Assembly (NCBI GenBank): GCA_021815445.1
Contig: JAKAGM010000001.1
Location: forward strand, 787,710 to 851,709
Direction: 5' to 3'
Length of the DNA: 64,000 bases
Source: a bacterium
GTDB taxonomy: Bacteria > Patescibacteriota > Patescibacteriia > UBA10025
Positions within the stretch are counted from its first letter, which is position 1, and each line of letters starts with the position of its first letter. The notes beneath the pieces are model-generated. The model was not told the DNA's origin and searched no databases. It saw only the letters and a program-made list of their open reading frames with translations. The translations under genes were made by a program, and so were the position numbers. Below are positions 1 through 64,000 of this stretch, in pieces.

Positions 1-163
1 AACTATATTTAAACGCCCCATCGAAATGCTCGGGGGAAATAACGAAGAGCGAACACGGCAGATTATCCACGAAGTGGTCCACCATGAAATCGGCCACTAC
101 TTCGGCATGGATGAACAGCGCGTGAGGGCGTGGGAGAAAAAGAAAAGACGGTCGTTGCGATAA
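1..163 (+). CDS. Partial CDS (C-terminal fragment) of a zincin-like metallopeptidase (DUF1025-type). The 5' end lies outside the window.
   Basis: Frame 2 reads ...IIHEVVHHEIGHYFGMDEQRVRAWEKKKRRSLR*, open to the window edge. The HExxH zinc-binding motif sits near the C-terminus, as is typical for this small family. Stop at 161-163. Confidence 0.5.
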   Translation, partial: TIFKRPIEMLGGNNEERTRQIIHEVVHHEIGHYFGMDEQRVRAWEKKKRRSLR

Positions 164-222
164 GTTGTTCGTTTATGGCGAACTCGAAACATTAATAAAA
201 TGGTGAAGCTGGAACATTAACT

Positions 223-711
223 ATGATAACTCTGCGAAAGTTTCGAAAAGCGGATACACAAGTTGTTGCATTGTTGGTTATGAGTACTTACAGGCAATTC
301 AATAGCACCGAATATGTCAGTAAACATGCAATTAAAGAATATCTTGATTACTACGACCCAAGGAAAAATGCAATCAAACAACTTTATGAAAATTTTCAAA
401 GAACGCCCATTTTTTATGTTGCAGTTGATGATAATAGAATAATTGGGATGATCCGCGGCAGACCCGGTAGAATAAGCAACTTATTTGTGGACGGGGAGCA
501 TCACAAAAAAGGGGTTGGCAGATTATTAGTAAATAGATTCGAATTTGAAGCAAAGAAACAAGAATCAAAAGAAATTAAAATCAGAGCTTCGCTTTATGCG
601 ACTCCTTTTTATCAAAAAATGGGCTATAAAAAAACTACAGGGATCCGAAATTTTCGTGGGTTGAAAGTCTACCCCATGAAGAAATCCCTCACTAGACACA
701 CGTCTGTATAA
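223..711 (+). CDS. GNAT family N-acetyltransferase
   Basis: 162 aa; acetyl-CoA binding motif A region IRGRPGRISNLFVDGEHHKKGVGRLLV (R/Q-x-x-G-x-G/A pattern). Confidence 0.65.
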   Translation: MITLRKFRKADTQVVALLVMSTYRQFNSTEYVSKHAIKEYLDYYDPRKNAIKQLYENFQRTPIFYVAVDDNRIIGMIRGRPGRISNLFVDGEHHKKGVGRLLVNRFEFEAKKQESKEIKIRASLYATPFYQKMGYKKTTGIRNFRGLKVYPMKKSLTRHTSV

Positions 712-743
712 GAAACGTGCTTCGCACAAACTTTTGGAAAACA

Positions 744-1847
744 CTACACCCGCTTTTCCTCGAATCCGAACGTAAAGTTGGCAAGGATAATCAACGCGAC
801 AGCCCAGCCGATCATCCAATAGACATCTTTAGCTATAACGCTGAAACCCGACCCGTTCGCCATCACTTCCCTCATGGCGTTGGCAAAATACGTCAAAGGG
901 AGGTACTGGACCACATGTCCAAGCCACGCTGGCATCGCATCAACTGGGAAAAATACTCCTGAGAGAAACAACATAGGGAATGCAATAAGGTTTGCAAGCG
1001 CGGGGACTGATTCGACAGTCTTGGCGATGCCGGAAATGACAAAGCCCAATCCGAGAAACATGACGCCTCCGAGCATCGCAAGCAACAATACCAGCCAATA
1101 CGAGCCCAGGACATGCGAATGGAAACCCAGAACGCCGATGGCAATAAGGATAGCCGCCTGTGCGAGCGCCATGAGCAATCGGGTCACCACATTCGCGGTA
1201 ACAAATTGGTACGGCCTCATCGGAGTCGCGATGAGACGTTTGAGAACCCCTTTTTCCTTATAATCGGCAAAGACAAAGGCAACGGAGAAAATAGACATCT
1301 GCATGACCGCCATTGCGACGATGCCGGGAAGCAAGAAATCTATGTACTTAACGTCACGGCTGTTGACTTGCTCCGTTTTGAGGTCGAAAAGCTCAGGCGC
1401 TCTGGCGATGCTCAGGGTGGTCTTGTCGAGAATTTGAGTCAGAATGCTTAACGTCGTCTGCACCTGCTGGGGCTGGGAGACATTCGTCAACGCGGTAATG
1501 GTCTGCTTTTGCGGTGGAGTTTTGGCTTGCGGATCGGGTAACAGTGCATCGGGCACTAGCAAAACAACGCTGCGGTCGCCTTTCTGAAGCGCTGTTCGCT
1601 GGTCCGCCTCACTGCCCCGCGTGACAGTAAACGCGCTTATCTGTGAAAGTTGGTCAATGAATTGTTGCGTCGCCGGAGTCGGATTTGATACGACTATGCC
1701 TACGGGAACTTTGGGGATGCGGTCAAAGCCGATGAATCCGAAGATAGTCATGATGACAGTCGGCATAAATAGCGCAAAAAAGAGCGACTGCTTATTGCGC
1801 ACGAACATTTTGATGGCTGATTTTGTGAGAGTGAAAAGTGTATACAT
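744..1847 (-). CDS. ABC-2 type transporter permease
   Basis: 367 aa. An N-terminal TM is followed by a large extracytoplasmic loop and then 5 C-terminal TMs (ABC-2 topology). It sits immediately downstream of the ATPase gene with an 8-nt gap. Confidence 0.75.
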   Translation of the reverse strand: MYTLFTLTKSAIKMFVRNKQSLFFALFMPTVIMTIFGFIGFDRIPKVPVGIVVSNPTPATQQFIDQLSQISAFTVTRGSEADQRTALQKGDRSVVLLVPDALLPDPQAKTPPQKQTITALTNVSQPQQVQTTLSILTQILDKTTLSIARAPELFDLKTEQVNSRDVKYIDFLLPGIVAMAVMQMSIFSVAFVFADYKEKGVLKRLIATPMRPYQFVTANVVTRLLMALAQAAILIAIGVLGFHSHVLGSYWLVLLLAMLGGVMFLGLGFVISGIAKTVESVPALANLIAFPMLFLSGVFFPVDAMPAWLGHVVQYLPLTYFANAMREVMANGSGFSVIAKDVYWMIGWAVALIILANFTFGFEEKRV

Positions 1848-1854
1848 AAAGATG

Positions 1855-2772
1855 TTATTCGCGAAGCGTGCTTCCGGTCAATTTGAGAAAGACGTCTTCA
1901 AGCGTCGCTTGACGCAGTTGGAGGTCAAAAACTTTAAATTCACAACTCGTCTCATGCTTAAAGAGCGCCGGTAAGGTGGCCTCGGGATTGCTGGAAAGGA
2001 GACGATACCCATGGTCCTCCGCAATTGCGGTCAACACGGCTGGAAGAGACTTGAAGTGCTCGACAGGACACGGTTTATCCACCCTGAATGTTATGGTCGA
2101 TCCGACATCCGCGCTTTTTAAGAGATTAAACGGAGTATCAAACGCAACAATTTTTGCGTGATCCATAATGGCGATCCTGTCGCACAGTACCTCAGCTTCT
2201 TCCATGTAGTGTGTCGTCAAAACAATAGTCTTGCCCTGTTTTTTGATTTCGGTAATCAAATCCCACATGTGCCTGCGCGCCTGGGGGTCTAGTCCCGTCG
2301 TTGGTTCGTCGAGAAAAAGCACTTTCGGGTCATTGACCAGCCCGACGGCGATTGACAGACGTTGTTTTTGGCCGCCGGAGAGCTCTTTGACCATGTTACC
2401 CATTTTCTCCTCGAGCTGGACCTTCCGCAGGAGCTCCACGGGATTCACTTTACGGTTATAGAGCGAGGCAAAAGTGACGAGAAGCTCGCGGAGGTTTAGA
2501 CCGTCAAAAAAAGATGATGCCTGGAGTTGAACGCCAATGATCGTCTTGACTTCGCGAGGATGGCTTTGGATATTGTGACCGTCGAGGATCGCTTCGCCCG
2601 CGGTGATGTGCTTCAGGCCTTCGAGCATTTCAAGAGTTGTCGTTTTCCCGGCGCCGTTGGGACCGAGTATGCCGAACGTTTCACCCTGGTGGACGTTAAA
2701 AGAAATATGGTCAACAGCAACCAAATCCCCGTATTTTTTAGTCAGGCCTTTGACCTGGATAATATCTTGCAT
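1855..2772 (-). CDS. ABC transporter ATP-binding protein
   Basis: Walker A GPNGAGKTTT, ABC signature LSGGQKQRLSIA, Walker B LFLDEPTTGLD. Confidence 0.9.
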   Translation of the reverse strand: MQDIIQVKGLTKKYGDLVAVDHISFNVHQGETFGILGPNGAGKTTTLEMLEGLKHITAGEAILDGHNIQSHPREVKTIIGVQLQASSFFDGLNLRELLVTFASLYNRKVNPVELLRKVQLEEKMGNMVKELSGGQKQRLSIAVGLVNDPKVLFLDEPTTGLDPQARRHMWDLITEIKKQGKTIVLTTHYMEEAEVLCDRIAIMDHAKIVAFDTPFNLLKSADVGSTITFRVDKPCPVEHFKSLPAVLTAIAEDHGYRLLSSNPEATLPALFKHETSCEFKVFDLQLRQATLEDVFLKLTGSTLRE

Positions 2773-2914
2773 AGTATAGTATAGAGTATGTGGAAATTAT
2801 TTTACTGTATTTCTCAATTCTCGTAAAGGATACACCGGAATACGGGCCCACAGCCACCATCCTTGGCTGCTTGAAAAACATGATAATCTGGCCTATAGTA
2901 GGTTTGCTATCAAT

Positions 2915-3925
2915 ATGCACAAAAAACCCGCTATTTCCGTAGTAATTCCTGCATTTAACGAAGAACGGTATCTCCGCGCGTGTTTATTGTCTTTGCGCCA
3001 GCAGGACATCGATGTGGAATATGAGCTTATTGTTGTCGATAACGGCAGTACTGATGCAACTGCGGATATTGCCCGTGAGTACGGAGCCCGTGTCGTGTTT
3101 GAACCGAGGAAGGGCATTTGCTATGCCAGGGAGGCGGGCACCAGGCAGGCGGAGGGTACTATCATTGTTTCCACTGACGCCGATTGTGTTACCCCTCGTG
3201 ACTGGCTTCAAAAAATCTATGATGCGTTTTTGATAGAACCGGAACTTGTCGGAGTTGCAGGCAGGATCCTTTATGAACCCAAACCCTTTTGGGGCAGAGC
3301 GTGGTCTCGGGGACTTTTCTGGGCGGTTGGTGCGTACTACAAGTTATTCGGCGTCGTCATGTATATCTCAGCGTGCAATTTTGCCTTCTCAAAGTGCGCA
3401 TGGGAAAAAGCGGGAGGATACAATGTTCGACTTGCCCAGGGCGGGGACGAGTACGACCTCTTATTCCGGCTGCGTTCTCAGGGCCATGTGGCATTCCTTC
3501 CTAATAATACTGCGCTCACCTCAAGCCGGCGTCTGGTGCATGGCATACTCTACAGCTTTTTTGTGACTGTGTGCTACTATTATCTTTTTGATTATTTTGT
3601 CCTCAGCCGTTTGACAGGACGCTCCGTCGCCGGCCTCTATCCTGAATTTCGGGGTGAGCAGCAATCACGGCTTCCGCTTTCGTCAAAGTTTGCGGTAGGC
3701 GCGTTAGTGATTCTTATCGGTTTTGGCATTGTACTGGGTTCTACGCCGTTGGCCAAAGCTACGCAGATTCCGCGGCACCAGCTTTCCGCGACGTTTCATA
3801 CCGCAAAAAATCATATTCAGCAATTTAATACTCATCTGGATTCGTGCACGGATAACCTCCCTGCGTGCACCATATCGGCGACGAGCAGGATGATACACTT
3901 TGCTGGACATCGGCGCGTCAGGTAA
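2915..3925 (+). CDS. Family 2 glycosyltransferase (GT-A fold) with a hydrophobic C-terminal region
   Basis: N-terminus ISVVIPAFNEERYL...IVVDNGSTDATADIA...STDADC is the classic GT2 pattern (DxD-like DAD). Confidence 0.8.
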   Translation: MHKKPAISVVIPAFNEERYLRACLLSLRQQDIDVEYELIVVDNGSTDATADIAREYGARVVFEPRKGICYAREAGTRQAEGTIIVSTDADCVTPRDWLQKIYDAFLIEPELVGVAGRILYEPKPFWGRAWSRGLFWAVGAYYKLFGVVMYISACNFAFSKCAWEKAGGYNVRLAQGGDEYDLLFRLRSQGHVAFLPNNTALTSSRRLVHGILYSFFVTVCYYYLFDYFVLSRLTGRSVAGLYPEFRGEQQSRLPLSSKFAVGALVILIGFGIVLGSTPLAKATQIPRHQLSATFHTAKNHIQQFNTHLDSCTDNLPACTISATSRMIHFAGHRRVR

Positions 3926-3927
3926 GT

Positions 3928-4644
3928 ATGCCATCTATCATATTTGCCGCAGTTGCCATTCTCGGTGTGGCCGTCTATTATCTCTTCTTCTCCTCTGCGT
4001 CCCAATCGCTTGGGCCGGTTGTCGCGCGGTCTGAAACCGAGGAAAAACTTGTCGCGTTGAGTTTTGATGACGGTCCCAACGAGCCGTTCACCGGGGAACT
4101 CGCGAATATCCTGCACGAGTACAATGTTCGCGCTACTTTTTTCTGTGTGGGACAAAACGTCGAGCGCTCACCCGAAAGTCTTAAGCGGCTTGATCGCGAC
4201 GGACATTGTATCGGCAACCACTCATACTCGCACTCATTAATTACACAGCTTTTTCCCGATCGTGCGCTGCAGGGGTTAACTCGGACGCAGGATATCATTA
4301 CTGCGACAATCCGCAAGCGTCCGGCGTTTTTTCGTCCTCCATGGTTTTTTCGCACGCCCGCAATGTTGTCCCGGGTGCGCAAACTTGGCCTCACGACGGT
4401 GAACGGTACCTTTGGCAGCTACGTCGAAGTATTCCATGTTTCAGGAAAATACATGGCGGAAAGGGCGTTAAAGAAGACGAGGCCCGGTGCAATCCTGGTA
4501 TTTCATGATGGATATAATAACAAAGGTGCGGAAAGGACCGAAACGGTTGATGCTATACGTTTGCTCATTCCTCAACTCCTTAAAGCCGGATACAAATTCG
4601 TCACCATCCCTGAGCTTCTGTCCCTGCCCGCGTACATTGGATAA
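3928..4644 (+). CDS. Polysaccharide deacetylase (NodB domain, CE4), with an N-terminal TM anchor
   Basis: LSFDDGPNEPFTGELANILHEYNVRATFFCVGQNV...GNHSYSHS. The ATG at 3928 directly follows the GT2 stop. The ORF track's longer 3865 start overlaps the GT2 gene. Confidence 0.8.
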   Translation: MPSIIFAAVAILGVAVYYLFFSSASQSLGPVVARSETEEKLVALSFDDGPNEPFTGELANILHEYNVRATFFCVGQNVERSPESLKRLDRDGHCIGNHSYSHSLITQLFPDRALQGLTRTQDIITATIRKRPAFFRPPWFFRTPAMLSRVRKLGLTTVNGTFGSYVEVFHVSGKYMAERALKKTRPGAILVFHDGYNNKGAERTETVDAIRLLIPQLLKAGYKFVTIPELLSLPAYIG

Positions 4645-4654
4645 AAAACCCGGT

Positions 4655-5503
4655 ATGCATAAAAAAACTACACTTCGAATTGCTGCAACGCTGGTCGTGG
4701 GAACGGCCGCCGTGGTAACAGGTTTTGTGTTATTCCATAGATCCTCCCAACCGATGGCGAACAATCAGCCTCCCGCGGTTAATTCATCAGCGGACGTGAA
4801 CCGAGCACCGATAAATACGAAAGCGGCAAAAAATGCCAACGTCGCCGCCATTCCCCAACCGGAGAACACCAATACCGCAACGGTGAATTCAGCCACTTCG
4901 AATACTTCATTAAAAGAAATAACAATTGGCAACACTGCAAAAAAGCAGATTATTTTTACCTTTGATGCCGGCTCCGGTACCCAGTCCTTAGACAAAATCC
5001 TCGCCACTTTAACAAAGCACAATCTGACGGGCACATTTTTCATTACCGGCGCATGGGCAACGAAAAATGGGGATTCAGTGAAACGCATCAGCGCCGCGGG
5101 ACATGAAATCTACAACCATACCTATACGCACCCCCATCTCACGCAAGTGAGTGACGCGGACATAGCATCTGAGCTGAGCAGAACAGATACGCTTATCACC
5201 CAGCTGACGGGCAAATCAACAAAGCCCTACTTCCGTCCTCCGTATGGCGATCGCAACGCACATGTCCTCGACATAGCTTCACAAGCCGGATACCGCTCGG
5301 TATACTGGACTACGGACGCCCTGGATTGGGAGACCGGGCAGACTGCAGATGTTGTAGAAAGCCGAATACTGTCTCATCTCAAGCCCGGCGCTATCTTTTT
5401 GATGCACGTCGGCGACGATATCACGGGACAGATTTTGGACGATACTATGACAAAAATCCTTGCTCAAGGGTATACACTCGTCTCGCTTAGCAAGGGTCTC
5501 TGA
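4655..5503 (+). CDS. Second polysaccharide deacetylase (NodB domain), N-terminal TM, N/T-rich linker
   Basis: IIFTFDAGSGTQSL...TGTFFITGAWATKNG...GHEIYNHTYTHPHL. The likely start MHKKTT at 4655 is in frame with the 4487 ORF. Confidence 0.8.
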   Translation: MHKKTTLRIAATLVVGTAAVVTGFVLFHRSSQPMANNQPPAVNSSADVNRAPINTKAAKNANVAAIPQPENTNTATVNSATSNTSLKEITIGNTAKKQIIFTFDAGSGTQSLDKILATLTKHNLTGTFFITGAWATKNGDSVKRISAAGHEIYNHTYTHPHLTQVSDADIASELSRTDTLITQLTGKSTKPYFRPPYGDRNAHVLDIASQAGYRSVYWTTDALDWETGQTADVVESRILSHLKPGAIFLMHVGDDITGQILDDTMTKILAQGYTLVSLSKGL

Positions 5504-5558
5504 GTTTTTTTGAATGCAATAAATCGAATATAATAATCTAAGTGTTAAAGGTAAAAAT

Positions 5559-5831
5559 ATGGAAACAGCTCCTGAGGCAGAAGAAAAAAAACAGTTGAAT
5601 CTCCGCAAAGAGATTCGCGAGCGTACCGTCGGATACATCGTCGCAGCTCTAGGGTTAGTCGCAGGGCTTGCCTGGAACGATGCGATAAAATCATCCATTG
5701 AGTATTTCTTCCCGTTCCACAATGGTGCCCTTTGGGCTAAGTTTATTTACGCGGTGATTATCACCCTCGTGGTTATTTTCGGAAGTATCGGGATAATGAA
5801 GTGGCTTGGCGGTGAGGAAGAGAAAAAATGA
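5559..5831 (+). CDS. Small two-TM membrane protein (DUF5654-like, hypothetical)
   Basis: 90 aa, charged N-terminus then two hydrophobic helices, ends GGEEEKK. Confidence 0.45.
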   Translation: METAPEAEEKKQLNLRKEIRERTVGYIVAALGLVAGLAWNDAIKSSIEYFFPFHNGALWAKFIYAVIITLVVIFGSIGIMKWLGGEEEKK

Positions 5832-5947
5832 CTTGGTCTTCCTTTATGATCAAAAAGCAAAGAAAATTCGAAAAAAATAACCCAGTATAAATGAAAAAAA
5901 GCCGCTGGGCGATACCATGCGGCTTGTACAACCGAGCGAGATACTGA

Positions 5948-6565
5948 TCATTCTTCGAGTTTCTTTTGGTCAGGATCATCGATCCGTATCAGACATCGGA
6001 GGCTGGCAGCATTCTGCCTTGCAGCTTCGGTCGATGTGCTAATGTCCTCCAGGAGTCCAGACCATTCATACCCATGAATGGCAAAGCATGCCAGTACTAG
6101 ACGATGCCATGAGTCATCAAGAACAATGTGCTGCGCAATGAACCCATAGATCAGCCGCGTGTTACGACACCATGCGTACGTGTCGCTCTGGCGAAGTCTT
6201 TCCCCATAATGGGTCCAGACCCTGTGAAAGAACGCCGCGACGGCAGCTTTGATGCGCTGATCCTCAATGCCCCAAAGGCTACCGATGGTCTTCTTAAAGT
6301 TGACGTCCGCCTGGCCTGACTCATCGATGACCCGTTGAATTCGAAGAAAAAGTAGCAGTTCGTCCTTCGTACAGGTGGCGGGAAGACCACGATCATCACG
6401 CGTATTGTCATCAAGCCAGCGCGTTATCGCGTCAAGCACTTCATTACTGTAGTGTCCCGAATCATCTGCGGACACCTTTCCTTTTTTATCCTGAGATCGC
6501 GGCATACTGTCTCCTTTTGGTTTATTGTGAGAGTACATCCTTTTGCTGAACGAATAAGCATACAC
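5948..6565 (-). CDS. Hypothetical protein
   Basis: 205-aa ORF with no recognisable motif. A lysine-rich N-terminus follows the M at 6505, so the start is uncertain. Confidence 0.4.
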   Translation of the reverse strand: MYAYSFSKRMYSHNKPKGDSMPRSQDKKGKVSADDSGHYSNEVLDAITRWLDDNTRDDRGLPATCTKDELLLFLRIQRVIDESGQADVNFKKTIGSLWGIEDQRIKAAVAAFFHRVWTHYGERLRQSDTYAWCRNTRLIYGFIAQHIVLDDSWHRLVLACFAIHGYEWSGLLEDISTSTEAARQNAASLRCLIRIDDPDQKKLEE

Positions 6566-6664
6566 CTATAAGAAATATTGTCAATATTATTAACATAAAG
6601 TTATTTAAAATATTGCCTATTATTAAAAATTATTTGAAACATAGGTAGAATGTTGTCATTATTA

Positions 6665-6693
6665 TTGACAAGAATGTCCACATCTGCTATTAT
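6665..6693 (+). promoter_or_regulatory. Sigma70-like promoter for the TrmB-led operon
   Basis: TTGACA, a 17-nt spacer, then TATTAT. This places the TSS about 10 nt before the ATG at 6714, i.e. a near-leaderless transcript. Confidence 0.45.
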
Positions 6694-6713
6694 AGGCCCG
6701 AGATGCGGCACAT

Positions 6714-7466
6714 ATGATACTTGACCAATCTTTACAGGAATTCGGCCTAACTGAAAAAGAGGCTAAAGTGTATCTTGCCGTCTTGGAGTTGGGCCAGGAT
6801 GCTGTGTTAGGTATCGCGAAAAAATCTGAATTAAAACGACCTACAGTCTATCTTATTCTGGAGTCGTTGATTAAACGCGGACTCGTACGAAAAATACCAA
6901 AAGGAACAACAACATTCTACGTGACAGAAGACCCGGATATATTGCTCCAAGTTCTTGAAAAGCGTCAAAAGTCAATCAAGGATGTCATCCCTTTCCTTAA
7001 GGCCATATATAATAGGCGTGATACAAAACCTCAAATACGCTTTTACGAGGGCCGGGAAGGAATTCAAAAAGCATATGGAGAATTTCGTCTGGCTAAAAAA
7101 AATATCCTTTTTTACGGCTCAATCAAGGATATTCTGGAGAGCTTTCCCGACGAAATGTTAACATATGAAATAATAAAGAAAATGGGCATTTCAGTAAAAG
7201 AAATCATGTCGTCGGACCCCGTTGATATAAAATATGCGAAAGAGATCATGGGATATAAAAATCCCAAACACGAAGTTCGAATACTGAAAAAGGGAACCAT
7301 CTTTGCTATAGATACGGCAATTATTGATGATAATAAAATCGCCATAGTATCTTTGAAGGGTAACGCTTTTAGTGTCATGATTCAAAGTAAGGATATCGCC
7401 CAATCGTTTAAAACACTTTATGAGCTTGCTTGGGCGAGCGCGATAAAAGTAACAGACATTGTATGA
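6714..7466 (+). CDS. TrmB-family (sugar-specific) transcriptional regulator
   Basis: N-terminal wHTH LTEKEAKVYLAVLELGQDAVLGIAKKSELKRPTVYLILESLIKRGLV, plus a C-terminal TrmB-like effector domain. Confidence 0.7.
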   Translation: MILDQSLQEFGLTEKEAKVYLAVLELGQDAVLGIAKKSELKRPTVYLILESLIKRGLVRKIPKGTTTFYVTEDPDILLQVLEKRQKSIKDVIPFLKAIYNRRDTKPQIRFYEGREGIQKAYGEFRLAKKNILFYGSIKDILESFPDEMLTYEIIKKMGISVKEIMSSDPVDIKYAKEIMGYKNPKHEVRILKKGTIFAIDTAIIDDNKIAIVSLKGNAFSVMIQSKDIAQSFKTLYELAWASAIKVTDIV

Positions 7467-7954
7467 ACCCCCTCTCGCCGCGAAAAACGACGATGACGCT
7501 CTGTCTTATCGTCCAAAACGGCAATGTGCTGCTCGGGATGAAAAAACGGGGATTCGGGGCCGGATGGTGGAATGGGTTTGGAGGTAAGGTACATGAAGGT
7601 GAGGATCTGGAAAATGCTGTTCAGAGGGAACTCCATGAGGAAGCGGGAATACGCGCAGTGAGCCCAAAAAAACAGGCTATCTTAACGTTTGAGTTTAAGA
7701 ACAGCCCGCAGTTTTTTGAAGGGCATGTTTTCTTCGCTGATGCATTCACCGGTGAGCCAAGGGAGACCGAAGAAATGAAACCCCAGTGGTTTTCAATTAC
7801 TACTATGCCTTACGGCATAATGTGGCCCGGCGACAGATATTGGATGCCGAGTTTCTTTGCAGGTCGTCGCTTCCGGGCATATCTTCTTTTTGATGGGAAT
7901 AAACATTTACTCAGCCACGAACTGAATGAAGTACCGCAACATGAAGTGCTATGA
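7463..7954 (+). CDS. NUDIX hydrolase
   Basis: Nudix box GGKVHEGEDLENAVQRELHEEAGI. The ATG overlaps the TrmB stop (ATGA), indicating translational coupling. Confidence 0.8.
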   Translation: MNPLSPRKTTMTLCLIVQNGNVLLGMKKRGFGAGWWNGFGGKVHEGEDLENAVQRELHEEAGIRAVSPKKQAILTFEFKNSPQFFEGHVFFADAFTGEPRETEEMKPQWFSITTMPYGIMWPGDRYWMPSFFAGRRFRAYLLFDGNKHLLSHELNEVPQHEVL

Positions 7955-8580
7955 AACTTGTTTTCGCAACACATAATCACGGGAAAATTCGGGAGATGGC
8001 GTCAATCCTTGCTGATCTCGCAATTGACGTTGTTTCCGCAGACGAGGCGGGTGTGACAAAAGATGTGGAAGAAGACGGTAGCACTTTGGAAGAAAACGCG
8101 CTCAAAAAAGCAAAATACGTAGCCCACGAAACTCATGAGTGGGTCATTGCAGACGACACCGGCCTTTTTATCGACGCGCTCGGCGGTGCTCCGGGTATCC
8201 ACTCGAATCGGTGGGCGGGTGAACAGGTGAAGGGGAATAAATTGGCTGAATACACTCTCCAGCAAATGCTCAAGATTCCTGCTGATAAGCGTTCGGGCAA
8301 TTTTACCAGCGTCGTAGTGGTGGTCGCGCCGGGCGGAAAACATTGGACATTTCAAGGAAAGCTCAAGGGGACTATTGCCCCGTCGCCTCGCGGCACCCCG
8401 CGTCCGCTGCTACCGTATGATACAATCTTCATTCCCGAAGGGGAACGTCGGACCTTCGCTGAGATGAGCGAATCAGAAAAAAACGCAATCAGCCATCGGG
8501 GCCGCGCTTTCGAAGGAATAAAGAAATTTCTTGAGGAGCGGTTAAAGGTGGATAATAAAGATTATGAAGTACCGAGATAA
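7951..8580 (+). CDS. rdgB: Non-canonical purine NTP pyrophosphatase (RdgB/Ham1 family, dITP/XTP pyrophosphatase)
   Basis: FATHNHGKIRE, ADDTGLFIDALGGAPGIHSNRW and FIPEGERRTFAEMSESEKNAISHRGRAF. The ATG overlaps the Nudix stop. Confidence 0.85.
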   Translation: MKLVFATHNHGKIREMASILADLAIDVVSADEAGVTKDVEEDGSTLEENALKKAKYVAHETHEWVIADDTGLFIDALGGAPGIHSNRWAGEQVKGNKLAEYTLQQMLKIPADKRSGNFTSVVVVVAPGGKHWTFQGKLKGTIAPSPRGTPRPLLPYDTIFIPEGERRTFAEMSESEKNAISHRGRAFEGIKKFLEERLKVDNKDYEVPR

Positions 8581-9547
8581 CGTCTACGGAACAATACCTA
8601 TTTCAGAACCGGTCGCTATTAATATTATCAATAGCCCGGCAATGCAGCGATTGAAAGGCATCGACCAAGGGGCGTACAGAAAACCTTTTTTTCCGGGCAC
8701 CCCGACGAACCGTTTTGACCATTCTGTCGGAGTATTTCTTCTTTTGCGGATATTCAAGGCACCGCTTCTGGAACAGATTGCGGGCTTGATCCACGATGTG
8801 TCCCATTCAGCGTTCTCACATGGCATTGAATATATCCTCAAACAAGGCAATGCGAAAACCCAGGGGCACCAGGACAATATTCACAATGACTTCGTGAAAA
8901 ATTCGGAAATCACCGGCATACTTTCGAGGTATGGCATGAATGTCGATGACATACTCGATGACTCGCGCTTCCCTTTGAAAGAAAATGATCTGCCCGATAT
9001 ATGCGCAGATAGGATCGACTATACTCTGCGCGACGGGGTTTCATATGGCGAACTAACTATTAGAGAAGCGAAAGAAATCTTAAGTTCGCTTTCGACGGTG
9101 AACGGCAGGTGGATATTTGCCGACTTTGCTCATGCGCGGAATTTTGCGCAATTTTATAATAAGCTGAACGGAGACTATTGGGCAGGCATAGAATCGGCTG
9201 TCATGTTTCATACCGTAGGCGAGTACATTGCCCATGCGTTACAAAAGCACTATATTGAACTTGAAGATTTGTATACGACTGACCAGGAAGTGTTTAATAA
9301 AATCGAACCTCATCTTAAAAATGATGAGTGCGCGCAATTGTTGCATGATCGCATGAATCACCATATAAACTTTATAAACTCTCCCGGACACTTTGACACG
9401 CGTGTCATCATTAAATCCAGAGCTATTGATCCGCTCTGCTGCCATGACGGGGCCGTGAAGCGCGTATCCGAGATTGACCCGTACTGGACTCAGACTGTTC
9501 AGGAGGAATCAAAGCCGAAAGAATATTTCATCAAATTTGAACAATAG
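8564..9547 (+). CDS. HD-domain phosphohydrolase of the dGTPase/SAMHD1-like dNTP triphosphohydrolase family
   Basis: N-terminus YGTIPISEPVAINIINSPAMQRLKGIDQ...NRFDHSVGV, HD motif LIHDVSHSAFSH, and DRIDYTLRD. It overlaps rdgB by 17 nt. Confidence 0.65.
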   Translation: MKYRDNVYGTIPISEPVAINIINSPAMQRLKGIDQGAYRKPFFPGTPTNRFDHSVGVFLLLRIFKAPLLEQIAGLIHDVSHSAFSHGIEYILKQGNAKTQGHQDNIHNDFVKNSEITGILSRYGMNVDDILDDSRFPLKENDLPDICADRIDYTLRDGVSYGELTIREAKEILSSLSTVNGRWIFADFAHARNFAQFYNKLNGDYWAGIESAVMFHTVGEYIAHALQKHYIELEDLYTTDQEVFNKIEPHLKNDECAQLLHDRMNHHINFINSPGHFDTRVIIKSRAIDPLCCHDGAVKRVSEIDPYWTQTVQEESKPKEYFIKFEQ

Positions 9548-9568
9548 GCTAAGAACAATGCAGAACAC

Positions 9569-10408
9569 ATGACGCATCCGGTCATCCAACACATTCTTGC
9601 ACGGCGCGGAAAGCATGTTCCGCAAAATGACGGCCGAACCATCGGCTTGGTTGCCTACGGCGGGTCGATGTCGGGGGTAATCGGCGGAGGCGCGATGATA
9701 GCACTGGAAGAACTCGGCTTGAGTCACGCATTTGACCATATCATATGCAACTCTGCGGGTTTCGCGAACGCTTCCTATCTTCTCGCGGACTCCACTCATA
9801 TTGGCGCCACCATTTACTTCGAAGAGTGCGCGAGCCGCAAATTTATTAATTTTTTCCGTTTTTGGAACATCGTTGATATCGATTTTCTAATTGACGTCAT
9901 GCGCACAAAAAAAATATTGCACGTTGACCGCATTGCATCGTCTGAAACCAAACTTTATGTCGAGTTACATTCCACTCGGACGCATAAAGAGCAATATCTC
10001 GAAGTACACACCATTCCTCCCGACCACTATTTCGAGATTATGCACGCGGCAACTGCCATCCACTATTTGCACCCCGGCGGCAGTTTCATTAACGGTATCC
10101 CGTACATGGATATCCGGCCGTACACACGTTCCAAACACATCCAACAGGCCCAGGCGCTTGGCTGTACGGATATTCTGGTCATCTACAACCGGATCGACCA
10201 ACAAGGACGAGACGTATCCCCTTCCGAACAGATTGTCGAGGTGCTTCCGGACAAAGATTGGCAGGTAAAGCCGTATGAGCAAAACCCCGAGATCCTGCGT
10301 GCCGGATACCGCAACATGGGCCGGCGGATTAAACAAATTTTTGGAGTTGATGGAGGAATATCGTTTAATATGTTCACGGAAAACGACATAGTCGATGTCC
10401 AGGTTTAA
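9569..10408 (+). CDS. Patatin-like phospholipase family protein (putative)
   Basis: Glycine-rich AYGGSMSGVIGGGAM oxyanion-hole-like region and an x-S-x-G nucleophile elbow (CNSAG). The catalytic Asp could not be located with confidence. Confidence 0.45.
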   Translation: MTHPVIQHILARRGKHVPQNDGRTIGLVAYGGSMSGVIGGGAMIALEELGLSHAFDHIICNSAGFANASYLLADSTHIGATIYFEECASRKFINFFRFWNIVDIDFLIDVMRTKKILHVDRIASSETKLYVELHSTRTHKEQYLEVHTIPPDHYFEIMHAATAIHYLHPGGSFINGIPYMDIRPYTRSKHIQQAQALGCTDILVIYNRIDQQGRDVSPSEQIVEVLPDKDWQVKPYEQNPEILRAGYRNMGRRIKQIFGVDGGISFNMFTENDIVDVQV

Positions 10409-10442
10409 ATATTTGCGTGAAAAGTAATCCTATGGTCCAACT

Positions 10443-11237
10443 ATGAAGTTCCCTCGTCCAATTCGCACACTACGAAACAATGTATCGCCAGAAACTATTG
10501 CAAGTCAATTTCTCTTTCACGAATTCCTAAAAATCTTTCGCGACATCAGGGATCCACTCTTTCGACAGAGAATAAAAAGATCAATCTATCGGTTTAAAAA
10601 ACGCGACGGAGAACGCCACTACTGGCAGTTGGTAGCGGCAATTGCAGAGGGGTTGCGCGTCAAATGGGTGTATCGGTTACTTACCGATACGAGCTATAAA
10701 TGGAATCTCGAGGTGAGTGCGATAAAAAACCTCACAATGACTGGTTTTAGCCCGCTGGCAGTTGATAAAATTATACACCGATGCGGCCGTGATTTTTACC
10801 GATTCGCAGACTACTACCGCGCACATCTTCACTTCTTTAAAAAGTACATGCCGAACTTACAGCCGCGCCCCGAACGCGACATGCACCCCGTTTTCGTATT
10901 TTGGGATTCAGGGCAGAGACGACTGCGACTCTTTGACGGCATGCGACGCACAACGCTTGCCGCAATACACGGCAAAAAAACTATTAAGGCATTCGTCGGC
11001 TATCCCGTTAGAAAAGGCAAGTCCATGGTTAATGACGACAAGATTCACTTTTTCAAACTTTTATACAGAAATTCTTCAAAAGATGCCGCCACATTCAGGG
11101 CATTCACACGCGTGGGTAAAGAGATTGTAAAACAATCCCGCAACAGCGTAGAAGTGTTTACAACGACACTTAAGCCTTGGTCGGATATCCATGAAAAAAA
11201 ACTCACAAAGGCAATTATCGACAAAAGGGGGAGATAA
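10443..11237 (+). CDS. Hypothetical protein with a C-terminal ParB/Srx-like (DGxxR) motif
   Basis: 264 aa, basic. LRLFDGMRRTTLAAIHGKKTIKAFVGYP resembles the ParB N-terminal or DGQHR-type motif. Confidence 0.4.
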   Translation: MKFPRPIRTLRNNVSPETIASQFLFHEFLKIFRDIRDPLFRQRIKRSIYRFKKRDGERHYWQLVAAIAEGLRVKWVYRLLTDTSYKWNLEVSAIKNLTMTGFSPLAVDKIIHRCGRDFYRFADYYRAHLHFFKKYMPNLQPRPERDMHPVFVFWDSGQRRLRLFDGMRRTTLAAIHGKKTIKAFVGYPVRKGKSMVNDDKIHFFKLLYRNSSKDAATFRAFTRVGKEIVKQSRNSVEVFTTTLKPWSDIHEKKLTKAIIDKRGR

Positions 11238-11553
11238 TTTTTACCATCGCATTTACGGAATGGTAAAAGTAATTCCACCGGGTAAAGTCGCTACCTACGG
11301 TCAGATCGCCGCGCTTGCCGGATCTCCCCGCGGCGCCCGGATGGTGGGATGGGCGCTCCATGTACTCAGTGATGAACAACTCGTACATACTCCCTGGCAC
11401 CGCGTTATTAACCGCGAGGGACGGATTAGCACAACCTGTTTCGAACACACCTGCGACGAGCAAGCATTGCTTCTTAAAAAAGAGGGTGTTATAGTACGAA
11501 AAAGCAAAGGTAACTACTGGATTGACTTAAAACAGTTTCAGTGGAAAGTGTAG
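11191..11553 (+). CDS. Alkyltransferase-like protein (ATL; MGMT/Ogt DNA-binding domain with Trp replacing the active-site Cys)
   Basis: VATYGQIAALAGSPRGARMVGWALH...PWHRVINREG. PWHRV replaces the PCHRV motif of O6-alkylguanine-DNA alkyltransferases. The start is uncertain and could be the downstream MVKV. Confidence 0.7.
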   Translation: MKKNSQRQLSTKGGDNFYHRIYGMVKVIPPGKVATYGQIAALAGSPRGARMVGWALHVLSDEQLVHTPWHRVINREGRISTTCFEHTCDEQALLLKKEGVIVRKSKGNYWIDLKQFQWKV

Positions 11554-11567
11554 ATATAAGAATGCGG

Positions 11568-11638
11568 GCGGGTATCGTATAATGGTAATACCACAGCTTT
11601 CCAAGCTGTTGCCGGGGGTTCGATTCCCCCTACCCGCT
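11568..11638 (+). tRNA. tRNA-Gly(UCC), no encoded CCA
   Basis: Cloverleaf: acceptor GCGGGTA/TACCCGC, D-stem GTAT/ATAC, anticodon stem ACAGC/GCTGT with loop TTTCCAA, T-arm GGGGG-TTCGATT-CCCCC. Confidence 0.85.
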
Positions 11639-11792
11639 AATCAGCCTTACCAATAACTTTATAATATTCCCTGCCCACAGATCCCTTCAGACCAAGATGT
11701 TGGGGAAATCGAAGGACAGAAGTGAGCAAGGAATGAAATGACGAAGCGAACGTCGGCGGGGTGCCGGTGGCACGCCGCCGCTGTCCAGGACC

Positions 11793-11810
11793 CGATTCCC
11801 CCTACCCGCT
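11793..11810 (+). repeat. Direct repeat of the tRNA-Gly(UCC) 3' end (18 nt, cgattccccctacccgct)
   Basis: Exact copy of tRNA nt 11621..11638, about 170 nt downstream. A third partial copy (ccctacccgct) is at 12053..12063. Confidence 0.6.
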
Positions 11811-12233
11811 TTGTGGATCCAAATAATTCTACTGTTTCTTTAGTTGCGAGAGTACTAGCCGAAGATAGAGAATCGAAGGGGTGCGAACGGGGCAGAGCGA
11901 CTCAACTGCTTGAGTCGCGGCCGTGAGCACGGGTCGATCATGTTCTGAAGGAACGCGAGACCCAGGGAGAGTATGCATATACCACGCTGCCCAGGAAACG
12001 ATTCTTGAGTTCGATAAAATCTAACGGAACGAGACCCCGTTGAATAGCGGGACCCTACCCGCTCAGCGAATTTGCTCGCTGAGCGAGGCTCGCTACAAGC
12101 GTTAATTAATTCTACTCTCTTGAATATGTGCCCGAAAGAAATGGCATCTGTTTTGTTGGTATTTGGTTAAGTTTGAAATACATCCTTCGACTGACAATTT
12201 ATTAAATTTATCTGAATTATTTGTGAATATTAA

Positions 12234-12262
12234 TTGACAAAAAGCTGTTTTTTTGCTATACT
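12234..12262 (+). promoter_or_regulatory. Consensus sigma70 promoter of paralog A
   Basis: TTGACA, a 17-nt spacer, then TATACT. It is followed by a 26-nt A/T-rich leader with no SD. Confidence 0.6.
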
Positions 12263-12288
12263 GCATACATAATAAATAAATAAAAACT

Positions 12289-13767
12289 ATGTCCGACAAT
12301 ACTATCCAACAATGGCTTGCCCAAGCTCGAGCGGCCGGTTTTTCTGATGTGCAAATTACTGCACAGCTGAAACAGCAAGGCTGGGGCGATGATCAAATTC
12401 AAAAACTGGTTGGCGGCGCAACGTCACCTTCGGTAGCAACAGTTACCGATAGGAATCAAGTCGTTCCCTCTGATACTATTCCAGATGTACTGGCGTTATT
12501 TAAGCAAGCATGGGAAATATACAAATCCCGTATCGGAGCATTTGTTGTTATCGGCCTTATTTTTCTTTTCATAGAGGGACTATTGTACTTTGTGAGCTTC
12601 TTACTTGTCGGCGGAACTGCCGTGCTTGGCATCGCTTCATCCGCTACAGTATTTAAGGGCAACACGACTGCACAAATAGCCACCAGCGTTCTTGCTATCA
12701 GTTTCGCTTCCGTAGCTGTTACGGTAATTTTCGGTTTTTTCCTCGCTTGGGTGTGGTCAGCGTTGATCCATACAATTCACACATACAAAGAAAAGATTGA
12801 CCTCGGCACGATAATGTCCCGGGCGTTTAAGACGATGATTCCGCTTTGGTGGGTTTCAATGCTGTTGAGCTTTTTTGTCTCAGGTGCGAGTTTTCTGCTT
12901 TTTATTCCCGGCATCATTTTTGCCGTTTGGTTTTCAAATGCGCTTTTCTTGCCCGTCACTGAAGGTACGCGCGGCATGCAGTCACTGCTGAGAAGCAAAG
13001 AATATGTTCGAGGCGCTTGGTGGGGAGTGCTGGGCCGCCAGCTCGCCTTTGGATTGCTGGTCGGTGCGGCTTTCTTCGGCTTATTCCTCGTTTTAGGCCT
13101 GGGGACGATTTTTCTCCGTAATACTGCCGGAGCTATCGGGGCCATGGCGTCCATAGCGGTAACATTTGTCTACCTTGCAATTACTGCGCTCGTCATGCCT
13201 TTCGGACTTTGCTATTCATATGCTCTTTACAGCGGTTTAAGGGCATATAAAGCACGGGCTGCTATCGATACACAGCAAACAAAGAAAGCCGGGCTGATTA
13301 TCACAGCAATTGCGGGATGGCTGGTCATTCCTTTAATAGGAATTGGAATTGTTGCGTTTGTTACCAGCATGACTAACTCATTCCTGCCTGCATCGACTGG
13401 ATCAAATAATCTTTTTAACTCAAACAGCTCATACAACTTCAATACCAATAGTTTGAATAATACAAACAACAGTACAACGAGCGCAGGAAACAATGACCAA
13501 AGAAAAGCTGACCTCAATACCATTTCTGCCGCACTGGTGAAGTATTTCAATCAGCATTCCGCATATCCCACGGCCCTAACAGATATTGCGACATTGCTTC
13601 CAAACAGCAAGGTGCCCGCCGATCCATCTGATAATACGAGTTATTATTACTACATGAATTCCGACGGGACATTCGATCTCTGCGCGCTGCTAGATGATCC
13701 AACGACATACGTCAAGGAATACTGTATAAAGGGTGCCGCTGATGGAACGATCGCCATTCAACAGTAG
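12289..13767 (+). CDS. Multi-TM membrane protein, paralog A. It has a conserved N-terminal cytoplasmic domain and a C-terminal type IV pilin-like domain.
   Basis: N-terminus MSDNTIQQWLAQARAAGFSDVQITAQLKQQGWGDDQI is shared with the ORF at 14814..15602. About 8 TM helices follow. The C-terminus QRKADLNTISAALVKYFNQHSAYPTALTDI...VPADPSDNTSYYYY...DLCALLDD fits the pilin/pseudopilin globular-domain pattern. Confidence 0.7.
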   Translation: MSDNTIQQWLAQARAAGFSDVQITAQLKQQGWGDDQIQKLVGGATSPSVATVTDRNQVVPSDTIPDVLALFKQAWEIYKSRIGAFVVIGLIFLFIEGLLYFVSFLLVGGTAVLGIASSATVFKGNTTAQIATSVLAISFASVAVTVIFGFFLAWVWSALIHTIHTYKEKIDLGTIMSRAFKTMIPLWWVSMLLSFFVSGASFLLFIPGIIFAVWFSNALFLPVTEGTRGMQSLLRSKEYVRGAWWGVLGRQLAFGLLVGAAFFGLFLVLGLGTIFLRNTAGAIGAMASIAVTFVYLAITALVMPFGLCYSYALYSGLRAYKARAAIDTQQTKKAGLIITAIAGWLVIPLIGIGIVAFVTSMTNSFLPASTGSNNLFNSNSSYNFNTNSLNNTNNSTTSAGNNDQRKADLNTISAALVKYFNQHSAYPTALTDIATLLPNSKVPADPSDNTSYYYYMNSDGTFDLCALLDDPTTYVKEYCIKGAADGTIAIQQ

Positions 13768-13801
13768 TGCGTAACATAGACACAGGATTCATCATAGGAT
13801 C

Positions 13802-13834
13802 AAAAAACCGCTGGACTACTCCAGCAGTTTTTTT
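13802..13834. terminator. Bidirectional rho-independent terminator
   Basis: An A6 run, the hairpin GCTGGA-ctac-TCCAGC, then a T7 run, between the convergent gene ends at 13767 and 13842. Confidence 0.55.
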
Positions 13835-13841
13835 ATAGTAG

Positions 13842-14081
13842 TTACTTCTGCATTCCTGACGGAGGCTGGCTCTGCGCTCCGGGTATCTGACCCGCCCCGC
13901 CGTGCATCCTTCCGCCCCGCATCAACATCCTGAGCCCCACGAGAATCACCAAAACCGGAAACAGCCACTTCGCTATACCTCCGTGGAGGATTCCGTAATT
14001 ATTGAGCAGCCACAATACCCCGAGAATGACCACTAGGAGTCCAAGAAACATTTTTCCGCCTCTTTGCTCTCTCATCATCAT
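13842..14081 (-). CDS. Small membrane protein (2 TM, Gly/Arg-rich tail), hypothetical
   Basis: MMMREQRGGKMFLGLLVVILGVLWLL..., preceded by a strong RBS (AAAGGAGGTGA, 6 nt, ATG). The ORF track's longer start lacks an RBS. Confidence 0.55.
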   Translation of the reverse strand: MMMREQRGGKMFLGLLVVILGVLWLLNNYGILHGGIAKWLFPVLVILVGLRMLMRGGRMHGGAGQIPGAQSQPPSGMQK

Positions 14082-14157
14082 CGAAATCACCTCCTTTCGT
14101 AGGTAACTGTACCGCCGATAGGTTTTTTCGACAAGAAACGTGTTGCAGGAGCCGCTC

Positions 14158-14186
14158 TTGACATATTTTCCCGTTGTGATAAGATG
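14158..14186 (+). promoter_or_regulatory. Candidate promoter for the 3D-domain gene
   Basis: TTGACA, a 16-17 nt spacer, then TAAGAT. A hairpin plus T5 (14205..14245) lies in the leader. Confidence 0.35.
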
Positions 14187-14259
14187 CTCGGTCAACCTCC
14201 CAAACCCCAATAAATAGGGAGGTTTTTGAATAGGACAATATCTTCACATCCTCACCCAA

Positions 14260-14751
14260 ATGACTACAAATCGGCGCACAAGACGAAAAATAGCATACAT
14301 GCTCAAGATCGTGTCTGTCATCGTTGTCTGGGAGTTTGCCTTCCCGGGACACGCAGTAGCCTATGAGCAACCCGCCGTTATCGCGCCCGCAGAAACGAAG
14401 TCTGCCGAGGTAACGCATACCAATAGATTGCCTCACAGTCCGGATAAGCCCCGGGAAGTCGCTCGACGCGTGACTCGTATCACTATCACAGCGTATTCTT
14501 CGACCCGCGACCAGACAGATAGTGACCCGTTCACTACAGCTTCCGGAACTAAAGTTCGTGACGGAGTCATTGCCGCGAATTTCCTCCCGATTGGAACACG
14601 TGTTCGCATCCCGGAATATTTCGGCGACAAAGTGTTCGTCGTCGAAGACCGCATGAGCGCACGTCACTGGAATATGGCGGATATCTGGATGAGCTCACGC
14701 AATCAGGCAAAACAATGGGGTGCAAGGTATACAAAATTAGAAATACTTTAA
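14260..14751 (+). CDS. 3D-domain protein (MltA/YuiC-like cell-wall-binding or cleaving domain) with an N-terminal signal/anchor
   Basis: ITAYSSTRDQTDSDPFTTASGTKVRDGVIAAN...GTRVRIPEYFGDKVFVVEDRM is the aspartate-rich 3D signature. The N-terminus has an RR-containing n-region followed by a hydrophobic stretch. Confidence 0.7.
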   Translation: MTTNRRTRRKIAYMLKIVSVIVVWEFAFPGHAVAYEQPAVIAPAETKSAEVTHTNRLPHSPDKPREVARRVTRITITAYSSTRDQTDSDPFTTASGTKVRDGVIAANFLPIGTRVRIPEYFGDKVFVVEDRMSARHWNMADIWMSSRNQAKQWGARYTKLEIL

Positions 14752-14760
14752 TTCATCAAT

Positions 14761-14790
14761 AAAGGGCCCCGAGAATACCGGGGCTCTTTT
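14761..14790. terminator. Bidirectional rho-independent terminator
   Basis: GGGCCCCG-agaatac-CGGGGCTC followed by TTTT and preceded by an A-rich tract, between convergent gene ends. Confidence 0.55.
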
Positions 14791-14813
14791 GCATTGTAGA
14801 GAGATTACTGTCC

Positions 14814-15602
14814 TTAGTAATTCCTTACGGAGGAGATTGAGACGATTATCGCGAAGATAACTACCAAAACACCAAGCGCCTGTAATGCAAGAAAAACAAT
14901 TGCCCACGGCACCCATTTCTTTTGAGACTCTTTAAATTTTTCCACACTCGGCCACTGCTTTGCCTGCCACGCCCATTCGTTGCCTTTGATCCCAAGCACG
15001 ATCCACCAGAAGATGTTCACGATCGGGACCATAGTGAGCAGAGAGATCCACACATTATAGTATATTCCCCAAATCCATGTGAGCATAGATGCTCCCCAAT
15101 TCCATCCGCTGATTTCACTCGGCAACACCGACAAACTGCCTTTCCCGGATCGTTCATCATAACCTTCTGTAATGACGGGACTTTTTTGCACCAAAAAAAT
15201 TATGCCAAGTGGTACAAAAACAAAAATACCCAGGACTGCCAGTAGCCCAATTAAACCGAGAAGCCATTGAATAATATTTATCGTTGAATTTGAAATGTCG
15301 GCTTGCTGGGCTAAAAAAATAACCACTGCCCAAGCGATCAGAGTAAGGACAAGGACAGCAAATGGAAGACAAATAAATAAAATGCCCAATCTTTTGTGCT
15401 TTGATGCAACCGCATATGTAGCGCCTGTGCCCGACATCGGCTGACTGCCGCCCGGAGCAGGTCTCAGGGAAGAATAACCAGTAAGCTGAAATATCTGTCC
15501 ATCGTCCCAGCCCTGTTGTTTGAGCTGGGCGGCAATTTGTACATCAGGAAGACCGGCTGCTCGAGCCTGGGCTAGCCATTGTTGGATAGTATTTTCGGAC
15601 AT
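14814..15602 (-). CDS. Multi-TM membrane protein, paralog B, sharing its N-terminal domain with paralog A
   Basis: N-terminus MSENTIQQWLAQARAAGLPDVQIAAQLKQQGWDDGQI, followed by about 6 TM helices. Confidence 0.7.
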   Translation of the reverse strand: MSENTIQQWLAQARAAGLPDVQIAAQLKQQGWDDGQIFQLTGYSSLRPAPGGSQPMSGTGATYAVASKHKRLGILFICLPFAVLVLTLIAWAVVIFLAQQADISNSTINIIQWLLGLIGLLAVLGIFVFVPLGIIFLVQKSPVITEGYDERSGKGSLSVLPSEISGWNWGASMLTWIWGIYYNVWISLLTMVPIVNIFWWIVLGIKGNEWAWQAKQWPSVEKFKESQKKWVPWAIVFLALQALGVLVVIFAIIVSISSVRNY

Positions 15603-15626
15603 AGTTTTATTTGGTTATTATACGTT

Positions 15627-15656
15627 TAGTATAGCAAAAAAAATTGACTTTTGTCG
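15627..15656 (-). promoter_or_regulatory. Sigma70 promoter of paralog B, homologous to the paralog A promoter and leader
   Basis: Minus sense: TCGACA, an 18-nt spacer, then TATACT. The leader ...ATAATAACCAAATAAAACTATGTCC aligns with the paralog A leader. Confidence 0.5.
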
Positions 15657-15755
15657 ATGCACCCACAAACTACATTTGAAGATTTTGCTTTTTGTAAAAC
15701 AAAAAGACGAGTTATGAACTCGCTCTTGTCGGTACGTGTTACCCGTCGCTATAAA

Positions 15756-16160
15756 TTAATGACTTAGAATCAGCTTGAGCCCCAAGGATTTCAATACTTT
15801 TCTAGCCCCAGGCAGTTTCTCCTTTTTCACCATCACATAATCCTTTGAGTATGTTGATATGATAAGAATGTTCGTCCCCTTTTCTGCAAGAGCCTTACTT
15901 ATCGCTGCCAGGAAACCCACTGAATAAAAAGGGATTGAAACATTAAGCGCAATCAAAGCGTAGACGTCCCTGTTCTTCTCAATGAGACTCAAACCTTGAA
16001 AATTCTGCGTCACAACAGTAATTTCGTCTTGGTCGATGCTCAGCATAAAGAAATCATGTTTCTTGGGCACAGACTTAACCTTTGCATAAACAAAGTCCCC
16101 ATTCACTACATTGAATGTGCTCTCCTGAATAATTTTCTTAAGGTCTTTGTCCTGTTCCAT
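15756..16160 (-). CDS. ACT-domain-containing protein (ACT_7-like), hypothetical
   Basis: 134 aa from MEQDKDLKK. Beta-alpha-beta-beta-alpha-beta-like pattern. The ORF track's longer start (16220) runs into hairpin sequence. Confidence 0.45.
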   Translation of the reverse strand: MEQDKDLKKIIQESTFNVVNGDFVYAKVKSVPKKHDFFMLSIDQDEITVVTQNFQGLSLIEKNRDVYALIALNVSIPFYSVGFLAAISKALAEKGTNILIISTYSKDYVMVKKEKLPGARKVLKSLGLKLILSH

Positions 16161-16277
16161 ATTGATCGTGGTGGGCCAGGTGGGAGTCGTCCGGTCATTC
16201 GACCGGACGCCCCGTCGCATGACGGGGCGAACCCATAATACTCACACCTGTTGTGCCGAACCAATGATTTACCTTTT

Positions 16278-16361
16278 TGCCGCCGGTCGGACTCGAACCG
16301 ACAAGGCCTTGCGACCGAGGGATTTTAAGTCCCTTGTGTATACCAATTCCACCACGGCGGC
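16278..16361 (-). tRNA. tRNA-Leu(UAA), long variable arm, no encoded CCA
   Basis: Revcomp GCCGCCGTGGTGGAATTGGTATACACAAGGGACTTAAAATCCCTCGGTCGCAAGGCCTTGTCGGTTCGAGTCCGACCGGCGGCA. Anticodon loop CTTAAAA. Confidence 0.85.
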
Positions 16362-16369
16362 ATCTGTAT

Positions 16370-17461
16370 CTATAGTTTTCTCACACTACCACCCGTTCCG
16401 TCAACTTCGACGGTATCACCATCATGAAGTATCGAGGTCGCATCTTTTGTATTCACTACACAGGGTATTTTGAGCTCGCGGGCCATGATTGCAGGATGCG
16501 AGGTAAGACCTCCGAAGTCAGTAATGATAGCAGCAACTTTCCCAAAAATAGGTAAAAACTCGGGGGTGGTGATATGCGCGATAAGCACGTCGCCCTGCCG
16601 AACTTTAGGAAAGTCGTCTGAAGATTTGACAACGACGGCGCGACCATGGGCAATTCCTTGAGACGCACCAAGACCTTTCAGAATAGCATCGGGAGAACTC
16701 GTCGGCCGGGTTGATGTTTCAAGCTTCTGGGCTAAGTTATTCATCAAGCGCGAGGTGGTAAAGTCGATAAACCGGTATCCCACTCCGCCGGTGTAAAAGA
16801 TAAATTCAAAGTAGCCTTTGACGAAACCTGCATCGTTGACGGAGAAAGGCAGTTTGCGTCCTTTGGCGTCGAGGAAGCGCACGGCGGCGTAGATAATCCG
16901 TTGATCTGCATTCAGGGCGGAGGAAGCGGGAAAAGCTTTGAGATCAACTTGCTCAGCATGTAAGGCATTCTTTGGGTCAGAAGTACCTTGAGTCAGCGCT
17001 GACGGTTCACCGCGCTTCCATTCTACATACACGCTGGTATCGGTAATGAGAAAAATACCGCTATACTCGGCTCGGTGGTTTTCCCAAATACTGAGCTTGT
17101 ACATCTGAGGAGAAGGCGTGAGCGAACGGGTGAATTCAATACATTCCTGTTGCGATACGCCGTGCTTGCGGACACGGTGCAGGGTTTTAGCATGCTCATC
17201 TTTCGGCTCAGCTTTGATGGAAAAACGGTCGGACTTCGCAGCCGCAAAAAAGTCCTTGAACTTTTTTGTCTGATTCAAAATATCGTCGGCAGAGAAATGC
17301 GTGTGTTCATCGATAGGCAAACCGAGAACATCGCGCAACGTATGGAGACGTGGCCACTTGTTGAGATCCTGGTCTATAAGGTCCTGAATGTCGTCAGGCG
17401 ATACTTTTGGATTAGCGGCACGCAAGCCTTGCAGCCACTCGGTCATGGAAAATGTTTTCAT
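16370..17461 (-). CDS. PEP-utilizing enzyme mobile (phosphohistidine) domain protein with an unknown N-terminal domain
   Basis: C-terminus FGGLTSHPAIMARELKIPCVV matches the PEP-utilizers signature (GGxTSHAAIxARExGIP). The N-terminal 260 aa have no recognisable ATP-grasp or PEP-binding domain. Confidence 0.65.
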   Translation of the reverse strand: MKTFSMTEWLQGLRAANPKVSPDDIQDLIDQDLNKWPRLHTLRDVLGLPIDEHTHFSADDILNQTKKFKDFFAAAKSDRFSIKAEPKDEHAKTLHRVRKHGVSQQECIEFTRSLTPSPQMYKLSIWENHRAEYSGIFLITDTSVYVEWKRGEPSALTQGTSDPKNALHAEQVDLKAFPASSALNADQRIIYAAVRFLDAKGRKLPFSVNDAGFVKGYFEFIFYTGGVGYRFIDFTTSRLMNNLAQKLETSTRPTSSPDAILKGLGASQGIAHGRAVVVKSSDDFPKVRQGDVLIAHITTPEFLPIFGKVAAIITDFGGLTSHPAIMARELKIPCVVNTKDATSILHDGDTVEVDGTGGSVRKL

Positions 17462-17540
17462 ATGTTACTACTATACCATTTTAAACGCAACCGTATCCAC
17501 TACTGGTACGGGTATGGAAATTGTGTATTGGAGTTGGGGG

Positions 17541-17570
17541 GACGGGATTTCCCTTCGGGCCGGGGCTCAC
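17541..17570 (+). repeat. GC-rich repeat, copy a (gacgggatttcccttcgggccggggctcac), related to the tRNA-Gly(GCC) 3' end
   Basis: Same family as 18685..18713 and 19268..19296. It shares its 5' core with the reverse complement of the tRNA-Gly(GCC) 3' end. Confidence 0.6.
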
Positions 17571-17634
17571 AATCGCATATATACAGCATAAAAAAACCTC
17601 AAACTTACGTCTGGTGTGTAGTAAAAAATGTTAC

Positions 17635-18288
17635 TTAACCAATACTTCGGCGACGACTACTAGACTTCTGTTCGATTCGTCTATAAAACAATGCACCTAC
17701 AGTAAGAAATAGTCCTATGAAGGTTGCTTGAGGAATTGTTCCTAGAAATGCTCCCATAAATGCTACTAGTAAGTTGGAGCTAGATACTACAGCAAGTCCA
17801 CCAAAGGTGAGGGTTCCCAAAGTAATAACTATCACTAGGGTAACGAGTATGTAATCACGTAAGTGGTAAAGTTTTGACAGCGCCCTACAATACACTAAAG
17901 CCAGGCTTAGCCCTAAGATAGCGATAATAGCCATGAAAGGCCAGAACCAATCGGCGCCTCCTGTATTGCTTGCACTGCTCGACATATTATTATTCATACT
18001 TCCAAATCCCAGGATATATGGGACAAGCATGAAGAGAAGTAATCCTTCATATAGGAGACCCGGGGGCAAAATGAGTCGCCAGGTTGTATGAAAAAATCCA
18101 AGATGGGTGTGGTTATATTTTTGTGCAAGTTTTTCTGGGTCGCCAAGATCAAGAGCTTGAGATTTACCAACTTCTATTTCTTCAGTGTGCTGACAAATCT
18201 CGGTAATAATTTCTTTCCGCAAAGTACCGCCTACTAAAAGTGCTTGTTCAAAGCGTTCAAGAAAATCTTTACTGCTCATGGGTAGCAT
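17635..18288 (-). CDS. DUF1700-like membrane protein (PadR-associated)
   Basis: N-terminus MSSKDFLERFEQALLVGGTLRKEIITEICQHTEEIE, then 4-5 TM helices. It overlaps the padR stop by 20 nt. Confidence 0.55.
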   Translation of the reverse strand: MLPMSSKDFLERFEQALLVGGTLRKEIITEICQHTEEIEVGKSQALDLGDPEKLAQKYNHTHLGFFHTTWRLILPPGLLYEGLLLFMLVPYILGFGSMNNNMSSSASNTGGADWFWPFMAIIAILGLSLALVYCRALSKLYHLRDYILVTLVIVITLGTLTFGGLAVVSSSNLLVAFMGAFLGTIPQATFIGLFLTVGALFYRRIEQKSSSRRRSIG

Positions 18289-18601
18289 TTTGAACCAAAG
18301 TATTAATGGTTTTTTGAAAAGTGAACCAATCTTTCTTTCGCGCGATTAACCCTCTTCTACCGCGCTTTGTAACTTCATACACACGACGATTCTTATTATC
18401 GATTTCCCTCCATCTACTAGTAATTAGACCTTCATGCTCAAGCTTGTGAAGCAATGGATACAACATACCTACGCCAAACCTAAACATATCGGGCATAGTA
18501 GAGACTAGCTTTTTTGAGAGTGCGTAGCCATGCATTGGCTCCCCGGCAAGTAACGATAGAATAAGTAACTCGGAATTTCCTTTAAGTAATTCTTTGTTCA
18601 T
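18269..18601 (-). CDS. PadR-family transcriptional regulator
   Basis: GYALSKKL...MLYPLLHKLEHEGLITSRWREIDNKNRRVYEVTKRG is a winged-HTH PadR signature. Confidence 0.8.
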   Translation of the reverse strand: MNKELLKGNSELLILSLLAGEPMHGYALSKKLVSTMPDMFRFGVGMLYPLLHKLEHEGLITSRWREIDNKNRRVYEVTKRGRRGLIARKKDWFTFQKTINTLVQNATHEQ

Positions 18602-18684
18602 TTTATGAAGTATATCGTATTACGATATAATAGTACTCTAAAAAGCCACCATTGGCAATAGTGGGCTTGTGGACATCTTTTAGG

Positions 18685-18713
18685 ACGGGATTCCCCTTCG
18701 GGCCGGGGCTCAC
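18685..18713 (+). repeat. GC-rich repeat, copy b
   Basis: gacgggattccccttcgggccggggctcac, followed by the hairpin CGCCCCGC-ggta-GCGGGGC. Confidence 0.6.
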
Positions 18714-18787
18714 GCCCCGCGGTAGCGGGGCATCGTTCACCAACACAAAACAAAATTATCGGTTGCTCTACGGAGAATTTTTTTGGC

Positions 18788-19186
18788 TTACTCCCAAGGG
18801 AATTTAACTACTCGATGTATCTCCTCCAGAAAGTAATCTGGTACAACTTCCGATTTCGGCATAGTATACAAACATGCAGTTTTGACCACTGCTCCTTTAC
18901 TTTCTAGGTATTGTTTCGCTACAACCAAGCTCTTTCCAGTTTCAAGCATATCTTCTACAAGTAGGACACTTTTCCCGTCAATATTTTCCTCTATTACTGT
19001 TTTTACTTTACGTTGATCAGATACTTTTTTTACCGTCAGACAATACATTTCCTTCACATTAAGATAACTTGAAAGCAGCCGTGCGGGAATGAGACCTCCT
19101 CTAACAACCCCAACAATAATGTCGGGGGAGTACTTAATTTTACTTCGAAGTACCTTAATTTCGTTTTCAAGTTCATGCCATGTCAT
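18788..19186 (-). CDS. Type I phosphoribosyltransferase domain protein (small purine PRTase-like)
   Basis: PRPP-binding motif VLLVEDMLETGKS; 132 aa. Confidence 0.75.
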   Translation of the reverse strand: MTWHELENEIKVLRSKIKYSPDIIVGVVRGGLIPARLLSSYLNVKEMYCLTVKKVSDQRKVKTVIEENIDGKSVLLVEDMLETGKSLVVAKQYLESKGAVVKTACLYTMPKSEVVPDYFLEEIHRVVKFPWE

Positions 19187-19267
19187 GGTTTACTATATTA
19201 TTTTTTGAGGACTGGATTCCCCCTCCGGCGAGCCTCGCTTTGTCCGCTGTAAGCGGACAAAGCGGGA

Positions 19268-19296
19268 GACGGGATTCCCCTTCGGGCCGGGGCTCA
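19268..19296 (+). repeat. GC-rich repeat, copy c. It includes a 17-nt exact match (agcgggagacgggattc, 19254..19270) to the reverse complement of the tRNA-Gly(GCC) 3' end. A degenerate copy is at about 19208..19232.
   Basis: gtaagcggacaaagcgggagacgggattccccttcgggccggggctcac. Confidence 0.6.
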
Positions 19297-19475
19297 CGAT
19301 CGCCTCCGGTCTTCGACCCTGGGGTCTCAGACCCGAAGGGCGATATCGTTCGCCCTGCTCATCCCGACGCGACGCAAGCAGTTGCGTCGCTTCTCCTCCC
19401 GATTACTGGTTACTCCTTACAACGAGAATCTAGGAAACTTTTTTTACACTAATAGCTCCATCGAGCTGAGCTCGA

Positions 19476-19550
19476 TGGAGCGGGAGACGGGATTCGCACC
19501 CGCGACCTCTTCCTTGGCAAGGAAGCGTTCTACTACTGAACTACTCCCGC
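19476..19550 (-). tRNA. tRNA-Gly(GCC) with encoded CCA
   Basis: Revcomp GCGGGAGTAGTTCAGTAGTAGAACGCTTCCTTGCCAAGGAAGAGGTCGCGGGTGCGAATCCCGTCTCCCGCTCCA. Confidence 0.9.
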
Positions 19551-19559
19551 AAACGTTGT

Positions 19560-20290
19560 GTTCAATACTATCATTCAACTGACTGGCCCTGCAAATAAAC
19601 GCCCTACTACTGTCAGCCAAAGGCTGATCCGCCTCTGGCGGAAACTGGCGACGAGTTCCTTCACCCCGCGACAGCGGGGTTCAGGATGCTCGATTTTCTA
19701 GCTGCTCGCAAAGCTCGCAGAGAAAATCGGCATTTCAGTCCGGAGACCTGCCCCGCAAAAGCTCACGCAATGAGCGATGCGGGGTCTTCCGGGGTGCTTC
19801 CGATGGGTCGCACCCGTCCCGCAAGGCGGGACCCACTTCGCTACCTCGGTAACGGGTAATCTCTCTCTCATGCCGAGGGCCAGAACCCCGCTAGTCAGCG
19901 GGGCAGGTCTCCCAGGCGACGCAAGGAAAGGAGATCCCTCGTTTTACTCGGGACGCTCAATTTTTCATCTGCTTGTTCCACTCGCAGGAAAAATTGGCGT
20001 TTTCAGTCCGGAGTTTATCCCGCACATGTGCCTGGGGCCAGAATTGAACTGGCGACGCAAGGATTTTCAGTCCTTCGCTCTACCACTGAGCTACCCAGGC
20101 ATTAACCCAGACACATATGCGGGACTCTACCACTGAGCTACCTCGGCGGAAACCAAACCTCGGCAAAAGGGGAGGATATATTTTTAAAGTTCTTCGCGGC
20201 ATTTACCCCGCACCTGGAACGCAGTGACATGGTGCGGGGCCACTGAGCTACCTCGGCGGAGAATGACTTCGGCATGAGAGAGTACTACAG
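19560..20290 (-). repeat. Mosaic of tRNA-derived fragments and short repeats surrounding an intact tRNA-Phe
   Basis: tRNA 5' halves GCCGAGGTAGCTCAGTGG occur in minus sense at 20130..20147 and 20240..20257. A Phe-like 3' half ending CCTCGGCA is at about 19872. A 32-nt repeat CTCCGGACTGAAA..CTGCGAG occurs twice (19724..19755 and 19981..20013). 16-bp inverted repeats lie at 19863..19878 and 20267..20282. Confidence 0.5.
20029..20100 (-). tRNA. tRNA-Phe(GAA), no encoded CCA
   Basis: Revcomp GCCTGGGTAGCTCAGTGGTAGAGCGAAGGACTGAAAATCCTTGCGTCGCCAGTTCAATTCTGGCCCCAGGCA. Confidence 0.85.
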
Positions 20291-20298
20291 ATCCAACT

Positions 20299-20375
20299 TG
20301 GTGGGCGACTCAGGAATCGAACCTGAGACCTCGTCATTATCAGTGACGCGCTCTAACCATCTGAGCTAGTCGCCC
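20299..20375 (-). tRNA. tRNA-Ile(GAU) with CCA, in the 16S-downstream spacer
   Basis: Revcomp GGGCGACTAGCTCAGATGGTTAGAGCGCGTCACTGATAATGACGAGGTCTCAGGTTCGATTCCTGAGTCGCCCACCA. Confidence 0.9.
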
Positions 20376-20666
20376 ATGTAAGAGGATTCAATTGTTAAAG
20401 GCAGGAAAACAAAAAAACTACAGATAGTAGTGTACGGCTTCGATGCATCTACGGCAAGTGGATAGCATGATATCTGTAGGGTAGTCTCATGAAACAACTT
20501 TGACGTGGTAAGAATATTCCTCAATCGAGCCATTCTTAATGTTTCGATATGTAGTTTCACTACACCATAGTGGGGCATCTCTCTTTACGTAATAAAGGGA
20601 TGTGTCCCACGCGACCCTCGTAACGGATACGCGTTATGCGTTTTCCGTCTCTAGGTAATCTCCCTA

Positions 20667-22162
<1,496 letters not shown>

Positions 22163-22613
22163 GAAAGTTTGAAACTTTCTCTGTATATAACCGTTTTTTT
22201 AAGAGGTGGTTACAAACCTCAAAGAATTGACTAAAAAGAGGTCCTTAGCCTTTGACAGAAGGAAAAAGAGAGGAATGGACTGTAAAGAGCTATCAGGAAT
22301 CTGAAAAGCTCCATTGCCTCTTCTTTACCTTCTGCCAAAAAACTAAGGTATTCTTACCACATCAAAGTTGTCAATGACCGTTTTCTCCAGAGTTGAAGAA
22401 AAAACAGAGTGGCCCAAAATTTTTTTTAGACTCCCCTGTTTTTCCTCCTCAAAGACCTGTAATCAGGCCGAGGAATTCCCCGTGGTTCTCTTTTTAAGTT
22501 TCTGAATAATGTAGCGAGAAGAAAGTTTTTGTGCCATTAAACATTTAGCTAATTTCAGCACAATTTCCACTACTCACTGAGCATGAGTAGTGTACATCGG
22601 GGCCGGATACGTG

Positions 22614-23276
22614 TCAAGTGCCGGATAATCGCTTTCTACGCCGCGCATGGGCTTTCCTCCAGGCGGCTATTTTCTCATGGTTGCCGGCCAAAAGCACGGG
22701 AGGGACCCGTTTTCCGTTGAATACCGGAGGCCGGGTAAACTGGGGGTATTCGATGTAAGTGAGCGACCCTGAAAACGATTCGTCCTGAGTGGCTTCCGCG
22801 TTACCGATGACTTTTGGTATAAGTCGCGACACTGTCTCTGTTACCGCCATAGCGGGTACTTCTCCACCGGAGAGGACATATTGCCCGATAGAGAGTTCTT
22901 CATCAACATACCGTGAAACACGCTCATCAAATCCCTCATACCTGCCGGCGATAAGAACGAGCTGGTCGAGCTTTGCGTAGCGTGCCGCAATCCGCTGGGT
23001 AAAGAATTTGCCCTGTGGCGAGAGAAGGACGATTCGGCGACGTTTCTTTTTAGGGATGCGACGGAGCATGCGAACTATAGGCTCAACTTTCAAAATCATG
23101 CCGGGCCCGCCTCCGTATGGCCTGTCGTCAACTGTATGGTGTTTATCAGTAGTTTGGCTCCGGATATCGTGAATATGGATGGAAATCAATTTCTTCTTCA
23201 GCGCTTTAGCAATCAGCGTTTCATGGAGAAATGAGTCAAACAAATTGGGGAAAATGGTTAGGATGTCGAATCGCAT
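22614..23276 (-). CDS. trmD: tRNA (guanine37-N1)-methyltransferase TrmD
   Basis: MRFDILTIFPNLFDSFLHETLIAKA...RPYGGGPGMIL...LLSPQG...LIAGRYEGFDERV. Confidence 0.9.
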   Translation of the reverse strand: MRFDILTIFPNLFDSFLHETLIAKALKKKLISIHIHDIRSQTTDKHHTVDDRPYGGGPGMILKVEPIVRMLRRIPKKKRRRIVLLSPQGKFFTQRIAARYAKLDQLVLIAGRYEGFDERVSRYVDEELSIGQYVLSGGEVPAMAVTETVSRLIPKVIGNAEATQDESFSGSLTYIEYPQFTRPPVFNGKRVPPVLLAGNHEKIAAWRKAHARRRKRLSGT

Positions 23277-23358
23277 ATACGTTTTAAGAAAAAACAAAAA
23301 CCGCACTTGGAGTATACCATATGTGCGGCTTTTGCGTCCCTTGTTAAGGACAGAAAGT

Positions 23359-23706
23359 TTAGAGCTTGAGATCATCAACTGCTGAAGTATCCTCTTCAGC
23401 GACTGACTGACGATCGTGCGACGGGGCTGAACCGCGATCCTTCCGATAACCTTCCGGTTCGTAGATCTTGAGGTTCACCCGAGCGTGGTTCTTTGCACCG
23501 ACGACGCGGAGAAGTGTCCGGAGAGACTTCGCGGTCTGGCCTTGGCGGCCGATGACCTGTCCGAGGTCCTGGGGATTGACCTTGAGCGTAATGAGTACGC
23601 CCATCTCGTCAACCGTCCTGTCCGAGCTCACGTCTGCCGGGTTGTCGACCAGCGCTTTTACCACATATTCAACAAACTCCTGATCATTCATCGTTTCCTT
23701 CGTCAT
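23359..23706 (-). CDS. KH-domain RNA-binding protein (KhpA/YlqC-like, UPF0109)
   Basis: KH GxxG motif VIGRQGQTAKSLRTLL. Position between rpsP and trmD is conserved. Confidence 0.75.
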   Translation of the reverse strand: MTKETMNDQEFVEYVVKALVDNPADVSSDRTVDEMGVLITLKVNPQDLGQVIGRQGQTAKSLRTLLRVVGAKNHARVNLKIYEPEGYRKDRGSAPSHDRQSVAEEDTSAVDDLKL

Positions 23707-24084
23707 ATTCTCGAGTAACGCTATTCAATTGGTAAAGTAGCAGATGCTCGTCTTCGACCTTTCCCCTGCAATGCATATATAAAACGAACAGCTACCATGT
23801 TGCACAAGGAGGATATCACGCGGAAAATACAATGTCAACCCCACACTTCCAATTATCAGAAAGCTCATCTTCATCGTATTTGGCGTGACTGAACTACCGC
23901 CAGCTTTCACTGGTGATCTCTGTCTTGCCGCCTTGACGACGGCTGGCTTGAAAAAACACCAGGAGATTACTTTCCCCTCGCGCGGCGCACTGTCTGAGGC
24001 CGGCGAATAAAAAAAGATATACGCCAAACGGCCGAGTTTGCCCGCCTAGACTCGACGTCTAGTCGAGGCTGGCGGAACGCTGTC

Positions 24085-24160
24085 CTTTCTTTTCTCTCCA
24101 CTTTTCTTTGGACAAGCAAAGAAAAATGGAGCCCACCCCGCCGTAGGGGGGGGTGGTTTT
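24085..24160 (+). repeat. Structured repeat element, copy 1: a 14-bp perfect hairpin plus a GC hairpin with a T-run (terminator-like)
   Basis: ctctccacttttctttggacaagcaaagaaaaatggag, then CCACCCCGCCGTAGGGGGGGTGG, then TTTT. A near-identical core occurs at 49215..49260. Confidence 0.55.
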
Positions 24161-24207
24161 ACAAGTAACAAAAAAGTTTCACCACACAAATCGTATGGGA
24201 GAAAACT

Positions 24208-24621
24208 TTACGCCTTTGGCGCCTCTTCCTTTATTTCTTCTTTCGGCTTCGATTCGACCGGCGCAGACGGAGCCGCTTCCTTTGCCGGAGCAGCCTCAGC
24301 AGTTGGAGCTGCCTGAACTGGGGTTGCCGCCTCGGCAGGTTTTTCCTTTTTCCTGATTTGGGCGACGCTTACCTTCTCACCTTTGATGATGTTCTGGTCG
24401 ATGAGAATGTTGTGGACAGTTCCCGATGGTTGCGCTCCTTTTGATATCCAATAGGTCACCCGATCATCCTTAATAGCTATTGTAGCCGGCGAGGTATGGG
24501 GATCATAGGACCCGAGCAATTCTAAATAGTCTCCATGCGTATCCTTCGTCTTTTCGGAAACGATGAGACGGAATGTCGGATGTTTCTTTTTACCTACCCG
24601 TGAAAGGCGGATAACTAACAT
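24208..24621 (-). CDS. rpsP: 30S ribosomal protein S16 with an A/P/E/K-rich C-terminal extension
   Basis: MLVIRLSRVGKKKHPTFRLIVSEKTKDTHGDYLELLGSYDP. Confidence 0.9.
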   Translation of the reverse strand: MLVIRLSRVGKKKHPTFRLIVSEKTKDTHGDYLELLGSYDPHTSPATIAIKDDRVTYWISKGAQPSGTVHNILIDQNIIKGEKVSVAQIRKKEKPAEAATPVQAAPTAEAAPAKEAAPSAPVESKPKEEIKEEAPKA

Positions 24622-24705
24622 AGGAAAAATAGCTTGAAATGAAGTATGTACGGTATATCTTATGTACTTTACGGTTCGGTGTCAAGAGCGTTCAATAGGA
24701 GCCGT

Positions 24706-27363
24706 TTACGATGTCCCCTTATTAATGACCTTTTCCGCTTCATCCATTTTGACTGATAGCAGGCGGGACACGCCGTCCTCTCCCATTGTGACACCGTAGA
24801 GAATGCGCGCTTTGTGCATGGTGGCGCGATTATGGGTGATGGCGATGAACTGCGTTTGCGCGGAGATGCGTTCTATGATTTGCGCGAATCGGATTGAGTT
24901 TGACTCATCGAGGGCCGCATCCACCTCGTCGAGGATGACGAACGGGGAAGGATTATTGCTGATGATTGCGGATATGAGAGCTATGGATGTGAGCGCACGC
25001 TCCCCTCCGGAAAGCATGGCGATATTCCTGAGACGCTTCCCCGGCGGGGTTGCGTTGATTTCCACTCCCGTGAGCACTTTCTCGCCGCGCCTTTTCGCAA
25101 TTGGGGAAATTGGCTGATCCTTTTTTGTCTCTTCTTTTTCCTCCGATTCTTCCCCCTCCTCAAGCTCTTCTTCGACAGGTTCGGGAAGGATTTCTTCTTT
25201 TATCAAGCTGAGTTTGGCGTTGCCTCCCTGGAAAAGTGTCTTGAAATACTTGCTGAACTCGAGGTTAATTTTTTCAAATGCGAGGTCAAACTGTTTTTTC
25301 ATGGTCTGGTCGAGAGTCTCGATGGCTTCCTCGAGGTCCGCCACGGCTTTGGTGAGATCGGCAATCTGCGTGGTAAGGAAGTCGTAGCGATGCTTAGTCT
25401 CCTGATATTCCCCGGCTACGGCGGCATCAATACCTCCGATGAGCTCGAGGTTCCGTTTTTCTTTCTGTATCTCGCGCTCCAGGCTCTCGTTGAGCGGGGC
25501 GGGGTGCTTCGACTGGTACACAGCTTCGCGATCTTCATCGGTAAGCTCTTCCATCATTTCATGGTCGAGATCTTCTTTCTTGGTCTCGAGTTTGGCGAAT
25601 TCAATCTGAACCTCATGGAATTTCGTCGTTGCGTCATCCAACATCCGCTGCCGTTCCCTCGACGTGTGCTGCGCCTCGACGAGCTCTTTTTGCTTTGATG
25701 ATTCTTCGTGGCCCACTGTATCAAGCTTGTGCTGGACGGAGGAAATACGCTGGTCAACGGCTTTCACCTGGTCTTCCAGCTTTTTTTGGTCTTCGGCTAC
25801 CTGCTGGGGGTCTTTGCCGTGGAGGTGCGCGAGGTCCCTATCAAGAGATGCCAGATCATCTTTGAGCGTTGCGCATTTTTCCTCGACTGACCGGCGCTGT
25901 TCGTCAACAGTGGCTTTCTCCGAGCTTAAGGCGTTTATCTCCCGCAGCAAGGCGTCTTGGGATTTAAACGACTCGGAGAGCTTTTCCTGCACTTTTAATA
26001 GAGCGTCGGGATCTTTTGCGCTCAACTTGCGCGTTTTTTCTATAATCCGGGTAAGCTGCGCCGAAATGTTCTTCGCTGCCTGTCCAAGTTTCTGGAATTC
26101 CTCGGGAGTCTTGGAGGACTCAAGTCCGCGCAAAAAATCTTCCTGTTCGGCTAGAAGCGTTTTGAGTTCGCCGTGAATATTGAGCGCCGATATTGACGGG
26201 TCCGCCTGCAATCCTTTTTTTATCACGGCGATATCAGACTCAAGGTCAGAGGTGACCCGCATAAGCTGGTCCTGCTCTTTTGCCTTGGCCGCGAGACGCG
26301 ATATGATGTCGTTCAAACGGCCCTGGGACTGGCCGAGGTCTGTCTGGGATCGCCGGAGCTGGCTCGTGAGCTGATCTTTGCGCCGTTCGAGCCAGACAAG
26401 GTTCATCTCCCCTTTCTGTTCGCGGATCACATCCGCCCTGCCCTTGAGGATGGTGATGTCGCGGAGCAGACTGTTTTTCTCATCGACGAGCGTTTGGTAT
26501 TCGTTTTCGAATTGGGCGAATGTCTCCGTGCGCCCCTTGCGCGAGGTAAAAGCTTCAATAGTCTGGTTCGCTTTTGCCACCTCTTTTTCATGAGTAAGTT
26601 TGACGCTCTCTGCGTCTTTCATTATCTTCTCAACATCCCTGTGTTTGGTCACCAGTTCCGCCCAGAGGCCCGAATAATACTCCCGCTGCAGCTCCCGCAG
26701 TCTTTTTTCGTGGACTTCCCGCTGTTCGAGTTTATGCACCTGTCTGGTAAGAGAGCGCAGGCGCGGCTCAATCTCGGCCACCAGCATGTTCGCCTGCTTT
26801 AGGTTCTCATGGGTAAGCTCAAGCTTTGCCTCGGCCTGCTCCTTCTTTATCTGGAATTGGCGGATGCCTGCCGCTTCTTCGAAAAACTGTTTCCTTTCGG
26901 CCGGAGACGCTACGAGAACTGCGTCAATCATTCCCTGTCCGATGACGCTATAGGCCCGTTGGCCGAAATTTGACCTGGCGAGCAGGAGCAGGATATCGTG
27001 CAATCTGACATGGTTTTTATTAATGAAATATTCCCCCGTGCCGTCGCGGTATATTTTTCTCGTAATTACTATCTGGGAGTAATCTATCGGGGCCTCGCGG
27101 TCCTCGTTATTTAAATACAAAGAAACCTCAGCCATGCCGAGCTGGGTCTTCTTATCTGAGCCTGAAAAAATGACATCCTCAGACTTTTTGCCGCGCAGGA
27201 GCTTCATTGACTGTTCGCCGAGCACCCACCGCACCGCGTCGGCGATGTTTGATTTCCCTGAGCCGTTCGGACCGACGACGGCGGTCATTTCCCGCTTGAA
27301 TTCAAGCGACGTTTTATTCGCGAATGATTTGAAACCCTGGATTTCCAGCTTTTCGAGATACAT
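24706..27363 (-). CDS. smc: Chromosome segregation protein SMC (short, 885 aa)
   Basis: N-terminal Walker A GPNGSGKSN, extensive coiled coil, C-terminal LSGGERALTSIALI...ILDEVDAALD. An acidic insert EEELEEGEESEEKEE is present. Confidence 0.85.
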   Translation of the reverse strand: MYLEKLEIQGFKSFANKTSLEFKREMTAVVGPNGSGKSNIADAVRWVLGEQSMKLLRGKKSEDVIFSGSDKKTQLGMAEVSLYLNNEDREAPIDYSQIVITRKIYRDGTGEYFINKNHVRLHDILLLLARSNFGQRAYSVIGQGMIDAVLVASPAERKQFFEEAAGIRQFQIKKEQAEAKLELTHENLKQANMLVAEIEPRLRSLTRQVHKLEQREVHEKRLRELQREYYSGLWAELVTKHRDVEKIMKDAESVKLTHEKEVAKANQTIEAFTSRKGRTETFAQFENEYQTLVDEKNSLLRDITILKGRADVIREQKGEMNLVWLERRKDQLTSQLRRSQTDLGQSQGRLNDIISRLAAKAKEQDQLMRVTSDLESDIAVIKKGLQADPSISALNIHGELKTLLAEQEDFLRGLESSKTPEEFQKLGQAAKNISAQLTRIIEKTRKLSAKDPDALLKVQEKLSESFKSQDALLREINALSSEKATVDEQRRSVEEKCATLKDDLASLDRDLAHLHGKDPQQVAEDQKKLEDQVKAVDQRISSVQHKLDTVGHEESSKQKELVEAQHTSRERQRMLDDATTKFHEVQIEFAKLETKKEDLDHEMMEELTDEDREAVYQSKHPAPLNESLEREIQKEKRNLELIGGIDAAVAGEYQETKHRYDFLTTQIADLTKAVADLEEAIETLDQTMKKQFDLAFEKINLEFSKYFKTLFQGGNAKLSLIKEEILPEPVEEELEEGEESEEKEETKKDQPISPIAKRRGEKVLTGVEINATPPGKRLRNIAMLSGGERALTSIALISAIISNNPSPFVILDEVDAALDESNSIRFAQIIERISAQTQFIAITHNRATMHKARILYGVTMGEDGVSRLLSVKMDEAEKVINKGTS

Positions 27364-27492
27364 GATAAGGAATTATTAGAAGAAAAACGCGCTCCCTAAT
27401 TAAGAGATGGAGTTCGCGGTTTGAAAAGAAATGATGAGGTCTTTTGATCTCATGTTGGTGAAAGTATACCAGAAAATCGGACTAAAAGCAAG

Positions 27493-27527
27493 AAAAAAAC
27501 CGCCTCCGAGCTCAAGCTCAGGGCGGC
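27493..27527 (-). terminator. Rho-independent terminator after the Cys-rich secreted protein gene
   Basis: Minus sense: imperfect hairpin CCGCCCTGAGCT/AGCTCGGAGGCGG followed by T7. Confidence 0.5.
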
Positions 27528-27547
27528 CTAGTTGGCAGATGTGCTTC

Positions 27548-28021
27548 TTAGTCGGGGTTAAGTACCGGGTAACGCTTGTTGATGCAATCTTCTCTGATAC
27601 ACGACGGGCGCGATTTGACCACCGTGATGGCGGCCGGACTAATCCATTGAGTATCATCGGCAGGATGCCGATAGGCCACGAACGATCCAATCGGCACTGC
27701 ATCAACAATGCGCTGGCCATCGTCGCCACAGCAATTGTACAGGGTATCCACCCCCCTCATGGACTGGATGTACATGGTCACTTTGATGCATTCGCCCGGG
27801 CCGGGGGGATGCTCATCACGAATGTAGATGACAATCCCTTGACAATCTGCGGGGATTGAGTCGACACGATAAGTGTCCCAGCACAGGAAGAACATGCTTT
27901 GGCTGAAACTACTCGAATCAAAACATGTGACCGCCTGCTCATAGACGAGCGTACGGTTCCCAGCCTGGGCACTCTGGCCGCAAGCGAAAACACATAGTAC
28001 TACCGCAATGAAACGATACAC
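27548..28021 (-). CDS. Cysteine-rich secreted protein (hypothetical), GTG start
   Basis: AGGAGG, 6 nt, GTG. The signal peptide MYRFIAVVLCVFACGQSAQA has an AxA cleavage site. 8+ Cys are in the mature part. Confidence 0.45.
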   Translation of the reverse strand: MYRFIAVVLCVFACGQSAQAGNRTLVYEQAVTCFDSSSFSQSMFFLCWDTYRVDSIPADCQGIVIYIRDEHPPGPGECIKVTMYIQSMRGVDTLYNCCGDDGQRIVDAVPIGSFVAYRHPADDTQWISPAAITVVKSRPSCIREDCINKRYPVLNPD

Positions 28022-28140
28022 GACTGACCTCCTGGTGAGATGATGGAAGTGCGTTTTCGTTTTATGCCCCACTCTATCACATCGCTTTATGGGCGTCAAC
28101 CAATGATAAAACCGGCTCAGGAAAACCCACTGAGACTCTT

Positions 28141-29076
28141 TTACCTCCCCAGCAAGTGCAGAATAATTGCCTTCTGTGCGTGCAGACGATTCTCGGCCTG
28201 GTCGAAAATGACTGAGTTCGGATGGTCTATCACGTCGCGGGTAATCTCATACCCGACGTGGCACGGCATACAGTGCATTATTTTTGCTCTGCCTCCGCTC
28301 ATCTCAACGACTGACGCGTTCAACTGGTACGGCTTGAACATTGCGATCCGCTTGTCGTATTCCACTTTGAACTCTGGTTTCACTTTGCCGTCTTTGAAGA
28401 ATTCCATATCCATCCACGTATCTGTATGGACATAGTCTGCATCCTTCATCGCCTCAGCAAGGTCGAGCGTGTGATGAACTTTGCCCGTGGCGTCGGCCAT
28501 TTGGTTCAATTCGTTATCAACGCTCACTTCGTGGGCTTTTGGCGCGACAAGGACAATGTCGATACCGAGTTTCGCGCAGACCAGCTTCAACGTGTTACTT
28601 ACGTTATTCTCAATACCTAGCCAAACGACTTTCTTTACATTTTCTAAACCTCCTGAATGCTCGGCCATAGTGAGAAGATCACCCATTGCTTGGCATGGAT
28701 GGTACTTTTCTGAGCAGGCATCAATGACTGGGATCTGGTTGAACAATGCCGCTGTCTGGACGTCGGCGAACTTGAGGGCGCGGAACATAAGCACGTCCCC
28801 GAACCTCATCACGGCGCGGATTTCGTCTTTGAAATCAGTCAGCGAAAACTGTGTGGTCTTTTGGTCGACAAAGATTCCGTGGCCGCCTAACTGAGTCATG
28901 CCCGCTTCGAAACTCAATCGGGTACGGGTAGAGGACTTCTGGAACAGCATGACGAGCGTCTTGTTTTTCAAAATGTCACCGTACTTTTCCGGGTTTTTCT
29001 TTATTTCCGCGGCGCGGTCGAGAATCGAACGGAGTTCGTCGGCTGAATAGTCTTTCAAATGCAGAAAATGCTTCAT
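28141..29076 (-). CDS. Ornithine carbamoyltransferase-like protein (aspartate/ornithine carbamoyltransferase family)
   Basis: STRTRLSFE carbamoyl-phosphate motif, HCMP (HCLP-like) and an OTC-like GIENNVSNTL block. Assignment to ornithine as substrate is by motif similarity only. Confidence 0.65.
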   Translation of the reverse strand: MKHFLHLKDYSADELRSILDRAAEIKKNPEKYGDILKNKTLVMLFQKSSTRTRLSFEAGMTQLGGHGIFVDQKTTQFSLTDFKDEIRAVMRFGDVLMFRALKFADVQTAALFNQIPVIDACSEKYHPCQAMGDLLTMAEHSGGLENVKKVVWLGIENNVSNTLKLVCAKLGIDIVLVAPKAHEVSVDNELNQMADATGKVHHTLDLAEAMKDADYVHTDTWMDMEFFKDGKVKPEFKVEYDKRIAMFKPYQLNASVVEMSGGRAKIMHCMPCHVGYEITRDVIDHPNSVIFDQAENRLHAQKAIILHLLGR

Positions 29077-29204
29077 AGTTTGTTATTTCCATCCTGAGTC
29101 TCGCAGCCGCGGGACGAAGGATCCCATCGCCAAAGGCGAGGAGATTCCTCACCCTCGTCAAACTCGGGTTCAGAATGGTATATACTTGCGACAATTTTTA
29201 ATCA

Positions 29205-30017
29205 CTACCTTTCAGCAATCATCTTCTTATACGCTTCCCAGCCAACCTGCCGGTATTCTTTTGCTGCGGCGAGTGGATCTTTCGCGCCGTAAACCCCTCG
29301 TCCAACTATAATCACATCCGAGCCGGCCTCAATCACGTCCGCCGGGGTTGTATACTGCTGTTTCAGCGTATCCGCGCCGCCCCCAAGTTTTACACCCGGC
29401 GTGAACAGTATTAGCTCAGGGCCGGTGAGCTCGGAAAGTCTTCGCAACTCACCGACGTCCCCGCCGTTGCCGATAAAGCCGACAACGAACTCAGGATAGC
29501 TTTTTGCCATTTCAACGGCCTTTTTAGTGTACGCGCCCGTTGCCAAGTTGCCCTTCGAACTCATTTGGGCCAGTAAAATCAACCCTCGGGGCTCTGGGTA
29601 TTGCGCGCCGACTTTTTGCAGTCCTTCGATAATCCCAGGGCCGGGAACAATGTGCGCATTGACGAAATCGGCCCACTCCACGATTTTATATATGCCTTTT
29701 TGGTATTGCAGACTTACCGTGTTGCCGATGTCGGCAAACTTTCGGTCTTCAAAAATCATGAAGTGATGTTTCGCGGCGAGATCCCGTAAACGTTTGGCGA
29801 TAGAGGAGGAAAAATTCTCGATAACATCAATGTGCGTCTTGAGGACGGCGAGCTCGGGGCCCGTTTGCTCAGCGAGCGCGATGAATTTTTCGGGGTCCGT
29901 TTCGTCATTTGCGAGCGCCAAATTCGTTTTTTTCTCATCCATCAACTTGAGAAGCTTTTTGGCAGCTTCATTTTTTACGGTGGCAGCCCGTTCTATATAG
30001 GTTTGCCTAAACGCCAT
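29205..30017 (-). CDS. pyrF: Orotidine 5'-phosphate decarboxylase (long type-2 form)
   Basis: 270 aa; ...FEDRKFADIGNTV...; operon context with pyrE. Confidence 0.8.
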   Translation of the reverse strand: MAFRQTYIERAATVKNEAAKKLLKLMDEKKTNLALANDETDPEKFIALAEQTGPELAVLKTHIDVIENFSSSIAKRLRDLAAKHHFMIFEDRKFADIGNTVSLQYQKGIYKIVEWADFVNAHIVPGPGIIEGLQKVGAQYPEPRGLILLAQMSSKGNLATGAYTKKAVEMAKSYPEFVVGFIGNGGDVGELRRLSELTGPELILFTPGVKLGGGADTLKQQYTTPADVIEAGSDVIIVGRGVYGAKDPLAAAKEYRQVGWEAYKKMIAER

Positions 30018-30678
30018 ATTCGTTCAAATAATCCTGAATCTGCTTATGTTTATTACTGTCGAGAAGTACTTTACCATTCAGCTCCCTATCGAGAAGGAAC
30101 TCCATTATTTCATGGATCGTCACAATAAATCTGATCGGCATATGATAGGTATCCTCAAAGTTTTTCACGGCATTCTTCCCTTCCTTTGTTTTCTCTTGGC
30201 GGTTAGCGGAGAGAATGACCCCGACATATTTCAGCGATACGAGGGGTTGTAAAAGCTGCATTGATTCTACTAAAGCGCCGCCGTCAGTAATGACATCATC
30301 GATGATAACGACCCGCTCACCGCTCTTAGGCTGGTGCCCGATCAACAGCTTTTTGTCACCGTGGTCTTTTATCTCCTTCCTATTAAACGTATATCCCTTA
30401 TTGATGCCGAAATCTTTGGCAAGCGATATTGCTGTGGCGAGCGCCAGGGGGATACCTTTGTAGGCGGGACCATAGATAAAGTCAAAATCATCCTTGTACT
30501 CATTGCGGATCGCTTCAGCGTAATACTTTCCCAGTGTCGCCATCTGCTCTCCGGTTTCAAAGAGTCCCGTATTGATGAAATAGGGCGACTTTCGGCCGCT
30601 TTTTAATACAAAATCTCCAAACTGAAGTGCGCCCGATTCAGCAAGAAAGGTGATGAAGTTCTGTTTATACGTTTCCAT
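30007..30678 (-). CDS. pyrE: Orotate phosphoribosyltransferase
   Basis: PRPP motif VVIIDDVITDGGA; QFGDFVLKSGRKSPYFIN. The start at METYKQ (30678) is preferred over 30732. Confidence 0.85.
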   Translation of the reverse strand: METYKQNFITFLAESGALQFGDFVLKSGRKSPYFINTGLFETGEQMATLGKYYAEAIRNEYKDDFDFIYGPAYKGIPLALATAISLAKDFGINKGYTFNRKEIKDHGDKKLLIGHQPKSGERVVIIDDVITDGGALVESMQLLQPLVSLKYVGVILSANRQEKTKEGKNAVKNFEDTYHMPIRFIVTIHEIMEFLLDRELNGKVLLDSNKHKQIQDYLNEYGV

Positions 30679-31963
30679 AAGTAATTTCCTTTCCTTTATT
30701 GTCCTCGTTAATCTTTCCGTTGTCAAAAACAAGGTTGCCGTTGATGAACGTCATGATGGGCCAGCCTTTGAGGTTTTTTCCTTCATACGGGGACCAGCCA
30801 CACTTAGAGAACAACATTTTTTTCGAAACAACTTGGGATTTGTTCATATCAACAACGGCGAGGTCGGCATCGTATCCTTTTGCGATGCGTCCTTTTTTTG
30901 ATAGTGAAAATATCTCGGCAGGTCTCGTACTCATTGCTGAGACCAGCCACTCAAGCGTAAAGTCGCTTCCGTCGAGAGCATCAAGCATCAGCGGGAGCGA
31001 CGTCTGCACCTCGGGCATTCCGGATGGAACTTCAGTGTACCCGCGCTTCTTCTCCTCAATAGTATGTGGGGCATGATCAGTGGCAATAATATCAATAGTC
31101 CCGTACCGCAATCCCCGCCAGAGAGCGAGCCGGTCTTCGGGGGTGCGAAGCGGCGGGTTTACTTTGACGAACATGCCCTGTGTCACGTACGCCGACTCAT
31201 CGAGAAAAAGATGGTGCGGGCTGACCTCACAGGTGACCGGCAAACCTTCGTTTTTCGCTTTTTGAATCAGTTCCACCTCTTCTTTGGTGCTGATGTGGCA
31301 GAGGTGAATACGGGCGCCGGTCTCACGAGCTAGTCTGAGGACACGTTCAATAGCGTGAATTGCGACTTTACGATCTCGCAATTTCGAATGTAGAGCCGAG
31401 TCTGAAATAGTGCCCAGCCTTTCGGCATTTTTTTTCATCAGATTTTCATCTTCCGCGTGGACTAACCAAAGAATGTCGGGAATTGCAAACAGCTTCCGAA
31501 GCTCATCGTCCTCGGCCACAAGCAAAGAACCTGTTGACGAACCGACATAGATTTTTACGCCCGCTACTTTCCCGCGAAGCTTTTCTATCTCTGCCCGATT
31601 TCCAGTTGTCGCGCCAAGATGGAAACCGAAGTTCACGAGGCTTTTCGCGGCGAGAGAACGCTTCATCTCCAGTGAATTTGCGTCAATCGTCGGCGGATTG
31701 GTATTGGGCATGTCGAGAACGGTAGTGACTCCCCCTGCAGCAGCGGCGCGTGAACCCGTGAGCCAGTCTTCCTTGTGCTCGCCGCCCGGTTCGCGAAAGT
31801 GCACATGAGCGTCAATGACGCCCGGGATGACGTACTTTCCCCGGACATCAAACGTCGCATCAAAAGAACCGGCTCCCTCAAACCCGGCTATGGTGCCGTC
31901 GACAATATCAATACTGGTTTTTGTTCCGTCAGCGAGCGTGGCATTGACTATCTTAGCGCGCAT
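30665..31963 (-). CDS. pyrC: Dihydroorotase
   Basis: GVIDAHVHFREPG, metal-binding His and Asp. The start at MRAKIVNA overlaps the pyrK end by 11 nt. Confidence 0.85.
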   Translation of the reverse strand: MRAKIVNATLADGTKTSIDIVDGTIAGFEGAGSFDATFDVRGKYVIPGVIDAHVHFREPGGEHKEDWLTGSRAAAAGGVTTVLDMPNTNPPTIDANSLEMKRSLAAKSLVNFGFHLGATTGNRAEIEKLRGKVAGVKIYVGSSTGSLLVAEDDELRKLFAIPDILWLVHAEDENLMKKNAERLGTISDSALHSKLRDRKVAIHAIERVLRLARETGARIHLCHISTKEEVELIQKAKNEGLPVTCEVSPHHLFLDESAYVTQGMFVKVNPPLRTPEDRLALWRGLRYGTIDIIATDHAPHTIEEKKRGYTEVPSGMPEVQTSLPLMLDALDGSDFTLEWLVSAMSTRPAEIFSLSKKGRIAKGYDADLAVVDMNKSQVVSKKMLFSKCGWSPYEGKNLKGWPIMTFINGNLVFDNGKINEDNKGKEITYGNV

Positions 31964-32777
31964 CGAAAAAAATCTTATGCCCGCTCGCGATGCGGTGGAA
32001 TTTCCCGAACTCGCTCTGAGTGCGGGCGAACTCCCCCGAGACGACAGGCCCCTCCAAACACATGCGTTTGCCCGAACCGTCCAAACAGCACGCTCCGCAG
32101 ATGCCAAACCCGCACTTCATGTAGCGTTCGATACTGACCTGGCACGGGACATTCTTTTCCGATGCGGCGTTGACCACCTTTTGCTCCATGAGCTCAGGCC
32201 CACAGGTGTAGACTACGTCGTAAGAATTCTTCGCGAGAAGCTCGGCAGCGACATCGGTTACGAACCCTTTGCGTCCTTCACTGCCGTCATCAGTGGCAAT
32301 GTGCAAATGAATCTTCATTGCCTTCAGGCGTTTCATAAAAAGCAGTTGCGTTTTTGTTCGCGCGCCATTGCAAAAATCTACAGTGATGCCGCGAGCAAGC
32401 GCTTGGGATGCTAACGTAGCTAGTGGCGCAACGCCGTAGCCGCCTCCAACAAGCAGTATTCTTTTCGAACCCTCCTGCAGGGTGAACGGAGAGCCGTAAG
32501 GGCCTCGGATACCGACCAGGTCGCCTTTTTTGTATTCAAAAAGCTTTTCGGTGAACCTCCCGACTTTTGCAATGCTCAATCCGAGCTTGCCGTCCTCGTC
32601 ATATGCGATGCTGAACGGCTTTTCATCCACCCGCGGTATCCACATGATGACAAACTGTCCCGGTTTTGAATGCAGTTCTACGGCGAAGAAAAACGTCCTG
32701 ACATTTTCAGTTTCCTGAACAATGTCCGCGATCGGGAGCATCCTTGGCTGTTCAAATGGGTGAAGAGGTCTTTCCAT
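31953..32777 (-). CDS. pyrK: Dihydroorotate dehydrogenase electron-transfer subunit (FAD/2Fe-2S)
   Basis: C-terminal Cys cluster CGFGICGACC; FNR-like fold. Confidence 0.85.
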   Translation of the reverse strand: MERPLHPFEQPRMLPIADIVQETENVRTFFFAVELHSKPGQFVIMWIPRVDEKPFSIAYDEDGKLGLSIAKVGRFTEKLFEYKKGDLVGIRGPYGSPFTLQEGSKRILLVGGGYGVAPLATLASQALARGITVDFCNGARTKTQLLFMKRLKAMKIHLHIATDDGSEGRKGFVTDVAAELLAKNSYDVVYTCGPELMEQKVVNAASEKNVPCQVSIERYMKCGFGICGACCLDGSGKRMCLEGPVVSGEFARTQSEFGKFHRIASGHKIFFDAR

Positions 32778-32784
32778 ACCGGCG

Positions 32785-33705
32785 TTATCCCTCCAACTTA
32801 TGGGTTAAACTTACGAAATCCTCGAGTTTTTTATACCCCTTTTCCTGCATAAATGCCCGTATTTCATCGCTAACTTTAGCAAAAACGTCTATGCCGCGAG
32901 AATATATTGCCGTGCCGATTTCTACCGCCGTAGCGCCCACCATCATCATTTCTACTGCGTCGCGGCCCGTCGTTACCCCGCCGACGCCGATGATGGGAAT
33001 TTTTACGGCTTTGCGGATGTCATAGATGCAACGAACGGCAATAGGGCGGAGCGCAACGCCGGAAACGCCCCCGACTTTGAAATGAAGAATCGGCTGGCCG
33101 GTCTGGATATCGACAATCATGCCCGGCCCCATGGTATTTACCGCAACAATACCGTCAGCGCCGGCCGCCTCGGCAGCTTTTGCAACTTCGCCTATCGGCT
33201 GGCTGTCGGGTGATATCTTGATGAAAAGCGGCAGCTGGGTCTTTGAACGGATGGCTTTGGTGATTTCCTCCGTGCTTTTGGGCGTGCCTTGGCCGGCCAT
33301 CGTGCCATAGCCGGGCGTATGCGGGCAGGAGAGTACGGCTTCAACGGCGGAAAACTCTCCCGGCAAAAGCTTTTCCGCCATCTGGCCGAACTCTTCGGCA
33401 TTCTGTCCGATAATGCTGGCCAACACGGGTCCGCCGACATTGTTCAACTCTTTAAACTCTTCGCGGGCTTCATCAACACCGGGGTTGGAGTAACCGACGG
33501 CATTCAACATACCGCCTTCATACGTAATCATGTTCGGGGCGTGATGACCGACGCGCTCCTTTAAACTGATCGACTTGATAACACACGCTCCCGCGCCGTT
33601 ACTAAATACGTGCATGAGCGACGCGCGCGAAACACCCAAAATACCCGACGCGAGTATCGTCGGGTTTTCGAGTTTCAAACTCCCTATGCGCGTCGAGATA
33701 TCCAT
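32785..33705 (-). CDS. pyrD: Dihydroorotate dehydrogenase 1B catalytic subunit
   Basis: LENPTILASGILG...IGVGGV..G.DA.E. Confidence 0.9.
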   Translation of the reverse strand: MDISTRIGSLKLENPTILASGILGVSRASLMHVFSNGAGACVIKSISLKERVGHHAPNMITYEGGMLNAVGYSNPGVDEAREEFKELNNVGGPVLASIIGQNAEEFGQMAEKLLPGEFSAVEAVLSCPHTPGYGTMAGQGTPKSTEEITKAIRSKTQLPLFIKISPDSQPIGEVAKAAEAAGADGIVAVNTMGPGMIVDIQTGQPILHFKVGGVSGVALRPIAVRCIYDIRKAVKIPIIGVGGVTTGRDAVEMMMVGATAVEIGTAIYSRGIDVFAKVSDEIRAFMQEKGYKKLEDFVSLTHKLEG

Positions 33706-33708
33706 CGC

Positions 33709-34158
33709 TTAGAGCAGGGTAATTTCCGCTTCGCTTAAATATCGTTCACAGTAATGGCAGTGGAGAAGAAGGGGTTTCGCCGATTCGAGATAAAACTTTG
33801 TCCGAGCGTGGTCATGGTTGGTAATGCAGGACGGGTTGGCGCACTTCACGATGCCGTCAATGACCTCTGGTATTTCCACCTGAGACTTTCGTGCGAGCTT
33901 GAAATTGCGGATGATGTTAATTGTCGCCGTTGGAGCAATAATTGCTATCTTATTGGCCTCGTTGGGATTCAACTCCTTGCCCTCAATCTTCACGATATCC
34001 TTCCTGCCGAGCCGCTTGCTGGGGAAGCTCATACCGAGCGTGACAATTTTTTTCCATGACTTGAGATTGAGCAAATCGATAATGGCCACGCCTTTTCCGT
34101 CCGGAATGTGGTCGATGACGGTACCCTGCTTGATAGCGTAGACGCGAAATTCTCTCAT
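33709..34158 (-). CDS. pyrI: Aspartate carbamoyltransferase regulatory subunit
   Basis: VIDHIP...CANPSCITN...CHYCER is the zinc domain with its four cysteines. Confidence 0.9.
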   Translation of the reverse strand: MREFRVYAIKQGTVIDHIPDGKGVAIIDLLNLKSWKKIVTLGMSFPSKRLGRKDIVKIEGKELNPNEANKIAIIAPTATINIIRNFKLARKSQVEIPEVIDGIVKCANPSCITNHDHARTKFYLESAKPLLLHCHYCERYLSEAEITLL

Positions 34159-35090
34159 ACTTTTCCCATGACTAATGCCAAAAGCGCCTGGCGGACATAG
34201 AGGCCGTTATTCGCCTGTTCGAAATAGTAGGCGTACGGCGTGTTGTCGACTTCGTAATTGATCTCGTTTACGCGCGGCAACGGATGGAGGATGCGGAAAT
34301 TCTTTTTTACCTTTTTCAACAGTTTTTTGGTGATGACGTAGATACCCTCGACTTTTTCATATTCAAGCGGGTCGGGGAAGCGTTCCTTTTGGATGCGCGT
34401 GGCGTAAAAAATATCGAGTTTCGGCATGAACGGTTCAGGATGGGTATGGAATGAGTACTTTGCCTTTATTTTCTCGAGATCGCGCATCACATGGTCAGGC
34501 ATCTGCAAAGATTGTGGGGCGATAAAATAAAGCCGTGCGCCAAATAGCGCCAGCGCGTACGCAAGCGAATGGGTAGTGCGGCCGTATTTCAAATCTCCGA
34601 CAAGCGCCACGTGGAGTCCGGCAAGTTTCTTTTGGGTTTCGTGGATGGAGAAAAGGTCGAGGAATGTCTGTGTCGGATGTTGGTTGGCGCCGTCACCGCC
34701 GTTAAGCACGGGATTCTTCGAAACCTCCGCAGCGAGTCTTGCCGAACCTTCGAGCGGATGGCGCATGACGATGACATCGCAGTACTTCTCAACGATACGG
34801 ATTGAGTCTGAAAGTGATTCACCTTTCGACGACGAACTGGACTTTGCGTCGGCAAGGGAAATGACAGACCCGCCGAGGCGTTCCATTGCAGATTCAAAAG
34901 AGAACCGCGTGCGCGTGGACGGCTCGAAGAAAAGCGATGCGAGGATGGTACCCTTGAGCAGATCGGGATGCGGCCGGGCCTTAAAAGTCTTGGCAACTTT
35001 CAAGACATGCTGGATGTCTCCTTTTGAAAAATCGCGGACGGAAATAACATCCCGGTTTTTGAAACTTCGCAAAGTTGACTTTCGTGGCAT
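34155..35090 (-). CDS. pyrB: Aspartate carbamoyltransferase catalytic subunit
   Basis: STRTRFSFE and HPLPR motifs. Start taken at MPRKST (35090); the ORF track's 35180 start would overlap the regulatory element. Confidence 0.85.
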   Translation of the reverse strand: MPRKSTLRSFKNRDVISVRDFSKGDIQHVLKVAKTFKARPHPDLLKGTILASLFFEPSTRTRFSFESAMERLGGSVISLADAKSSSSSKGESLSDSIRIVEKYCDVIVMRHPLEGSARLAAEVSKNPVLNGGDGANQHPTQTFLDLFSIHETQKKLAGLHVALVGDLKYGRTTHSLAYALALFGARLYFIAPQSLQMPDHVMRDLEKIKAKYSFHTHPEPFMPKLDIFYATRIQKERFPDPLEYEKVEGIYVITKKLLKKVKKNFRILHPLPRVNEINYEVDNTPYAYYFEQANNGLYVRQALLALVMGKV

Positions 35091-35161
35091 ACAAAAATCC
35101 CTAAAGTATCCTACTTGCAGGATAGCATATAGACACGGAAAGTAAACTCGTCCGTGTAGGC

Positions 35162-35217
35162 CAGATTCGGAATCCGGCAAACCCGGACACCGCGTGATTC
35201 AGAATCCCGCCTCCGCA
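35162..35217. promoter_or_regulatory. Conserved dual-palindrome element (GATTCnGAATC, 22 nt spacer, GATTCnGAATCCCGCC) upstream of pyrB. It is homologous to 36694..36747 upstream of purD.
   Basis: ccagattcggaatccggcaaacccggacaccgcgtgattcagaatcccgcctccgc versus ctggatttggaatccagatcaacctgaacaccgtaggattcggaatcccgccgccgc. Confidence 0.5.
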
Positions 35218-35225
35218 TGTACGGT

Positions 35226-35256
35226 ATAAAAAGAGACCCCGATACCACTTGGGGTC
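35226..35256 (-). terminator. Rho-independent terminator after purD
   Basis: Minus sense GACCCC-aagtggtatc-GGGGTC followed by TCTTTTTAT. Confidence 0.6.
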
Positions 35257-35279
35257 ATAAAGATCAAAGCATCAGTCAA

Positions 35280-36572
35280 TTAGTTCGCGTAGGCGCCGAT
35301 ATCCTCTCGATGTTTTTCACCACGCCAACTGACTTGGTGTACACCCTTATAGGCACCCTCCACTGCCAGGGGATGAGTTGCCGCCCGACATCGAGCGCCG
35401 ATGACACGACCACCAGCTGTCTTCCAAACACCGTCTTCACACTCAGTACCACCGTGCAAATCGTCGATCTGTCCCGGATGGTCAGGAACCACTGCGAGCT
35501 GGCCGCATTCATTGAGCCCGTTGATCACGTCGCCCGTAACTGGCTTGTCAGGATAGTTCTCGGCGGCCATGACCACGATACAAGCTGATCCATCATGCCA
35601 CTGGAGTGGGCCGATGCGGTTGAGATCACCTGTCGGTATCGCCTCAAGAATATCACCAAGTGGTGTCTTAAGGAGAGGGAGAACCACCTCTGTCTCAGGA
35701 TCGCCGGGACGACAGTTGAATTCCAAGACACATGGGCCGGAACTCGTAACTTTCAGCCCGGCATACAGGACGCCTTGAAATAGTGCGCCCTGCCTTGCGC
35801 CTGTAGCAAGCGTTGGTTCGAAAATCGTCTTGATGATCTGCTGACGAAGTTCCTCCCTCGCAAATGGAACGGGAGCAATCGCACCCATACCGCCTGTCAT
35901 CGGACCGGTGTTGGCATTGCCAACGGTCTTGTGATCCTGCGAGAGGATCGTATATAATGCGAAACCGCTGCTGTCCACGAAAGCAAACATGCTGAGTTCC
36001 GGTCCGACGAGAAACTCTTGGATCACGATTGTTGCGCCTGCTTCGCCGAACACTTTGACGACCATGAAGTCTTCAATGGCTTTTGCCGCCTCGACAAAGT
36101 TCTTGACGATACGGACGCCTTTCCCGCTGCATAGGCCGTCGGCCTTGATGACAAGCGGAAACTCCGCCTTACCCAGATACCGGATTGCATCGCTGGCGTC
36201 TGTAAAGATCTTGAAGCGTGGAATGGGTACACCTGCCTCCATAAGCAGTTCGCAGCAACCCGCTTTGCTCCCCTCGATCGAGGCCCCATCCTTGAACGGA
36301 CCCACAAAAGACAAACCCGCCGCGGCAAATTTATCCCCGATGCCTGCCACCAGCGGGCCTTCAGGACCGACGATGGTGAGAGCTCCTGTGGCACGGGCGA
36401 GCTCTACCAGCCCAGCATGGTCGTCTGCCTTCACCTTGCCACGCACTACCCTGGGATCAGCAAAAATGCCGCCGTTTCCGGGCGTACAGATCACCTTACG
36501 GCCTTCCATAAGAAGCTTGAGAACGATTGCATGAGTCCGCATATCGCCCCCGACTACTAAGATTGGTTGCAT
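35280..36572 (-). CDS. purD: Phosphoribosylamine--glycine ligase
   Basis: ATP-grasp; MQPILVVGGDMRTHAI... The start at 36572 is preceded by GTGAGGA. Confidence 0.9.
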   Translation of the reverse strand: MQPILVVGGDMRTHAIVLKLLMEGRKVICTPGNGGIFADPRVVRGKVKADDHAGLVELARATGALTIVGPEGPLVAGIGDKFAAAGLSFVGPFKDGASIEGSKAGCCELLMEAGVPIPRFKIFTDASDAIRYLGKAEFPLVIKADGLCSGKGVRIVKNFVEAAKAIEDFMVVKVFGEAGATIVIQEFLVGPELSMFAFVDSSGFALYTILSQDHKTVGNANTGPMTGGMGAIAPVPFAREELRQQIIKTIFEPTLATGARQGALFQGVLYAGLKVTSSGPCVLEFNCRPGDPETEVVLPLLKTPLGDILEAIPTGDLNRIGPLQWHDGSACIVVMAAENYPDKPVTGDVINGLNECGQLAVVPDHPGQIDDLHGGTECEDGVWKTAGGRVIGARCRAATHPLAVEGAYKGVHQVSWRGEKHREDIGAYAN

Positions 36573-36693
36573 CTTGGTCCTCACTTTCTGTTGACTGACA
36601 TTTTGACAAAGAAACAACTCTTGATTTCTGTTTTGAGGACACCACTGTATCACATGTATACTTTATGTCAACGAACGAGAATGCTGGATTTGG

Positions 36694-36747
36694 AATCCAG
36701 ATCAACCTGAACACCGTAGGATTCGGAATCCCGCCGCCGCGTAAATA
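36694..36747. promoter_or_regulatory. Second copy of the dual-palindrome element, upstream of the purD promoter (TTGACA...TACAGT)
   Basis: See 35162..35217. Confidence 0.5.
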
Positions 36748-36775
36748 AAAAAGACCGCTTCAAGCATGGAAGCGG
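36744..36775 (-). terminator. Rho-independent terminator after the zinc-ribbon gene
   Basis: Minus sense CCGCTTC-catgctt-GAAGCGG followed by TCTTTTTTATTT. Confidence 0.6.
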
Positions 36776-36787
36776 GGAGCGGAATAG

Positions 36788-36997
36788 CTACATGTGGAAT
36801 GGGGGTTGATGCCTCTTCACTCTGCGGGGTTTACGAACCGACTGATTTATAAAGGGATTGGGCCGTTCGCAGTTGACGTTACGACATCTGTTACCGCCAT
36901 CATTGATTGTGCAACAGTTTGGGCACATCCACCCCCGCGTGAATTCCTGTCGAGCCGGTACGGCGGGCACTGTATGTAGAGTATCTTTATCGCACAT
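36788..36997 (-). CDS. Small zinc-ribbon protein (69 aa), hypothetical
   Basis: AAAAGGAGG, 8 nt, ATG. MCDKD...WMCPNCCTINDGGNRCRNVNCERP (RanBP2-like Cys spacing), basic tail. Confidence 0.5.
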   Translation of the reverse strand: MCDKDTLHTVPAVPARQEFTRGWMCPNCCTINDGGNRCRNVNCERPNPFINQSVRKPRRVKRHQPPFHM

Positions 36998-37205
36998 CGA
37001 ATGCCTCCTTTTAGAAAGGGCGTGCGCTTTTTTTGGGCATGGAAACACTAACAGTCTCGCAAAGAGCTGTCAATATGGAAAAACGCGAACAAATTAAATC
37101 GGGCAAAACAAGCCCCGCCTGCCAAAGTCATACGGCGGACAGGTTTGCCGCTACACGCGGTATTTTTCTGGCCCTTAAGCTCTCAGCTCTTTTGCTACTA
37201 ACAGC

Positions 37206-37907
37206 CTACCAGCCCTTCACTTCAAGCGCTTTCTCGGCGGCGCGGACCTGCGCCTCCTGCTTTGACGTGCCTTCGCCCTCGGCGACCAGCTCTTCACCGA
37301 TGTAAATGCCGATGCGAAACTTGCGGGCGTGGTCGGGACCCGACTCGTGGAGGACCCTGTATGAAGGGGTGACGCCCGTGCGATCCTGCGAGGCCTCCTG
37401 GAAACGGCTCTTGGGATCCTGGTCGAGATGGTTTTCGAGAATACCTTTGAGATGATGGACAAGGTGTTTGACGAGGAAATCCCTTGCTACATCCCAGCCC
37501 AAATCAAGGTATATGGACCCGATAAGCGCTTCAAAGGCATCAGCGAGGATGAACATGCGCGCCTTGCTTTTCTTTTCTTTTTGCTCGCCGCGGCTTAGAT
37601 ACAGATAATGATCCAAGTCGAGCGTCCGCGCAATCTCCGCGAGCATCTTGGCATTGACGAGGCTCGCGCGCCAGTTAGTGAGATCGCCCTCGGGATTCGG
37701 GTACTGCTGGAAAAGGTATTCGGTCACTACCAGCTCGAGGACGGCATCACCGAGGAATTCGAGGCGCTCGTTGTTGTCGAGGCCGAACTTCGGGTGCTCA
37801 TTGAGGTACGATCGGTGAACCAAAGCCTGCCGCAACAGGTCTTTGTTGTTGAAGGTAAGACCGAGTTTTTCCTCCAGATGATCGAAATCCTTTTGGGAAG
37901 ATATCAT
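37206..37907 (-). CDS. rnc: Ribonuclease III
   Basis: ERLEFLGDAVLELVVTEYLF signature plus a C-terminal dsRBD. Confidence 0.9.
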   Translation of the reverse strand: MISSQKDFDHLEEKLGLTFNNKDLLRQALVHRSYLNEHPKFGLDNNERLEFLGDAVLELVVTEYLFQQYPNPEGDLTNWRASLVNAKMLAEIARTLDLDHYLYLSRGEQKEKKSKARMFILADAFEALIGSIYLDLGWDVARDFLVKHLVHHLKGILENHLDQDPKSRFQEASQDRTGVTPSYRVLHESGPDHARKFRIGIYIGEELVAEGEGTSKQEAQVRAAEKALEVKGW

Positions 37908-37940
37908 AATGCAGTGTAGCCGTGCGTTATTCGCATCCCG

Positions 37941-38429
37941 CTACTCCTTGCTGGCCGGCGGAGTCGGGTGTTTGCTGCCTTTTTTTTCCTCGGTGATGAG
38001 CACCTCACCGTGATTGATCATCTCCGTGTAAATCGTGCCGAGGACGCCATTGACGAATTTACCCGACGATTCACCGCCGAACGTCTTTGCAAGCTCTATG
38101 GCTTCATTGATGGCCACTTTCGGTGGAATCTCACCGCCCGAGAACCTGAGCTCGAAAATGCCTATGCGCAGGATGTTCCTGTCCACGACAGTAATCTGCT
38201 CCAGAGGCCACTCCGGGGCATACTTCGTTATCAACGCATTGATTTCATCTAAATGATGGATAACGCCTTTGACTATCCTTTCGGCGAATCCGTTGTCATC
38301 AAAATCAGGAGCGAAATCTTTCAAATTTCTCTGGATAAGCTCCTGTGCGGCGTCAGACCCTAATTTATTGAAGTCCCACTCGTAGAGCGACTGCATGGCT
38401 ATCGTACGGGCGAGATGGCGGTTCGACAT
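37941..38429 (-). CDS. nusB: Transcription antitermination factor NusB
   Basis: [13 protein letters not shown]... NusB fold pattern. Confidence 0.8.
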
Positions 38430-38459
38430 ACGTGGGGGAGAAAATGTACGAGCTAGTTC

Positions 38460-38696
38460 CTAACGGTTTTTTGCTTTGTCTTCTTGCTTTTTTTCTTTCT
38501 TTTTCTTCCGTTCTGACTTCGTGTCAAGCAGGAGGACGTCCCTGCCGCGGTAATATCCGCAATGAGAACATACACTGTGCGGGAGCACGGGATGTTTGCA
38601 TTTCGGGCAGAGCGAGAGTGCCTGAGATTTTAACGCAAAATGCGAGGCGCGATCCCGCTTTGATTGTTTTGTCCGGCGTTTTGAGGGGAGACCCAT
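38460..38696 (-). CDS. rpmF: 50S ribosomal protein L32
   Basis: CPKCKHPVLPHSVCSHCGYYRG zinc ribbon; basic. Confidence 0.8.
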   Translation of the reverse strand: MGLPSKRRTKQSKRDRASHFALKSQALSLCPKCKHPVLPHSVCSHCGYYRGRDVLLLDTKSERKKKKEKKQEDKAKNR

Positions 38697-38762
38697 AGGC
38701 TATTAGTATAGGGAAAGTTAAGGGTATTGAGAAGAGTATCGATGATAACACCAACTCGTCAG

Positions 38763-41225
38763 TTACACAAATGTCACATTAGCGACTCGGTCGTCCTTTT
38801 CCGAAAAACGCATCAAGCGGACACCCTGGGTTGCCCGGCCAAGGACAGATACGGATTTGAGAGGCAGGCGGATAACCTGGCCCTTTGCGGAAATAATGAC
38901 CAGATCTTCCTGTTCGCGCTTGGCGTTCACGGTAAATGCGGCCACAATCTTGCCGGTTTTTGGAGTGATTTTCGCGGTCTTGATTCCGGATCCGCCTCTC
39001 CCCTGCACTTTGTACTGCGTCAGGTTTGTCCGTTTTCCGAATCCGTTTTCCATGACAATGAGCAGCTGCTCCCCCTGTTGGCCTTTGCCCGAGGTGATAA
39101 TGTCCATACCGGCTACGAGATCGTCTTTTTTGAGCCGTATGCCGCGGACACCCGAGGCATTCCTCCCCATCGCGCGCACCTGCTTTTCCCTGAACCGGAT
39201 TGACTGGCCGTTGGCGCTTGCCAGAATAATATCGTCATTGCCCGTCGTGGGCTTCACCCATTCAAGGACATCATCCTTCTTTAATTTAATGGCTATAAGT
39301 CCTGATCGCCTGACATTTTGGAAATCTTCAAGTCCCACGCGCTTGATGACGCCGTTGCGCGTGACCATAGCGAGCTGCTTGAATGCCCCAAGCTCCTCGA
39401 AAGACATCAGCGCGGTAATCTTTTCGTCAGGGCCGAGTTGGAGGAAATTCACCATTGCCTGGCCTTTAGCGGTGCGCGATGAAACAGGGACATCATACGC
39501 TTTTAGCTGGAATACCCTGCCCTTAGTGGTAAAGAAAAGCAAATCGGCATGCGTCATCGTGGCAAGGAGCTGTTCGGCCATGTCTTCATCTTTTGTGGCG
39601 AACCCGATAACCCCTTTTCCCCCGCGGCTTTGGCGGCGGAATGTCTCCGGAGGCAGGCGCTTGATGTAGCCCTGGCGGGTAGTCATGATGACGGCGGGCT
39701 CATTGGGAATAAGGTCTTCCTGGGAAAATTCGCCGACAGCGCCTTTGTGTATCTGCGTGCGCCGCTCGTCGCCGTACTTTTGCTTGAGCTCGGCGAGCTC
39801 GGCTTTGATAATGCCCAAAATTCTCAGCTCGCTCTTGAGTATCGCCTGCAGATCTTTGATCAGCTTTTGTTTCTCCTTATACTCCTGCTCCACTTTGAGC
39901 CTTTCGAGGTTGGCAAGTTGTTGCAATTTCATCTCGAGAATAGCAACGGCCTGCCGCTCCGAAAGTTTGAATCGTTTAATGAGGTTTGTCTTTGCCTGAT
40001 CCTTATCCTGCGACTGCTTGATCGTCTTGATCACAGCGTCTATCTTGACCAGCGCTATTCTCAACCCTTCGAGGATATGCGCACGCTCTTTGGCGCGGTC
40101 GAGGTCAAACGTTGTCCTGCGTCTGATGACTTCCTTGCGATGTTTGATGTGTTCCTCGAACACCATTTTGAGCGTGAGCACCCGCGGTTGTATGCCGTCG
40201 ACGAGGGCCAGCATGTTCACGTGGAACGACGTCTGGAGGTTGGTAAGCTGGAAAAGCCTGTTGAGGACTTTCTTGGGATACGCATCCTTGCGTAGCTCGA
40301 TGACAATGCGGACGCCGTCGCGGTCTGATTCATCGCGCAAATCCTTGATGCCGTCAATCTTCTTGTCTTTCACAAGATTGGCGATATTCTCCACGAGCGT
40401 CGCTTTGTTCACCTGATAGGGAATCTGCGAGACAATGATATGGAATGCACCGCTCTTGGTTTCTTGGATGTCGGTTACTGCCCGCATCACTATTGACCCT
40501 TTGCCCGTCGCATATGCGTTGCGGATATCGTCTGTGTTGTAGATAATGCCGCCTGTCGGGAAATCGGGGCCCTGGACGAACTTCATTAAGTCCCCTATAG
40601 AAGCGTCTGAATGGTCAATAAGGTAGGTGATGCCGTCGACGAGCTCAGTAAGGTTGTGAGGGGGAATACTGGTTGCCATGCCCACGGCAATGCCGACGGT
40701 ACCGGTAAGCATCAGGTTGGGAAGCTTGGCGGGCAGCACCTTCGGTTCCTGGTGCGCGCCGTCGTAGTTGGGCATAAAGTCGACGGTATTTTTGTCTATA
40801 TCGGTGAGCATCTCTTCTGCGATGCGGGTGAGCTTGGCTTCTGTATACCGCATGGCCGCCGGGGCATCACCATCCATCGAGCCGAAATTTCCCTGGCCAT
40901 CCACAAGCCGGTAGCGCATCGAGAATTCCTGGGCTAACCTGACGAGGGCGTCATAGACGGCCACGTCGCCGTGCGGATGGTATTTACCGAGCACTTCGCC
41001 GACAACGGTGGCTGATTTCCTGAACTTTGATGATGCACGTAAACCAATTCCCCACATAGCATAGAGAATGCGGCGATGGACAGGTTTCAGACCGTCCCTG
41101 ACGTCAGGCAGCGCGCGGGAGACGATAACGGACATCGCGTAATCAAGATACGACTCCTCCATCTCATCAACGATCTGGCGGGGCGTAATTATTGACTGGG
41201 GTTTCTTTTGTTCTTCTGCTGGCAT
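38763..41225 (-). CDS. gyrA: DNA gyrase subunit A
   Basis: AAMRYTEA and [26 protein letters not shown]. The catalytic Tyr lies in the AAMRYTEA motif. C-terminal beta-pinwheel repeats. Confidence 0.95.
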
Positions 41226-41234
41226 ACGGTAATG

Positions 41235-41705
41235 TTATTTCACCGGAGTGGTAAAAACGTTATTTTCTATCTGGCGGATGTATTCGTCAGATTGCGTATT
41301 AGTCGCTGACGGAACTTTTGAGAAGATACCCGAAAATCCCTTTACAGAATTGATTGCCGCATGGATTCGATCACCGATGCCCTGAAAACCCGTCCGATGA
41401 GATGAGGAAGTATATTGCGTCGGGTTGACCCCGAACCAGATCAGAATGAGAACTATAGTGATGCCGGTAACGCTCAGCCACATAATCATCCGCTTCCGCT
41501 GTTCGGTCGATGGCGTCAATGGACTATCGGCGCGTTTTGGCTCATTGACCTCGGGCGCAGATAATTTTTCCGGCACATATTCGGAGCGCTGTTCCTGATG
41601 AATGGCGACCGGTACGGGTTTGGCGGCATTTTCCTTTTTTTTCGCCGGACGTTGTCTGCTACCCCGTATCTTGCGGTTCAATTTTTGCGTTTCACTTTGC
41701 GGCAC
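41235..41705 (-). CDS. Hypothetical membrane-anchored protein
   Basis: Basic N-terminus, one TM (MIMWLSVTGITIVLILIWF). Confidence 0.4.
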   Translation of the reverse strand: MPQSETQKLNRKIRGSRQRPAKKKENAAKPVPVAIHQEQRSEYVPEKLSAPEVNEPKRADSPLTPSTEQRKRMIMWLSVTGITIVLILIWFGVNPTQYTSSSHRTGFQGIGDRIHAAINSVKGFSGIFSKVPSATNTQSDEYIRQIENNVFTTPVK

Positions 41706-41717
41706 ACGTGCGGCGCG

Positions 41718-42359
41718 TTATGGTTTTAGAAAGATAATTCGTGTTTCTTCTTGCGGTACTTCTTTTGAAGTGATACGGAGTTTGTCCATTGTTTCGGCCT
41801 TAGCCCCCATCTCGCGCCTGAATTTCTCACCGTCATCCAATTTCTTTCCCAACTTCAATCCGGGAATCTGGTAATGCATGGGAATAACAATTCGCGGTTC
41901 GATCTGGCTGATAACTTTCGAAGCTCCTTTGGCGTCGATAGTGTAAATGTCTCCGACGGGAATCATTAGGATATCGACATCTTCAAGCTTTTCAAGCTGT
42001 TCCTGAGTCAGCTCAGACGTGCCGAGATCTGCGAGATGCGCGATGGTCAGTCCTTCATACTCTATGGAGTACATGGTCACCATGCCGCGGTCAGCGCCAT
42101 GGCTGGAGTCATGGTATCCCTGCACGCCATATATGAAAATATTTCGTACTTCGTACTCTCCGGGTCCGTCGATAATAAAAGGGGAACCGGCAATAGCGCT
42201 TCGATTCGCATGATCATAGTGATCGTGGGTAATCAGCAGAAGATCGGCGGAAAGCTTCGGCAGTTTGAGCCCGATAGACGTATCGAACGGGTCGATGACT
42301 ATAGTCGAGTCTTTCCCTTGGATTCTAAAACAGGCTTGTCCAAGCCAGGTGATAATCAT
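41718..42359 (-). CDS. MBL-fold metallo-hydrolase
   Basis: LLITHDHYDH motif. Confidence 0.75.
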   Translation of the reverse strand: MIITWLGQACFRIQGKDSTIVIDPFDTSIGLKLPKLSADLLLITHDHYDHANRSAIAGSPFIIDGPGEYEVRNIFIYGVQGYHDSSHGADRGMVTMYSIEYEGLTIAHLADLGTSELTQEQLEKLEDVDILMIPVGDIYTIDAKGASKVISQIEPRIVIPMHYQIPGLKLGKKLDDGEKFRREMGAKAETMDKLRITSKEVPQEETRIIFLKP

Positions 42360-42509
42360 GGGCTTAAAAAATAATAAATTCTTTCACACTCGAAGTGTAG
42401 CAAAAAAAAACGAAGAAGTACAGTCCCCGAGGGGTCAAAAAAATGGCTGCTATTAGCCAAGAAAAAGGGTGTGCACCCTCTGGGGATAGATAGGACAACC
42501 CTCCGCGGA

Positions 42510-43649
42510 TTAGAGGGGCAAATCTACGGCCTCCGAAGCGGAAGGAATTTGTACTTCATGCGCGGTAGAGGCCCTGCTTTTTGAATTGGTAAAGAAATTG
42601 TCTACTTGCCAGCTGACCTTTTCTTCCATCTCAAACGTATGGAAAACATTCTCACGTATATCAGCAAGGAGTAAAATGCTGTTTGCCGGTATCACTAAAA
42701 GGTTTACCCGCACATGAGCCTGCGAATGTTCATGGGTAAGCGTCCCGTAAAAGATGTATTGGATGTCCAACTCTTTGGCGATTTTCTTTGCAAATTCGGG
42801 AGTAATGATTCTGCCGCCTGTCCAGCCGGATTGCTGGAGCGCTCTGAGCGTTTGTACGCGCGGGTAAGGAACTACGGCCGGTACCCGGACGAGGGTTCTT
42901 CGCACCGTTTCTTCTAATTTCACCCCGAGAATATCGAGCTCCCGCATCTGTGACATGTTATGGAATGGGAGAACGGCTGCATTCCACTTTCGCTGTGCCG
43001 AGCTCCGAGTTCCCGCTGGCTGGATCGTCGGGCTGGAATGGTCACTCTTCATTGTACGCGCCAAAGCCGACGCAGAAATGCCGGCGGCACCCATTTGGGC
43101 TATTTGCGGCGGGCGATAATTTTTCGCAGTGTTCTGTTGGGGCTGTTGGCGCGCCTGATCTTTGCGGACATTTTCCATGCGTATCTGGTCCGCCTGTTCC
43201 CGCTGTCGCAGTATCTCCCGTCCGTGTTGTATGCGCTGCTGGCGCGCGACTTCCTCTTTGCTCGGGCCTTTGGGCGCCTCGGCGGCAATTTCTTCCTTGG
43301 CTCCCGTTGTATACGCTTTGGTAACTCCAATCTTGCTTACATTTCCCTGCGGTCCCACTCCCTTAATCCCGATCTTCCGGGAAAACAGACTGAGTTTCAT
43401 TTTGTCGCTTTCGGCAATTTTTTTTGCCGCCGTGCTGATCAGCTGCTTGGCCTTTGACTGGGTGATATGGCTCGACCCGGGACGGTAGGTAAGCGAACGA
43501 AGCTCTTTATCGCTTCGGAGGAACTTCTTAAACGCAGTTTGCGTGACGGTCTTCCCTGTCTGGGTGGAGGCAAGCTTCCGTGCAACATCGCGCACCGTAT
43601 CTACTTTGATTTTTGGTTTATAAATGGGTGCCGCCATACTTTTGTACAT
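42510..43649 (-). CDS. Hypothetical protein (Q/R-rich central region)
   Basis: Longest ORF in this interval. The antisense ORFs are shorter. Confidence 0.35.
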   Translation of the reverse strand: MYKSMAAPIYKPKIKVDTVRDVARKLASTQTGKTVTQTAFKKFLRSDKELRSLTYRPGSSHITQSKAKQLISTAAKKIAESDKMKLSLFSRKIGIKGVGPQGNVSKIGVTKAYTTGAKEEIAAEAPKGPSKEEVARQQRIQHGREILRQREQADQIRMENVRKDQARQQPQQNTAKNYRPPQIAQMGAAGISASALARTMKSDHSSPTIQPAGTRSSAQRKWNAAVLPFHNMSQMRELDILGVKLEETVRRTLVRVPAVVPYPRVQTLRALQQSGWTGGRIITPEFAKKIAKELDIQYIFYGTLTHEHSQAHVRVNLLVIPANSILLLADIRENVFHTFEMEEKVSWQVDNFFTNSKSRASTAHEVQIPSASEAVDLPL

Positions 43650-43875
43650 GTATTATACTGACTTTTTTCATTTCTGTCAATAAATCTGAGGCCGCCTCTT
43701 GCCAAATTTCCGCCATTGCGCTAATCTTTTTACACCAAGTAAATAATTTAATACGTCTTTTCTCTTCGCTTAAAGCGGTTTCCTGGGGGAAATCGCACGC
43801 GATAAGGGAAAGGGGCTCATCATTCTCAATACGATTTTCAAGATTTTTTATGGGAATGTGGGTTAATAGATTTTT

Positions 43876-45093
43876 TTGTTAGTTGAAAAACATATGAAAA
43901 AGACCGTGGCAAAAAAAGAGCAGGCCGGAGTCATGGACTCCCTTCTCGCCAGCGACCAACAGCCGAGCCTGCCAAAAGTTGACGACGTAGTCCAGGGAAC
44001 AATAGTCAGCGTCTCAAAAAATGAGGCATACCTCGACATCAAAGGACTCATGATGGGCGTCATACGGGGCAGAGAACTCTTTGATGAATCGGGCAACACG
44101 TCGTCATTGAAAGTCGGCGATACGGCCCAGGCGACAGTCCTCGAACTTGAGAATGAACAGGGAATTCTTGAACTCTCATTCAGGCAAGCGGGCCATCAGA
44201 AGGCCTGGGGCGATCTCGAAGACCTTATGAAAAAAGGCACTATCATCGACGTCCCTGTTATTAATGCGAATAAAGGAGGATTGATGGTGAGCGTCGGCCG
44301 GGTCGAGGGTTTCCTTCCGGTATCCCAGCTGACAGTAGAACACTACCCCCGAGTAGAGGGCGGCGATAAAACCAGAATTCTTGAACTGCTCTCCAAGTTT
44401 ATCGGCACACCGCTCAAGGCAAAGATTATCGACATCAACGAGGAGGAGGACAAACTTATCGTGTCAGAAAAAGCCGCGTGGGAAGAGGAGCAGCGCGACG
44501 TCCTCGCCCAATATCATGTCGGAGACATCGTGGAAGGCAAGGTAACCGGTGTCGTTGATTTTGGAGCATTTGTGGAATTCGGCAAACATCTCGAAGGCCT
44601 CGTCCATATATCCGAGCTCGCGTGGCAGCGTATTGACGATCCCCGTGACATCATCAAAGTAGGAAACGAAGTTCGCGCGAAAATCATCGGCATCGAAGGA
44701 TCGAAAATTTCTCTCTCGCTCAAAGCGCTGGTTCAGGATCCGTGGAAAGAGGCAGTTCGCCGTTATTCTATAGGGCAAAAAGTGTCAGGAAGGGTGCTCA
44801 AAGTGAACCCATTCGGGCTTTTTGTTGAGCTCGACCAGGATATTCACGGGTTGGCGCACATTTCTGAGCTCTCAGAAAAACACATCCACAGTCCTTCGGA
44901 AGTGGCAAAAGCGGGTGATACCGTGGAATTTAAAATAATCTCTATCGAGCCGGAGAACCACAGGCTCGGCCTGTCTATCAAAGCTTTAACGGAATCCGAG
45001 AAACCCGCGGAGTCCGCGGCTGAAGAGATCCCGGCCAATGCCGTCGAACAGGAGCAAGAAACGGCCAGCGGAGACAACCAACTGAAAGAATAG
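43876..45093 (+). CDS. rpsA: 30S ribosomal protein S1 (four S1 domains)
   Basis: Repeated S1 OB-fold motifs (GxVxG..xxGaFVxl..gxeGLvHiSEl). Confidence 0.85.
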   Translation: MLVEKHMKKTVAKKEQAGVMDSLLASDQQPSLPKVDDVVQGTIVSVSKNEAYLDIKGLMMGVIRGRELFDESGNTSSLKVGDTAQATVLELENEQGILELSFRQAGHQKAWGDLEDLMKKGTIIDVPVINANKGGLMVSVGRVEGFLPVSQLTVEHYPRVEGGDKTRILELLSKFIGTPLKAKIIDINEEEDKLIVSEKAAWEEEQRDVLAQYHVGDIVEGKVTGVVDFGAFVEFGKHLEGLVHISELAWQRIDDPRDIIKVGNEVRAKIIGIEGSKISLSLKALVQDPWKEAVRRYSIGQKVSGRVLKVNPFGLFVELDQDIHGLAHISELSEKHIHSPSEVAKAGDTVEFKIISIEPENHRLGLSIKALTESEKPAESAAEEIPANAVEQEQETASGDNQLKE

Positions 45094-45161
45094 CGACTTG
45101 CATATTTCCCCGTTTTTAGGGATACTATAACCGCGAGCATGCTCATCATTCACCTACTTTT

Positions 45162-46988
45162 ATGCGGTCGCTAACAAAAAATTTACTCGCCTTCTTCCTG
45201 GTGATCGTCCTCATCATGGTTGTCTTCAGTTTGTTTTCCTCTTCGCTCAAGAAACCTCAGGTCGTGGGCATAGATGTGCTCGTCGACAAGCTTACGACCA
45301 AAGAAGTGCAAAAGATTGAGGTACAGGGTGACAAAGTGACCTTTACCGCAAAGAGCGGGGATGTATTCCAGGCGCAGAAAGAACCAACGGATTCGCTCAG
45401 TACCCTACTCAAAAACTACGGCGTGGATCCGGAGCTCTACAAACACGTCCCCCTGACAATCAAGGACACTTCGGGCGCGGCATTTTGGCTGGGGTCCATT
45501 TTGCCTTTCGCAATCCCCTTCCTCCTGTTCGCCGGATTCCTGTGGTTTATGATGAGGCAGGCCCAAGGCGCAAACTCGCGCGCCATGTCGTTCGGCCAAA
45601 GCCAGGCGAGAGAAATCAGGGCTGAAGAGCGGAAGAAACGCATCACATTCCGCGACGTCGCAGGAGTCAGAGAGGCGAAACAGGAGCTTCTTGAAGTTGT
45701 AGAATTCTTAAAAGAGCCGAAAAAGTTCCTCGCGCTCGGCGCGCAGATTCCAAAGGGCGTGCTCCTCATCGGACCGCCGGGCACCGGCAAAACATTGCTG
45801 GCGCGCGCTGTCGCCGGCGAGGCCAATGTCCCTTTCTTTCACATTTCCGGTTCCGAGTTCGTCGAAATGTTCGTCGGCGTCGGAGCCGCGCGGGTCCGGG
45901 ATCTCTTTAAACGGGCGAAACGGTCTGCGCCGTGCATAGTTTTTATGGATGAAATAGACGCGGTAGGCAGGCAGCGCGGCGCGGGTCTCGGTGGATCGCA
46001 TGACGAACGGGAACAGACGTTGAACCAGATACTCGTGGAAATGGACGGCTTCGACACGAATACGAACGTCATCGTCATAGCGGCGACAAACAGGCCCGAC
46101 GTCCTCGACCCGGCCCTCTTGCGCCCCGGACGTTTCGACAGACGGGTCATTCTCGATGTGCCCGATATAGCCGACAGAGAAGCTATCCTGAAAGTTCATT
46201 CGGTGAATAAACCGCTCGCGGCCGACGTGAACCTGCGTACTCTGGCTCAGCGGACTCCCGGATTCACCGGTGCTGACCTCGCAAACTTGTTTAACGAAGC
46301 CGCCATCCTCGCAGCGCGGAATAATCAAAAGAAAGTGACGATGGCCGAATGCCTTGAGAGCATAGAAAAGGTTCTCCTCGGCCCCGAGCGCAAAAGCCAC
46401 GTCCTCTCCAAACGGGAAAAGGAAATTACCGCATACCATGAGGCTGGACACGCGCTTGTCGCACACGAGCTGCCGAATACAGATCCCGTGCGCAAGGTGT
46501 CTATCGTCTCCCGCGGGAGAGCGGGCGGATATACGCTCAAACTCCCCTCGGAGGACAAACATTTGCATACTCGCGCAGAGTTTCTCGACGACATTGCCAT
46601 GATGCTCGCCGGACGCGCGGCTGAGAAAGAAGTTTTTAAAGATGTCACGACGGGCGCTCAAAACGATCTCAAAGAAGCGACTCAGCTGGCGCGCCAGATA
46701 GTCACCGAATACGGAATGAGCGAAAAACTCGGACCCCGTACCTTCGGCCAGAGAGAGGAAATGGTGTTCCTCGGACGCGAAATCCACGAGCGAAGGGATT
46801 ACAGCGAAAAGGTGGCGCAGATGATCGATCAGGAGGTATCAGACATTATTCATAAGGGATATGCCACCGCGCGGGAAATCATCGTCAAGATGCGGCCTAT
46901 GCTGGAAAAAATAGTCAAACAGCTGCTCGAAAAAGAAACGCTCGAGCAGGCTCAATTCGAGGCGCTTTTTAAAGCAACATCAGCATAA
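45162..46988 (+). CDS. ftsH: ATP-dependent zinc metalloprotease FtsH
   Basis: N-terminal [37 protein letters not shown] zinc site. Confidence 0.95.
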
Positions 46989-47011
46989 TTTTTTTAACCA
47001 AGGAGGATAAT

Positions 47012-48022
47012 ATGACAGGAACACTTTTCCGCGATATCATCCGCCAGTCATGGCAGATCATGTGGCGGCACAAATACCTTTGGCTCTTTGGATTTTTCGC
47101 AGCACTGATGGGCAATGGCGGGGAGATGCAGGTACTGTTAAATAATATTATCAATGTTGGAGAGTCCCCGGCTACCCTGCTCAGCCTGCGCAATTTGTAC
47201 GGCTCCGGTCTTCTGGGAGTTATCTTTATCAACTTCGTGGATTTCCTGCATAGATCGCCGCTTGAAGCGCTGCTCTTTTTATTGGTCTTTATCGCGACGG
47301 GCATTGTCGTCATCTGGCTTATTGTCACTTCCCAGGGGGCGCTCTATGACGGGATTAACAGGATAGTGACCAATAAAAAAGCTGACATGGCCCAAGGATA
47401 CCGCGCAGGATCGCATTACTTCGGCCGGGTACTCTCACTCACTATTCTTTCCGCCGTCTGTACCTACGGGGTCCTGTTTATCCTGAGCCTTCCCATTATC
47501 GTCATACTGCTGATCAAAAGTTCTCAGACAGGAGTGTTGCTGTATCTTCTGTTCGGCTTCTTAATCCTCGTGCCTTTGGGGCTGATCATCGCCATGGTAG
47601 CGAAGTATGCAGTGTTATATGTCGTAACCTATGACCAGAAACTCTGGCAATCAATCAATTCCGGCTGGCGGCTGTTGAAACGGAATCTCCTCATCTCCAT
47701 CGAGACGTCGATTGTAGTATTCATCCTTGGTCTCGTGGGAGCATTCGCACTGGTGATAGCATTGATTTTCCTGAGTGTTCCCTTTATTTTGCTTGGATTC
47801 CTTACGCTTGTATTCAACACGTCCGCAGGATTCATGTTCATCATCATCCTCGGTCTGGTTGTTCTCGGAATAACCGTCGGTGTGTACGGAGCCATGTTCT
47901 CAGCTTTCCGCTATAGCGTATGGACATTACTTTTCCTCCGGCTTATAGAAAATAAGGGGGAAAGCAAAATTCTCAGGATGGTCGGCCAGGCAGCGCAGTA
48001 CTTCGGCAAGAAACCGGCGTAA
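47012..48022 (+). CDS. Polytopic membrane protein (hypothetical, about 6 TM)
   Basis: Hydrophobic periodicity. It follows ftsH after a 23-nt gap with an AAGGAGG RBS. Confidence 0.5.
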   Translation: MTGTLFRDIIRQSWQIMWRHKYLWLFGFFAALMGNGGEMQVLLNNIINVGESPATLLSLRNLYGSGLLGVIFINFVDFLHRSPLEALLFLLVFIATGIVVIWLIVTSQGALYDGINRIVTNKKADMAQGYRAGSHYFGRVLSLTILSAVCTYGVLFILSLPIIVILLIKSSQTGVLLYLLFGFLILVPLGLIIAMVAKYAVLYVVTYDQKLWQSINSGWRLLKRNLLISIETSIVVFILGLVGAFALVIALIFLSVPFILLGFLTLVFNTSAGFMFIIILGLVVLGITVGVYGAMFSAFRYSVWTLLFLRLIENKGESKILRMVGQAAQYFGKKPA

Positions 48023-48059
48023 CACAATAAAAGCCAAAAATCTTTTGATGTGGAGCCAG

Positions 48060-48136
48060 TGGTGGGCGGTACAAGACTCGAACTTGTGACCTCCACAATG
48101 TCAATGTGGCGCTCTAACCAACTGAGCTAACCGCCC
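48060..48136 (-). tRNA. tRNA-Val(GAC) with CCA
   Basis: Revcomp GGGCGGTTAGCTCAGTTGGTTAGAGCGCCACATTGACATTGTGGAGGTCACAAGTTCGAGTCTTGTACCGCCCACCA. Confidence 0.85.
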
Positions 48137-48151
48137 ATGAATTGTTTTATT

Positions 48152-48225
48152 TGGGCGCGCTTGGATTTGAACCAAGGACCCCGGACTTATAAGGTCCGTG
48201 CTCTAACCAACTGAGCTACGCGCCC
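48152..48225 (-). tRNA. tRNA-Ile(UAU) (anticodon TAT), discriminator A, no CCA
   Basis: Revcomp GGGCGCGTAGCTCAGTTGGTTAGAGCACGGACCTTATAAGTCCGGGGTCCTTGGTTCAAATCCAAGCGCGCCCA. Anticodon loop CTTATAA. Confidence 0.7.
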
Positions 48226-48275
48226 TCGTTTCTATGAGCACGGCAAGTGCTTAGTATGCAGCAGGTCTCTCCCTA

Positions 48276-49004
48276 TTGTCAACTCTCAACATCTATGTTA
48301 ACTTAGCATATCTTAATCAATGGAGTAAACTGAGAGTAGATATGCCAACACCAGAATACTACACCCCTTCAGTAGACGAGTACCGGGTCGCTGAAGAGAT
48401 AATGACGGAGGAGCAAAAACGCGACAGTGACGAGCGGGTGCGCGCCTTTGCAGAATCCAAACCAAACCGCTTGAATGAGAAAACCGGGACCCTGCTCCAT
48501 CCTATTGCAGAGCAACTCATTGAATTTGAGAATCTCCCGTCTTACGCGGAGCAGCATGGTTTCACGCGGAAACCCGAGTTCCATTTCACCGTTATCAGCA
48601 ATCGCTCCGGAAAGATAGTGAAAGAGAGGCTTGGTCAACTCCCGGATGATGAGCGACGGCAGGCCGTCCAGCGTATTAACGAAGCTGCCCAGAAAGTAGA
48701 TTGGTCCATGAAGTCGGGAGAGCTCCGGCGCGTGATAAAAGACTACGTAGTAACAAATGATAGGGACGATGAAATATCCCGCGAGCGGAGGGAAAGCATC
48801 ATCCAGCTTCTCGACATCCCGGGAATAGCAGAGTTCTACGCCACGCTGAATGAAGTCCTCGGCACCGCCATCGAGCCGCCTCCCGCCCATATTACGCTTT
48901 ACAGCACCAGCTCCGACCCTAAGAATATTTCTCGCGGCATCGGGATAGAGTCCCAAGCCGAGATGGACGGGTTGCACCCTGAGCCGGTGGACCTCAAAAC
49001 ATAA
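48276..49004 (+). CDS. Hypothetical protein
   Basis: 242-aa ORF with no recognisable motif. The start is uncertain. Confidence 0.4.
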   Translation: MSTLNIYVNLAYLNQWSKLRVDMPTPEYYTPSVDEYRVAEEIMTEEQKRDSDERVRAFAESKPNRLNEKTGTLLHPIAEQLIEFENLPSYAEQHGFTRKPEFHFTVISNRSGKIVKERLGQLPDDERRQAVQRINEAAQKVDWSMKSGELRRVIKDYVVTNDRDDEISRERRESIIQLLDIPGIAEFYATLNEVLGTAIEPPPAHITLYSTSSDPKNISRGIGIESQAEMDGLHPEPVDLKT

Positions 49005-49214
49005 CTTCAATCTCACCATCCTGAGGAGGCCGTGTCTCCTGTCGCGACCAACGAAGGATCCCGACCCGCAGTCGCCAGGCGAATCAACCTCTTCCTGCGC
49101 GGCGTATGTTTGAGCCCCGCACCATCTGATGGTGTGGGGTGAGTTTGCGCCGCGACGTCCTTTTCCCGCCACCTTTATGTCAAACCATGGGGGCGGATCC
49201 CGCCTATACGGCGG

Positions 49215-49275
49215 TGACTTTTCTCTCCACTTTTCTTTGGACGAGCAAAGAAAAGTGGAGCCCCTCCGGAGGGCA
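49215..49275 (+). repeat. Structured repeat element, copy 2 (14-bp perfect hairpin ctccacttttcttt/aaagaaaagtggag plus GC hairpin)
   Basis: cttttctctccacttttctttggacgagcaaagaaaagtggagcccctccggagggc. Confidence 0.55.
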
Positions 49276-49403
49276 ACTGATGTGATCATCCCCTATTTTT
49301 TCGTTAGTTACGCTTGACCAAACTAATGTAATACCCTAAGGTAATAAGCCAAACAAAGGAAATTGGACTTTTTACAACTCGAGACATATAGGGAGAATCG
49401 AAC

Positions 49404-50264
49404 ATGCGAGAAAACATCTTTACTGGCCAATTGCCAAGCGGAGAAGTACCCACAGTGATGCTCAACCGACATGAGGGAACCATACGCCAGGTTGATACAT
49501 TGGCTATTACAATGGTAGCGGTATACCTTGCCCAGATGATTCACGGTTGGCGGACGGCATGGGGCGACAACATCCACAGAGCTCTTGATTTCATTCAGAG
49601 CCGGGCCTACCTCAGCAAGATCGAAGACTTCCCGGCGTTCCACTTTAACGCTTACTACCCACCTGATTGGGAAGATACAAGTTTCGCCATCTTTCTGCTG
49701 GCGCGGAATGGACGTTTGGATACCGGACGGCTAGCGAACCTACGAGATTTGCTGCACCTCAACACTACGGAGGACGGGACTGGAATTTGGCTCAAGGATT
49801 CCTACTCAACTGGTAACGCCCAAAGCAACCACTGGGATCCAACCAGCTCTATCAACATTCTTAGGCTCCATTACCTTCTCGAGACTGATCCACGGTCAAG
49901 ACGGGCGACCGAGAAATTTGTCACAAGACACCTGAACCTCGGTGCATTCGACTCCGCGACCCTGTACTACACCCCTCCGATTGCCGCTTTCTTTGCCAGC
50001 AGGTTACTGACTGACTTTCCAGAAGTGACGGGAGAAATCCACTACGCGCTGTCGAGTTTCGTCGCGGATGTCAGGGAAGCAGTCGTGCGGGGATATCTGA
50101 CTGCCACGCTGTTTGAAAGGGCGCTGCTCGGCTATCCCGATCCATCAGACGATGATGGACTGATTTTCCACCATGGAAAGCGGACGGTGATTTGGTATGG
50201 CAGTCCTGTCCTCCACCAGTTAGCTTGTATGGCCTCTTACACGGCACCTTTGTCTACAAATTGA
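49404..50264 (+). CDS. Hypothetical protein (possible alpha/alpha-toroid or prenyltransferase-like repeats, low confidence)
   Basis: 286-aa ORF. The start is uncertain. Confidence 0.35.
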   Translation: MRENIFTGQLPSGEVPTVMLNRHEGTIRQVDTLAITMVAVYLAQMIHGWRTAWGDNIHRALDFIQSRAYLSKIEDFPAFHFNAYYPPDWEDTSFAIFLLARNGRLDTGRLANLRDLLHLNTTEDGTGIWLKDSYSTGNAQSNHWDPTSSINILRLHYLLETDPRSRRATEKFVTRHLNLGAFDSATLYYTPPIAAFFASRLLTDFPEVTGEIHYALSSFVADVREAVVRGYLTATLFERALLGYPDPSDDDGLIFHHGKRTVIWYGSPVLHQLACMASYTAPLSTN

Positions 50265-50326
50265 CAGATGCCGTTTTTTCTTAATCAAATAGATCAGCAA
50301 GATGACAATCCGCTGTTTTTGCGTTA

Positions 50327-51853
50327 GTGTACAGGTATATGGATGTTAAAAAGCTCAACAAACTCTCCGCTCGTGTAAAGCGGAAAAAAGATTTTTCGTT
50401 TATCTCCGCCCTACAAAAAAGCTCTCCCAAGGCGGAAATTTTTCTCGTGGGCGGTATTATTCGCGACACGCTTCTCGGACGGGAATCAAAGGACTATGAT
50501 TTTGTGGTTCGGAATGTCCCCTTGCGAACGCTTCAACAGACGCTGAAAAAGCTGGGAACGGTGAATCTCGTCGGACGCACGTTCGGCGTCCTGAAGTTTC
50601 TGCCGAAACATGCGACGCTCGATGAACATATTGACATTGCGCTCCCCCGGACTGACTTTGCCTTCGGGAGCGGCGGGTATAAGGATGTCAAAACGCAGTC
50701 CAACCCGAAACTGGCAATTACCGATGACCTGTCACGAAGAGATTTCACCGTTAATGCAATGGCCTGGAACATGTCTCAGAAACTCTTAATAGACCCTCAT
50801 GGCGGGATGCGGGACCTGGAGCGGAAGGTAATCCGGACTGTCGGCGATCCTATAGAGCGATTCCACGAGGATTTCACGCGTATATTGAGATGCATACGGT
50901 TTTCTTGCCAGCTGGGATTTGAAATATATCCCAAAGTACTGCGCGCGGTTGCCAAGCTTGCCCGCCACCTGAAGGAACAGAGGGACGGTGTATTCATCGT
51001 ACCGCGAGAGATGGTCGCGCACGAACTGATAAAAGCTTTTGTAGCAGATCCTGTCCGAGCGCTCGATGTATGCGATGAAACTGGTATTGTTAACATTTTG
51101 ATGCCTGAACTGCTTACGATGAAAGGATGCCAGCAACCGAAAAACTTTCACCAGGAGGGGGATGTGTGGACACATACGCGTCTGGCGCTGTATATACTCA
51201 TGTCACCGCAGTACGTGAAGCAATTCGGCAAGGAGCACATAAACGCCGAAATTGTATTTGCCACTCTTTTTCATGACCTCGGCAAACCGTATACCATCCA
51301 GACGCCAAAAAAAGACCATACGGACAGGATACGGTTTAACAACCACGACGTGGTAGGCGCGGAAAAGGCCCTCGACATCATGAAACGCCTATCGTTTTCA
51401 GTCTTTCCTAAAACCAATGAGCGCCTGCACGTGGACCCTGACAACGTGGCGTGGATTGTCCGGCACCATCTCGTGGGATACCGCAATGATATCGATGCCA
51501 TGCGCGAGACGACGGTGGAAAAGTATTTCATCAGCGATCGCTTCCCTTCCCAAAGTCTGATTAAAGTGCAATACGCCGATACAGCCGCGACAATCCATGA
51601 CGACCGGAAAGTGGATTTTTCCAGCTTTCGGAAAATTCTCCGGCGGGTATCCGCGATAAAACGGAAAAGCGGAAATAAGAAATCAGCTCCCCCTCCCCTT
51701 GTCGACGGAAACGACGTGATGCAAGCTTTAAAAATACCCTCCGGTAAAGCCGTCGGGGAGTATCTCGAGAAAGTTCGCGAGGCGCAACTTGGCGGCAAGG
51801 TGAATACAAAGGCTCTCGCGCTGAGATGGCTTAAGAAATCTGCGCGCATATGA
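50327..51853 (+). CDS. cca: CCA-adding enzyme / tRNA nucleotidyltransferase (Pol-beta head plus HD domain)
   Basis: FLVGGIIRDTLLGRESKDYDFVV... nucleotidyltransferase head; HD motif FHDLGK. Confidence 0.8.
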   Translation: MYRYMDVKKLNKLSARVKRKKDFSFISALQKSSPKAEIFLVGGIIRDTLLGRESKDYDFVVRNVPLRTLQQTLKKLGTVNLVGRTFGVLKFLPKHATLDEHIDIALPRTDFAFGSGGYKDVKTQSNPKLAITDDLSRRDFTVNAMAWNMSQKLLIDPHGGMRDLERKVIRTVGDPIERFHEDFTRILRCIRFSCQLGFEIYPKVLRAVAKLARHLKEQRDGVFIVPREMVAHELIKAFVADPVRALDVCDETGIVNILMPELLTMKGCQQPKNFHQEGDVWTHTRLALYILMSPQYVKQFGKEHINAEIVFATLFHDLGKPYTIQTPKKDHTDRIRFNNHDVVGAEKALDIMKRLSFSVFPKTNERLHVDPDNVAWIVRHHLVGYRNDIDAMRETTVEKYFISDRFPSQSLIKVQYADTAATIHDDRKVDFSSFRKILRRVSAIKRKSGNKKSAPPPLVDGNDVMQALKIPSGKAVGEYLEKVREAQLGGKVNTKALALRWLKKSARI

Positions 51854-52806
51854 ATACAGAACCTCTAACCATAGACAGCCAAAAAGCCGGCCTCAGATTG
51901 GATCATTTTTTAGTCCAGCAGTTGCCTCATATCTCGCGCTCCCGGCTACAAAAGTTTATCAAGGAGCAGAAAGTTACGGTTAACGGCAACCATCCTTCCG
52001 TACATCAGTTTCTCAAAGAGGGAGATATAGTTGCATTGGCATTCGAACCGTCGGAAACCAACGAGAGAGAGAAAGTGGGGAATACTCGTAATTGGAAAAT
52101 AGATATTATCGCCGAGAAACCTGATTATCTCATAGTCAACAAGCCCGCGGGAATCCTCGTGCATCCGGCCGAATCAGCCCGTGAGTACACGCTTGTCGAT
52201 TATATCCTCGAGCACTATCCCGAAATCAAAGGTGTGGGCGAAGATCCGTTGCGGCCCGGCATCGTCCACAGGCTCGATCGCGACGTCTCCGGAGTAATGG
52301 TCATCGCGCGCACCTGGAATATGTACGAGCATTTGCGGACGCTGTTTCGAGACAGAAAAGTGACCAAAGAATACGAGGCACTGGTCCACGGCAGTCCCTC
52401 TGCGGCCGAAGGCGACATTAGCTTTTCTATCGGCAGGTCGAAGCAAGGCGACGGCAAGATGTCGGCGAAACCTGACGAATCAGGCAAAGCGGCCCATACA
52501 CGCTTTATCGTCCTCGAGTCGTTCCGTAATTACGCGCTGCTTCGTGTGATGCCCCAAACCGGCAGGATGCATCAAATCAGGGTCCACCTGCGCGCGTATG
52601 GTTTGCCGATTGTCGGCGACGCGCTTTATCATGCCCGCCAGCGAAAAAATGATCTTGGCGCGGCAAGACCGCTTCTCTCCGCGGTGAAACTGTCGTTTGC
52701 GGATCTCACGGGTGCAGTGCAGACTTATTCGGCTCCAAGGCCTGAAGATTTCGACCACATCCTTGAAAGCTTACGAAACTCGAACACAGTGAAAAAGAAG
52801 ATATAA
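51850..52806 (+). CDS. RluA-family 23S rRNA pseudouridine synthase (S4 domain plus catalytic HRLD..SG)
   Basis: HRLDRDVSGVMV catalytic Asp motif. The ATG overlaps the cca stop. Confidence 0.85.
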   Translation: MNTEPLTIDSQKAGLRLDHFLVQQLPHISRSRLQKFIKEQKVTVNGNHPSVHQFLKEGDIVALAFEPSETNEREKVGNTRNWKIDIIAEKPDYLIVNKPAGILVHPAESAREYTLVDYILEHYPEIKGVGEDPLRPGIVHRLDRDVSGVMVIARTWNMYEHLRTLFRDRKVTKEYEALVHGSPSAAEGDISFSIGRSKQGDGKMSAKPDESGKAAHTRFIVLESFRNYALLRVMPQTGRMHQIRVHLRAYGLPIVGDALYHARQRKNDLGAARPLLSAVKLSFADLTGAVQTYSAPRPEDFDHILESLRNSNTVKKKI

Positions 52807-52919
52807 AGGGGTCGACCCCGTTAGAAAAAGTTGAGAAGACTGCCATGATAATCAAGGTTTTTTGACAGTCCGATACAATTTGATACCCTGGTCAATGTTT
52901 GGTACATCTTCTAACGGGG

Positions 52920-52947
52920 TTGACAGCCGCAGTTTTTTCGCTATACT
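52920..52947 (+). promoter_or_regulatory. Candidate promoter for rplS
   Basis: TTGACA, a 16-nt spacer, then TATACT. A long-range inverted repeat (52814..52826 and 52910..52922) spans the leader. Confidence 0.4.
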
Positions 52948-52983
52948 TGAGAAAGTCTTATTTTTTCTACGTACGTTAGTGCT

Positions 52984-53358
52984 ATGTCTGATGATAAAAA
53001 GGGCGCAAAACAGCCTTCACCGACTGCTCAGGATGGGAAAAAAGAGTCTGCCCGGGAACCGCTTCCTGAGTTCAGGCCGGGCATGACAATCCGTGTCCAC
53101 CAAAGAATCCTCGGCGGTGAAAAGGAACGTACCCAAATATTCGAGGGTATGGTCATCGCGCGGCGCAGAGGAACTTCACAGGGAGCCACGTTTACCGTCA
53201 GGAAAATATCCGACGGTATAGGTGTTGAACGCATCTTTCCCTTGCACTCCCCGATCATTAAAAAGATTGAGCTGGTCAAAAACGTCAAGATCCGCCGCGC
53301 CAAACTTTACTACCTGAAGGACTACAAGAAACGGCTTAAGGAAGTGCCGATCAAGTAG
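52984..53358 (+). CDS. rplS: 50S ribosomal protein L19 (with N-terminal extension)
   Basis: [60 protein letters not shown]. Confidence 0.9.
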
Positions 53359-53517
53359 CCGTCGGTCGAATACTTTTTTCCCTCTCCAGTACAGTTCCTC
53401 CCTGGAAGCTGCGTTTTTCTTGTCATTGCGGAGGTCGATGCAAATGGTCAAACCAAGCCCTTTTCACCTTGAAAATTAATAACGTTTTGGCTATACTAGG
53501 ATGTACTTTGGAGTCAT

Positions 53518-53601
53518 GCGCGGGTGGCGTAATTGGTAAACGCGCTAGCTTGAGGGGCTAGTGGCCGTAAGGCCGTGGAGGTTCGAGTCCTCTTCCGCGC
53601 A
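53518..53601 (+). tRNA. tRNA-Leu(GAG), long variable arm, no CCA
   Basis: GCGCGGGTGGCGTAATTGGTAAACGCGCTAGCTTGAGGGGCTAGTGGCCGTAAGGCCGTGGAGGTTCGAGTCCTCTTCCGCGCA. Confidence 0.8.
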
Positions 53602-53860
53602 GATAGAATTCACCAAGGTACGCTAAAAGTGCAGGAATCCCACCGAGAGCACCAAGGGCAACTAATCCCGTTCCGCTATACGGAACGAGGATCTACGATC
53701 ACCGAAGGCGATTGGGACTCAGGTGGGTTCGAGCGGTATCCGCCTTTGCGGATAACGAGCAAACTGCTTTGCTTGCGACCGCGAGAACGGGCGGGCGATG
53801 TGAGCGCGAGCGAACCTGCTCGCCCAGGATAGAGCGTCTCGTTTACACCATAATCGATGA

Positions 53861-53934
53861 GGACGATTAGCTCAGTTGGTTAGAGCGTCTCGTTTACACC
53901 GAGAAGGTCGTAGGTTCGAGTCCTACATCGTCCA
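53861..53934 (+). tRNA. tRNA-Val(UAC), no CCA
   Basis: GGACGATTAGCTCAGTTGGTTAGAGCGTCTCGTTTACACCGAGAAGGTCGTAGGTTCGAGTCCTACATCGTCCA. Confidence 0.85.
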
Positions 53935-53955
53935 TGTAAATCAATTCTTATACGT

Positions 53956-54210
53956 ATGAGATATTTTCTCGGCATCATATTTATCGGCATCGGTTTCCTC
54001 ATTGTATGGAAATCCGACTGGTTCATGGAGAATTTCGGAAGGATAGAATTCGCAGAAAAATACCTCGGCTCAGGCTGGGGCGGTACGCGTGTTTTTTACA
54101 AACTCTTAGGCATCCTGATCATCATTATTGCCTTTATGTACATGAGCGGCTTGCTTCAGTCCATCCTTGGCAGTATTTTCAGCCCTACCCGCAAGGTACT
54201 TTCACAGTAA
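53956..54210 (+). CDS. Small two-TM membrane protein (hypothetical)
   Basis: 84 aa, hydrophobic. Sits between tRNA genes. Confidence 0.35.
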   Translation: MRYFLGIIFIGIGFLIVWKSDWFMENFGRIEFAEKYLGSGWGGTRVFYKLLGILIIIIAFMYMSGLLQSILGSIFSPTRKVLSQ

Positions 54211-54407
54211 AACCAAGGGCCCTTAGCTTCCGCCAGCGGCGGACCCGCCTTTGACGGGCATTTGGGTCGAGTCAACAAGCGAACAGAACTGCTTCTGTTC
54301 GCGCGGGACGAGACGGGCTAAGCGATGTCTGGCGCAGCCAGACAGCGAAGCCCCGAAAGAGCGCCGCGTTTGTACCTTTGAATACGAATAGAATTGAATC
54401 CCTTTAT

Positions 54408-54483
54408 GGGCCCTTAGCTCATTTGGTAGAGCGCCGCGTTTGCAACGCGGAGGTGACCGGTTCGAGCCCGGTAGGGTCCACCA
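54408..54483 (+). tRNA. tRNA-Ala(UGC) with CCA
   Basis: GGGCCCTTAGCTCATTTGGTAGAGCGCCGCGTTTGCAACGCGGAGGTGACCGGTTCGAGCCCGGTAGGGTCCACCA. Confidence 0.9.
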
Positions 54484-54495
54484 TATTTCTAGGCT

Positions 54496-55287
54496 ATGCC
54501 GAATAAAAAACTTATAACAACACTAACCGCAGTTGTGGTTGTGGCACTTTTGGTACTTGCTGCCTTTTTTTTATTTCGCTCTACACCTTCAAATATGACG
54601 AATGTAAACCAGACGACAGGTCAAAATACTAATCAGCAACTCAATAGCAATATAACAACCGCCGATTTCAACACAAACTCAGCCCCGGTAATTTCGAATA
54701 CCAACGCACCACCACTCAACATCAACACAATACCCGTGAATACCGCCGCACCAGCATTACTCGCATACCCGATCGACAAATTCCAACAACGGGCCACCGC
54801 AAACTTTTTCGGCACTTACTACCCCGTGGGAGGCCACGACCATCCCGACCTTAAAGTGTGCCCTACCGCAAAATACTATTCCGGCTACCACACCGGCATG
54901 GACTTGGAAACGTTTTCTACTGAATTAAATACTTCCGTGCCTGTGTTTGCCATCGCCGACGGCATAGTCCGGCAGGCAGGCCCGGTGACCGGCTATGGGA
55001 CTCTGGTGGTAATCGGATTCAGCCTCAAGGGCGATGACTATACCACCTACTACGGGCATATCAACGGCAGCACGGTCACTGTGAAAGCCGGCGATGCAGT
55101 TACTCAAGGTGAAAAAATCGCCGAGCTTGGCCCGGCCTGTTCGTCGGCAAACGGCGACGTCAGGAAACATCTACATTTCGGCTTACATAAGGGCGCCGGC
55201 ATCGACGTGCGCGGGTATGTGCCAGATAAAACTACCCTGGACAACTGGGTAGACTCCGCAACGTTCTTTAGTGCTAACGGGCTATAG
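54496..55287 (+). CDS. M23-family (LytM-type) metallopeptidase with N-terminal TM anchor and N/T-rich linker
   Basis: HTGMD, YGHI...G..V..G..I, HLHFG. Confidence 0.8.
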   Translation: MPNKKLITTLTAVVVVALLVLAAFFLFRSTPSNMTNVNQTTGQNTNQQLNSNITTADFNTNSAPVISNTNAPPLNINTIPVNTAAPALLAYPIDKFQQRATANFFGTYYPVGGHDHPDLKVCPTAKYYSGYHTGMDLETFSTELNTSVPVFAIADGIVRQAGPVTGYGTLVVIGFSLKGDDYTTYYGHINGSTVTVKAGDAVTQGEKIAELGPACSSANGDVRKHLHFGLHKGAGIDVRGYVPDKTTLDNWVDSATFFSANGL

Positions 55288-55449
55288 CAGAACCCGCCTG
55301 GAGGACACCACATTTACTATTCCCTCCCTGCTTAAGTGCTCAAATAACCAAGGGCCTACCGAGGAAAAGCTATTGCACATTTGGATGGTTTTTGGTAAGG
55401 TCTGCACGAGAACATTGAATATAAAAGACAGAACAGAAACGAGGCCTCA

Positions 55450-55968
55450 ATGCTTATCCTGGAATCTCTGTGGTTTTTGTTGCCGCTCATCATGGCAAAT
55501 CAGTGTCCGGGATTTGCGGCCAAGCTCGCTCTTCCCGGATCCCATACACCTGTATCCCGGAAATGGCTCGGGAAAAACAAAACAATTGCAGCATACTATG
55601 CTGCACCCTTCGGCGCACTCTGCACGCTCTACGTGCAACGGTGGATACCACTGTGGTCCGCAAAATTCGGGCTCTTCTACTATGACCGCCCCGACCTATG
55701 GATCATCGGAATCGTCCTGGGGGTAGCCGTCGTGATCGGAGATCATGCAAAGTCTTTCATCAAGCGGCGTATCGGCAAACCCCCGGGAGCCCGATGGTGG
55801 CCCTTCGATCAGCTCGATTTCGTTGTGGCGGGGATTATCCTAAGCATTCCGCTGGTAGGATGGATCGGTTGGCAGAGAGCGCTCACGATGTGCTTGTGCG
55901 TTCTGCTCGTTCATCCGATTGGAAACCGGATTGGCTACCGCATCGGAATCCGCAAGTCCCCTTGGTAG
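55450..55968 (+). CDS. CarS-like CTP-transferase membrane protein (DUF46, CDP-archaeol synthase-like)
   Basis: GDHAKSFIKRRIGKPPG...FDQLD fits the CTP-transferase/DUF46 pattern. 172 aa, 4-5 TM. Confidence 0.5.
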   Translation: MLILESLWFLLPLIMANQCPGFAAKLALPGSHTPVSRKWLGKNKTIAAYYAAPFGALCTLYVQRWIPLWSAKFGLFYYDRPDLWIIGIVLGVAVVIGDHAKSFIKRRIGKPPGARWWPFDQLDFVVAGIILSIPLVGWIGWQRALTMCLCVLLVHPIGNRIGYRIGIRKSPW

Positions 55969-56009
55969 TCAAAAAAACTCTGGCTGATGTCCCCGCATCA
56001 GCTTTTTTC

Positions 56010-58040
56010 TTAACTGCTCAGGCTTATTGATTTGAGAAGTATTCTTCCTGATTGAGCGGGCAGGACTCCGATCTGTTCCGTGGCATCCCCGAGCGACCAG
56101 TTGAGATACTGGCAAAGAGGAATTCGGACAGTAACATCGGTTCCATCCCCATAGGTATATTTGAGGTTATTGTTCCCCGAGATTGCATTTGCTTTGCCCC
56201 AGTAAAGCGAAACCTGCCGCTGGCCGAAATCGTGAGCAGTATCAACAAAAGAGAATTGAATATCCATATACCTGTAGCTGCCGTTAAAGACTGCAGGGAA
56301 CACCGGACTTTTGAGGAGATTTTTCGTAGCCACGGGAATATCGACAGTCACGCCGTCCTTCACCTGCGTATGTATGAGATTGCCGAACTGCCATGATGCG
56401 ACAGTTGCCGGGTCGCTGAAGTTCCAGGTGAGTGTTGGCGCCGTACTCCCCTGGGCCTGCTTCAATTTGTCTATAGTCGCGGCATCTTGTTCGACGAAAC
56501 GCTTTTGTGTGTTATCCCAGGTGATGATAGCCAAGCGATTGTCGGCATCCACCCGGCATAGCGGCGAATCAGGATACGCCACGGGACCGACAAGGTATGT
56601 ATGCAGCGCTTTATTGTTCGTTATTTCATACACCATACCTTGGACGATGTGGTTGCCGAACATTGTATAGGCGCCATACGTCAGGCCTGACAAACGCTTA
56701 ACGAAAAGGTCTGTCGGGTTATTCCGGAGCAGATCAGCGTGCTGGGCCTGGAATGTCGCGTGGACTTGTCCGACTTCATTCGAAGCCAAACTCCAAGGAA
56801 CCGCATTCAGTTTCCACAGGACAGCAAAAAGGAGAAATACCATCACAAAACCCACTTTACGGATAACTGAAAGTTTTTTCTTCTCGCTTTCTGTAGCCCA
56901 AAAGATGAATGTAATGAGTACAGCGTAGCCTATTGAGCTGAGAAAAAAGAGTCGTGATGCGGAAAGCTGTGCCGGGCTGATGGCGCCGCTCAGGCCATAA
57001 ACGGGAATGAATGCTACCAGCGACCAGCCAAGCGCGAAAAGGAGGATAGTCTTTCTAAGGGGATTTTTTGCGAGGAAAAAATAAACGATGAGCGCTACTA
57101 GCGCTGCAGCCGCGGCATATTGCCAATTGGCGAATACTTTTTGCACAAAAGAATACAGTGCTGCCACGAAACTCCCTTTCCCGAACCGTGCTATCGCGTA
57201 GTCCCAATTCACGAGATACAGAATGGAGGTAAACGGCTTGGCAATGTTGGAGAGAGTAAAGTGCACTCCCGCCTCTTCCCCGCCGACTAAGTACCCGCCT
57301 ATAGCGCTATGGAGGACGCGGCTCCGGGCCAAGAGCACGCCGCCAAGCATGGCTATCCAGGGAATAAGTAAAAGCGCTTTTTTGATAAATGTTTTGAGCG
57401 GGCGCAAAGGAATACAGACACATAGGGCGCCAAATAGAAAGACTGGAGTAAATAGCCCCGTTTCTTTACTGAGCATTGCAGCGATGCTAAAAACCAAACT
57501 TATCACGTACCAAAGAACCCGATTTGACCGTAGATATGTGGCGAATGAAGCTACGGCAAGAATGAGAAAAGTTGTTGCGTACAGGTCGGGGCGGCCGGCA
57601 ATCCAAGTCACCACTTCGTGTTGAGAAGGATACACGGCAAAAAGTGCCGCAGCGGCAAACGCAAGCGAGCGATTGCGGAAAAGTTGCCACATCATCCAGG
57701 CAACTCCGAGGATGAGAACATAGTGGAAAAGGAACTGGTGGACATGATAACCAACCGGCGAGTATCCCGAGAGTGCGTAGTCAATCTGGAAACTCCACGC
57801 GATAAGCGGGCGGTAGAAACGTCCCCCATTTTGGGTTTGGAACACCTCAAACCATTGTCCATTCTCTATGTGCGTCCGCGCAGTCCCGATCCAATCATAG
57901 TCGTCAGATAAAAATCGGTTATGAAGATGCGGGCCCTGAAGGATGAGGACAAGGGCGAGCATGGCAACGCAAAAAACTATCCAGCGCATCTGTGGAGAGG
58001 TCTGGGCAAACATTGTGGTTATACGTTGCCGTTGCATCAT
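56010..58040 (-). CDS. GT-C fold membrane glycosyltransferase (PMT/ArnT-like)
   Basis: 10+ TM N-terminal region with the first-loop acidic motif FLSDDYDW. Large C-terminal soluble domain. Confidence 0.55.
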   Translation of the reverse strand: MMQRQRITTMFAQTSPQMRWIVFCVAMLALVLILQGPHLHNRFLSDDYDWIGTARTHIENGQWFEVFQTQNGGRFYRPLIAWSFQIDYALSGYSPVGYHVHQFLFHYVLILGVAWMMWQLFRNRSLAFAAAALFAVYPSQHEVVTWIAGRPDLYATTFLILAVASFATYLRSNRVLWYVISLVFSIAAMLSKETGLFTPVFLFGALCVCIPLRPLKTFIKKALLLIPWIAMLGGVLLARSRVLHSAIGGYLVGGEEAGVHFTLSNIAKPFTSILYLVNWDYAIARFGKGSFVAALYSFVQKVFANWQYAAAAALVALIVYFFLAKNPLRKTILLFALGWSLVAFIPVYGLSGAISPAQLSASRLFFLSSIGYAVLITFIFWATESEKKKLSVIRKVGFVMVFLLFAVLWKLNAVPWSLASNEVGQVHATFQAQHADLLRNNPTDLFVKRLSGLTYGAYTMFGNHIVQGMVYEITNNKALHTYLVGPVAYPDSPLCRVDADNRLAIITWDNTQKRFVEQDAATIDKLKQAQGSTAPTLTWNFSDPATVASWQFGNLIHTQVKDGVTVDIPVATKNLLKSPVFPAVFNGSYRYMDIQFSFVDTAHDFGQRQVSLYWGKANAISGNNNLKYTYGDGTDVTVRIPLCQYLNWSLGDATEQIGVLPAQSGRILLKSISLSS

Positions 58041-58264
58041 ACTGATCGCGACAAGGTAAAGTCAGGAAAAGTCAGAAAATTCCCACAAAAAACTTTGGCG
58101 CAGAAGTGTGTCCTCCATGGAAATTCCCTCCCAGAATACACTGTGAAACTCACGGTGTCAATTTCAAAACAGGGCAGTCAAAGTTACGTGCTGCACGCAG
58201 AGATCTGTATCTTATTGCGAAAAAACACCTGCGAGACGAATATTTGCTGAGTTTTTGGGATGCG

Positions 58265-60445
58265 CTACCAATTTCCTCGGGCTCGTCTCACTCCTTCTTT
58301 ATACCTATCTTGTGTTCTGCGCTCTTTTTGTTGGAGCTCCTGGTATTTTGCATAATCAGCCGCTACCTCAGGCGGTGGCCCGGCCTTTTCTAAGGCATCC
58401 ACAACCGATTCTACATGCTTAAAGAACTCCGTGATGGTCATAGTTTTCTCCGAGATTTTCCTGATTTCCGGCTGTTGGAGCATTGCTCCAACACCCCTGT
58501 ACAGATCGTCTCGGCGCTGGTGTAATATACCGATTTTCACCCGATACTCCGCTACTTTTCTTTCCAGATCACGGACCTCCTGCTTCGCGTCTTCAACCTT
58601 TTTTCGGTGTTTTTCCTTCCCTAGGAGCATGGGCGAATTATGTTCCAACTTTTGTAGTTCCGCCTTCTTCCTTTCCGACTCTACCGTGGCAGCGTCGAGT
58701 TCACCTTCCATGCGCATTACCTCTCCGGCAAGCCCGGGGTAGGTTGCGGCGTCTCCGGCAATCTCTATAATATCGTCACCCTTGTATCGATACTGCCGCA
58801 AGTCGCCCAGGCTGGTGTCGAGCTTGGATATTTCACGTCCTCGTAGCTGCTGCGCACGGATGGTGCGCTCTGCCCGGTCAACCTCCGTATGTTGATCGAT
58901 AAACTCTTGCCGCTCGGCGCTTGCCCATTCGCTGTCCACCTTCACCCCCATGAGTTCTGTGGCTGTTTTGAAGGACTCGTGCTCTCTTTCAATATCCCGA
59001 TGCAATTCGCCGAGAGCTGTCGGAACATGCTCGCTGTTATTCCTGACTCGCCCCCTCACTGCGTCACTAAATGTAAGATGGAGATTTACTTCTGGGGCAG
59101 AGTAATCTTTTTTCGGAATAATATCATAGAGTTCGTAATCCTGCGTGCCGCGTACCTTGCCCGCCTTTATTTCCTCGAGAACAGTATTGAGAACACCCTG
59201 TATTTTTTCCAAATCGGCACGCATGACGGCTGGATCCAAAAGCTCAGGTGCGGACTGATATCCTCCCCCGTATCCGACTTGTTTACCTCGGAAAGGATGG
59301 TCCACGTCTACCGATTGAAGAAATTTTTCATACCCCGCCAGAGAACGATCATGTCGTTCGTCGAGCGACAGACTGCTCCCGACTGATCGTACCATGCTTT
59401 CGGCGTATGTTCGTGCGTCCCGTTCTTTGTGGTCCCACGGGGTATTGGCGCGTCGTGGATCCTTGTCATAGACCTGATACACGGCTTCCGCAAGACTCTG
59501 TTTCTGCCTGTCGATTACAGTCATAAGCCTGCGCACTTCACCGTATTCTTTGCCTAGATTATGGAGTTGCTCCATCTCGCGCTTTGCCGGCGCAAGTCCT
59601 TTGTGTTCCATGTGCGATTGAAATCCGCTTTCAATCGATTCGGCATATTGAGCTTTCATGTCGGCCTGATAAGCGGTGCGGCCGGCCGCACCGAGACCCG
59701 CTGTCGCTTCGACATCCCCCTGATGCACCATCTGCAGGTGCTCAACCTTGCCGATGGAGCCGAGAATCCTATTCGAGGTTGACCATTCGGGATCCGCCAG
59801 AGCGCGCAGTTCTTGCTCATGTCCCTCCTGAATTTTTTCTATACGCAGCGGGCGGCTCTCATCGAGAACTTGGGTTATCTCATGGTCAAGATGAGCGACA
59901 TGCCCATCGATCATATGCTGCAACTCCGCCATACTGGGCATGCGTTCTTTGTGTTTATTTGCTGTTTGGCCTTCCGTAGCTTCCTCGCCATCTGTGACCG
60001 GCATGCTCGGCCGTAACTGCTCTGCTACTCTCTTCTTGGTATTGCGAATAACGGCAACCCGTTCACGCGCAGCTGTTTTTTTCTGTTGATATGCGATTAC
60101 TTCGGGTTTCCGCGAATGATATTCCGATGAGAGAAGATCGCCAATACCCTTTATACCTTCTGCCTTGAGTATATCACCATACTTCTCCAATATTTCCACT
60201 AACGGCTTCCGTGCTATGCGGGCGCCTGCGACATCGGCGGAGAGCTTGTCGCCGCCGGCCAGGTCGAGGTCGGCGCGAAGCGCCAGCATGGCGGCTTTTT
60301 TTGCCTCAAGCTCCTTGAGTTTGGTTCCAGCACTCACGAACGCCTCTTCGCGCTCCTTGCGTTTTGCTTCCGCTTGGTCCCACTGTTGCCGCTGCCTGCG
60401 GAAATGCAATTCGTTGGCTAATGAGCCGTGCGTTTCTCTTTCCAT
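58265..60445 (-). CDS. Large charged coiled-coil protein, hypothetical (726 aa, no TM)
   Basis: Continuous ORF, K/E/R-rich heptad-like stretches. Its GC-rich codon usage appears to differ from neighbouring genes. Confidence 0.5.
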   Translation of the reverse strand: MERETHGSLANELHFRRQRQQWDQAEAKRKEREEAFVSAGTKLKELEAKKAAMLALRADLDLAGGDKLSADVAGARIARKPLVEILEKYGDILKAEGIKGIGDLLSSEYHSRKPEVIAYQQKKTAARERVAVIRNTKKRVAEQLRPSMPVTDGEEATEGQTANKHKERMPSMAELQHMIDGHVAHLDHEITQVLDESRPLRIEKIQEGHEQELRALADPEWSTSNRILGSIGKVEHLQMVHQGDVEATAGLGAAGRTAYQADMKAQYAESIESGFQSHMEHKGLAPAKREMEQLHNLGKEYGEVRRLMTVIDRQKQSLAEAVYQVYDKDPRRANTPWDHKERDARTYAESMVRSVGSSLSLDERHDRSLAGYEKFLQSVDVDHPFRGKQVGYGGGYQSAPELLDPAVMRADLEKIQGVLNTVLEEIKAGKVRGTQDYELYDIIPKKDYSAPEVNLHLTFSDAVRGRVRNNSEHVPTALGELHRDIEREHESFKTATELMGVKVDSEWASAERQEFIDQHTEVDRAERTIRAQQLRGREISKLDTSLGDLRQYRYKGDDIIEIAGDAATYPGLAGEVMRMEGELDAATVESERKKAELQKLEHNSPMLLGKEKHRKKVEDAKQEVRDLERKVAEYRVKIGILHQRRDDLYRGVGAMLQQPEIRKISEKTMTITEFFKHVESVVDALEKAGPPPEVAADYAKYQELQQKERRTQDRYKEGVRRARGNW

Positions 60446-60569
60446 AATGGTAGTGAGATTACTGTACCGTCAGTATACGCCGAAAGCTTTGTGGGTTACA
60501 CATAATTATCCACTCCCGCCAATTTCATGAATCCGCTTCTAATGAATACTCCTCAGAAGTGACCGGGTA

Positions 60570-62882
60570 TTACGTACCGGGCCTGCGATAGGGATCTACC
60601 CGCGTGAGCGGGGCGTATCCTCCGCCGTCTACTTCTTTTGCACCGGCAAACAGCGCAAACCTGTTGAGGTAGGTGCCCGGGGCAGACGGAGCTTTGAAAT
60701 AAAACTCGAAAGTGCCCGTTTCACCCCGTTTAACAGATTTTTCTTTAAGCTTGGCCACGGTGAAGCCGTTGAGCCAGGTCGAATCTTTAAACGGGCTTTG
60801 CGTGTTACCGAGGTCGTATACCTTCAGCACCGTTCCGCTGTTCCATGCGGTAAGCCCGACATTCTTGAATTTGACGGTTACGCGCGGGCGCCACACGTTT
60901 GCCATGGCTACCGGGATGGTAGAAGAGACAAACTGCGCCTGCACGGTCGGATATATTTTAGTAACCGTGGTTGTATCCGTTTGGGCGATGTTCTGTTTGC
61001 CTGCCAGGCGATACGTATTGAGATACAGGCCCGGAGTTGATGGACTCTTGAGGGCAAAGGTAAATGTTGCCGTTTCGTTTGTCTTTACTACTGTTTCCTT
61101 GAAATCAATCCTGCCGTCTTTGCTCGGCCAGCTAGGACTGTAGAAGCGGCTTTGAGCGTCTCCGAGATCATACATGGCCAATTTAACGTCCCCTTTTTTC
61201 CACGGGGTGAGCCCAGTATTAGTAAATTGGACCGTGACATTTTGGACGCTTTGGATAAATGTCGCGGCGAGCACATTCTGTTTCAGGAGAAGCGCGGCAT
61301 ACGGCAGACCCGTGATCTGCGCCTGAACCGCAAACGATGTGCCTTCAACAGGCGTTCCCGCGGATTGGATGGCAAAATTCTCCGTGACTTCCGCCTGGTC
61401 AGCCGGCGCTCTCACTTTAAAGATGAATCTCCCTGCTTCACCGGGATTGACGTTCGGAGTGGCGAGCGTTCCGGCAATCTGGGGCGACGTCCAGGTGGAA
61501 GCATGGAATGAACTGTCAGTTTGTTGCGCGGCGACGGTGAGCTGAGTGGGGCCGTACGACCTCCACACTGCCGTTCCGGTATTCTGAAACTCCACCCAGA
61601 TATCCTGCTCTGAGCCGTAGTGGATAGAAAGCGGCTGGGCGCTCTGGCCGGCATATTTCATCGCGACTGTCCCGCTGATCTGCCCCCCGCCTACTGCTTC
61701 AAACCGGGCTTCGGCATCAGTCCGGATTGCTGGTAGCTGTGAATAGAGATTCGCGCCGGGGCACAGGGTATTGTCGACATCCCTGTGGGCGACGACGTTG
61801 TTCATGGTTTGGTCCACAAAATAGCTTTGACCGCTCGGAGCGATGCCAAACTTGACCCCGAGATTGGCGATCAGCTTCGTGAGCGACTCGATTGCCTGGG
61901 CTGACGGCGTATTCGTCTCATAATCTCCAAGTACCGAGATGCCGATGCTTCCGCGGTTGTAACCGACTTTTTTCAGTTCGTTATATGTATGCCCTCCGAC
62001 AACACCGTCTCCGCCTGCCCGGCCTTCGTAAATCGTCCCGTTTTTGTCTATCAGATAATTATAGCCGATATCCCCCCAGCCCAAAACGACGGCATGGTAG
62101 TAATAGATGCCCCTCACGGTGGCCGCCGGATCCGCGCCTCCGTCTGACCCTGCGGTGTGATGAACTATAATTTTTTGAGGTTGAGCATATTCGAGCGGCC
62201 AGACTAAAGTCCCGTTTTGGCTTCGCCACGATTCGTCGGCTCCCCACTGCGCCCTGCTTACTATCTGAACATCAGTTCCGCCTACGGCGTGAGCCGCGGC
62301 AACGAGCGAGCGTACGACACCCGCAATTTGCAGAGTGGATGTTTGCTTGCTTGATGAGTCAAAATAGTTGAATGTGAGATGTCGAAGCGTGGGGAGGATC
62401 CCGCCCCCTGCAGTCAACTTATACTGCCATGAGGCGCTAAGATCAACAAAGAACGGCTCGGTATGTTGTTCCCCTTTTTCGCTCCAGCCGTCGGGCATGT
62501 CGCGCAACGGCTCCATGTCCCTCCAGCCGCTCCATGACCCGCCGGTGAGGAAGCGGACGGAGATTGTTACGTTGTCGGGTATTTGGCCATCCCACGAAGC
62601 TCCGATACCGTTGAACGGAAAATCAGCCTTGAACTCAGAAGAGATAAAGGTAGTCGGATCTTGATAGACACTCTGAGCGGGGGCCGACGCCATTGCCGCG
62701 CGAACCGTGCCGCTGTCCGATGCGCGTGCCGCCGGTACGAGAGAAAAGACGCCTGCGATGAGAAAACATCCCAGTAATGCAAACAGGGCGTAGTGTTTCC
62801 TGAACTTTCGTTTCATTTTTGATTTCAACTTCATCCTATAGTATAGCGTATTTTGGGCATTTTGTCCAGTACAATAAGACAA
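60570..62882 (-). CDS. Secreted N-acetylmuramoyl-L-alanine amidase (Amidase_2/PGRP domain) with C-terminal repeated beta-sandwich domains
   Basis: IIVHHTAG...GYNYLIDKNGTIYEGR...HRDVDNTLCPG. Signal peptide MKLKSKMKRKFRKHYALFALLGCFLIAGVFSLVPAARA (the start may be 62834 or 62816). Confidence 0.75.
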   Translation of the reverse strand: MSYCTGQNAQNTLYYRMKLKSKMKRKFRKHYALFALLGCFLIAGVFSLVPAARASDSGTVRAAMASAPAQSVYQDPTTFISSEFKADFPFNGIGASWDGQIPDNVTISVRFLTGGSWSGWRDMEPLRDMPDGWSEKGEQHTEPFFVDLSASWQYKLTAGGGILPTLRHLTFNYFDSSSKQTSTLQIAGVVRSLVAAAHAVGGTDVQIVSRAQWGADESWRSQNGTLVWPLEYAQPQKIIVHHTAGSDGGADPAATVRGIYYYHAVVLGWGDIGYNYLIDKNGTIYEGRAGGDGVVGGHTYNELKKVGYNRGSIGISVLGDYETNTPSAQAIESLTKLIANLGVKFGIAPSGQSYFVDQTMNNVVAHRDVDNTLCPGANLYSQLPAIRTDAEARFEAVGGGQISGTVAMKYAGQSAQPLSIHYGSEQDIWVEFQNTGTAVWRSYGPTQLTVAAQQTDSSFHASTWTSPQIAGTLATPNVNPGEAGRFIFKVRAPADQAEVTENFAIQSAGTPVEGTSFAVQAQITGLPYAALLLKQNVLAATFIQSVQNVTVQFTNTGLTPWKKGDVKLAMYDLGDAQSRFYSPSWPSKDGRIDFKETVVKTNETATFTFALKSPSTPGLYLNTYRLAGKQNIAQTDTTTVTKIYPTVQAQFVSSTIPVAMANVWRPRVTVKFKNVGLTAWNSGTVLKVYDLGNTQSPFKDSTWLNGFTVAKLKEKSVKRGETGTFEFYFKAPSAPGTYLNRFALFAGAKEVDGGGYAPLTRVDPYRRPGT

Positions 62883-62972
62883 CTAATGCGGAACTATAGA
62901 AATGGAGATTATGACAAAGTAGCCGGATGACCGGTTACTTTGTATTGAATAGGTTCTAAACTTACCGAGAGC

Positions 62973-64000
62973 TCATTTCTTTTCCGGCTGAACCGGTTTT
63001 TTCCGACGTACTACGATGAAAAAGATAACAACAATAAGGACAGCGGCAACAGCAATACCAATCCACGTCAGTGTTGATATACCGCTTGTGTCTGCAACCA
63101 CTGGTGCAGTCGTGACGGCATGGGCTGCGGAGATGATAGAGAAGTTCATTGATGCGCTTTCTCCAATTTTTGCTCCCTGAGCATCATACACGGCTACCTT
63201 TGCAGTGTGGTTTCCTACCGCGAGAGTATCGGCGAGAGTATACGTCCAGAATCCTTCATTATTGGTCGTTGTCGTATACGTTCGTTCCTGACTGGCAATG
63301 GTCAAACTAATAGTTGAGTTAGGCTCGGCGATACCCGAAAGTGTTATGTGCTGAGTATCTTTGAAAGTCAAAGTCTTTGTAGCATCTTCAAATGTGACCT
63401 TGCCTTCGTTTTCCGTCACTTTCATGTCCGCAGACTTAAGATAGTCATCCCCAGTCTGTGTGACAGAAGCTACACTTTTCAACCATGTTTGAAGAGTTGC
63501 TAAGGGAGTGGAGTGGTCAAGTTGAAACTGCATTTCGTCGCATCTCGGATAGCGCTTCCACGCATCATAGTATGCCTGATACACGCTCCCGAGATACGCA
63601 TCTGTTGTGCTGTCTTTCGTGAACAGTGTTTTTACCTTGATCGTCGAGGAATTGGAGACTGTGGTCGAAAAACTGCACCCGTATTTGCTTGCTATTTTGC
63701 TCGTTGAGCTGGTATCGGTATTCAGATTGGCAGACGTATTAGTGTTTACAACTGCCGTATTGGTATTCTGGTTCGTATTTTCAGAATCAGACTTTGTGAC
63801 GGTAAATACCGGCCCTGTGACGTCGTACTGAACGATATCGCCACCCGGGTCTACGTCGTTGGAATCAGAATACTTAGCTATGCGTATTGCGCCTGTAGAG
63901 GCATTAGAAGGGACTATCGCTTGGATTGAGGTATCAGTCCAACTGTCAATTCCGAAATCATGGTTGGTGACGTAGCCGTTACCAAAGTAGACCCAGAGAT
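62973..64000 (-). CDS. Partial CDS: Ig-like/adhesin-type surface protein with a C-terminal TM anchor. The ORF is open to the window edge.
   Basis: My own translation of the minus strand shows no in-frame stop from 64000 down to the listed GTG at 63584 (...LWVYFGNGYVTNHDFGIDSW...TNTSANLNTDTSSTSKIASKYGCSFS...). The C-terminus is ...GISTLTWIGIAVAAVLIVVIFFIVVRRKKPVQPEKK*. Confidence 0.55.
   Translation of the reverse strand, partial: LWVYFGNGYVTNHDFGIDSWTDTSIQAIVPSNASTGAIRIAKYSDSNDVDPGGDIVQYDVTGPVFTVTKSDSENTNQNTNTAVVNTNTSANLNTDTSSTSKIASKYGCSFSTTVSNSSTIKVKTLFTKDSTTDAYLGSVYQAYYDAWKRYPRCDEMQFQLDHSTPLATLQTWLKSVASVTQTGDDYLKSADMKVTENEGKVTFEDATKTLTFKDTQHITLSGIAEPNSTISLTIASQERTYTTTTNNEGFWTYTLADTLAVGNHTAKVAVYDAQGAKIGESASMNFSIISAAHAVTTAPVVADTSGISTLTWIGIAVAAVLIVVIFFIVVRRKKPVQPEKK

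Follow-up and report, generated by a model that had tools for sequence, protein, structure and literature searches.

In Dehalococcoides, genomic islands lie in tandem at ssrA, bounded by 20-bp repeats of the gene's 3′ end, each with an additional conserved motif directly upstream (PMC3146451). Some of these islands carry no integrase and have been proposed to be cis-mobilizable (PMC3146451). More generally, elements at tRNA genes have been discussed under the concept of accretion and CIMEs (PMC5704250).

The genomes of CPR/Patescibacteria are tiny, and their routes of gene gain are poorly understood. We analyzed a 64-kb stretch of patescibacterial DNA, hereafter the window, in which a GC-rich direct repeat recurs downstream of a tRNA-Gly(GCC) gene. 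An earlier note had read this repeat as a derivative of the tRNA 3′ end that separates small gene cassettes. The features of the region are collected in Table 1.

Table 1. Features between tRNA-Gly(GCC) and tRNA-Leu, in window coordinates and in the order of the tRNA strand.
Feature	Position	Strand	Basis or remark
tRNA-Gly(GCC), encoded CCA	19476–19550	−	ARAGORN; Rfam tRNA, 69.9 bits
Hairpin directly after tRNA-Gly(GCC), CCATCGAGCTCAGCTCGATGG	19458–19478	−	Sequence
E1, full-length element	19261–19404	−	CM R1; includes copy c (19268–19297)
E1 acceptor-complement CGGGAG	within 19385–19404	−	
E1 hairpin H1, loop CAACUGCUUG	19369–19390	−	
E1 P1 5′ strand, T-stem-like	19361–19368	−	
E1 P2	19290–19355	−	
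GC-rich mini-hairpin inside E1 P2, window-specific	19308–19338	−	Alignment
Exact 17-nt copy of the tRNA-Gly(GCC) 3′ end in E1	19261–19277	−	Matches 19479–19495
Hairpin hp2, directly past the tRNA-end copy	19240–19260	−	Sequence
Copy d, degenerate, AGCGAGGCTCGCCGGAGGGGGAATCCAGTCCTC	19207–19239	−	Left junction of inserted DNA; counterpart in L002
Unit 1: TATAGT (−10-like) 5 nt before ATG, and phosphoribosyltransferase (PRTase) gene	18788–19197	−	Pfam PF00156
PRTase gene, 132 aa	18788–19186	−	PF00156, E = 9.5e-20
Copy b, 5′-truncated E	18682–18741	−	Made up of GGTGAACGAT, a CCCCGC/GCGGGG hairpin of its own, 31 nt matching c exactly, and GTCCT
Terminator-like hairpin and T-run just past copy b	18646–18664	−	Overlaps −35-like box of PadR unit
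Unit 2: TATACT (−10-like) 7 nt before ATG, PadR and membrane protein	17635–18614	−	
PadR regulator gene	18269–18601	−	Pfam PadR, E = 1.1e-20
Membrane protein gene, 217 aa, overlaps PadR gene	17635–18288	−	Orphan
Copy a, 40-nt 5′-truncated E piece	17537–17576	−	Right junction of inserted DNA
Older resident genes: extended −10 (TGGTATAGT), PEP-utilizer, tRNA-Leu	16277–17478	−	
PEP-utilizer-domain gene	16370–17461	−	
tRNA-Leu(TAA)	16277–16362	−	

The repeat is the 3′ half of a structured element that trails tRNA genes

The 30-mer GACGGGATTCCCCTTCGGGCCGGGGCTCAC (plus strand) matched the window at 17541–17570 (one mismatch), 18684–18713, and 19268–19297. The three matches share one orientation and lie inside 2.1 kb, with start-to-start distances of 1143 and 584 nt. 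The rest of the 64-kb window contained no further match, and 100 shuffles gave none. The three same-orientation copies (a, b, and c) and one degenerate copy (d) of the earlier note were recovered, as was the exact 17-nt copy of the tRNA-Gly(GCC) 3′ end at copy c, which spans the T-loop to the discriminator.

The claim that the repeat is simply copied from the tRNA 3′ end did not hold. Instead, the 30-mer forms the conserved 3′ half of E, our name for a widespread structured element of ~75–150 nt found behind tRNA genes in Patescibacteria; the repeat corresponds to the core of E, and only its last 10–17 nt are tRNA sequence. The core 20-mer was found at 45 metagenome loci, at least 24 of them directly downstream of called tRNAs (five isotypes) with exact 17–18 nt copies of the tRNA 3′ end. 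In total, E was detected behind tRNAs of the Gly, Ser, Pro, Gln, Arg, and Asn isotypes, and the GTDB relatives L029, L037, L045, L049, L050, and L056 show the same order of tRNA-Gly(GCC) followed by E. Eight loci hold gene-free tandem E pairs, 100–270 nt apart (L106, L094, L082, L078, L099, L095, L104, and L081), and E stands behind protein genes at a few others (L075, L070, and L079). Exact 24–28-mer scans of GTDB genomes, JGI metagenomes, and IMG/VR, sets from which the window's species is absent, returned no match.

Three helices, P1, P2, and P3, meet in a three-way junction to form the E core, in which GAAGGG...CCCNGGCCCGAAGGGGAAUCCC is invariant. P1 resembles a T-stem and draws on GAAUCCC from the copied T-loop/T-stem of a tRNA. 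P2, a variable hairpin, is closed by GGG/CCC, and P3 is a mini-hairpin, CCC-GAA-GGG, that does not vary. Next, 3′ of the core, come the T-stem and acceptor 3′ strand copied from the upstream tRNA. P1 and P2 covary: 89.4% were paired versus 79.6% in shuffles, with 56 versus 22 double-sided cells, and none of 500 shuffles did as well. The end of E is tRNA-like and includes CCA; in L050 and L056 it is joined by a copy of the tRNA's terminator. Across the family, G-U pairs outnumber A-C pairs by 12 to 7, which does not decide between an RNA and a DNA structure, and the G-U pairs of L002 and L049 are consistent with the tRNA-sense strand. E is not a decaying island remnant, because its identity between relatives exceeds that of the neighboring proteins.

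Several candidate identities were rejected. E does not hold up as a complete mimic of a tRNA, acceptor stem included: across the family, complementarity to the acceptor 3′ strand was 5.67 of 7, no better than the 5.47 of mismatched controls; acceptor-like pairing occurs in a subset of elements only, including CGGGAG/CUCCCG of the window. The sequence holds no core motif of the hammerhead, the k-turn, the archaeal bulge-helix-bulge intron, IS200/IS605 or IS91 ends, tmRNA, or SRP. Searches of Rfam 15 with the window and canonical members, at gathering and E-value thresholds (E ≤ 1–5), returned only tRNA and chance matches overlapping tRNA, and the literature searched on CPR tRNA fragments and T-loop insertions contained no description of E. 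Viral contigs yielded no true E; their sole general 20-mer match proved to be a repeat within a GC-rich ORF and was thus dismissed as chance. Relative to Rfam 15, E is a new family that trails many isotypes, invariably closes with a perfect copy of the final 17–18 nt of the tRNA, and has covarying stems.

The full-length element of the window, E1, was recognized at 19266–19369 (50.9 bits, E = 4.7e-12) by the covariance model CM R1, which was built from metagenome members only, with the window sequences left out. Its fold has a z of −5.5, and it also holds the mini-hairpin CCCGAAGGG and the P1 3′ strand. The E1 orthologue in L002 aligned in blocks of 19/20, 35/38, and 47/49 nt, and that in L049 was 95% identical over 60 nt. 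Copy c is thus part of the resident, vertically inherited full E of tRNA-Gly(GCC), which has orthologues in three relatives. E1 of L002 and of L049 lacks the mini-hairpin inside P2; L049 and L037 have similar sequence at other places. Terminator hairpins occupy the position of the CCATCGAGCTCAGCTCGATGG hairpin in relatives, and L002 keeps hp2 with a wholly different stem sequence.

Copy c lies on the tRNA strand, directly downstream of the gene, and terminates in an exact copy of its 3′ end, as is typical of the E family; b and a are not of this form. Copies a and b match c at 37 of 40 nt and 31 of 31 nt, respectively, and their left arms resemble that of c; b has an additional, diverged GGTGAACGAT-hairpin. 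The stretch they have in common with the tRNA measures only ~10–14 nt. Both lack the acceptor part of the tRNA and follow protein genes, each 46–58 nt past a stop codon. CM R1 gave partial matches (b, 24.5 bits, E = 1.2e-4; a, 21.2 bits, E = 1.1e-3), confined to the model's 3′ portion; the P1 5′ strand is missing in both and P2 also in a. The right ends are ragged, b stopping at GTC and a at GTCCCCC, and the left ends are also unequal. The CCCCGC/GCGGGG type of the b hairpin is common in tRNA spacers of the window genome, which suggests that b is native rather than imported. The right flanks of d and b are alike over only ~6 nt. The AGCGAGGCTCGC motif of d also trails the tRNA-Gly(TCC) modules of the window (12082–12093), a locus that consists of two modules and the same terminal AGCGAGGCTCGC piece.

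Foreign genes between tRNA-Gly(GCC) and tRNA-Leu

The gene content was as previously claimed: a PRTase, a PadR regulator, a membrane protein, a PEP-utilizer, and tRNA-Leu. The label DUF1700-like for the membrane protein was not borne out, as it gave only a sub-threshold HAAS match (E = 0.11) and had no homologue among 5.8 billion proteins. All genes from the 16S gene through tRNA-Leu lie on one strand. TATAGT, TATACT, and TGGTATAGT are candidate −10 boxes, identified as consensus matches only, 5–8 nt before each ATG.

Relatives differ in what this region contains. L002, whose PEP-utilizer is 80% identical, has tRNA-Gly, E1, hp2, a d-like sequence, and the PEP-utilizer, with neither unit present; its counterpart of d stands without any gene. 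In L049 and L037 (~60% amino acid identity), tRNA-Gly(GCC), E, and tRNA-Leu follow one another with no protein gene between them. The PRTase unit and the PadR–membrane protein unit are therefore missing from all three, and L002 and L049 have no equivalent of b or a. The distant PEP-utilizer homologues P0005 and P0006 were discarded as an outgroup, as synteny was not conserved. GC3 in the window is lowest for the three genes of the two units (z from −2.7 to −3.9): it is 0.316 for the PRTase (z = −3.9), 0.387 for PadR, and 0.330 for the membrane protein, against 0.558 ± 0.062. The PEP-utilizer, at 0.508, is typical. From their absence in three relatives and this lowest GC3, the units are recent foreign insertions, and the variable presence for which the earlier note proposed a synteny check is borne out. 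The DNA from d to a (PRTase, b, PadR, and membrane protein) is a low-GC foreign insert in this lineage, placed in an otherwise gene-free tRNA-Gly(GCC)–E–tRNA-Leu spacer. Similar GC3 in all three genes would allow arrival as one block.

At 0.58 and 1.14 kb, the units are tiny, and neither contains genes for integration. Both start at the same motif position, GGGGAATCCNGTCCT^AAAA (...GGGGAATCCAGTCCTC^AAAAAA and ...GGGGAATCCCGTCCT^AAAAG). The view that the repeats are cassette boundaries stands in that same-orientation repeats flank the blocks, but the insertion point lies after d, and c bounds no cassette because its element is inherited vertically and is present in cassette-free relatives. PRTase homologues in six other lineages lie in unrelated contexts. 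PRTase homologues adjoin GIY-YIG genes, and the closest homologue lies on a visibly AT-rich contig. Those in the six lineages have no adjoining tRNA and no E, so the PRTase and E are not a traveling unit in those genomes. The gap between tRNA-Gly and tRNA-Leu has received other insertions: L029 has GIY-YIG and VIT1 genes there, and L002 an HNH gene. Lineages have thus acquired differing genes in this conserved spacer, bracketed by the motif in one of them, and E has the appearance of an entry point for new genes.

Candidate routes of gene entry

We tentatively favor tandem att-like recombination at the 3′ motif of E by a recombinase encoded elsewhere, to which we grant somewhat less than an even chance. 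Two units would have entered successively through recombination at this motif, with a crossover near GGGGAAUCCNGUC^CU. The site would be regenerated in each event, in the manner of attL/attR of integrative elements stacking at a tRNA or tmRNA gene. Two units would then leave two extra same-orientation copies, with d as B-core-P′, b as P-core-P′, and a as P-core-B′. The recombinase would be supplied from elsewhere in the genome or by a helper element, and the units would represent non-autonomous, cis-mobilizable-like cargo with their own promoters. In favor of att-like recombination stand the local repeat and its membership in the E family, the gene order in relatives, the foreign composition, the left-junction position common to both units, the left arms of b and a, and the Dehalococcoides precedent. 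A domain search of window ORFs of at least 170 aa found no integrase, recombinase, or transposase, and the genes called on L001 and L003 contained no integrase or other recombinase domain; for integrases in the window this agrees with the earlier note. The contigs with the nearest PRTase homologues contained no E. This, the lack of recombinase domains in the window, the lack of true E on viral contigs, the ragged repeat boundaries, the tiny units, the native-type b hairpin, the short likeness between the right flanks of d and b, the gene-free tandem E pairs elsewhere, and the similar GC3 of the three genes speak against att-like recombination. The earlier idea of tandem tRNA-integrated elements without integrases fits the insertion pattern, but the insertion point is d and the repeat is mostly E.

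The order of events could also be reversed, since the gene-free tandem E pairs at many metagenome loci imply that the repeats could predate the genes. Full and degenerate E modules would have arisen in tandem by unequal recombination between the 17–18 nt repeats, and genes would have entered between them later by unrelated means, erasing the 5′ parts of two modules; the routes proposed are recombination, whether illegitimate or homology-facilitated, and hitch-hiking together with homing endonuclease genes of the free-standing kind. The two modules and AGCGAGGCTCGC piece at tRNA-Gly(TCC), the gene-less d of L002, the native hairpin of b, the other insertions into the same gap, and the GIY-YIG genes beside PRTase homologues all agree with this order. 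It nevertheless requires two independent insertions at the same motif nucleotide in the same orientation, and equivalents of b and a are missing in L002 and L049. Moreover, b equals c at 31 of 31 nt although the orthologous copies in L002 and L049 differ at 2/30 and 6/30 positions. We consider it rather unlikely. A role in RNA, which we judge unlikely, would have the genes arriving as one 1.7-kb block or as two, followed by duplication or seeding of truncated E behind each gene. There, E would act as a putative 3′-end processing, stability, or punctuation signal in a long transcript from 16S to tRNA-Leu, with tRNA-maturation or double-strand-specific nucleases as the proposed handlers. The shared strand, the similar GC3, the placement 46–58 nt after stop codons, the strong and covarying structure, the tRNA-like end, the G-U pairs in L002 and L049, and the occurrence of E behind protein genes elsewhere suit this proposal. 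Against it, the motif follows none of ~45 other window genes, the family-wide pair counts leave the strand undecided, and no known mechanism seeds 40–60 nt pieces; a and b, lacking the P1 5′ strand, cannot adopt the family fold.

A classical integron, with attC-like sites, an IntI integrase, and cassettes on a common promoter, is hardly credible here. Small same-orientation gene units with a structured, GC-rich site behind each, and an attC-sized E core (~75 nt) with conserved ends and a variable central hairpin, recall such an array; the earlier note had raised an integron-like one. However, neither IntI nor another tyrosine recombinase was found in the window, L001, or L003, there are just two units, a −10-like box lies beside the ATG of each, and b and a are truncated, so that the complementary strand is missing and no attC-like fold can form. 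A REP/BIME-like dispersed palindrome whose likeness to a tRNA is fortuitous, close to the mundane option of the earlier note, or else a chance or assembly artefact, would account for a GC-rich, hairpin-forming, intergenic sequence. We consider it very improbable: the copies are confined to 2.1 kb with none dispersed elsewhere in the 64 kb, zero would be expected by chance, the motif is tied to tRNA genes in ~600 kb of other loci, and the same protein neighborhood recurs on 7–8 independent long contigs. The window also contained no RAYT gene and no transposase domain.

Beyond these accounts, E may be a new class of tRNA-mimicking structured element, as RNA or folded single-stranded DNA, that copies its host tRNA from T-loop to discriminator, spreads between tRNA genes, and doubles as a dedicated capture site for small promoter-bearing units entering in succession. 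It would then be an integron-like platform of reduced CPR genomes with a site of another kind and a recombinase that may be guided by P1 pairing; we regard this as quite unlikely. If the motif is a recombination site, the locus would constitute a compact gene-capture system; if it is RNA, E would represent a new class of tRNA-linked non-coding RNA. For annotators, the family is a warning that a tRNA fragment need not be the scar of an island.

Comparison with known systems

The window repeats share with REP/BIME sequences a short, GC-rich, structured, and intergenic character, but they are not dispersed and are unaccompanied by a RAYT gene. Like integron cassettes, the units hold one or two genes in one orientation beside a site of fixed shape and variable sequence; unlike them, they have their own candidate promoters and truncated sites, and the window has neither IntI nor attI. 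pdif modules are small gene units with ~28-bp bounding sites that are moved by a host recombinase. In contrast, the window sites are direct rather than alternating and lack a dif-like dyad symmetry.

A tRNA-like T-stem and acceptor 3′ end behind genes is also a feature of mitochondrial tRNA punctuation, plant t-elements, and mascRNA-type mimics. By analogy, the tRNA-like end of E could recruit tRNA-processing enzymes; however, acceptor-like pairing is confined to a subset of E, and b and a have no P1. To our knowledge, no tRNA-like punctuation system of this kind has been described in bacteria.

The exact 17–18 nt T-loop-to-discriminator copy, downstream and on the same strand, resembles the partial tRNA genes of the attR type that integrating elements leave behind (PMC9897764; Williams 2002 as cited there). 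Unlike attR remnants, the intervening DNA on the E side is non-coding, only ~100–220 nt long, and forms covarying stems, and E is homologous across six isotypes and many genomes and often tandem. Compared with elements in tandem at tRNA sites, c has the exact 17-mer, whereas b and a share 10–14 nt with the tRNA and 31–37 nt with c. With respect to the ssrA islands of Dehalococcoides, the window units are 0.6–1.1 kb rather than many kilobases and have no integration module, the repeat is mostly the core of E with little tRNA sequence, and the insertion point is the degenerate copy d rather than the tRNA itself. The likenesses to these islands lie in same-orientation repeats, related at least in part to a tRNA-like 3′ end, that flank low-GC, strain-variable blocks downstream, a conserved non-tRNA motif upstream of each repeat, integrase-less units, and the T-loop as the probable crossover region. 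As in CIME accretion, presence and absence at this locus are delimited by repeats and accompanied by foreign GC3.

A structured element trailing tRNA genes

The 30-nt repeat downstream of tRNA-Gly(GCC) occurs in three copies (a, b, and c) and one degenerate copy (d), with no further copy anywhere in the 64 kb and no match in 100 shuffles, confirming the array described in the earlier note. Copy c is identical to copy b over 31/31 nt and to copy a over 37/40 nt; 5' of the shared 31 nt, copy b carries GGTGAACGAT and a hairpin whose stem sequence differs. Copy c lies within E1, a GC-rich element of ~145 nt (fold z = -5.5 vs shuffles), and runs on into an exact 17-nt copy of the tRNA segment from the T-loop to the discriminator.

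Features of the window discussed in the text
Feature	Position	Strand	Remark
Copy a, 30-mer	17541-17570	minus	1 mismatch
Copy b, 30-mer	18684-18713	minus
Copy c, 30-mer	19268-19297	minus
Copy d, degenerate	19207-19239	minus
E1	19404 to 19261	minus
17-nt tRNA copy in E1	19261-19277
tRNA segment copied	19479-19495
Hairpin within E1	19308-19338		CTTCGGGTCTGAGACCCCAGGGTCGAAGACC
-10-like boxes	17459-17478		TGGTATAGT
	18599-18614		TATACT
	19184-19197		TATAGT
ACT-domain and 262-aa genes	14814-16220
16S rRNA gene and tRNAs after it	20299-22162
Nested tRNA-Phe region	19560-20300	minus	L049 30-760
tRNA-Phe-like 5' fragments	~20126-20150, ~20236-20260		GCCGAGGTAGCTCAGTGG(TAGAG)
E-like modules, tRNA-Gly(TCC)	11640-12100	plus
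17-nt end of first module	11793-11810
CCCTACCCGCT end of second module	12053-12063
GC-rich segments 5' of tRNA-Val(TAC) and tRNA-Ala(TGC)	53603-53860, 54205-54376	plus
46-nt direct repeat	24089-24134, 49218-49263

The repeat forms the core of E, a widespread element trailing tRNA genes, for which neither Rfam 15 nor the literature searched provided a match; this identity replaces the proposal that the repeat is a tRNA 3'-end copy. A GTDB genome scan using the tRNA-Gly(GCC) 3' half returned 45 Patescibacteria loci. In L029, L037, L045, L049, L050, and L056, a GC-rich insert of 130-220 nt follows tRNA-Gly(GCC) and ends with a second tRNA 3'-end copy, usually including CCA; the tRNA terminator is copied as well in L050 and L056. 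A JGI metagenome scan using the core 20-mer CCCMGGCCCGAAGGGGAATC returned 45 loci, seven of which were chance matches in GC-rich sequence. In at least 24 of the remaining 38, the motif lies 90-250 nt 3' of a called tRNA (Ser, Pro, Gln, Arg, or Asn) on the same strand, with an exact 17-18 nt 3'-end copy of that very tRNA after it. E is always on the strand of the tRNA and ends like a tRNA. E1 is conserved in locus L002 in blocks of 19/20, 35/38, and 47/49 nt with variable hairpins between them, exceeding the 80% amino-acid identity of the neighboring PEP-utilizer protein, and has a clear orthologue in L049.

The E consensus reads NNNN-GGGAU-(UC/GA)-GAAGGG-[variable hairpin]-CCC(C/A)GG-CCCGAAGGG-GAAUCCC-NN...; in most cases a hairpin with the loop CAACUGCUUG lies 5' of it. 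Pairing in the proposed three-way junction reached 89.4% of cells, compared with 79.6% in shuffles and at most 64% in slid controls, and double-sided changes numbered 56 versus 22, none of 500 shuffles being as good. The mini-hairpin P3 carries no covariation evidence, because it is invariant and fixed by the search pattern. The covariance model R1, built from metagenome members only, detected copy c (50.9 bits, E = 5e-12) and copies b and a partially (24.5 and 21.2 bits); the 30-mer therefore corresponds to the 3' strand of the variable hairpin P2, CGG, P3, and GAAUCCCGUC. The T-stem-like helix fits each host tRNA by one or two substitutions. Since the complement of the acceptor 3' strand is present only in a subset of members, including E1, we refrain from describing E as a full tRNA mimic. 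G-U versus A-C counts (12 vs 7) do not separate RNA from DNA structure. E is amplified in tandem, and gene-free tandem pairs are common.

Related modules were observed elsewhere in the window. Two E-like modules, with an orthologue in L049, lie 3' of tRNA-Gly(TCC). The first ends with a copy of that tRNA's own 3' end; the second contains the hairpin AGCGACTCAACTGCTTGAGTCGCG, compensatory relative to E1, and is followed by a hairpin and AGCGAGGCTCGC, as 3' of copy c. The GC-rich segments 5' of tRNA-Val(TAC) and tRNA-Ala(TGC) carry copies of the downstream tRNA from D-arm to anticodon loop, fused to E-core-like sequence (hairpin GCAAACTGCTTTGC, resembling the H1 hairpin of E1; R1 match at 54301-54370, 16.7 bits), so the module is also joined to internal tRNA segments, 5' of the tRNA. 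Pieces of a second tRNA-Phe-like gene lie on both sides of an intact tRNA-Phe. They comprise 5' fragments and, 3' of the intact gene, an anticodon arm, a T-arm, and the 3' end CCCTCGGCA, and are broken up by CCCCGC...GCGGGG hairpins. The variant acceptor of the second gene (GCCGAGG/CCTCGGC) and 3' end also occur in L049; these fragments are thus conserved and not fresh debris. A 31-34 nt GC-rich hairpin lies inside E1 in the window alone; relatives carry it in other spacers and in both orientations (L049 7194-7227; L037 6489-6521), and it looks like a small hairpin moving between spacers. A 46-nt direct repeat (CTTTTCTCTCCACTTTTCTTTGGAC.AGCAAAGAAAA.TGGAGCCC; 96% identical, 25 kb apart) holds an inverted repeat.

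Gene units between the repeats

The window belongs to a Patescibacteria-type genome of small size, and its proteins recur on 7-8 long contigs, among them an ENA contig of 877 kb. The minus-strand order is trmD, 16S rRNA, tRNA-Ile, tRNA-Phe, tRNA-Gly(GCC), PRTase, PadR, a 217-aa membrane protein, a PEP-utilizer-domain protein, and tRNA-Leu(TAA). After the 16S rRNA gene comes tRNA-Ile, and then tRNA-Phe and tRNA-Gly in place of tRNA-Ala and 23S; no 23S gene lies within the 64 kb, so the rRNA genes are unlinked. The -10-like boxes, one per unit, lie only 5-8 nt 5' of ATG and Shine-Dalgarno spacing is absent, which suggests leaderless mRNAs for the three units.

In L002, the tRNA-Gly 3' end is followed by E1, a hairpin, a d-like piece, and directly the PEP-utilizer gene. 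A collapsed L002 assembly is unlikely, as c is separated from the PEP-utilizer promoter by ~70 nt that are not repeated and that the contig crosses. In the relatives L049 and L037 (~60% protein identity, shared neighbors), tRNA-Gly(GCC), E, and tRNA-Leu(TAA) lie within 250-300 nt, with no protein gene between the two tRNAs. Parsimony over these arrangements indicates gain of the genes in the window: the PRTase and the PadR-membrane protein units are insertions. Their three genes have GC3 values of 0.316, 0.330, and 0.387, all within the lowest four of 48 genes (mean 0.558, SD 0.062); the PEP-utilizer gene has ordinary composition. The nearest PRTase homologues share ~70% identity and occur in numerous CPR and DPANN lineages, where their gene contexts are unrelated; one of them is on a contig that lacks E and is visibly rich in AT.

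As a whole, the tRNA cluster forms a hot spot of gene gain. The spacer between tRNA-Gly and tRNA-Leu holds other insertions elsewhere: L029 carries GIY-YIG (690-932) and VIT1 genes there, and L002 an HNH endonuclease gene (1547-2020, between the PEP-utilizer gene and tRNA-Leu). The ACT-domain and 262-aa genes lie between tRNA-Leu and a conserved 163-aa gene, and neither is present in L049 (1177-1902). GIY-YIG genes also adjoin PRTase homologues (L008 4718-4984; L111 2814-3068), and one PRTase-GIY-YIG fusion exists (P0132). Genes may move by hitch-hiking with homing endonucleases.

Origin of the array

The proposal that the repeats separate mobile cassettes holds in part: the units are absent in L002, L049, and L037 and low in GC3, but the repeat is the E core and not a tRNA 3'-end copy. 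The array may stem from two site-specific insertions, one after the other, into an att-like site, with expected junctions B-core-P', P-core-P', and P-core-B'; we favor this tentatively, at a little short of an even chance. The pattern observed is the one that such insertions would leave: E pieces coincide with the boundaries of low-GC DNA, both foreign units start at the same motif nucleotide (d, GGGGGAATCCAGTCCTC|AAAAAA; b, GGGGAATCCCGTCCT|AAAAG), b and a are similar to c in their left arms, and the right flank of a runs on into a homologue of the flank in L002.

Against it stand the lack of recombinase or transposase domains in any window ORF of at least 170 aa, the very small units, the ragged repeat ends, the native CCCCGC/GCGGGG type of the b hairpin, and the common occurrence of E modules as gene-free tandem pairs. 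These points leave room for two other readings. The E array may already have been present, with the genes put in later by other means, which we regard as unlikely. Later duplication of the 3' piece of E as a module for RNA processing or stability is improbable; against this reading, the motif is absent after ~45 other window genes. Neither a classical integron nor a dispersed REP element agrees with the features tested.

Att-like insertion has a parallel in the ssrA islands of Dehalococcoides, likewise tandem units, in which a conserved non-target motif precedes each 3'-end repeat and whose integrase-less units have been proposed as cis-mobilizable (PMC3146451).

Follow-up and report, generated by a model that had tools for sequence, protein, structure and literature searches.

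A 16S rRNA gene cluster without 23S

The analysed stretch of 64 kb (the window) comes from a tiny member of the Patescibacteria (CPR, Kerfeldbacteria-like) with a genome of ~880 kb and ~50% GC. The interval described here, 19560-20298, lies on the 3' side of a 16S rRNA gene, in the following setting:

22617-22589: promoter-like site upstream of the 16S rRNA gene (promoter scan)
20668..22162 (-): 16S rRNA gene (Rfam RF00177, 1439.7 bits), unlinked from 23S
20299..20375 (-): tRNA-Ile(GAU), intact, CCA encoded (ARAGORN, Rfam)
20029..20100 (lower boundary 20028/9) (-): inner tRNA-Phe(GAA), intact (ARAGORN; Rfam 72.2 bits, full-length model)
19476..19550 (-): tRNA-Gly(GCC), intact, context (ARAGORN, Rfam)

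An earlier note on this DNA had reported that tRNA-Ala and 23S are missing after tRNA-Ile. This is correct: neither follows the 16S rRNA gene, and Rfam gave no LSU match anywhere in the 64-kb window. The premise that both are to be expected here is, however, wrong. In related genomes (designated by L numbers below), the cluster is preceded by trmD and reads 16S-Ile-Phe-Pro or 16S-Ile-Phe-Gly-Leu, again devoid of 23S; the plain tRNA-Ala/23S arrangement, named in the note as one possible finding in relatives, is not what they carry. With 23S outside operon distance and the arrangement retained in relatives, the 16S rRNA gene stands unlinked from 23S; for this Patescibacteria clade, the order 16S, tRNA-Ile, tRNA-Phe, tRNA-Gly, tRNA-Leu is ancestral.

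Region 19560-20298 corresponds to a spacer of the conserved 16S-Ile-Phe-Gly(-Leu) cluster. This spacer is probably transcribed. The only promoter-like site is located upstream of the 16S rRNA gene, and up to tRNA-Gly the scan revealed nothing terminator-like on the coding strand.

An intact tRNA-Phe nested in an older copy

The sole functional gene in 19560-20298 is tRNA-Phe(GAA) at 20029-20100, which had already been recognised as intact. It has a cloverleaf with GAA anticodon, an acceptor stem GCCTGGG/CCCAGGC, the discriminator A73 and a high covariance-model score; CCA is not encoded. The gene is identical to that of L089 (72/72) and matches that of L082 at 70/72 positions, both changes together forming one compensatory T-stem pair. 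It is surrounded by partial tRNA copies, which we refer to as ghosts, and by hairpin inserts (E1-E6, H1):

20267..20282 (-): CTCTCTCATGCCGAAG, leader arm belonging to the outer copy of tRNA-Phe; pairs with 19863-19878 (MFE and centroid folds) and holds the pseudo-acceptor GCCGAAG
20240..20257 (-): 5' ghost copy 1, tRNA-Phe positions 1-19, GCCGAGGTAGCTCAGTGG
20206..20239 (-): H1 hairpin CCCCGCACCATGTCACTGCGTTCCAGGTGCGGGG, an insert in the ghost copy 1 D-loop
20148..20165 (-): TGCCGAGGTTTGGTTTCC, a second leader copy; sequence comparison shows homology to 20258-20274
20125..20147 (-): 5' ghost copy 2, outer tRNA-Phe positions 1-24; matches the ancestral-type tRNA-Phe of L006 at 23/23 positions
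20106..20124 (-): E2 left arm TCCCGCATATGTGTCTGGG; pairs with the 3' acceptor strand of the inner tRNA and the trailer, 19 bp including two G.U
20018..20028 (-): CATGTGCGGGA, the trailer, which forms the right arm of E2
20000..20013 (-): outer anticodon arm A (CTCCGGA plus loop CTGAAAA); variant stem CCGGA/TCC(T)GG common to L082 and L089
19954..19999 (-): E5 hairpin copy A, after the outer anticodon loop; fold -16.3 kcal/mol, z = -4.0
19935..19953 (-): TCCCGAG, pairing at 6/7 bp as the 3' strand in outer anticodon stem A; small hairpin with CGAGGGA
19915..19927 (-): 3' ghost part 1 TCCTTGCGTCGCC, positions 39-51; anticodon-stem strand of inner-gene type
19886..19914 (-): insert of 29 nt replacing T-arm AGTTCAA; TGGGAG plus E3-like hairpin CCTGCCCCGC..GCGGGG
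19863..19885 (-): 3' ghost part 2 TTCTGGCCCTCGGCA (19871-19885; tRNA positions 59-73, with the acceptor strand of ancestral type) plus trailer arm TGAGAGAG
19833..19850 (-): 5' ghost copy 3, degenerate, ACCGAGGTAGCGAAGTGG; start of tandem unit B
19792..19832 (-): E6 hairpin GTCCCGCCTTGCGGGAC plus hairpin GGGTGC..GCACCC
19751..19784 (-): E3 hairpin CCCCGCATCGCTCATTGCGTGAGCTTTTGCGGGG; z = -4.9; family members in L083, L089 and L093
19733-19745 (-): outer anticodon arm B; spans 19687..19745 together with E5 copy B
19687-19732 (-): E5 hairpin copy B, after outer anticodon arm B
19643..19686 (-): stem TCCTGAA-[CCCCGCTGTCGCGGGG]-TGAAGGA (orthologous to L082) plus ghost variable region/T-stem 5' strand CTCGTCGCCAGTT
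19613..19642 (-): E1 double hairpin TCCGCCAGAGGCGGATCAGCCTTTGGCTGA, 30 nt, inserted between AGTT and CA
19587..19612 (-): ghost tRNA-Gly D-loop and anticodon-arm relic CAGTAGTAGGGCGTTTATTTGCAGGG; direct repeat; L089 layout
19261..19420 (-): E4, a GC-rich element of ~100 nt (hairpin GCGACGCAA-CTGC-TTGCGTCGC ...), plus ghost tRNA-Gly 3' end GAATCCCGTCTCCCGCT; context, just outside the interval

The intact gene is nested inside an outer copy of tRNA-Phe, directly after D-arm position 24 of the latter. The outer paralogue has an anticodon stem of its own and retains GCCGAGG/CCTCGGC, the ancestral acceptor. Outer and inner copies are distinct alleles which differ in two base pairs of the acceptor stem and two of the anticodon stem. 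Besides this nest-bearing copy, there are two more partial tandem copies of the outer unit. All sequence features listed in the earlier note are present where it placed them, on the minus strand and beyond chance. Its two 5' halves correspond to exact copies of GCCGAGGTAGCTCAGTGG at 20240-20257 and 20130-20147, the second of which runs on to ...TAGAG at 20125, and its third, truncated copy is found at 19833-19850 with 3 mismatches. Including the real gene, there are 4 matches to GCCGAGGTAGCTCAGTGG, compared to 0.02 expected from shuffles. Because leader TGCCGAGGTTTGGTTTCC is homologous to 20258-20274, copies 1 and 2 are tandem duplicates that include the leader. Tandem units A and B both carry the anticodon arm and E5, and the repeat noted earlier as 32 nt is real and longer: about 60 nt (20013-19954 vs. 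19745-19687), made up of the anticodon arm and a 46-nt hairpin. The fold is the same for both repeat copies: 5 pairs are compensatory and none is broken. The 16-bp inverted repeats at the ends of 19863..20282 are equally real (20267-20282 / 19863-19878; 14 nt perfect, 15/16 overall).

The Phe-like 3' half is present with its T-arm insertion and has the ancestral acceptor strand, the insertion being 29 nt rather than the 28 nt first given. Within the insertion, TGGGAG is a relic of the outer anticodon 3' strand; the insertion is homologous to CTGGAG plus E3 of L089, and 15 nt of it are complementary to 19742-19756. The 3' piece is a chimera, since TCCTTGCGTCGCC carries the anticodon-stem strand typical of the inner gene. 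The outer copy of the window is therefore dead: 7 nt of its T-arm are lost and its 3' piece is a chimera of inner-type and outer-type sequence.

Such a set of tRNA pieces might be taken for a split, permuted or multi-intron tRNA-Phe, of archaeal or a new bacterial type, with exons (GCCGAGG...CCTCGGCA) joined at the RNA level, and the earlier note had considered split, permuted or intron-containing genes. The acceptor strands of the 5' halves and the 3' half are indeed complementary, and the inserts occupy D-loop, anticodon loop and T-loop, which resembles the multi-intron tRNAs of archaea. However, the locus has an intact tRNA-Phe, its pieces follow a collinear and not a permuted order, AGTTCAA is missing from the destroyed T-arm and the 3' piece is chimeric. 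When joined, the pieces from the window are not a tRNA in ARAGORN, even at relaxed threshold. The intron mode of ARAGORN returned nothing at default threshold, and only spurious low-score calls on either strand at relaxed thresholds, including tRNA-Arg calls on the opposite strand. No bulge-helix-bulge was seen upon inspection of the insert borders, where the hairpins are flush with the tRNA and 3-nt bulges around a 4-bp helix are lacking. In Rfam searches, performed at the gathering threshold for the window and at E<=10 for 19000-20700, the latter region produced three tRNAs and meaningless sub-threshold matches (antisense Plastid-ycf2, miRNAs), with no intron or other family. [quoted passage not shown] We thus consider an RNA-level joining of these pieces to be highly improbable.

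Short repeats beside an rRNA gene are a classic site of assembly errors, and a collapsed or chimeric repeat had to be considered. An independent 877-kb contig from ENA is identical over 19000-20700, which shows that there is no local misassembly, contrary to the reservation made in the earlier note. The flanking genes are maintained in several assemblies, and orthologous structures occur in at least 5 other genomes from different studies. There is practically no probability left for an artefact.

Hairpin inserts and their dispersal

At least six small GC-rich palindromic hairpin inserts with sizes of 17-46 nt are found around tRNA-Phe. They belong to dispersed hairpin families, in line with the option, offered in the earlier note, that small inverted-repeat elements have disrupted the locus. 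GC-rich spacers and GC-rich hairpins cluster beside tRNA genes in the window; the palindrome heads are TCCGCC or CCCCGC, and there are few copies in 64 kb.

The E1 copy of the window joins the T-loop of ghost tRNA-Phe to the D-loop of ghost tRNA-Gly. All E1 copies in tRNA sequence (6/6, representing three tRNA isotypes and four genomes) interrupt it exactly between AG(T/C)T and CA, a motif that occurs in D-stems and T-loops, and no bases are lost or duplicated. E1 is also found at 10 distinct places in uncultured viral contigs; phage intergenic DNA and a group II intron are among its settings. The copy on viral contig L101 is identical to that of the window (32/32), and the two share no other sequence. 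A comparison of E1 to cultured phages and plasmids yielded chance partial matches only, and the H1, E4 and E6 patterns had no matches in the scanned viral contigs.

The other families are similarly dispersed among tRNA ghosts. H1 is 30/32 identical between the Phe ghost D-loop of the window and the Ile ghost D-loop of L083/L084, and its 12-mer CCCGCACCATGT recurs in the E2 arm of L082. Members of the E6 family replace the T-arm of ghost tRNA-Ile in L006 and L093. The alignment of E4 was too divergent for a reliable covariance model. [quoted passage not shown]

Pfam scanning detected no transposase, integrase, RtcB, EndA or RAYT among 20 ORFs of the window, and none of the neighbouring genes listed (16.4-29.1 kb) codes for an integrase or a transposase. 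No ORF is located between the Phe-locus repeats, which are 50-200 nt apart. An att-type integrated element at Phe was rejected: 3' and 5' repeats are present but enclose only these 50-200 nt. In L008, a GIY-YIG nuclease ORF is located within a region of ghost tRNA-Ile, and visual inspection showed a disrupted copy in L083. A GIY-YIG homing nuclease was rejected as the cause, since the motif scan has its single match in L008 and none in the window. For L008, ARAGORN called a chimeric 'tRNA-Ser'.

Counterparts in related genomes

The same style of nested ghosts around tRNA-Ile, tRNA-Phe and tRNA-Gly is seen in related genomes with 16S identities of 81-93% (L082 and L089, 92.6% to the window; L097, 81.5%). 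It affects Ile in L082, L083/84 and L097; for Gly, it is seen in L082 and L089. Ile ghosts of the 3' type occur in L005, L006 and L093. The window itself shows it also at Gly-GCC, Gly-UCC, Ala and Val. An outer Phe copy is absent from L083, L093, L003 and L006. PRTase homologues, tried as a second anchor for closer relatives, were dropped as uninformative because identity is ~72% at best and members of the family occur in many groups of the CPR.

The junction GGTAGAG/TCC..[inner Phe]..CATGTGC(G/A)GGATA(A/G)ACTC(C/T)GGACTG is common to the window, L082 and L089/L095, and the 5' ghost of L097 stops at the same GGTAGAG. With an intact gene sitting in an older copy, and identical junctions in other genomes, the option of the earlier note that describes nested insertions into tRNA-Phe paralogues is the one that fits. 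The presence or absence of hairpins at the outer anticodon loop and the D-stem varies among the window, L082, L089 and L097: the outer anticodon loop contains E5 in the window, another hairpin in L089 and none in L082. Outer and inner T-stems agree within each genome (L082, GGCAG/CTGCC; window and L089, GCCAG/CTGGC), which indicates concerted evolution. Once freed of inserts in silico, the outer copies from L082, L083 and L089 continue to be called as tRNAs by ARAGORN at relaxed threshold, and the outer tRNA-Ile of L083 is exactly rebuilt.

The nesting might also have arisen from a self-homing tRNA cassette, consisting of the inner tRNA with the E2 inverted repeats (18-20 bp), which inserts into the D-loop/anticodon region of the cognate gene and thereby kills and replaces it; H1 and E3 would be internally deleted derivatives. 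The distinct alleles of outer and inner copy are as expected from this, as are the exact restorability of the L083 outer tRNA-Ile and the shared end of the 5' ghost in the distant L097. Long inverted repeats bracket the inner tRNAs and no others, H1 with its 12-mer from the L082 E2 arm resides in D-loops of two isotypes in different genomes, and the GIY-YIG ORF of L008 with its disrupted L083 copy also points in this direction. On the other hand, Ile, Phe and Gly would each need their own cognate cassette, and the boundaries are inexact (6-nt overlap in the Ile of L082/L083, 7-nt gap in that of L097). A simple 5' partial tandem duplication would result in pairing between outer leader and inner trailer, and L097 shows this pairing. 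A metagenome scan for the nested-Phe junction pattern retrieved a single match, from a strain of L089, and the scanned viral contigs lack H1, E4 and E6. We know of no enzyme or homing site for such a cassette, and consider this origin unlikely.

Structure and conservation

The complete 748-nt stretch is far more structured than its shuffles (MFE -332.6 kcal/mol, z = -9.75). The leader-trailer duplex formed by the E2 arms around the inner gene (-46.6 kcal/mol, z = -6.6) has 18-20 bp and is kept in three genomes; the arms are orthologous in L082 and L089 and show a compensatory change from C:G to U:A. Conservation of the ghosts is high: TrmD is ~72% identical between the genomes, yet the aligned ghost segments reach ~93% as counted by eye, and the conserved parts include some without a donor in the live gene (CATGTGCGGGATAAACTCCGGACTG).

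These data could be explained by a selected function of the RNA, with the outer frame, leader-trailer helices and hairpins directing the processing of a long 16S-tRNA transcript by RNase III/P/Z, or acting otherwise as RNA. The two G.U pairs in the duplex, the tRNA-like outer copies of the relatives, and a promoter-like site found only upstream of the 16S rRNA gene with nothing terminator-like up to tRNA-Gly, would be in accord with this. However, a strong duplex is restricted to nested tRNAs, other tRNAs of the same genomes having z about 0; leader-trailer pairing is thus not a general processing design, and was rejected as such. In the window, scrambling and truncation have affected the outer copy, and four of the relatives named above have no outer Phe copy at all. 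Between copies A and B, the E5 stems changed solely by perfect Watson-Crick double substitutions (5 compensatory pairs). Among mismatches in 31 hairpins, evaluated to distinguish between constraint at the RNA and the DNA level, G.T does not significantly exceed A.C (9 vs. 4). The occurrence of E1 in phage intergenic DNA and a group II intron also speaks against this reading, and ghost tRNA-Gly differs at 14/133 nt between two near-identical strains. On balance, we regard a selected RNA architecture as rather unlikely.

Origin of the nested copies

We lean towards the interpretation that repeated partial duplication and recombination at tRNA genes, together with tiny mobile palindromes, has generated the locus, and that gene conversion, with the intact gene as donor, has made parts of it more uniform. 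The breakpoints of duplication and recombination would repeatedly fall inside tRNA genes, and the debris would comprise the outer paralogue, the two partial tandem copies, the chimeric 3' piece and the fusion to ghost tRNA-Gly. Survivors would be those outcomes that keep one intact copy, which is why 5' pieces would pile up upstream and 3' pieces downstream of the live gene. The nesting itself may stem from two partial duplications or from one self-insertion. Mobile mini-palindromes (E1, E2/H1, E3, E5, E6) would then invade the dispensable copies, precisely in tRNA loops and stems, with AG(T/C)T/CA as the E1 target, and may promote further recombination. Gene conversion from the live gene would keep the D- and T-arms of the ghosts similar to its own. 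That tandem duplication is active follows from the leader and 5' half shared by copies 1 and 2 and from the anticodon arm with E5 shared by units A and B.

Several observations sit uneasily with duplication debris: the ghost segments are better conserved than expected of neutral DNA, the outer copies of relatives remain tRNA-like upon insert removal, the leader-trailer helix shows compensatory change and G.U pairs, and the 64-kb window did not reveal a mobilising enzyme.

More generally, though here we are tentative and rather doubtful, this clade and its co-sampled viruses may host a class of tiny mobile palindromes, hitherto undescribed and site-specific, at universally conserved tRNA motifs (E1 within AGYTCA of D-stems and T-loops), and possibly also inverted-repeat tRNA cassettes that enter and replace the cognate gene. 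The result would be 'Russian-doll' tRNA genes, with shells that have maybe been co-opted for processing.

A tempting misreading is removed by this analysis: there is neither a bacterial split or permuted tRNA nor a missing 23S. What emerges is an apparently undescribed dynamic in ultra-small CPR genomes, in which essential tRNA genes are ringed by nested relics of themselves, riddled with mini-palindromes at a defined tRNA motif, one palindrome being shared with uncultured viral contigs. The locus represents a natural experiment in which an essential gene survives repeated disruption. Should the palindromes turn out to be mobile elements with tRNA as their target, few known site-specific mobile DNAs would be as small, and error-prone tRNA annotation in Patescibacteria (e.g., the 'tRNA-Ser' of L008) would be explained. 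Functional shells would point to tRNA maturation by an unusual route, in organisms whose set of RNases is reduced.

Comparison with known systems

Unlinked rRNA operons are common in Patescibacteria and other phyla. The 16S arrangement itself is ordinary and does not differ from these: in the window and in all relatives examined, tRNAs but no 23S follow the 16S rRNA gene.

Archaeal split, permuted and multi-intron tRNA genes are known from Nanoarchaeum and Thermoproteales. Interruptions at the D-loop, anticodon loop and T-loop, and GC-rich complementary leaders and trailers, are common to these and to the Phe locus. The latter differs in being bacterial and collinear, in lacking a bulge-helix-bulge, in having an intact isoacceptor gene, and in that the window copy cannot be reconstituted. 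Group I introns in tRNAs of the same phylum likewise result in interrupted tRNA genes that are missed by standard annotation. These introns are self-splicing, far longer than the 17-46 nt inserts, confined to the anticodon loop, and match a covariance model, whereas 19000-20700 has no such match at E<=10 and the inserts here lie in D- and T-arms, too.

Site-specific integration of genetic elements into tRNA genes leaves tRNA fragments and att duplications at the anticodon loop, T-loop or 3' end, as reportedly described by Williams in Nucleic Acids Res in 2002. Direct repeats of tRNA 3' parts downstream of an intact gene are found here as well. An att-like pattern is seen at tRNA-Gly(GCC), where three copies of a T-arm-derived repeat of 30-36 nt separate gene modules that are absent from relatives. 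The Phe locus is different: 5' fragments also lie upstream, only 50-200 nt of gene-free DNA are inserted, with no integrase, and the fragments are themselves interrupted by hairpins.

REP/REPIN elements are imperfect palindromes with a GT[AG]G head, which occur in hundreds of extragenic copies along with a RAYT gene. In the 64-kb window, neither a GTAG-type head nor, among the ORFs scanned, a RAYT was seen. Our literature search did not reveal a description of nested tRNA debris with hairpins. Small mobile GC-rich palindromes have been described as yeast mitochondrial GC clusters (PMC4478555), as fungal double-hairpin elements and repetitive hairpin-forming elements of sponge mitochondria (PMC2800124), and as the bacterial REP/REPIN elements (PMC3116915). 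The inserts of the window differ from such mobile palindromes in that the host is a CPR bacterium with ~50% GC and not an AT-rich organelle, in that they concentrate in tRNA-derived sequence with the target AGYTCA, in that E1 has no target-site duplication, and in their low copy number per 64 kb. They agree with them in being GC-rich (double) hairpins of 17-46 nt from several dispersed families, nested or merged with each other, present in a lineage-specific manner at homologous sites, and located in spacers and RNA genes. Like them, they are apparent hotspots of recombination, as illustrated by the E1-mediated Phe/Gly fusion, and are horizontally shared, as seen for E1 in viral contigs. Recurring in several loci and genomes, E1, H1, E3 and E6 correspond to GC clusters and double hairpins of the organelle type.

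Gene order around the 16S rRNA gene

The spacer under study (19560-20298, read in minus sense) is framed by the following genes, in order:

22614-23378, minus strand: trmD, first in the order
20668-22162, minus strand: 16S rRNA gene, directly after trmD
20299-20375, minus strand: tRNA-Ile(GAU), between the 16S rRNA gene and the spacer
19476-19550, minus strand: tRNA-Gly(GCC), after the spacer

Judged by TrmD, the best relatives belong to the Patescibacteria; several carry the name Kerfeldbacteria, and the closest are only ~72-74% identical. In the relatives' sequences (handles L003-L097), 16S, tRNA-Ile, and tRNA-Phe come after trmD, and next come either tRNA-Pro (L003, L006) or tRNA-Gly(GCC) and tRNA-Leu(UAA) (L082, L083/84, L089); the 23S gene is absent from the 16S-tRNA cluster in all of them. 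The window has the matching order Ile-Phe-Gly...Leu, and LSU rRNA had no match within its 64 kb. The earlier note had expected tRNA-Ala and 23S after tRNA-Ile and considered them missing. Since the relatives share this order and likewise lack 23S there, the absence is, judged by gene order, the normal unlinked-rRNA arrangement of the clade. The gene rplS (L19), the usual operon partner of trmD, is found 30 kb from it, at 52984-53358, beside a tRNA-Leu/Val/Ala cluster.

Anatomy of the tRNA-Phe locus

All sequence features listed in the earlier note are present in the spacer, and the region 19000-20700 is identical in an independent 877-kb contig. The tRNA 5' half GCCGAGGTAGCTCAGTGG has two exact copies (20240-20257 and 20130-20147, the latter extending to TAGAG) and a third with 3 mismatches (19833-19850), where 0.02 matches are expected by chance (shuffles). 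The intact tRNA-Phe(GAA) at 20029-20100 (72.2 bits), the 3' piece at 19871-19927 (TCCTTGCGTCGCC, 29 nt, TTCTGGCCCTCGGCA), and the inverted repeats 20267-20282 / 19863-19878 were found as described; the repeat beginning with CTCCGGACTGAAA is real but spans ~60 nt instead of 32 nt. A 748-nt stretch folds far more strongly than its shuffles (z = -9.75).

The ancestral-type tRNA-Phe of the outgroups L003, L006, and L093 has the acceptor GCCGAGG/CCTCGGC. In the window, the intact tRNA-Phe ("inner") has GCCTGGG/CCCAGGC, and the fragments surrounding it, which belong to an older paralogue ("outer"), retain GCCGAGG/CCTCGGC. Broken tRNA-gene copies are referred to as ghosts; E1, E3, E5, and H1 are small GC-rich palindromic hairpin inserts, E2 denotes the leader and trailer arms bracketing the inner gene, and units A and B are tandem copies of the outer unit. 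From 5' to 3', the locus reads:

5' ghost copy 1, preceded by a leader arm; its D-loop holds hairpin H1
5' ghost copy 2 (positions 1-24), preceded by a duplicate of the leader
E2 left arm, intact tRNA-Phe, E2 right arm
outer anticodon arm CTCCGGA-CTGAAAA, with the 46-nt hairpin E5 behind the loop
chimeric 3' piece (TCCTT strand of inner type), then the ancestral 3' acceptor strand and trailer arm
unit B, more decayed, opening with 5' ghost copy 3 and three hairpins
unit B, continued: anticodon arm B carrying E5 copy B, next a stem-hairpin, and last GCCAGTT, the 5' strand of the T-stem
30-nt double hairpin E1, then a ghost tRNA-Gly D-loop instead of the Phe T-loop

By comparison with L089, the 29-nt "insert" of the 3' piece combines what is left of the outer anticodon's 3' strand with an E3-type hairpin. 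L089 has E1 twice, in the Phe T-loop and in the D-stem of the ghost tRNA-Gly; from this we infer that the ghost Phe/Gly fusion of the window arose by deletion between two E1 copies.

The locus had been proposed to be a split or permuted tRNA, or else nested insertions into tRNA-Phe paralogues. The joined pieces were not recognised as a tRNA in silico, even at a relaxed threshold. ARAGORN in intron mode called no intron-containing tRNA at its default threshold and only spurious opposite-strand tRNA-Arg genes at the relaxed one. Rfam gave no match at E<=10 to any family, group I/II introns, tmRNA, and RNase P RNA included. Insert ends are flush with tRNA sequence and lack bulge-helix-bulge geometry, the pieces are collinear, and an intact gene is present. 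A split, permuted, or multi-intron tRNA is thus rejected for this locus; the part of the proposal that stands is that of disrupted, nested tRNA-Phe copies, the junctions of which are common to relatives.

Nested tRNA genes and ghosts in relatives

The same nesting of tRNA-Phe, with the junctions of the window (GGTAGAG^TCC(C/T)GCA...inner Phe...CATGTGC(G/A)GGATA(A/G)ACTC(C/T)GGACTG), occurs in L082 and in L089/L095 (16S identity to the window 92.6% for both L082 and L089). In L097 (16S 81.5% identical), the 5' ghost stops at the same GGTAGAG and has an E1-type double hairpin in its D-stem. Other isotypes are affected as well: tRNA-Ile lies within an interrupted outer tRNA-Ile in L082, L083/84, and L097; tRNA-Gly of L082 and L089 is accompanied by ghosts of both its 5' and its 3' part; and tRNA-Ile 3' ghosts with the T-arm replaced by a GC hairpin are found in L005, L006, and L093. 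Window ghosts also lie beside tRNA-Gly(GCC), tRNA-Gly(UCC), tRNA-Ala, and tRNA-Val. Upon removal of the inserts in silico, the outer tRNA-Ile of L083 is restored exactly, and it and the insert-free versions of L082 Ile, L089 Phe, and L082 Phe (8-nt anticodon loop) are called as tRNA (ARAGORN, relaxed threshold), which indicates that the inserts are precise. At the sequence level, the relatives show the nested pattern to be a heritable, recurrent theme.

Several further observations were made at ghosts. The near-identical strains L089 and L095 have 19 differences in ~4.6 kb, 14 of them within 133 nt of the ghost tRNA-Gly (L089 4965-5097), where a 45-nt patch folds into a different hairpin from that in L095. 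Downstream of tRNA-Gly(UCC), window 11640-12130 holds the 3' ghosts GATTCCCCCTACCCGCT (~11794) and CCCTACCCGCT (~12055) together with GC-rich elements, among them AGCGACTCAACTGCTTGAGTCGCG. Upstream of tRNA-Val(UAC) and tRNA-Ala(UGC), 5' ghosts are found at 53603-53860 and 54211-54407; that of Ala comprises GGGCCCTTAGCT, an E1-type double hairpin, CATTTGG, a ~90-nt element, and TAGAGCGCCGCGTTTG.., followed after 31 nt by the intact gene. In L008 (11722-12295), a small GIY-YIG nuclease ORF lies between the intact tRNA-Ile and a chimeric pseudo-tRNA with an Ile 5' half (labelled tRNA-Ser by ARAGORN), with further tRNA fragments around, and L083 (9430-9700) has a disrupted GIY-YIG ORF between tRNA-Gly and tRNA-Leu; these ORFs may have a connection with DNA breakage at tRNA genes. 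A 30-36 nt repeat, (GCGATC)GTGAGCCCCGGCCCGAAGGGGAATCCCGTC, which ends with the T-loop and 3' part of tRNA-Gly(GCC), occurs at window 17541-17570, 18684-18713, and 19268-19297, each copy in the spacer before a gene module (PRTase; PadR and a 217-aa protein; PEP-utilising enzyme). In L082, L083, and L089, tRNA-Gly and tRNA-Leu are neighbours; in the window, the 3.1 kb with these modules lies between them, which looks like serial insertion of the modules at a tRNA-derived site.

Hairpin elements

E1 (TCCGCCnnnGGCGGA-TCmGCCnnnGGCkGA) interrupts tRNA sequence six times, in every case at AG(T/C)T^CA with zero bases lost or duplicated:

Phe T-loop 55/56: window, L082, L089
Gly D-stem 12/13: L089
Ala D-stem: window 54229
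Phe D-stem: L097

An unbiased scan placed E1 at ten distinct, mostly intergenic places in IMG/VR viral contigs (~37-45% GC). One of these, L101, is identical to window 19613-19644 at 32/32 positions and has no other sequence in common with it; another copy (L103 390-419) is embedded in a group II intron, with the reverse-transcriptase ORF on one side and domain V on the other. Each of the viral contigs (L099-L111) has a single E1, as a rule shortly before a ribosome-binding site. The H1 elements of the window Phe D-loop and the L083 Ile D-loop agree at 30/32 positions. The outer anticodon loop has no insert in L082, carries E5 in the window, and has a hairpin of another kind in L089. E5 copies A and B differ at 15 of 46 positions with identical folds (5 compensatory pairs, no one-sided changes, no broken pairs). 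GC-rich hairpins and spacers are concentrated beside the window tRNA genes. By their distribution and sequence, the inserts are dispersed elements.

A GC-rich element of ~100 nt, E4, is found at window 19345-19390, 11890-11935, 53750-53800, and 54270-54320 and at L082 9775-9860, always in a ghost tRNA D- or T-loop and oriented as the tRNA. It opens with a CTGC-loop hairpin (..AACTGCTT..; 8 occurrences vs 2.1 expected), and continues with (C)GGGAnGA..GGGC..CGAT and another hairpin; it has no Rfam match, and its copies are too divergent to model. A GC-rich hairpin cluster at 49100-49230 contains CCCCACACCATCAGATGGTGCGGGG, nested in CGCGGCG..CGCCGCG, and an E1-like CCGCC..GGCGGGATCCGCC..GGCGGGA. 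It lies within the supposed N-terminus of ORF 48369-49289, the true start of which is probably further downstream. A double hairpin (16188-16229) immediately follows tRNA-Leu(UAA). Among the relatives, L005 has a group II intron D1-D4 fragment (12694-12773) just after a short 16S gene, and the 16S gene of L017 (10839-12665) has a ~300-nt insertion; group II introns were not among the reported finds of a published survey of complete Patescibacteria genomes.

Origin of the pattern

Tandem duplication is visibly active at the locus: ghost copies 1 and 2 have the leader and 5' half in common, and units A and B the anticodon arm and E5. A rearrangement that breaks within a single-copy tRNA gene would be viable only if one intact copy stays, and this alone would place 5' pieces before the live gene and 3' pieces behind it. 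Copies that can be spared would then collect mini-palindromes, the target motif of which is part of every tRNA D-stem or T-loop, and these in turn may promote recombination, as in the E1 fusion; palindromes favouring recombination have been described for the GC clusters of yeast mitochondria (PMC4478555). Outer and inner T-stems agree within each genome (GGCAG/CTGCC in L082, GCCAG/CTGGC elsewhere), which points to gene conversion between live gene and ghosts; conversion would account for much of the high conservation of ghost D- and T-arms. We consider this scenario of duplication, palindrome invasion, and conversion the most likely one.

Two observations are left unexplained by it. Ghost parts for which the live gene offers no donor are likewise conserved (e.g., CATGTGCGGGATAAACTCCGGACTG). 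In addition, three genomes retain an 18-20 bp helix in which the E2 leader pairs with the 3' acceptor strand plus trailer; it shows a compensatory change as well as G.U pairs. Helices of this type occur only around nested tRNAs (duplex z of -6.2 to -7.9 for Phe, -2.4 and -3.8 for Ile in L082 and L083); for other tRNAs z is mostly ~0 and never below -2.9, except for L089 Ile, which is bracketed by two E1 copies. These features keep two alternatives under consideration. Ghosts and helices may act at the RNA level, e.g., in processing of a 16S-tRNA transcript, in line with a promoter-like site only upstream and no terminator-like site. However, the outer copy is scrambled in the window and absent from several relatives, G.T and A.C mismatches (9 vs 4) do not differ significantly, and two strains with only 5 differences in the remaining ~4,500 aligned nt have 14 within the 133 nt of a ghost-Gly patch. 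The inverted repeats may instead flank a mobile tRNA cassette that inserts into its cognate gene, yet the boundaries are inexact, each of three isotypes would require its own cassette, and no enzyme is in sight (neighbouring genes, 20 window ORFs, GIY-YIG motif scan).

Comparison with known systems

Published interruptions of Patescibacteria tRNA genes are group I introns in anticodon loops (PMC13011429); this work, the only one found on the subject, contains no nested genes, fragments, or hairpin inserts. The hairpin elements resemble organelle GC clusters, double-hairpin elements, and repetitive hairpin-forming elements (PMC4478555, PMC2800124) and, loosely, REP/REPINs (PMC3116915). They differ in their host, their concentration in tRNA-derived DNA, and their defined tRNA target motif. 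The ghosts are reminiscent of att duplications of integrated elements but include 5' fragments and are associated with no cargo. We thus rate the locus as tRNA pseudogene debris combined with mini-palindromic mobile DNA, both of kinds already known; the finding would gain weight should the elements turn out to be tRNA-targeted mobile DNA, or the shells to be functional.

Follow-up and report, generated by a model that had tools for sequence, protein, structure and literature searches.

The partial copies of tRNA-Val and tRNA-Ala that lie upstream of the intact genes in the 64,000-nt stretch of Patescibacteria DNA analysed here (the window) appear to be the scars left by an insertion element that targets tRNA genes and is so far undescribed, not random debris. 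We show that the repeats are non-random, that the hairpin cores beside them are homologous and covarying, that these cores occur only at tRNA genes and in the same orientation, that the tRNA pieces are cognate to their neighbours, and that the Val and Ala sites are empty in the relative L211. Our best explanation, to which we would give about an even chance, is that the partial duplications represent the junction repeats left by an insertion/duplication element that is non-autonomous and tRNA-specific and spares one tRNA.

Broken tRNA-Val and tRNA-Ala copies flank hairpin cores

The intact tRNA-Val(TAC) gene (53861-53934, plus strand, found by ARAGORN and Rfam) follows an 11-nt leader (53850-53860). 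Immediately upstream, positions 21-40 of the tRNA (TAGAGCGTCTCGTTTACACC) are copied exactly over 20 nt at 53830-53849, and 22 of 23 nt match when the GG of the D-loop is counted in. The initial annotation had described 19 nt at 53831..53849; the duplication stands, one nucleotide longer. The end of the copy lies 11 nt from the start of the intact gene, with 31 nt between both copies, and the longest exact match in 300 shuffles of 700 nt of the upstream flank never exceeded 10 nt. The copy had been taken for an isolated duplication. It flanks instead a core element (53736..53829, plus strand) inserted in a degenerate extra 5' part of tRNA-Val at 53707..53735 (about positions 1-27, GGCGATTGGGACTCAGGTGGGTTCGAGCG), where 22 of 27 columns of the local alignment are identical and 3 are gap columns. 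The core, delimited by its fold, by checked helices and by homology to the Ala and Gly copies, contains a first hairpin (hp1, 53738-53753), a CUGC-loop hairpin (53756-53775), the 3' strand of a tandem-G.A helix (ACCGC-GA-GAAC, 53778-53788), a helix P1 (GGGCG/CGCCC, 53789-93 / 53821-25) enclosing a GUGAGC-GCGA-GCGAAC hairpin (53800-53815), and a tail AGGA(T). The 5' strand of the tandem-G.A helix is the 3' end of the degenerate copy, and the fold z-score of the element is -2.3. The insertion point in the extra tRNA-Val 5' part lies between GGTT and AGAGCG, and the 20-nt piece starts exactly where the core interrupts the tRNA sequence.

The intact tRNA-Ala(TGC) gene (54408-54483, plus strand) follows a 31-nt leader (54377-54407), the final 17 nt of which (54391-54407, AATTGAATCCCTTTAT + G) recur almost unchanged in the leader of tRNA-Ile(GAT). 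As had been proposed, the upstream fragments belong to one disrupted tRNA-Ala copy. The first, at 54217..54228, matches positions 1-12 (GGGCCCTTAGCT) exactly, as claimed; it begins 6 nt past the stop of an 84-aa ORF, about where tRNA-Ala starts in L211. A 30-nt double-hairpin module (TCCGCCAGCGGCGGA + CCCGCCTTTGACGGG, 54229..54258) is inserted between T12 and C13 and has a second copy at 19612-19642 on the minus strand, within a tRNA-Phe remnant. The broken copy continues with a D-loop-like segment (54259..54271, CATTTGGGTCGAG against CATTTGGTAGAG in the gene), which also provides the Ala element with one side, the 5' strand, of its G.A helix. The core (54272..54357, plus strand) comprises a CUGC-loop hairpin of 10 bp (54279-54302), a GAC-GA-GAC strand (54307-14), P1 (GGGCT/AGCCC, 54315-19 / 54349-53), an inner hairpin (54327-43) and a tail CGAAAG, and the fold z-score of the element is -3.6. 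The second fragment, similar to positions 21-39 (AGAGCGCCGCGTTTGTACC, 54358..54376), is identical over 15 nt and at 17 of 19 positions overall. It carries TGT for the TGC of the gene, as had been noticed, and starts at 54358 rather than 54357; likewise, the insert first described as 128 nt with a 9-bp hairpin is real but measures 129 nt between the two pieces and has the 10-bp stem given above. In 300 shuffles of 700 nt of this flank the longest exact match was never above 13 nt.

By sequence and predicted folding, the inserts at tRNA-Val and tRNA-Ala are homologous and belong to a single element family. They share their insertion point, the D-loop/D-stem junction between GGT(T) and AGAGCG of a truncated extra tRNA 5' half, and the core therefore precedes 19-20 nt identical to that tRNA. 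Between tRNA-Val and tRNA-Ala lies the 84-aa ORF, encoding a small membrane protein (53956..54210, plus strand) with no Pfam family; it is kept at this place between the two tRNA genes in relatives and was used as the synteny anchor. The genes neighbouring the two elements are those for L19, this membrane protein and an M23 peptidase.

The tRNA-Leu to tRNA-Val spacer is a mosaic

The spacer upstream of tRNA-Val is indeed dense in hairpins (53665-53692, 53738-53753, 53756-53775, and P1 at 53789-93/53821-25 around 53800-53815). It does not form one structured ncRNA, as had been suggested, and is composed of a tRNA-Leu allele relic with CCA, a stand-alone hairpin and the Val element. tRNA-Leu(GAG) itself is intact (53517..53601, plus strand, ARAGORN and Rfam), does not encode CCA, and is preceded by a promoter-like site at 53469-53497 found in a promoter scan. 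Downstream of it lies an element remnant (53602..53654, plus strand) with the tail CAGGA at 53632-36, followed by the 3'-end relic of another tRNA-Leu allele (GAATCCCACCGAGAGCA, 53635-53651) and CCA (53652-54). The relic matches the tRNA-Leu 3' end of L210 at 16 of 17 nt, while its acceptor-stem allele differs from that of the adjacent gene. The stand-alone long hairpin (ATCCCGTTCCG-CTATA-CGGAACGAGGAT) occupies 53665..53692 on the plus strand.

A related core is found beside tRNA-Leu in two syntenic Patescibacteria relatives, L210 and L211, which have a full element at the same position; there it closes by repeating the 3' end of the genome's own tRNA-Leu, with CCA. The pieces each match the tRNA-Leu allele of their own genome. 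Intact tRNA-Leu genes are without CCA, and the displaced pieces retain it along with their native flank. In the three genomes, the element that follows tRNA-Leu may be an old, orthologous one, so that retention fits it as well as mobility does.

Element copies and tRNA scars at other loci of the window

That tRNA-fragment scars recur in the window, as the initial annotation had proposed, is borne out by cognate pieces that lie downstream of both tRNA-Gly(UCC) and tRNA-Gly(GCC) (17-18 nt) and around tRNA-Phe (13-18 nt). Two copies follow tRNA-Gly(UCC) in tandem on the plus strand. The first, of type A (11702..11810), consists of a 5' arm, P1 (GGACAG/CTGTCC), a GUGAGC/GCGAAC G.A helix, a hairpin and a tail CAGGAC; its last 18 nt (11793-11810) repeat tRNA positions 55-72. 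The second, of type B (11873..12063), has a CUGC hairpin (11897-11918), a G.A helix (11881-90 / 11921-30), P1 (11931-35 / 11959-63), an internal degenerate tRNA-Gly 5' piece (11967-88) and the end CCCTACCCGCT (12053-63). A 492-aa gene adjoining this array encodes a membrane, pilin-like protein. Another type-B copy lies downstream of tRNA-Gly(GCC) on the minus strand (19261..19401), with a 5' piece CGGGAGGAG equal to tRNA positions 2-10, a CUGC hairpin (19369-19390), a strand CGGGAU-GA-GCA and, at its end, a 17-nt copy of tRNA positions 56-72 (19261-19277). Here, three copies of a core-end unit of ~30 nt plus a tRNA piece bound gene cassettes, namely a PRTase gene and then PadR and a 217-aa gene.

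Repeats of 17-18 nt that run from the T loop to the discriminator base are reportedly the classic layout of tyrosine-integrase sites in the 2002 classification of Williams. The scars could then be relics of tyrosine-integrase integration, with the pieces as attL/attR identity blocks and the cores as arm remains of larger islands since deleted. The repeats downstream of tRNA-Gly and tRNA-Leu, the core-end units bounding the Gly(GCC) cassettes, the core of L212 at the right edge of inserted ORFs beside a resident tRNA 3' piece, and the CCA that intact tRNA-Leu genes lack and displaced pieces keep with their native flank are all in line with it. We nevertheless judge this account unlikely. The integrase gene is absent from every neighbourhood examined, the DNA between the repeats would be just 31-55 nt, and the repeats of Val and Ala are on the 5' side and upstream, which such elements do not yield. 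It also leaves the conserved, covarying hairpin structure unexplained, and requires a whole-tRNA replacement for the Leu relic of the window because the acceptor-stem allele of that relic is not that of the adjacent gene.

The surroundings of tRNA-Phe, where old tRNA-Phe alleles are broken at several loops and a segment of ~300 nt is duplicated, invite a reading that involves no mobility. Slippage or unequal exchange would produce tandem tRNA duplications whose dead copies decay and gain GC-rich hairpins, and loci would have come to resemble each other by ectopic gene conversion, with conserved segments of tRNAs as the bridge; the D-arm and T-arm sequences common to tRNAs could mediate such conversion. 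Some core segments do resemble the cognate tRNA (ACCGCGAGAACGGGCG versus ACCGAGAAGGTCG for Val, and CGGGAUGAGCA versus the T arm for Gly-GCC), and some of the structure could therefore be decayed tRNA instead of foreign DNA. In L126, another Patescibacteria genome, the same left flank, GGTYRTAG, accompanies the hairpin at both the Val and the Phe loci, in keeping with this reading. Against local decay, motifs foreign to tRNA (the AACUGCUU loop, GCGAUGU, GUGAGC...GCGAAC and the CCAGGA tail) recur at at least four loci and in other genomes, helices are kept by compensatory changes, the insertion point of Val and Ala is identical, and in four independent cases the hairpin and the breakpoint of the duplication lie about equally far apart. 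Moreover, neutral DNA should be purged from a genome as streamlined as this one (877-881 kb contig). We give this reading only a small chance; if it were mere decay, the loci would still be useful as a catalogue of how tRNA genes turn over in such a genome.

Structure and placement of the element family

The family is ORF-less and hairpin-rich, with a length of ~95-130 nt. A CUGC-tetraloop hairpin sits within a tandem-G.A helix, and behind it comes a domain closed by P1, which has a tail similar to CAGGA. The CUGC-hairpin core occurs four times in the 64 kb, each time beside a tRNA and on its strand, where the chance expectation is zero, and the four hairpins have four different stem sequences. 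The tandem-G.A helix is formed by GUUC-GA-GCGGU with ACCGC-GA-GAAC in Val, by GUC-GA-GUC with GAC-GA-GAC in Ala, and by GUGC-GA-ACGG with CCGU-GA-GCAC in Gly UCC; P1 varies as GGGCG/CGCCC, GGGCU/AGCCC, GGGUC/GACCC, GGACAG/CUGUCC and GGGCAG/YUGCCC. Among the type-A copies RNAalifold reports five compensatory pairs, three of them in the stem between arm and piece, and fold z-scores across element copies range from -2.1 to -5.0; the sample comprises about eight element copies from four to five genomes. The type-B structural alignment was made by hand and its helices were checked by script, because MAFFT alignments of all copies were poor and misaligned type B. With a type-A covariance model, two of the four best non-self matches in the window fall on the Val core, which is the best of them, and on the Gly(UCC) type-B core, both weakly (E 1.7 and 5.5). 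Together with the shared motifs, these matches tentatively suggest that types A and B are related.

In this genome and the relatives examined, the family is seen only in or beside tRNA genes. All copies share the orientation of their tRNA, and directly behind each come 11-20 nt identical to this neighbour, a rule that holds for Val, Ala, Gly-GCC, Gly-UCC (twice), the tRNA-Leu of L210 and the tRNA-Leu of L211/L213.

Comparison with relatives

The scan of a genome collection based on L19 was dominated by distant phyla and yielded five Patescibacteria loci; several relatives whose contigs stop at or just past tRNA-Leu/tRNA-Val were left out of the comparison, and M23-peptidase homologues in relatives are not syntenic. 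In the syntenic L211, merely 21 nt separate the 84-aa ORF from tRNA-Ala, and the 5' piece of Val is missing. At the corresponding positions L128 has a compact Leu-Ala-Val-Phe cluster. In the comparison with relatives that the initial annotation had advised, the fragments are not conserved at their exact sites, the Ala and Val sites of L211 being empty. The same annotation had held that the fragments would be neutral debris if they were not conserved and the spacer showed no covariation in relatives. Since compensatory changes are seen across element copies and genomes, we do not consider neutral debris the best reading in spite of the non-conserved sites. No polymorphism of the elements was seen among same-species samples.

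Scars built in the same way, but with hairpins unrelated to those of the window, occur in other Patescibacteria. One of them precedes tRNA-Val in L126. In L128, the space between a broken and an intact tRNA-Leu holds a 20-nt palindrome, a 23-nt piece and a GIY-YIG gene (ORF at 889-1134), and GIY-YIG genes are also found near scars in L126 and L212. In these three genomes the hairpin and the piece stand just upstream of the small GIY-YIG gene on the same strand. Comparison of L212 with L224 shows that a core and a 3' piece of tRNA-Val(GAC) were left in the native flank while the remaining tRNA was replaced; the core of L212 is at the right end of inserted ORFs and adjoins this resident piece.

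These arrangements bear on a further possibility, that of programmed nucleic-acid recognition, with the core as a scaffold and the adjoining 17-20 nt as a guide-like or site-defining segment. It might take the form of a scaffold plus 3' guide RNA (as in omega RNA or crRNA) for a nuclease or recombinase encoded in trans, or of a folded att-like single-strand site (as in integron attC) in which a stem P0 sets the choice of target. The length of the piece is near constant at 17-24 nt though its end points on the tRNA shift (9-31 in L128, about 14-36 in L126, 21-40 in Val, 21-39 in Ala and 55/56-72 for T-loop pieces), the piece is invariably 3' of the core, and in both L210 and L211 it equals the genome's own tRNA-Leu allele. 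The arm/piece stem covaries with the identity of the tRNA (GGGACUC/GAGUCCC in L210, GACUUG/CAAGUC in L211, GGGGAAaUCG/CGAUUCCCC in Gly-UCC, CGAGA/UCUCG in Val and CGCGG/CCGCG in Ala), and the hairpin and piece directly before a same-strand GIY-YIG gene in L128, L126 and L212 would provide a candidate enzyme. These points have to be set against the absence of a partner protein near the window copies and of any GIY-YIG homologue traceable to this genome, and against the very small sample. Further, the piece is sense to the tRNA and therefore cannot pair with the tRNA itself, leftover tRNA stem strands partly account for the arm/piece pairing, a nuclease guide matching an adjacent essential tRNA gene would be self-targeting, and guide-RNA families of Rfam give no match. 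In our estimate such recognition is doubtful.

Searches and tests against known classes

Only genuine tRNAs and 16S rRNA reach Rfam gathering scores in the window. Rfam E-value scans of 53400-54600, 11500-12300 and 17400-20400 returned nothing on the elements, and no family of Rfam 15 (group I/II introns, omega/HEARO, tmRNA, tRNA-like elements and ribozymes included) matches the elements. BLAST of the elements against phages and plasmids found no match. In viral contigs, the CUGC-hairpin pattern had at least 120 matches, none of which is a hairpin, so that all are taken as chance; tighter core patterns and a 19-nt core-end unit met unrelated coding sequence or nothing. A metagenome scan with a two-part type-A motif gave one match only, a near-twin of L211. 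No mobile-element protein was recognised by Pfam/PHROG among unannotated neighbour genes, no transposase, integrase, reverse transcriptase or homing-endonuclease gene lies near any window copy, and integrase/recombinase Pfam families are absent among the called genes around the loci. There are no ORFs within the elements, and tblastn found no GIY-YIG ORF in the window.

No inverted repeats terminate the Val, Ala, L210 and L211 units, and the sole repeats are the tRNA pieces of 11-20 nt, with no conventional short target-site duplication. Without terminal inverted repeats or a short target-site duplication of fixed length, a MITE or DNA-transposon derivative is rejected; a casposon-like long target duplication also falls for want of terminal inverted repeats, and its layout fails for Val and Ala. 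A group I intron is ruled out by the absence of the tRNA 3' half in the broken copies, the insert size of 94-129 nt and the lack of an Intron_gpI match. Split or multi-intron tRNAs of the archaeal type do not fit, as the Val and Ala copies end at the anticodon loop with no reassembly; the anticodon-stem strands of the old tRNA-Phe alleles are unpaired (CCGGA versus TCCTT or TCTCC). A retroelement primer-binding site would be antisense to the tRNA, and a T-box or other tRNA-binding leader complementary to it; both are excluded, as the pieces are sense and identical. tmRNA was negative in ARAGORN and Rfam. A simple insertion into a full tRNA copy fails at the Leu loci, where L210 and L211 have no upstream tRNA 5' part. 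IS200/IS605-TnpB omega RNA is rejected for lack of a tnpB or tnpA ORF, the form of a scaffold followed by ~20 nt alone matching. A direct repeat of the tRNA 3' portion downstream is present at the Gly and Leu loci and not at Val and Ala, where the repeat is on the 5' side and upstream. As in intervening-sequence (IVS)-like inserts, ORF-less non-intron inserts of 30-129 nt stand at D-, T- and anticodon-loop positions of tRNA copies; the host tRNA copies are truncated, and therefore cannot be functional tRNAs.

Proposed mechanism and implications

Returning to the junction repeats of a tRNA-specific element, the Val and Ala loci can be written as U-(tRNA 1..a)-hairpin core-S(about 20 nt)-leader-(tRNA 1..a)-S-rest of tRNA. 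Such a layout would result if a small unit (core-S-leader-tRNA 5' part) had entered the D loop by Campbell-type insertion. The Gly and Leu loci would be its mirror image, arising by T-loop insertion with a 17-18-nt repeat from the T loop to the discriminator base, and the insertion/duplication process would always spare one intact tRNA. We infer that the elements move, or once moved, as units, that they are non-autonomous and served in trans by a putative recombinase or nuclease, and that a stem P0, formed by the internal arm and the tRNA-identical piece, would belong to the recognised site.

It is conceivable, if quite improbable in our view, that the core, the ~20-nt piece and the complementary arm make up a programmable recognition module that steers a trans-acting enzyme to loops of specific tRNA genes. 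Such a module could be a single-strand recombination site in folded form, or else an RNA made of scaffold plus guide, and its enzyme could be a small nuclease like the 80-90-aa GIY-YIG proteins that other Patescibacteria have in this layout. If true, it would represent a protein-less, base-pair-targeted family of mobile elements in CPR that is retargeted through the arm and the piece. The neighbour-specific pieces of 17-24 nt and the covarying arm raise this possibility of base-pair-programmed targeting of tRNA genes, which would be of wide interest if confirmed.

If the junction-repeat reading holds, tRNA genes of ultra-small Patescibacteria would be hot spots for a family of non-coding structured elements, through which spare tRNA copies are broken, alleles of tRNAs are exchanged and small arrays of cassettes arise. 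This would explain why assemblies of these genomes tend to break at tRNA clusters and why tRNA finders may report fragments or overlook genes there.

Comparison with known systems

The omega RNA of IS200/IS605 TnpB has a scaffold and a 3' guide of ~16-20 nt derived from flanking DNA. The elements resemble it in form only, a structured scaffold being followed by ~17-20 nt equal to the flanking target. They differ in having no TnpA/TnpB gene in reach and no Rfam omega-RNA match, in that the 'guide' equals an adjacent essential gene, and in the partial tRNA duplication that accompanies the element.

With REP/BIME sequences and their RAYT, MITEs and Rickettsia palindromic elements, the family shares its small size, lack of ORFs, hairpin formation, multiple copies and presumed mobilisation in trans, and the insertion in L126 follows (G/A)TAG, which resembles the GTAG head of REPs. 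Unlike such repeats, it has no terminal inverted repeats or short target duplications, is confined to tRNA contexts and carries a cognate segment in each copy.

Among the integrative elements that target tRNA genes, too, a partial tRNA copy bounds the insert, the intact tRNA is regenerated, breakpoints fall in loops, and there is tandem accretion, here at tRNA-Gly(GCC) and tRNA-Gly(UCC). The units described here differ by their size of 100-250 nt, by having no integrase and no recognised arm-type sites, by the 5'-side pieces that lie upstream in Val and Ala, and by an insert that is a conserved covarying hairpin structure.

SegB is a free-standing GIY-YIG homing endonuclease in the tRNA cluster of phage T4, whose cleavage and the ensuing repair lead to co-conversion and segmental amplification of tRNA regions (PMC2330249; PMC13096335). 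A GIY-YIG gene likewise stands among tRNA genes in L128, L126, L212 and L224, whereas the loci of the window have none and the CPR proteins, candidates for a like activity on tRNA genes, comprise about 80-90 aa with a nuclease domain only.

The rRNA genes of CPR bacteria contain short, ORF-less, non-intron inserts, mostly <200 bp, at the top or base of stem-loops, and some of the insertions encode small GIY-YIG proteins; tRNA genes are not mentioned in that study (PMC11270868). The hosts here differ in being truncated, non-functional tRNA copies with an intact copy alongside. Both kinds of IVS-like inserts are found in the same bacterial group, with small GIY-YIG genes in L128, L126 and L212, and if the junction-repeat reading is correct, the elements would be the tRNA counterpart of the well-known rRNA-gene insertions of CPR.

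Results

Ten tRNA genes lie in the window, including tRNA-Leu(GAG) at 53517-53601, tRNA-Val(TAC) at 53861-53934 and tRNA-Ala(TGC) at 54408-54483. The initial annotation had described partial copies of tRNA-Val and tRNA-Ala, together with several hairpins, upstream of the intact genes. Re-mapping of repeats and hairpins placed these copies within one or two bases of where they had been reported and recovered the hairpins, and the CUGC hairpin of the Ala insert has a stem of 10 bp rather than 9 bp. Residues 53830-53849 reproduce tRNA-Val positions 21-40 exactly (20 nt), and with the D-loop GG the match extends to 22 identities in 23 nt. Positions 1-12 of tRNA-Ala are copied at 54217-54228 and positions 21-39 at 54358-54376, where 15 nt are exact and 17/19 match overall, with TGT for the TGC of the gene. 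Chance matches to the Val and Ala flanks reached at most 10-13 nt (300 shuffles per flank).

Alignment of the DNA upstream of tRNA-Val with that upstream of tRNA-Ala revealed non-tRNA sequence in common, namely a hairpin whose top (AA-CUGC-UU) is invariant, the GCGATGT motif, and CGAGA-CGGGC. Judged by sequence, both inserts are members of a single element family. A strict pattern, GCGA-N-AACTGCTT-N-TCGCG, is present three times in the window, where none is expected, and a hairpin scan found four CTGC-loop hairpins with stems of at least 7 bp. One lies upstream of tRNA-Val and one upstream of tRNA-Ala; a third follows tRNA-Gly(GCC) on the minus strand, and the fourth is in the second of two tandem units downstream of tRNA-Gly(UCC). 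Each shares the strand of its tRNA. No other CTGC-loop hairpin of this kind was found in ~2 Mb of DNA scanned outside the window.

Each CUGC copy (type B of the hairpin-rich, ORF-less core) has three parts, and a script check showed that pairing is kept though the sequences differ between copies. The CUGC hairpin has four different stems among the four copies. The helix around it carries a symmetric tandem G.A step (in Val, GUUC-GA-GCGGU pairs with ACCGC-GA-GAAC; in Ala, GUC-GA-GUC with GAC-GA-GAC; in Gly-UCC, GUGC-GA-ACGG with CCGU-GA-GCAC), and the second domain is closed by the stem P1 (GGGCG/CGCCC, GGGCU/AGCCC, GGGUC/GACCC) and ends in a CAGGA-like tail. The shorter type A combines P1 with a G.A helix (GUGAGC/GYGAAC), a variable hairpin and a CAGGAC tail. 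Downstream of tRNA-Gly(UCC) it makes up the first unit (11702-11810), and two syntenic relatives, L211 and L213, carry it between tRNA-Leu and tRNA-Val; the relative L210 has a mixed form. RNAalifold recovered the P1 and G.A helices from the type-A copies with five compensatory pairs. Two of the four best non-self window matches of a type-A covariance model fell on the Val core (53784-53840) and on the type-B copy at Gly(UCC), on target though weak (E 1.7 and 5.5). Searches of Rfam families, phage records and plasmid records gave no match to the elements. At another Patescibacteria locus, L224, a small hairpin at 3735-3785 (GGTGTCC-TGAGCATATCGAA-GGACACC) bears the TCGAAGGAC motif of the family between intact tRNA-Ile(TAT) and tRNA-Val(GAC), without an attached tRNA piece.

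Other tRNA loci in the window were also surveyed. A unit of ~30 nt, GTGAGCCCCGGCCCGAAGGG(G/A)AATCCCGTC, which joins a core end to the 3' strand of the tRNA-Gly(GCC) T-stem, occurs on the minus strand at 17541-17570, 18684-18713 and 19268-19297. All three copies occupy intergenic gaps downstream of tRNA-Gly(GCC) and delimit a mini element, a PRTase gene and a gene pair encoding PadR and a 217-aa protein, an arrangement resembling an array of cassettes that accreted at the tRNA. In the tRNA-Phe region (19560-20300, minus strand), a pair of 11-nt inverted repeats (20114-20124 and 20018-20028) encloses intact tRNA-Phe (20028-20100), all within an older tRNA-Phe allele whose acceptor stem is GCCGAGG...CCTCGGCA. 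Pieces of this allele remain at 20125-20147, 20000-20013 and 19871-19885, hairpin inserts break several of its loops, and after it comes another degenerate series with the same arrangement (e.g. 19732-19745). Downstream of the 16S rRNA gene come tRNA-Ile(GAT), then the tRNA-Phe debris and tRNA-Gly(GCC) (19476-22162, minus strand); no tRNA-Ala or 23S comes after this gene in the window, and tRNA-Ala(TGC) is 32 kb away.

Discussion

Every copy adjoins a piece of its own neighbouring tRNA, with boundaries located in tRNA loops. The piece comprises positions 21-40 (20 nt) for Val; 21-39 (19 nt), plus 1-12 (12 nt) on the other side, for Ala; 56-72 (17 nt) and, on the 5' side, CGGGAGGAG (positions 2-10) for Gly-GCC; and 55-72 (18 nt) for the Gly-UCC type-A copy. 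It is the tRNA 3' end for the Gly-UCC type-B copy (11 nt) and for the tRNA-Leu copies of L210 (17 nt) and L211 (18-19 nt). The core enters Val and Ala at the same point, GGT(T)|AGAGCG, after a degenerate yet recognisable tRNA 5' part: 53707-53735 in Val, and in Ala 54217-54228 followed by a separate 30-nt double hairpin and the D-loop-like CATTTGGGTCGAG. The layout is therefore upstream flank, tRNA 5' part, hairpin core, piece of ~20 nt, short leader and intact tRNA. We propose, at about even confidence, that these partial copies of tRNAs are the junction repeats of a tRNA-specific, ORF-less, structured insertion element. That they are relics of att sites, where a classical tyrosine integrase acted on the tRNA gene, appears improbable to us.

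An internal arm pairs with the tRNA-identical piece and covaries with tRNA identity (GGGACUC/GAGUCCC in L210, GACUUG/CAAGUC in L211, GGGGAAaUCG/CGAUUCCCC in Gly-UCC, CGAGA/UCUCG in Val, CGCGG/CCGCG in Ala), which suggests that the folded arm, core and piece form the recognised site. The same pairing bears on a guide-RNA-like or programmed-site function of core and piece, a reading that we consider unlikely; base-pair-programmed targeting by the elements has a low probability and would be of high value if true. As a separate observation, the Ala core segment 54308-54321 (ACGAGACGGGCTAA) is 86% complementary to tRNA-Val positions 20-33 (53880-53893, TTAGAGCGTCTCGT), which may be chance or a generic D-stem/anticodon-stem complement borne by cores.

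The window sits on an 877-kb contig of a Patescibacteria (CPR) bacterium, whose nearest sampled relatives have only ~60-78% identity in L19 or the M23 peptidase. L211 keeps the order RluA, L19, tRNA-Leu, tRNA-Val, 84-aa ORF, tRNA-Ala. Its tRNA-Ala begins 21 nt past the ORF without an insert, its tRNA-Val has no 5' piece, and an element lies downstream of tRNA-Leu instead; L210 is arranged likewise. In the window the Leu-side element has shrunk to ~50 nt and ends in a relic, GAATCCCACCGAGAGCA plus CCA, that matches the tRNA-Leu allele of L210 and not the window's own gene. From these sequence comparisons, we infer that the Val and Ala inserts were gained in the window's lineage and that tRNA alleles were replaced. 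Displaced Leu pieces retain the encoded CCA and the native downstream flank, and the adjacent intact Leu genes lack CCA. Comparison of L212 with L224 showed that the core and the last ~15 nt of tRNA-Val(GAC), with CCA, remain in the native flank and that the rest of the tRNA was replaced. Purely local decay with gene conversion, to which the partial resemblance of the cores to decayed tRNA lends some support, has in our view little chance of being the explanation.

Two side observations concern this locus. The last 17 nt of the leader before tRNA-Ala (54391-54407, AATTGAATCCCTTTAT + G) are near-identical to the tRNA-Ile(GAT) leader (20376-20392, minus strand), whose gene comes after 16S rRNA, and unlike the tRNA-Ala leader of L211, so that the new 5' part of tRNA-Ala seems to have brought a leader of paralogous origin. 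Five independent assemblies from relatives or the same species (L210, L212, L222, L223, L002) have contigs ending in or just after the L19/tRNA-Leu/tRNA-Val locus, which hints at repeats or strain variation there.

The same architecture occurs with other hairpins. In L126 (Parcubacteria GW2011_GWA2_38_13b), an unrelated double palindrome follows G10 in three tRNA copies (6530-6660, 7140-7280, 1490-1651): a broken tRNA-Val(TAC) 5' half directly preceding the intact gene, a second tRNA-Val(GAC), and a tRNA-Phe copy directly downstream of intact tRNA-Phe. This palindrome measures 72-95 nt, with two units of TCCCGAY...RTCGGGA directly after TAG; its left flank GGTYRTAG is found at the Val(GAC) and Phe loci, and the form of GTAG plus hairpin is reminiscent of REP elements. 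In L128, a tRNA-Leu 5' part comes first, then a perfect 20-nt palindrome and a 23-nt piece, and an 81-aa GIY-YIG gene separates these from intact tRNA-Leu. In each of L128, L126, Val and Ala the hairpin lies 19-24 nt from the end of the broken copy, even though the positions of both ends on the tRNA vary; this argues that insertion and duplication are coupled. All four GIY-YIG nuclease genes seen (81-90 aa; loci L128 815-1223, L126 6775-7044, L212 941-1186, L224 4001-4255) adjoin tRNA genes, three of them beside broken tRNA copies, the one in L128 lying between broken and intact tRNA-Leu. The window has no GIY-YIG gene, and no homologue was traced to its genome.

For the proposed insertion element, the mechanism inferred from this small sample, in which parts of the cores resemble decayed tRNA, is that a unit of 150-190 nt would enter a tRNA loop in the equivalent of a Campbell-type insertion, keep one tRNA intact and be mobilised in trans; no enzyme for mobilisation was found in the neighbourhoods of the copies.

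Tested as group I introns, MITEs, omega RNAs or integrase islands, the window's elements failed on the defining criteria. They have logic in common with tRNA-targeting integrative elements, and also with the short non-intron insertions and GIY-YIG inserts carried by CPR rRNA genes (PMC11270868).
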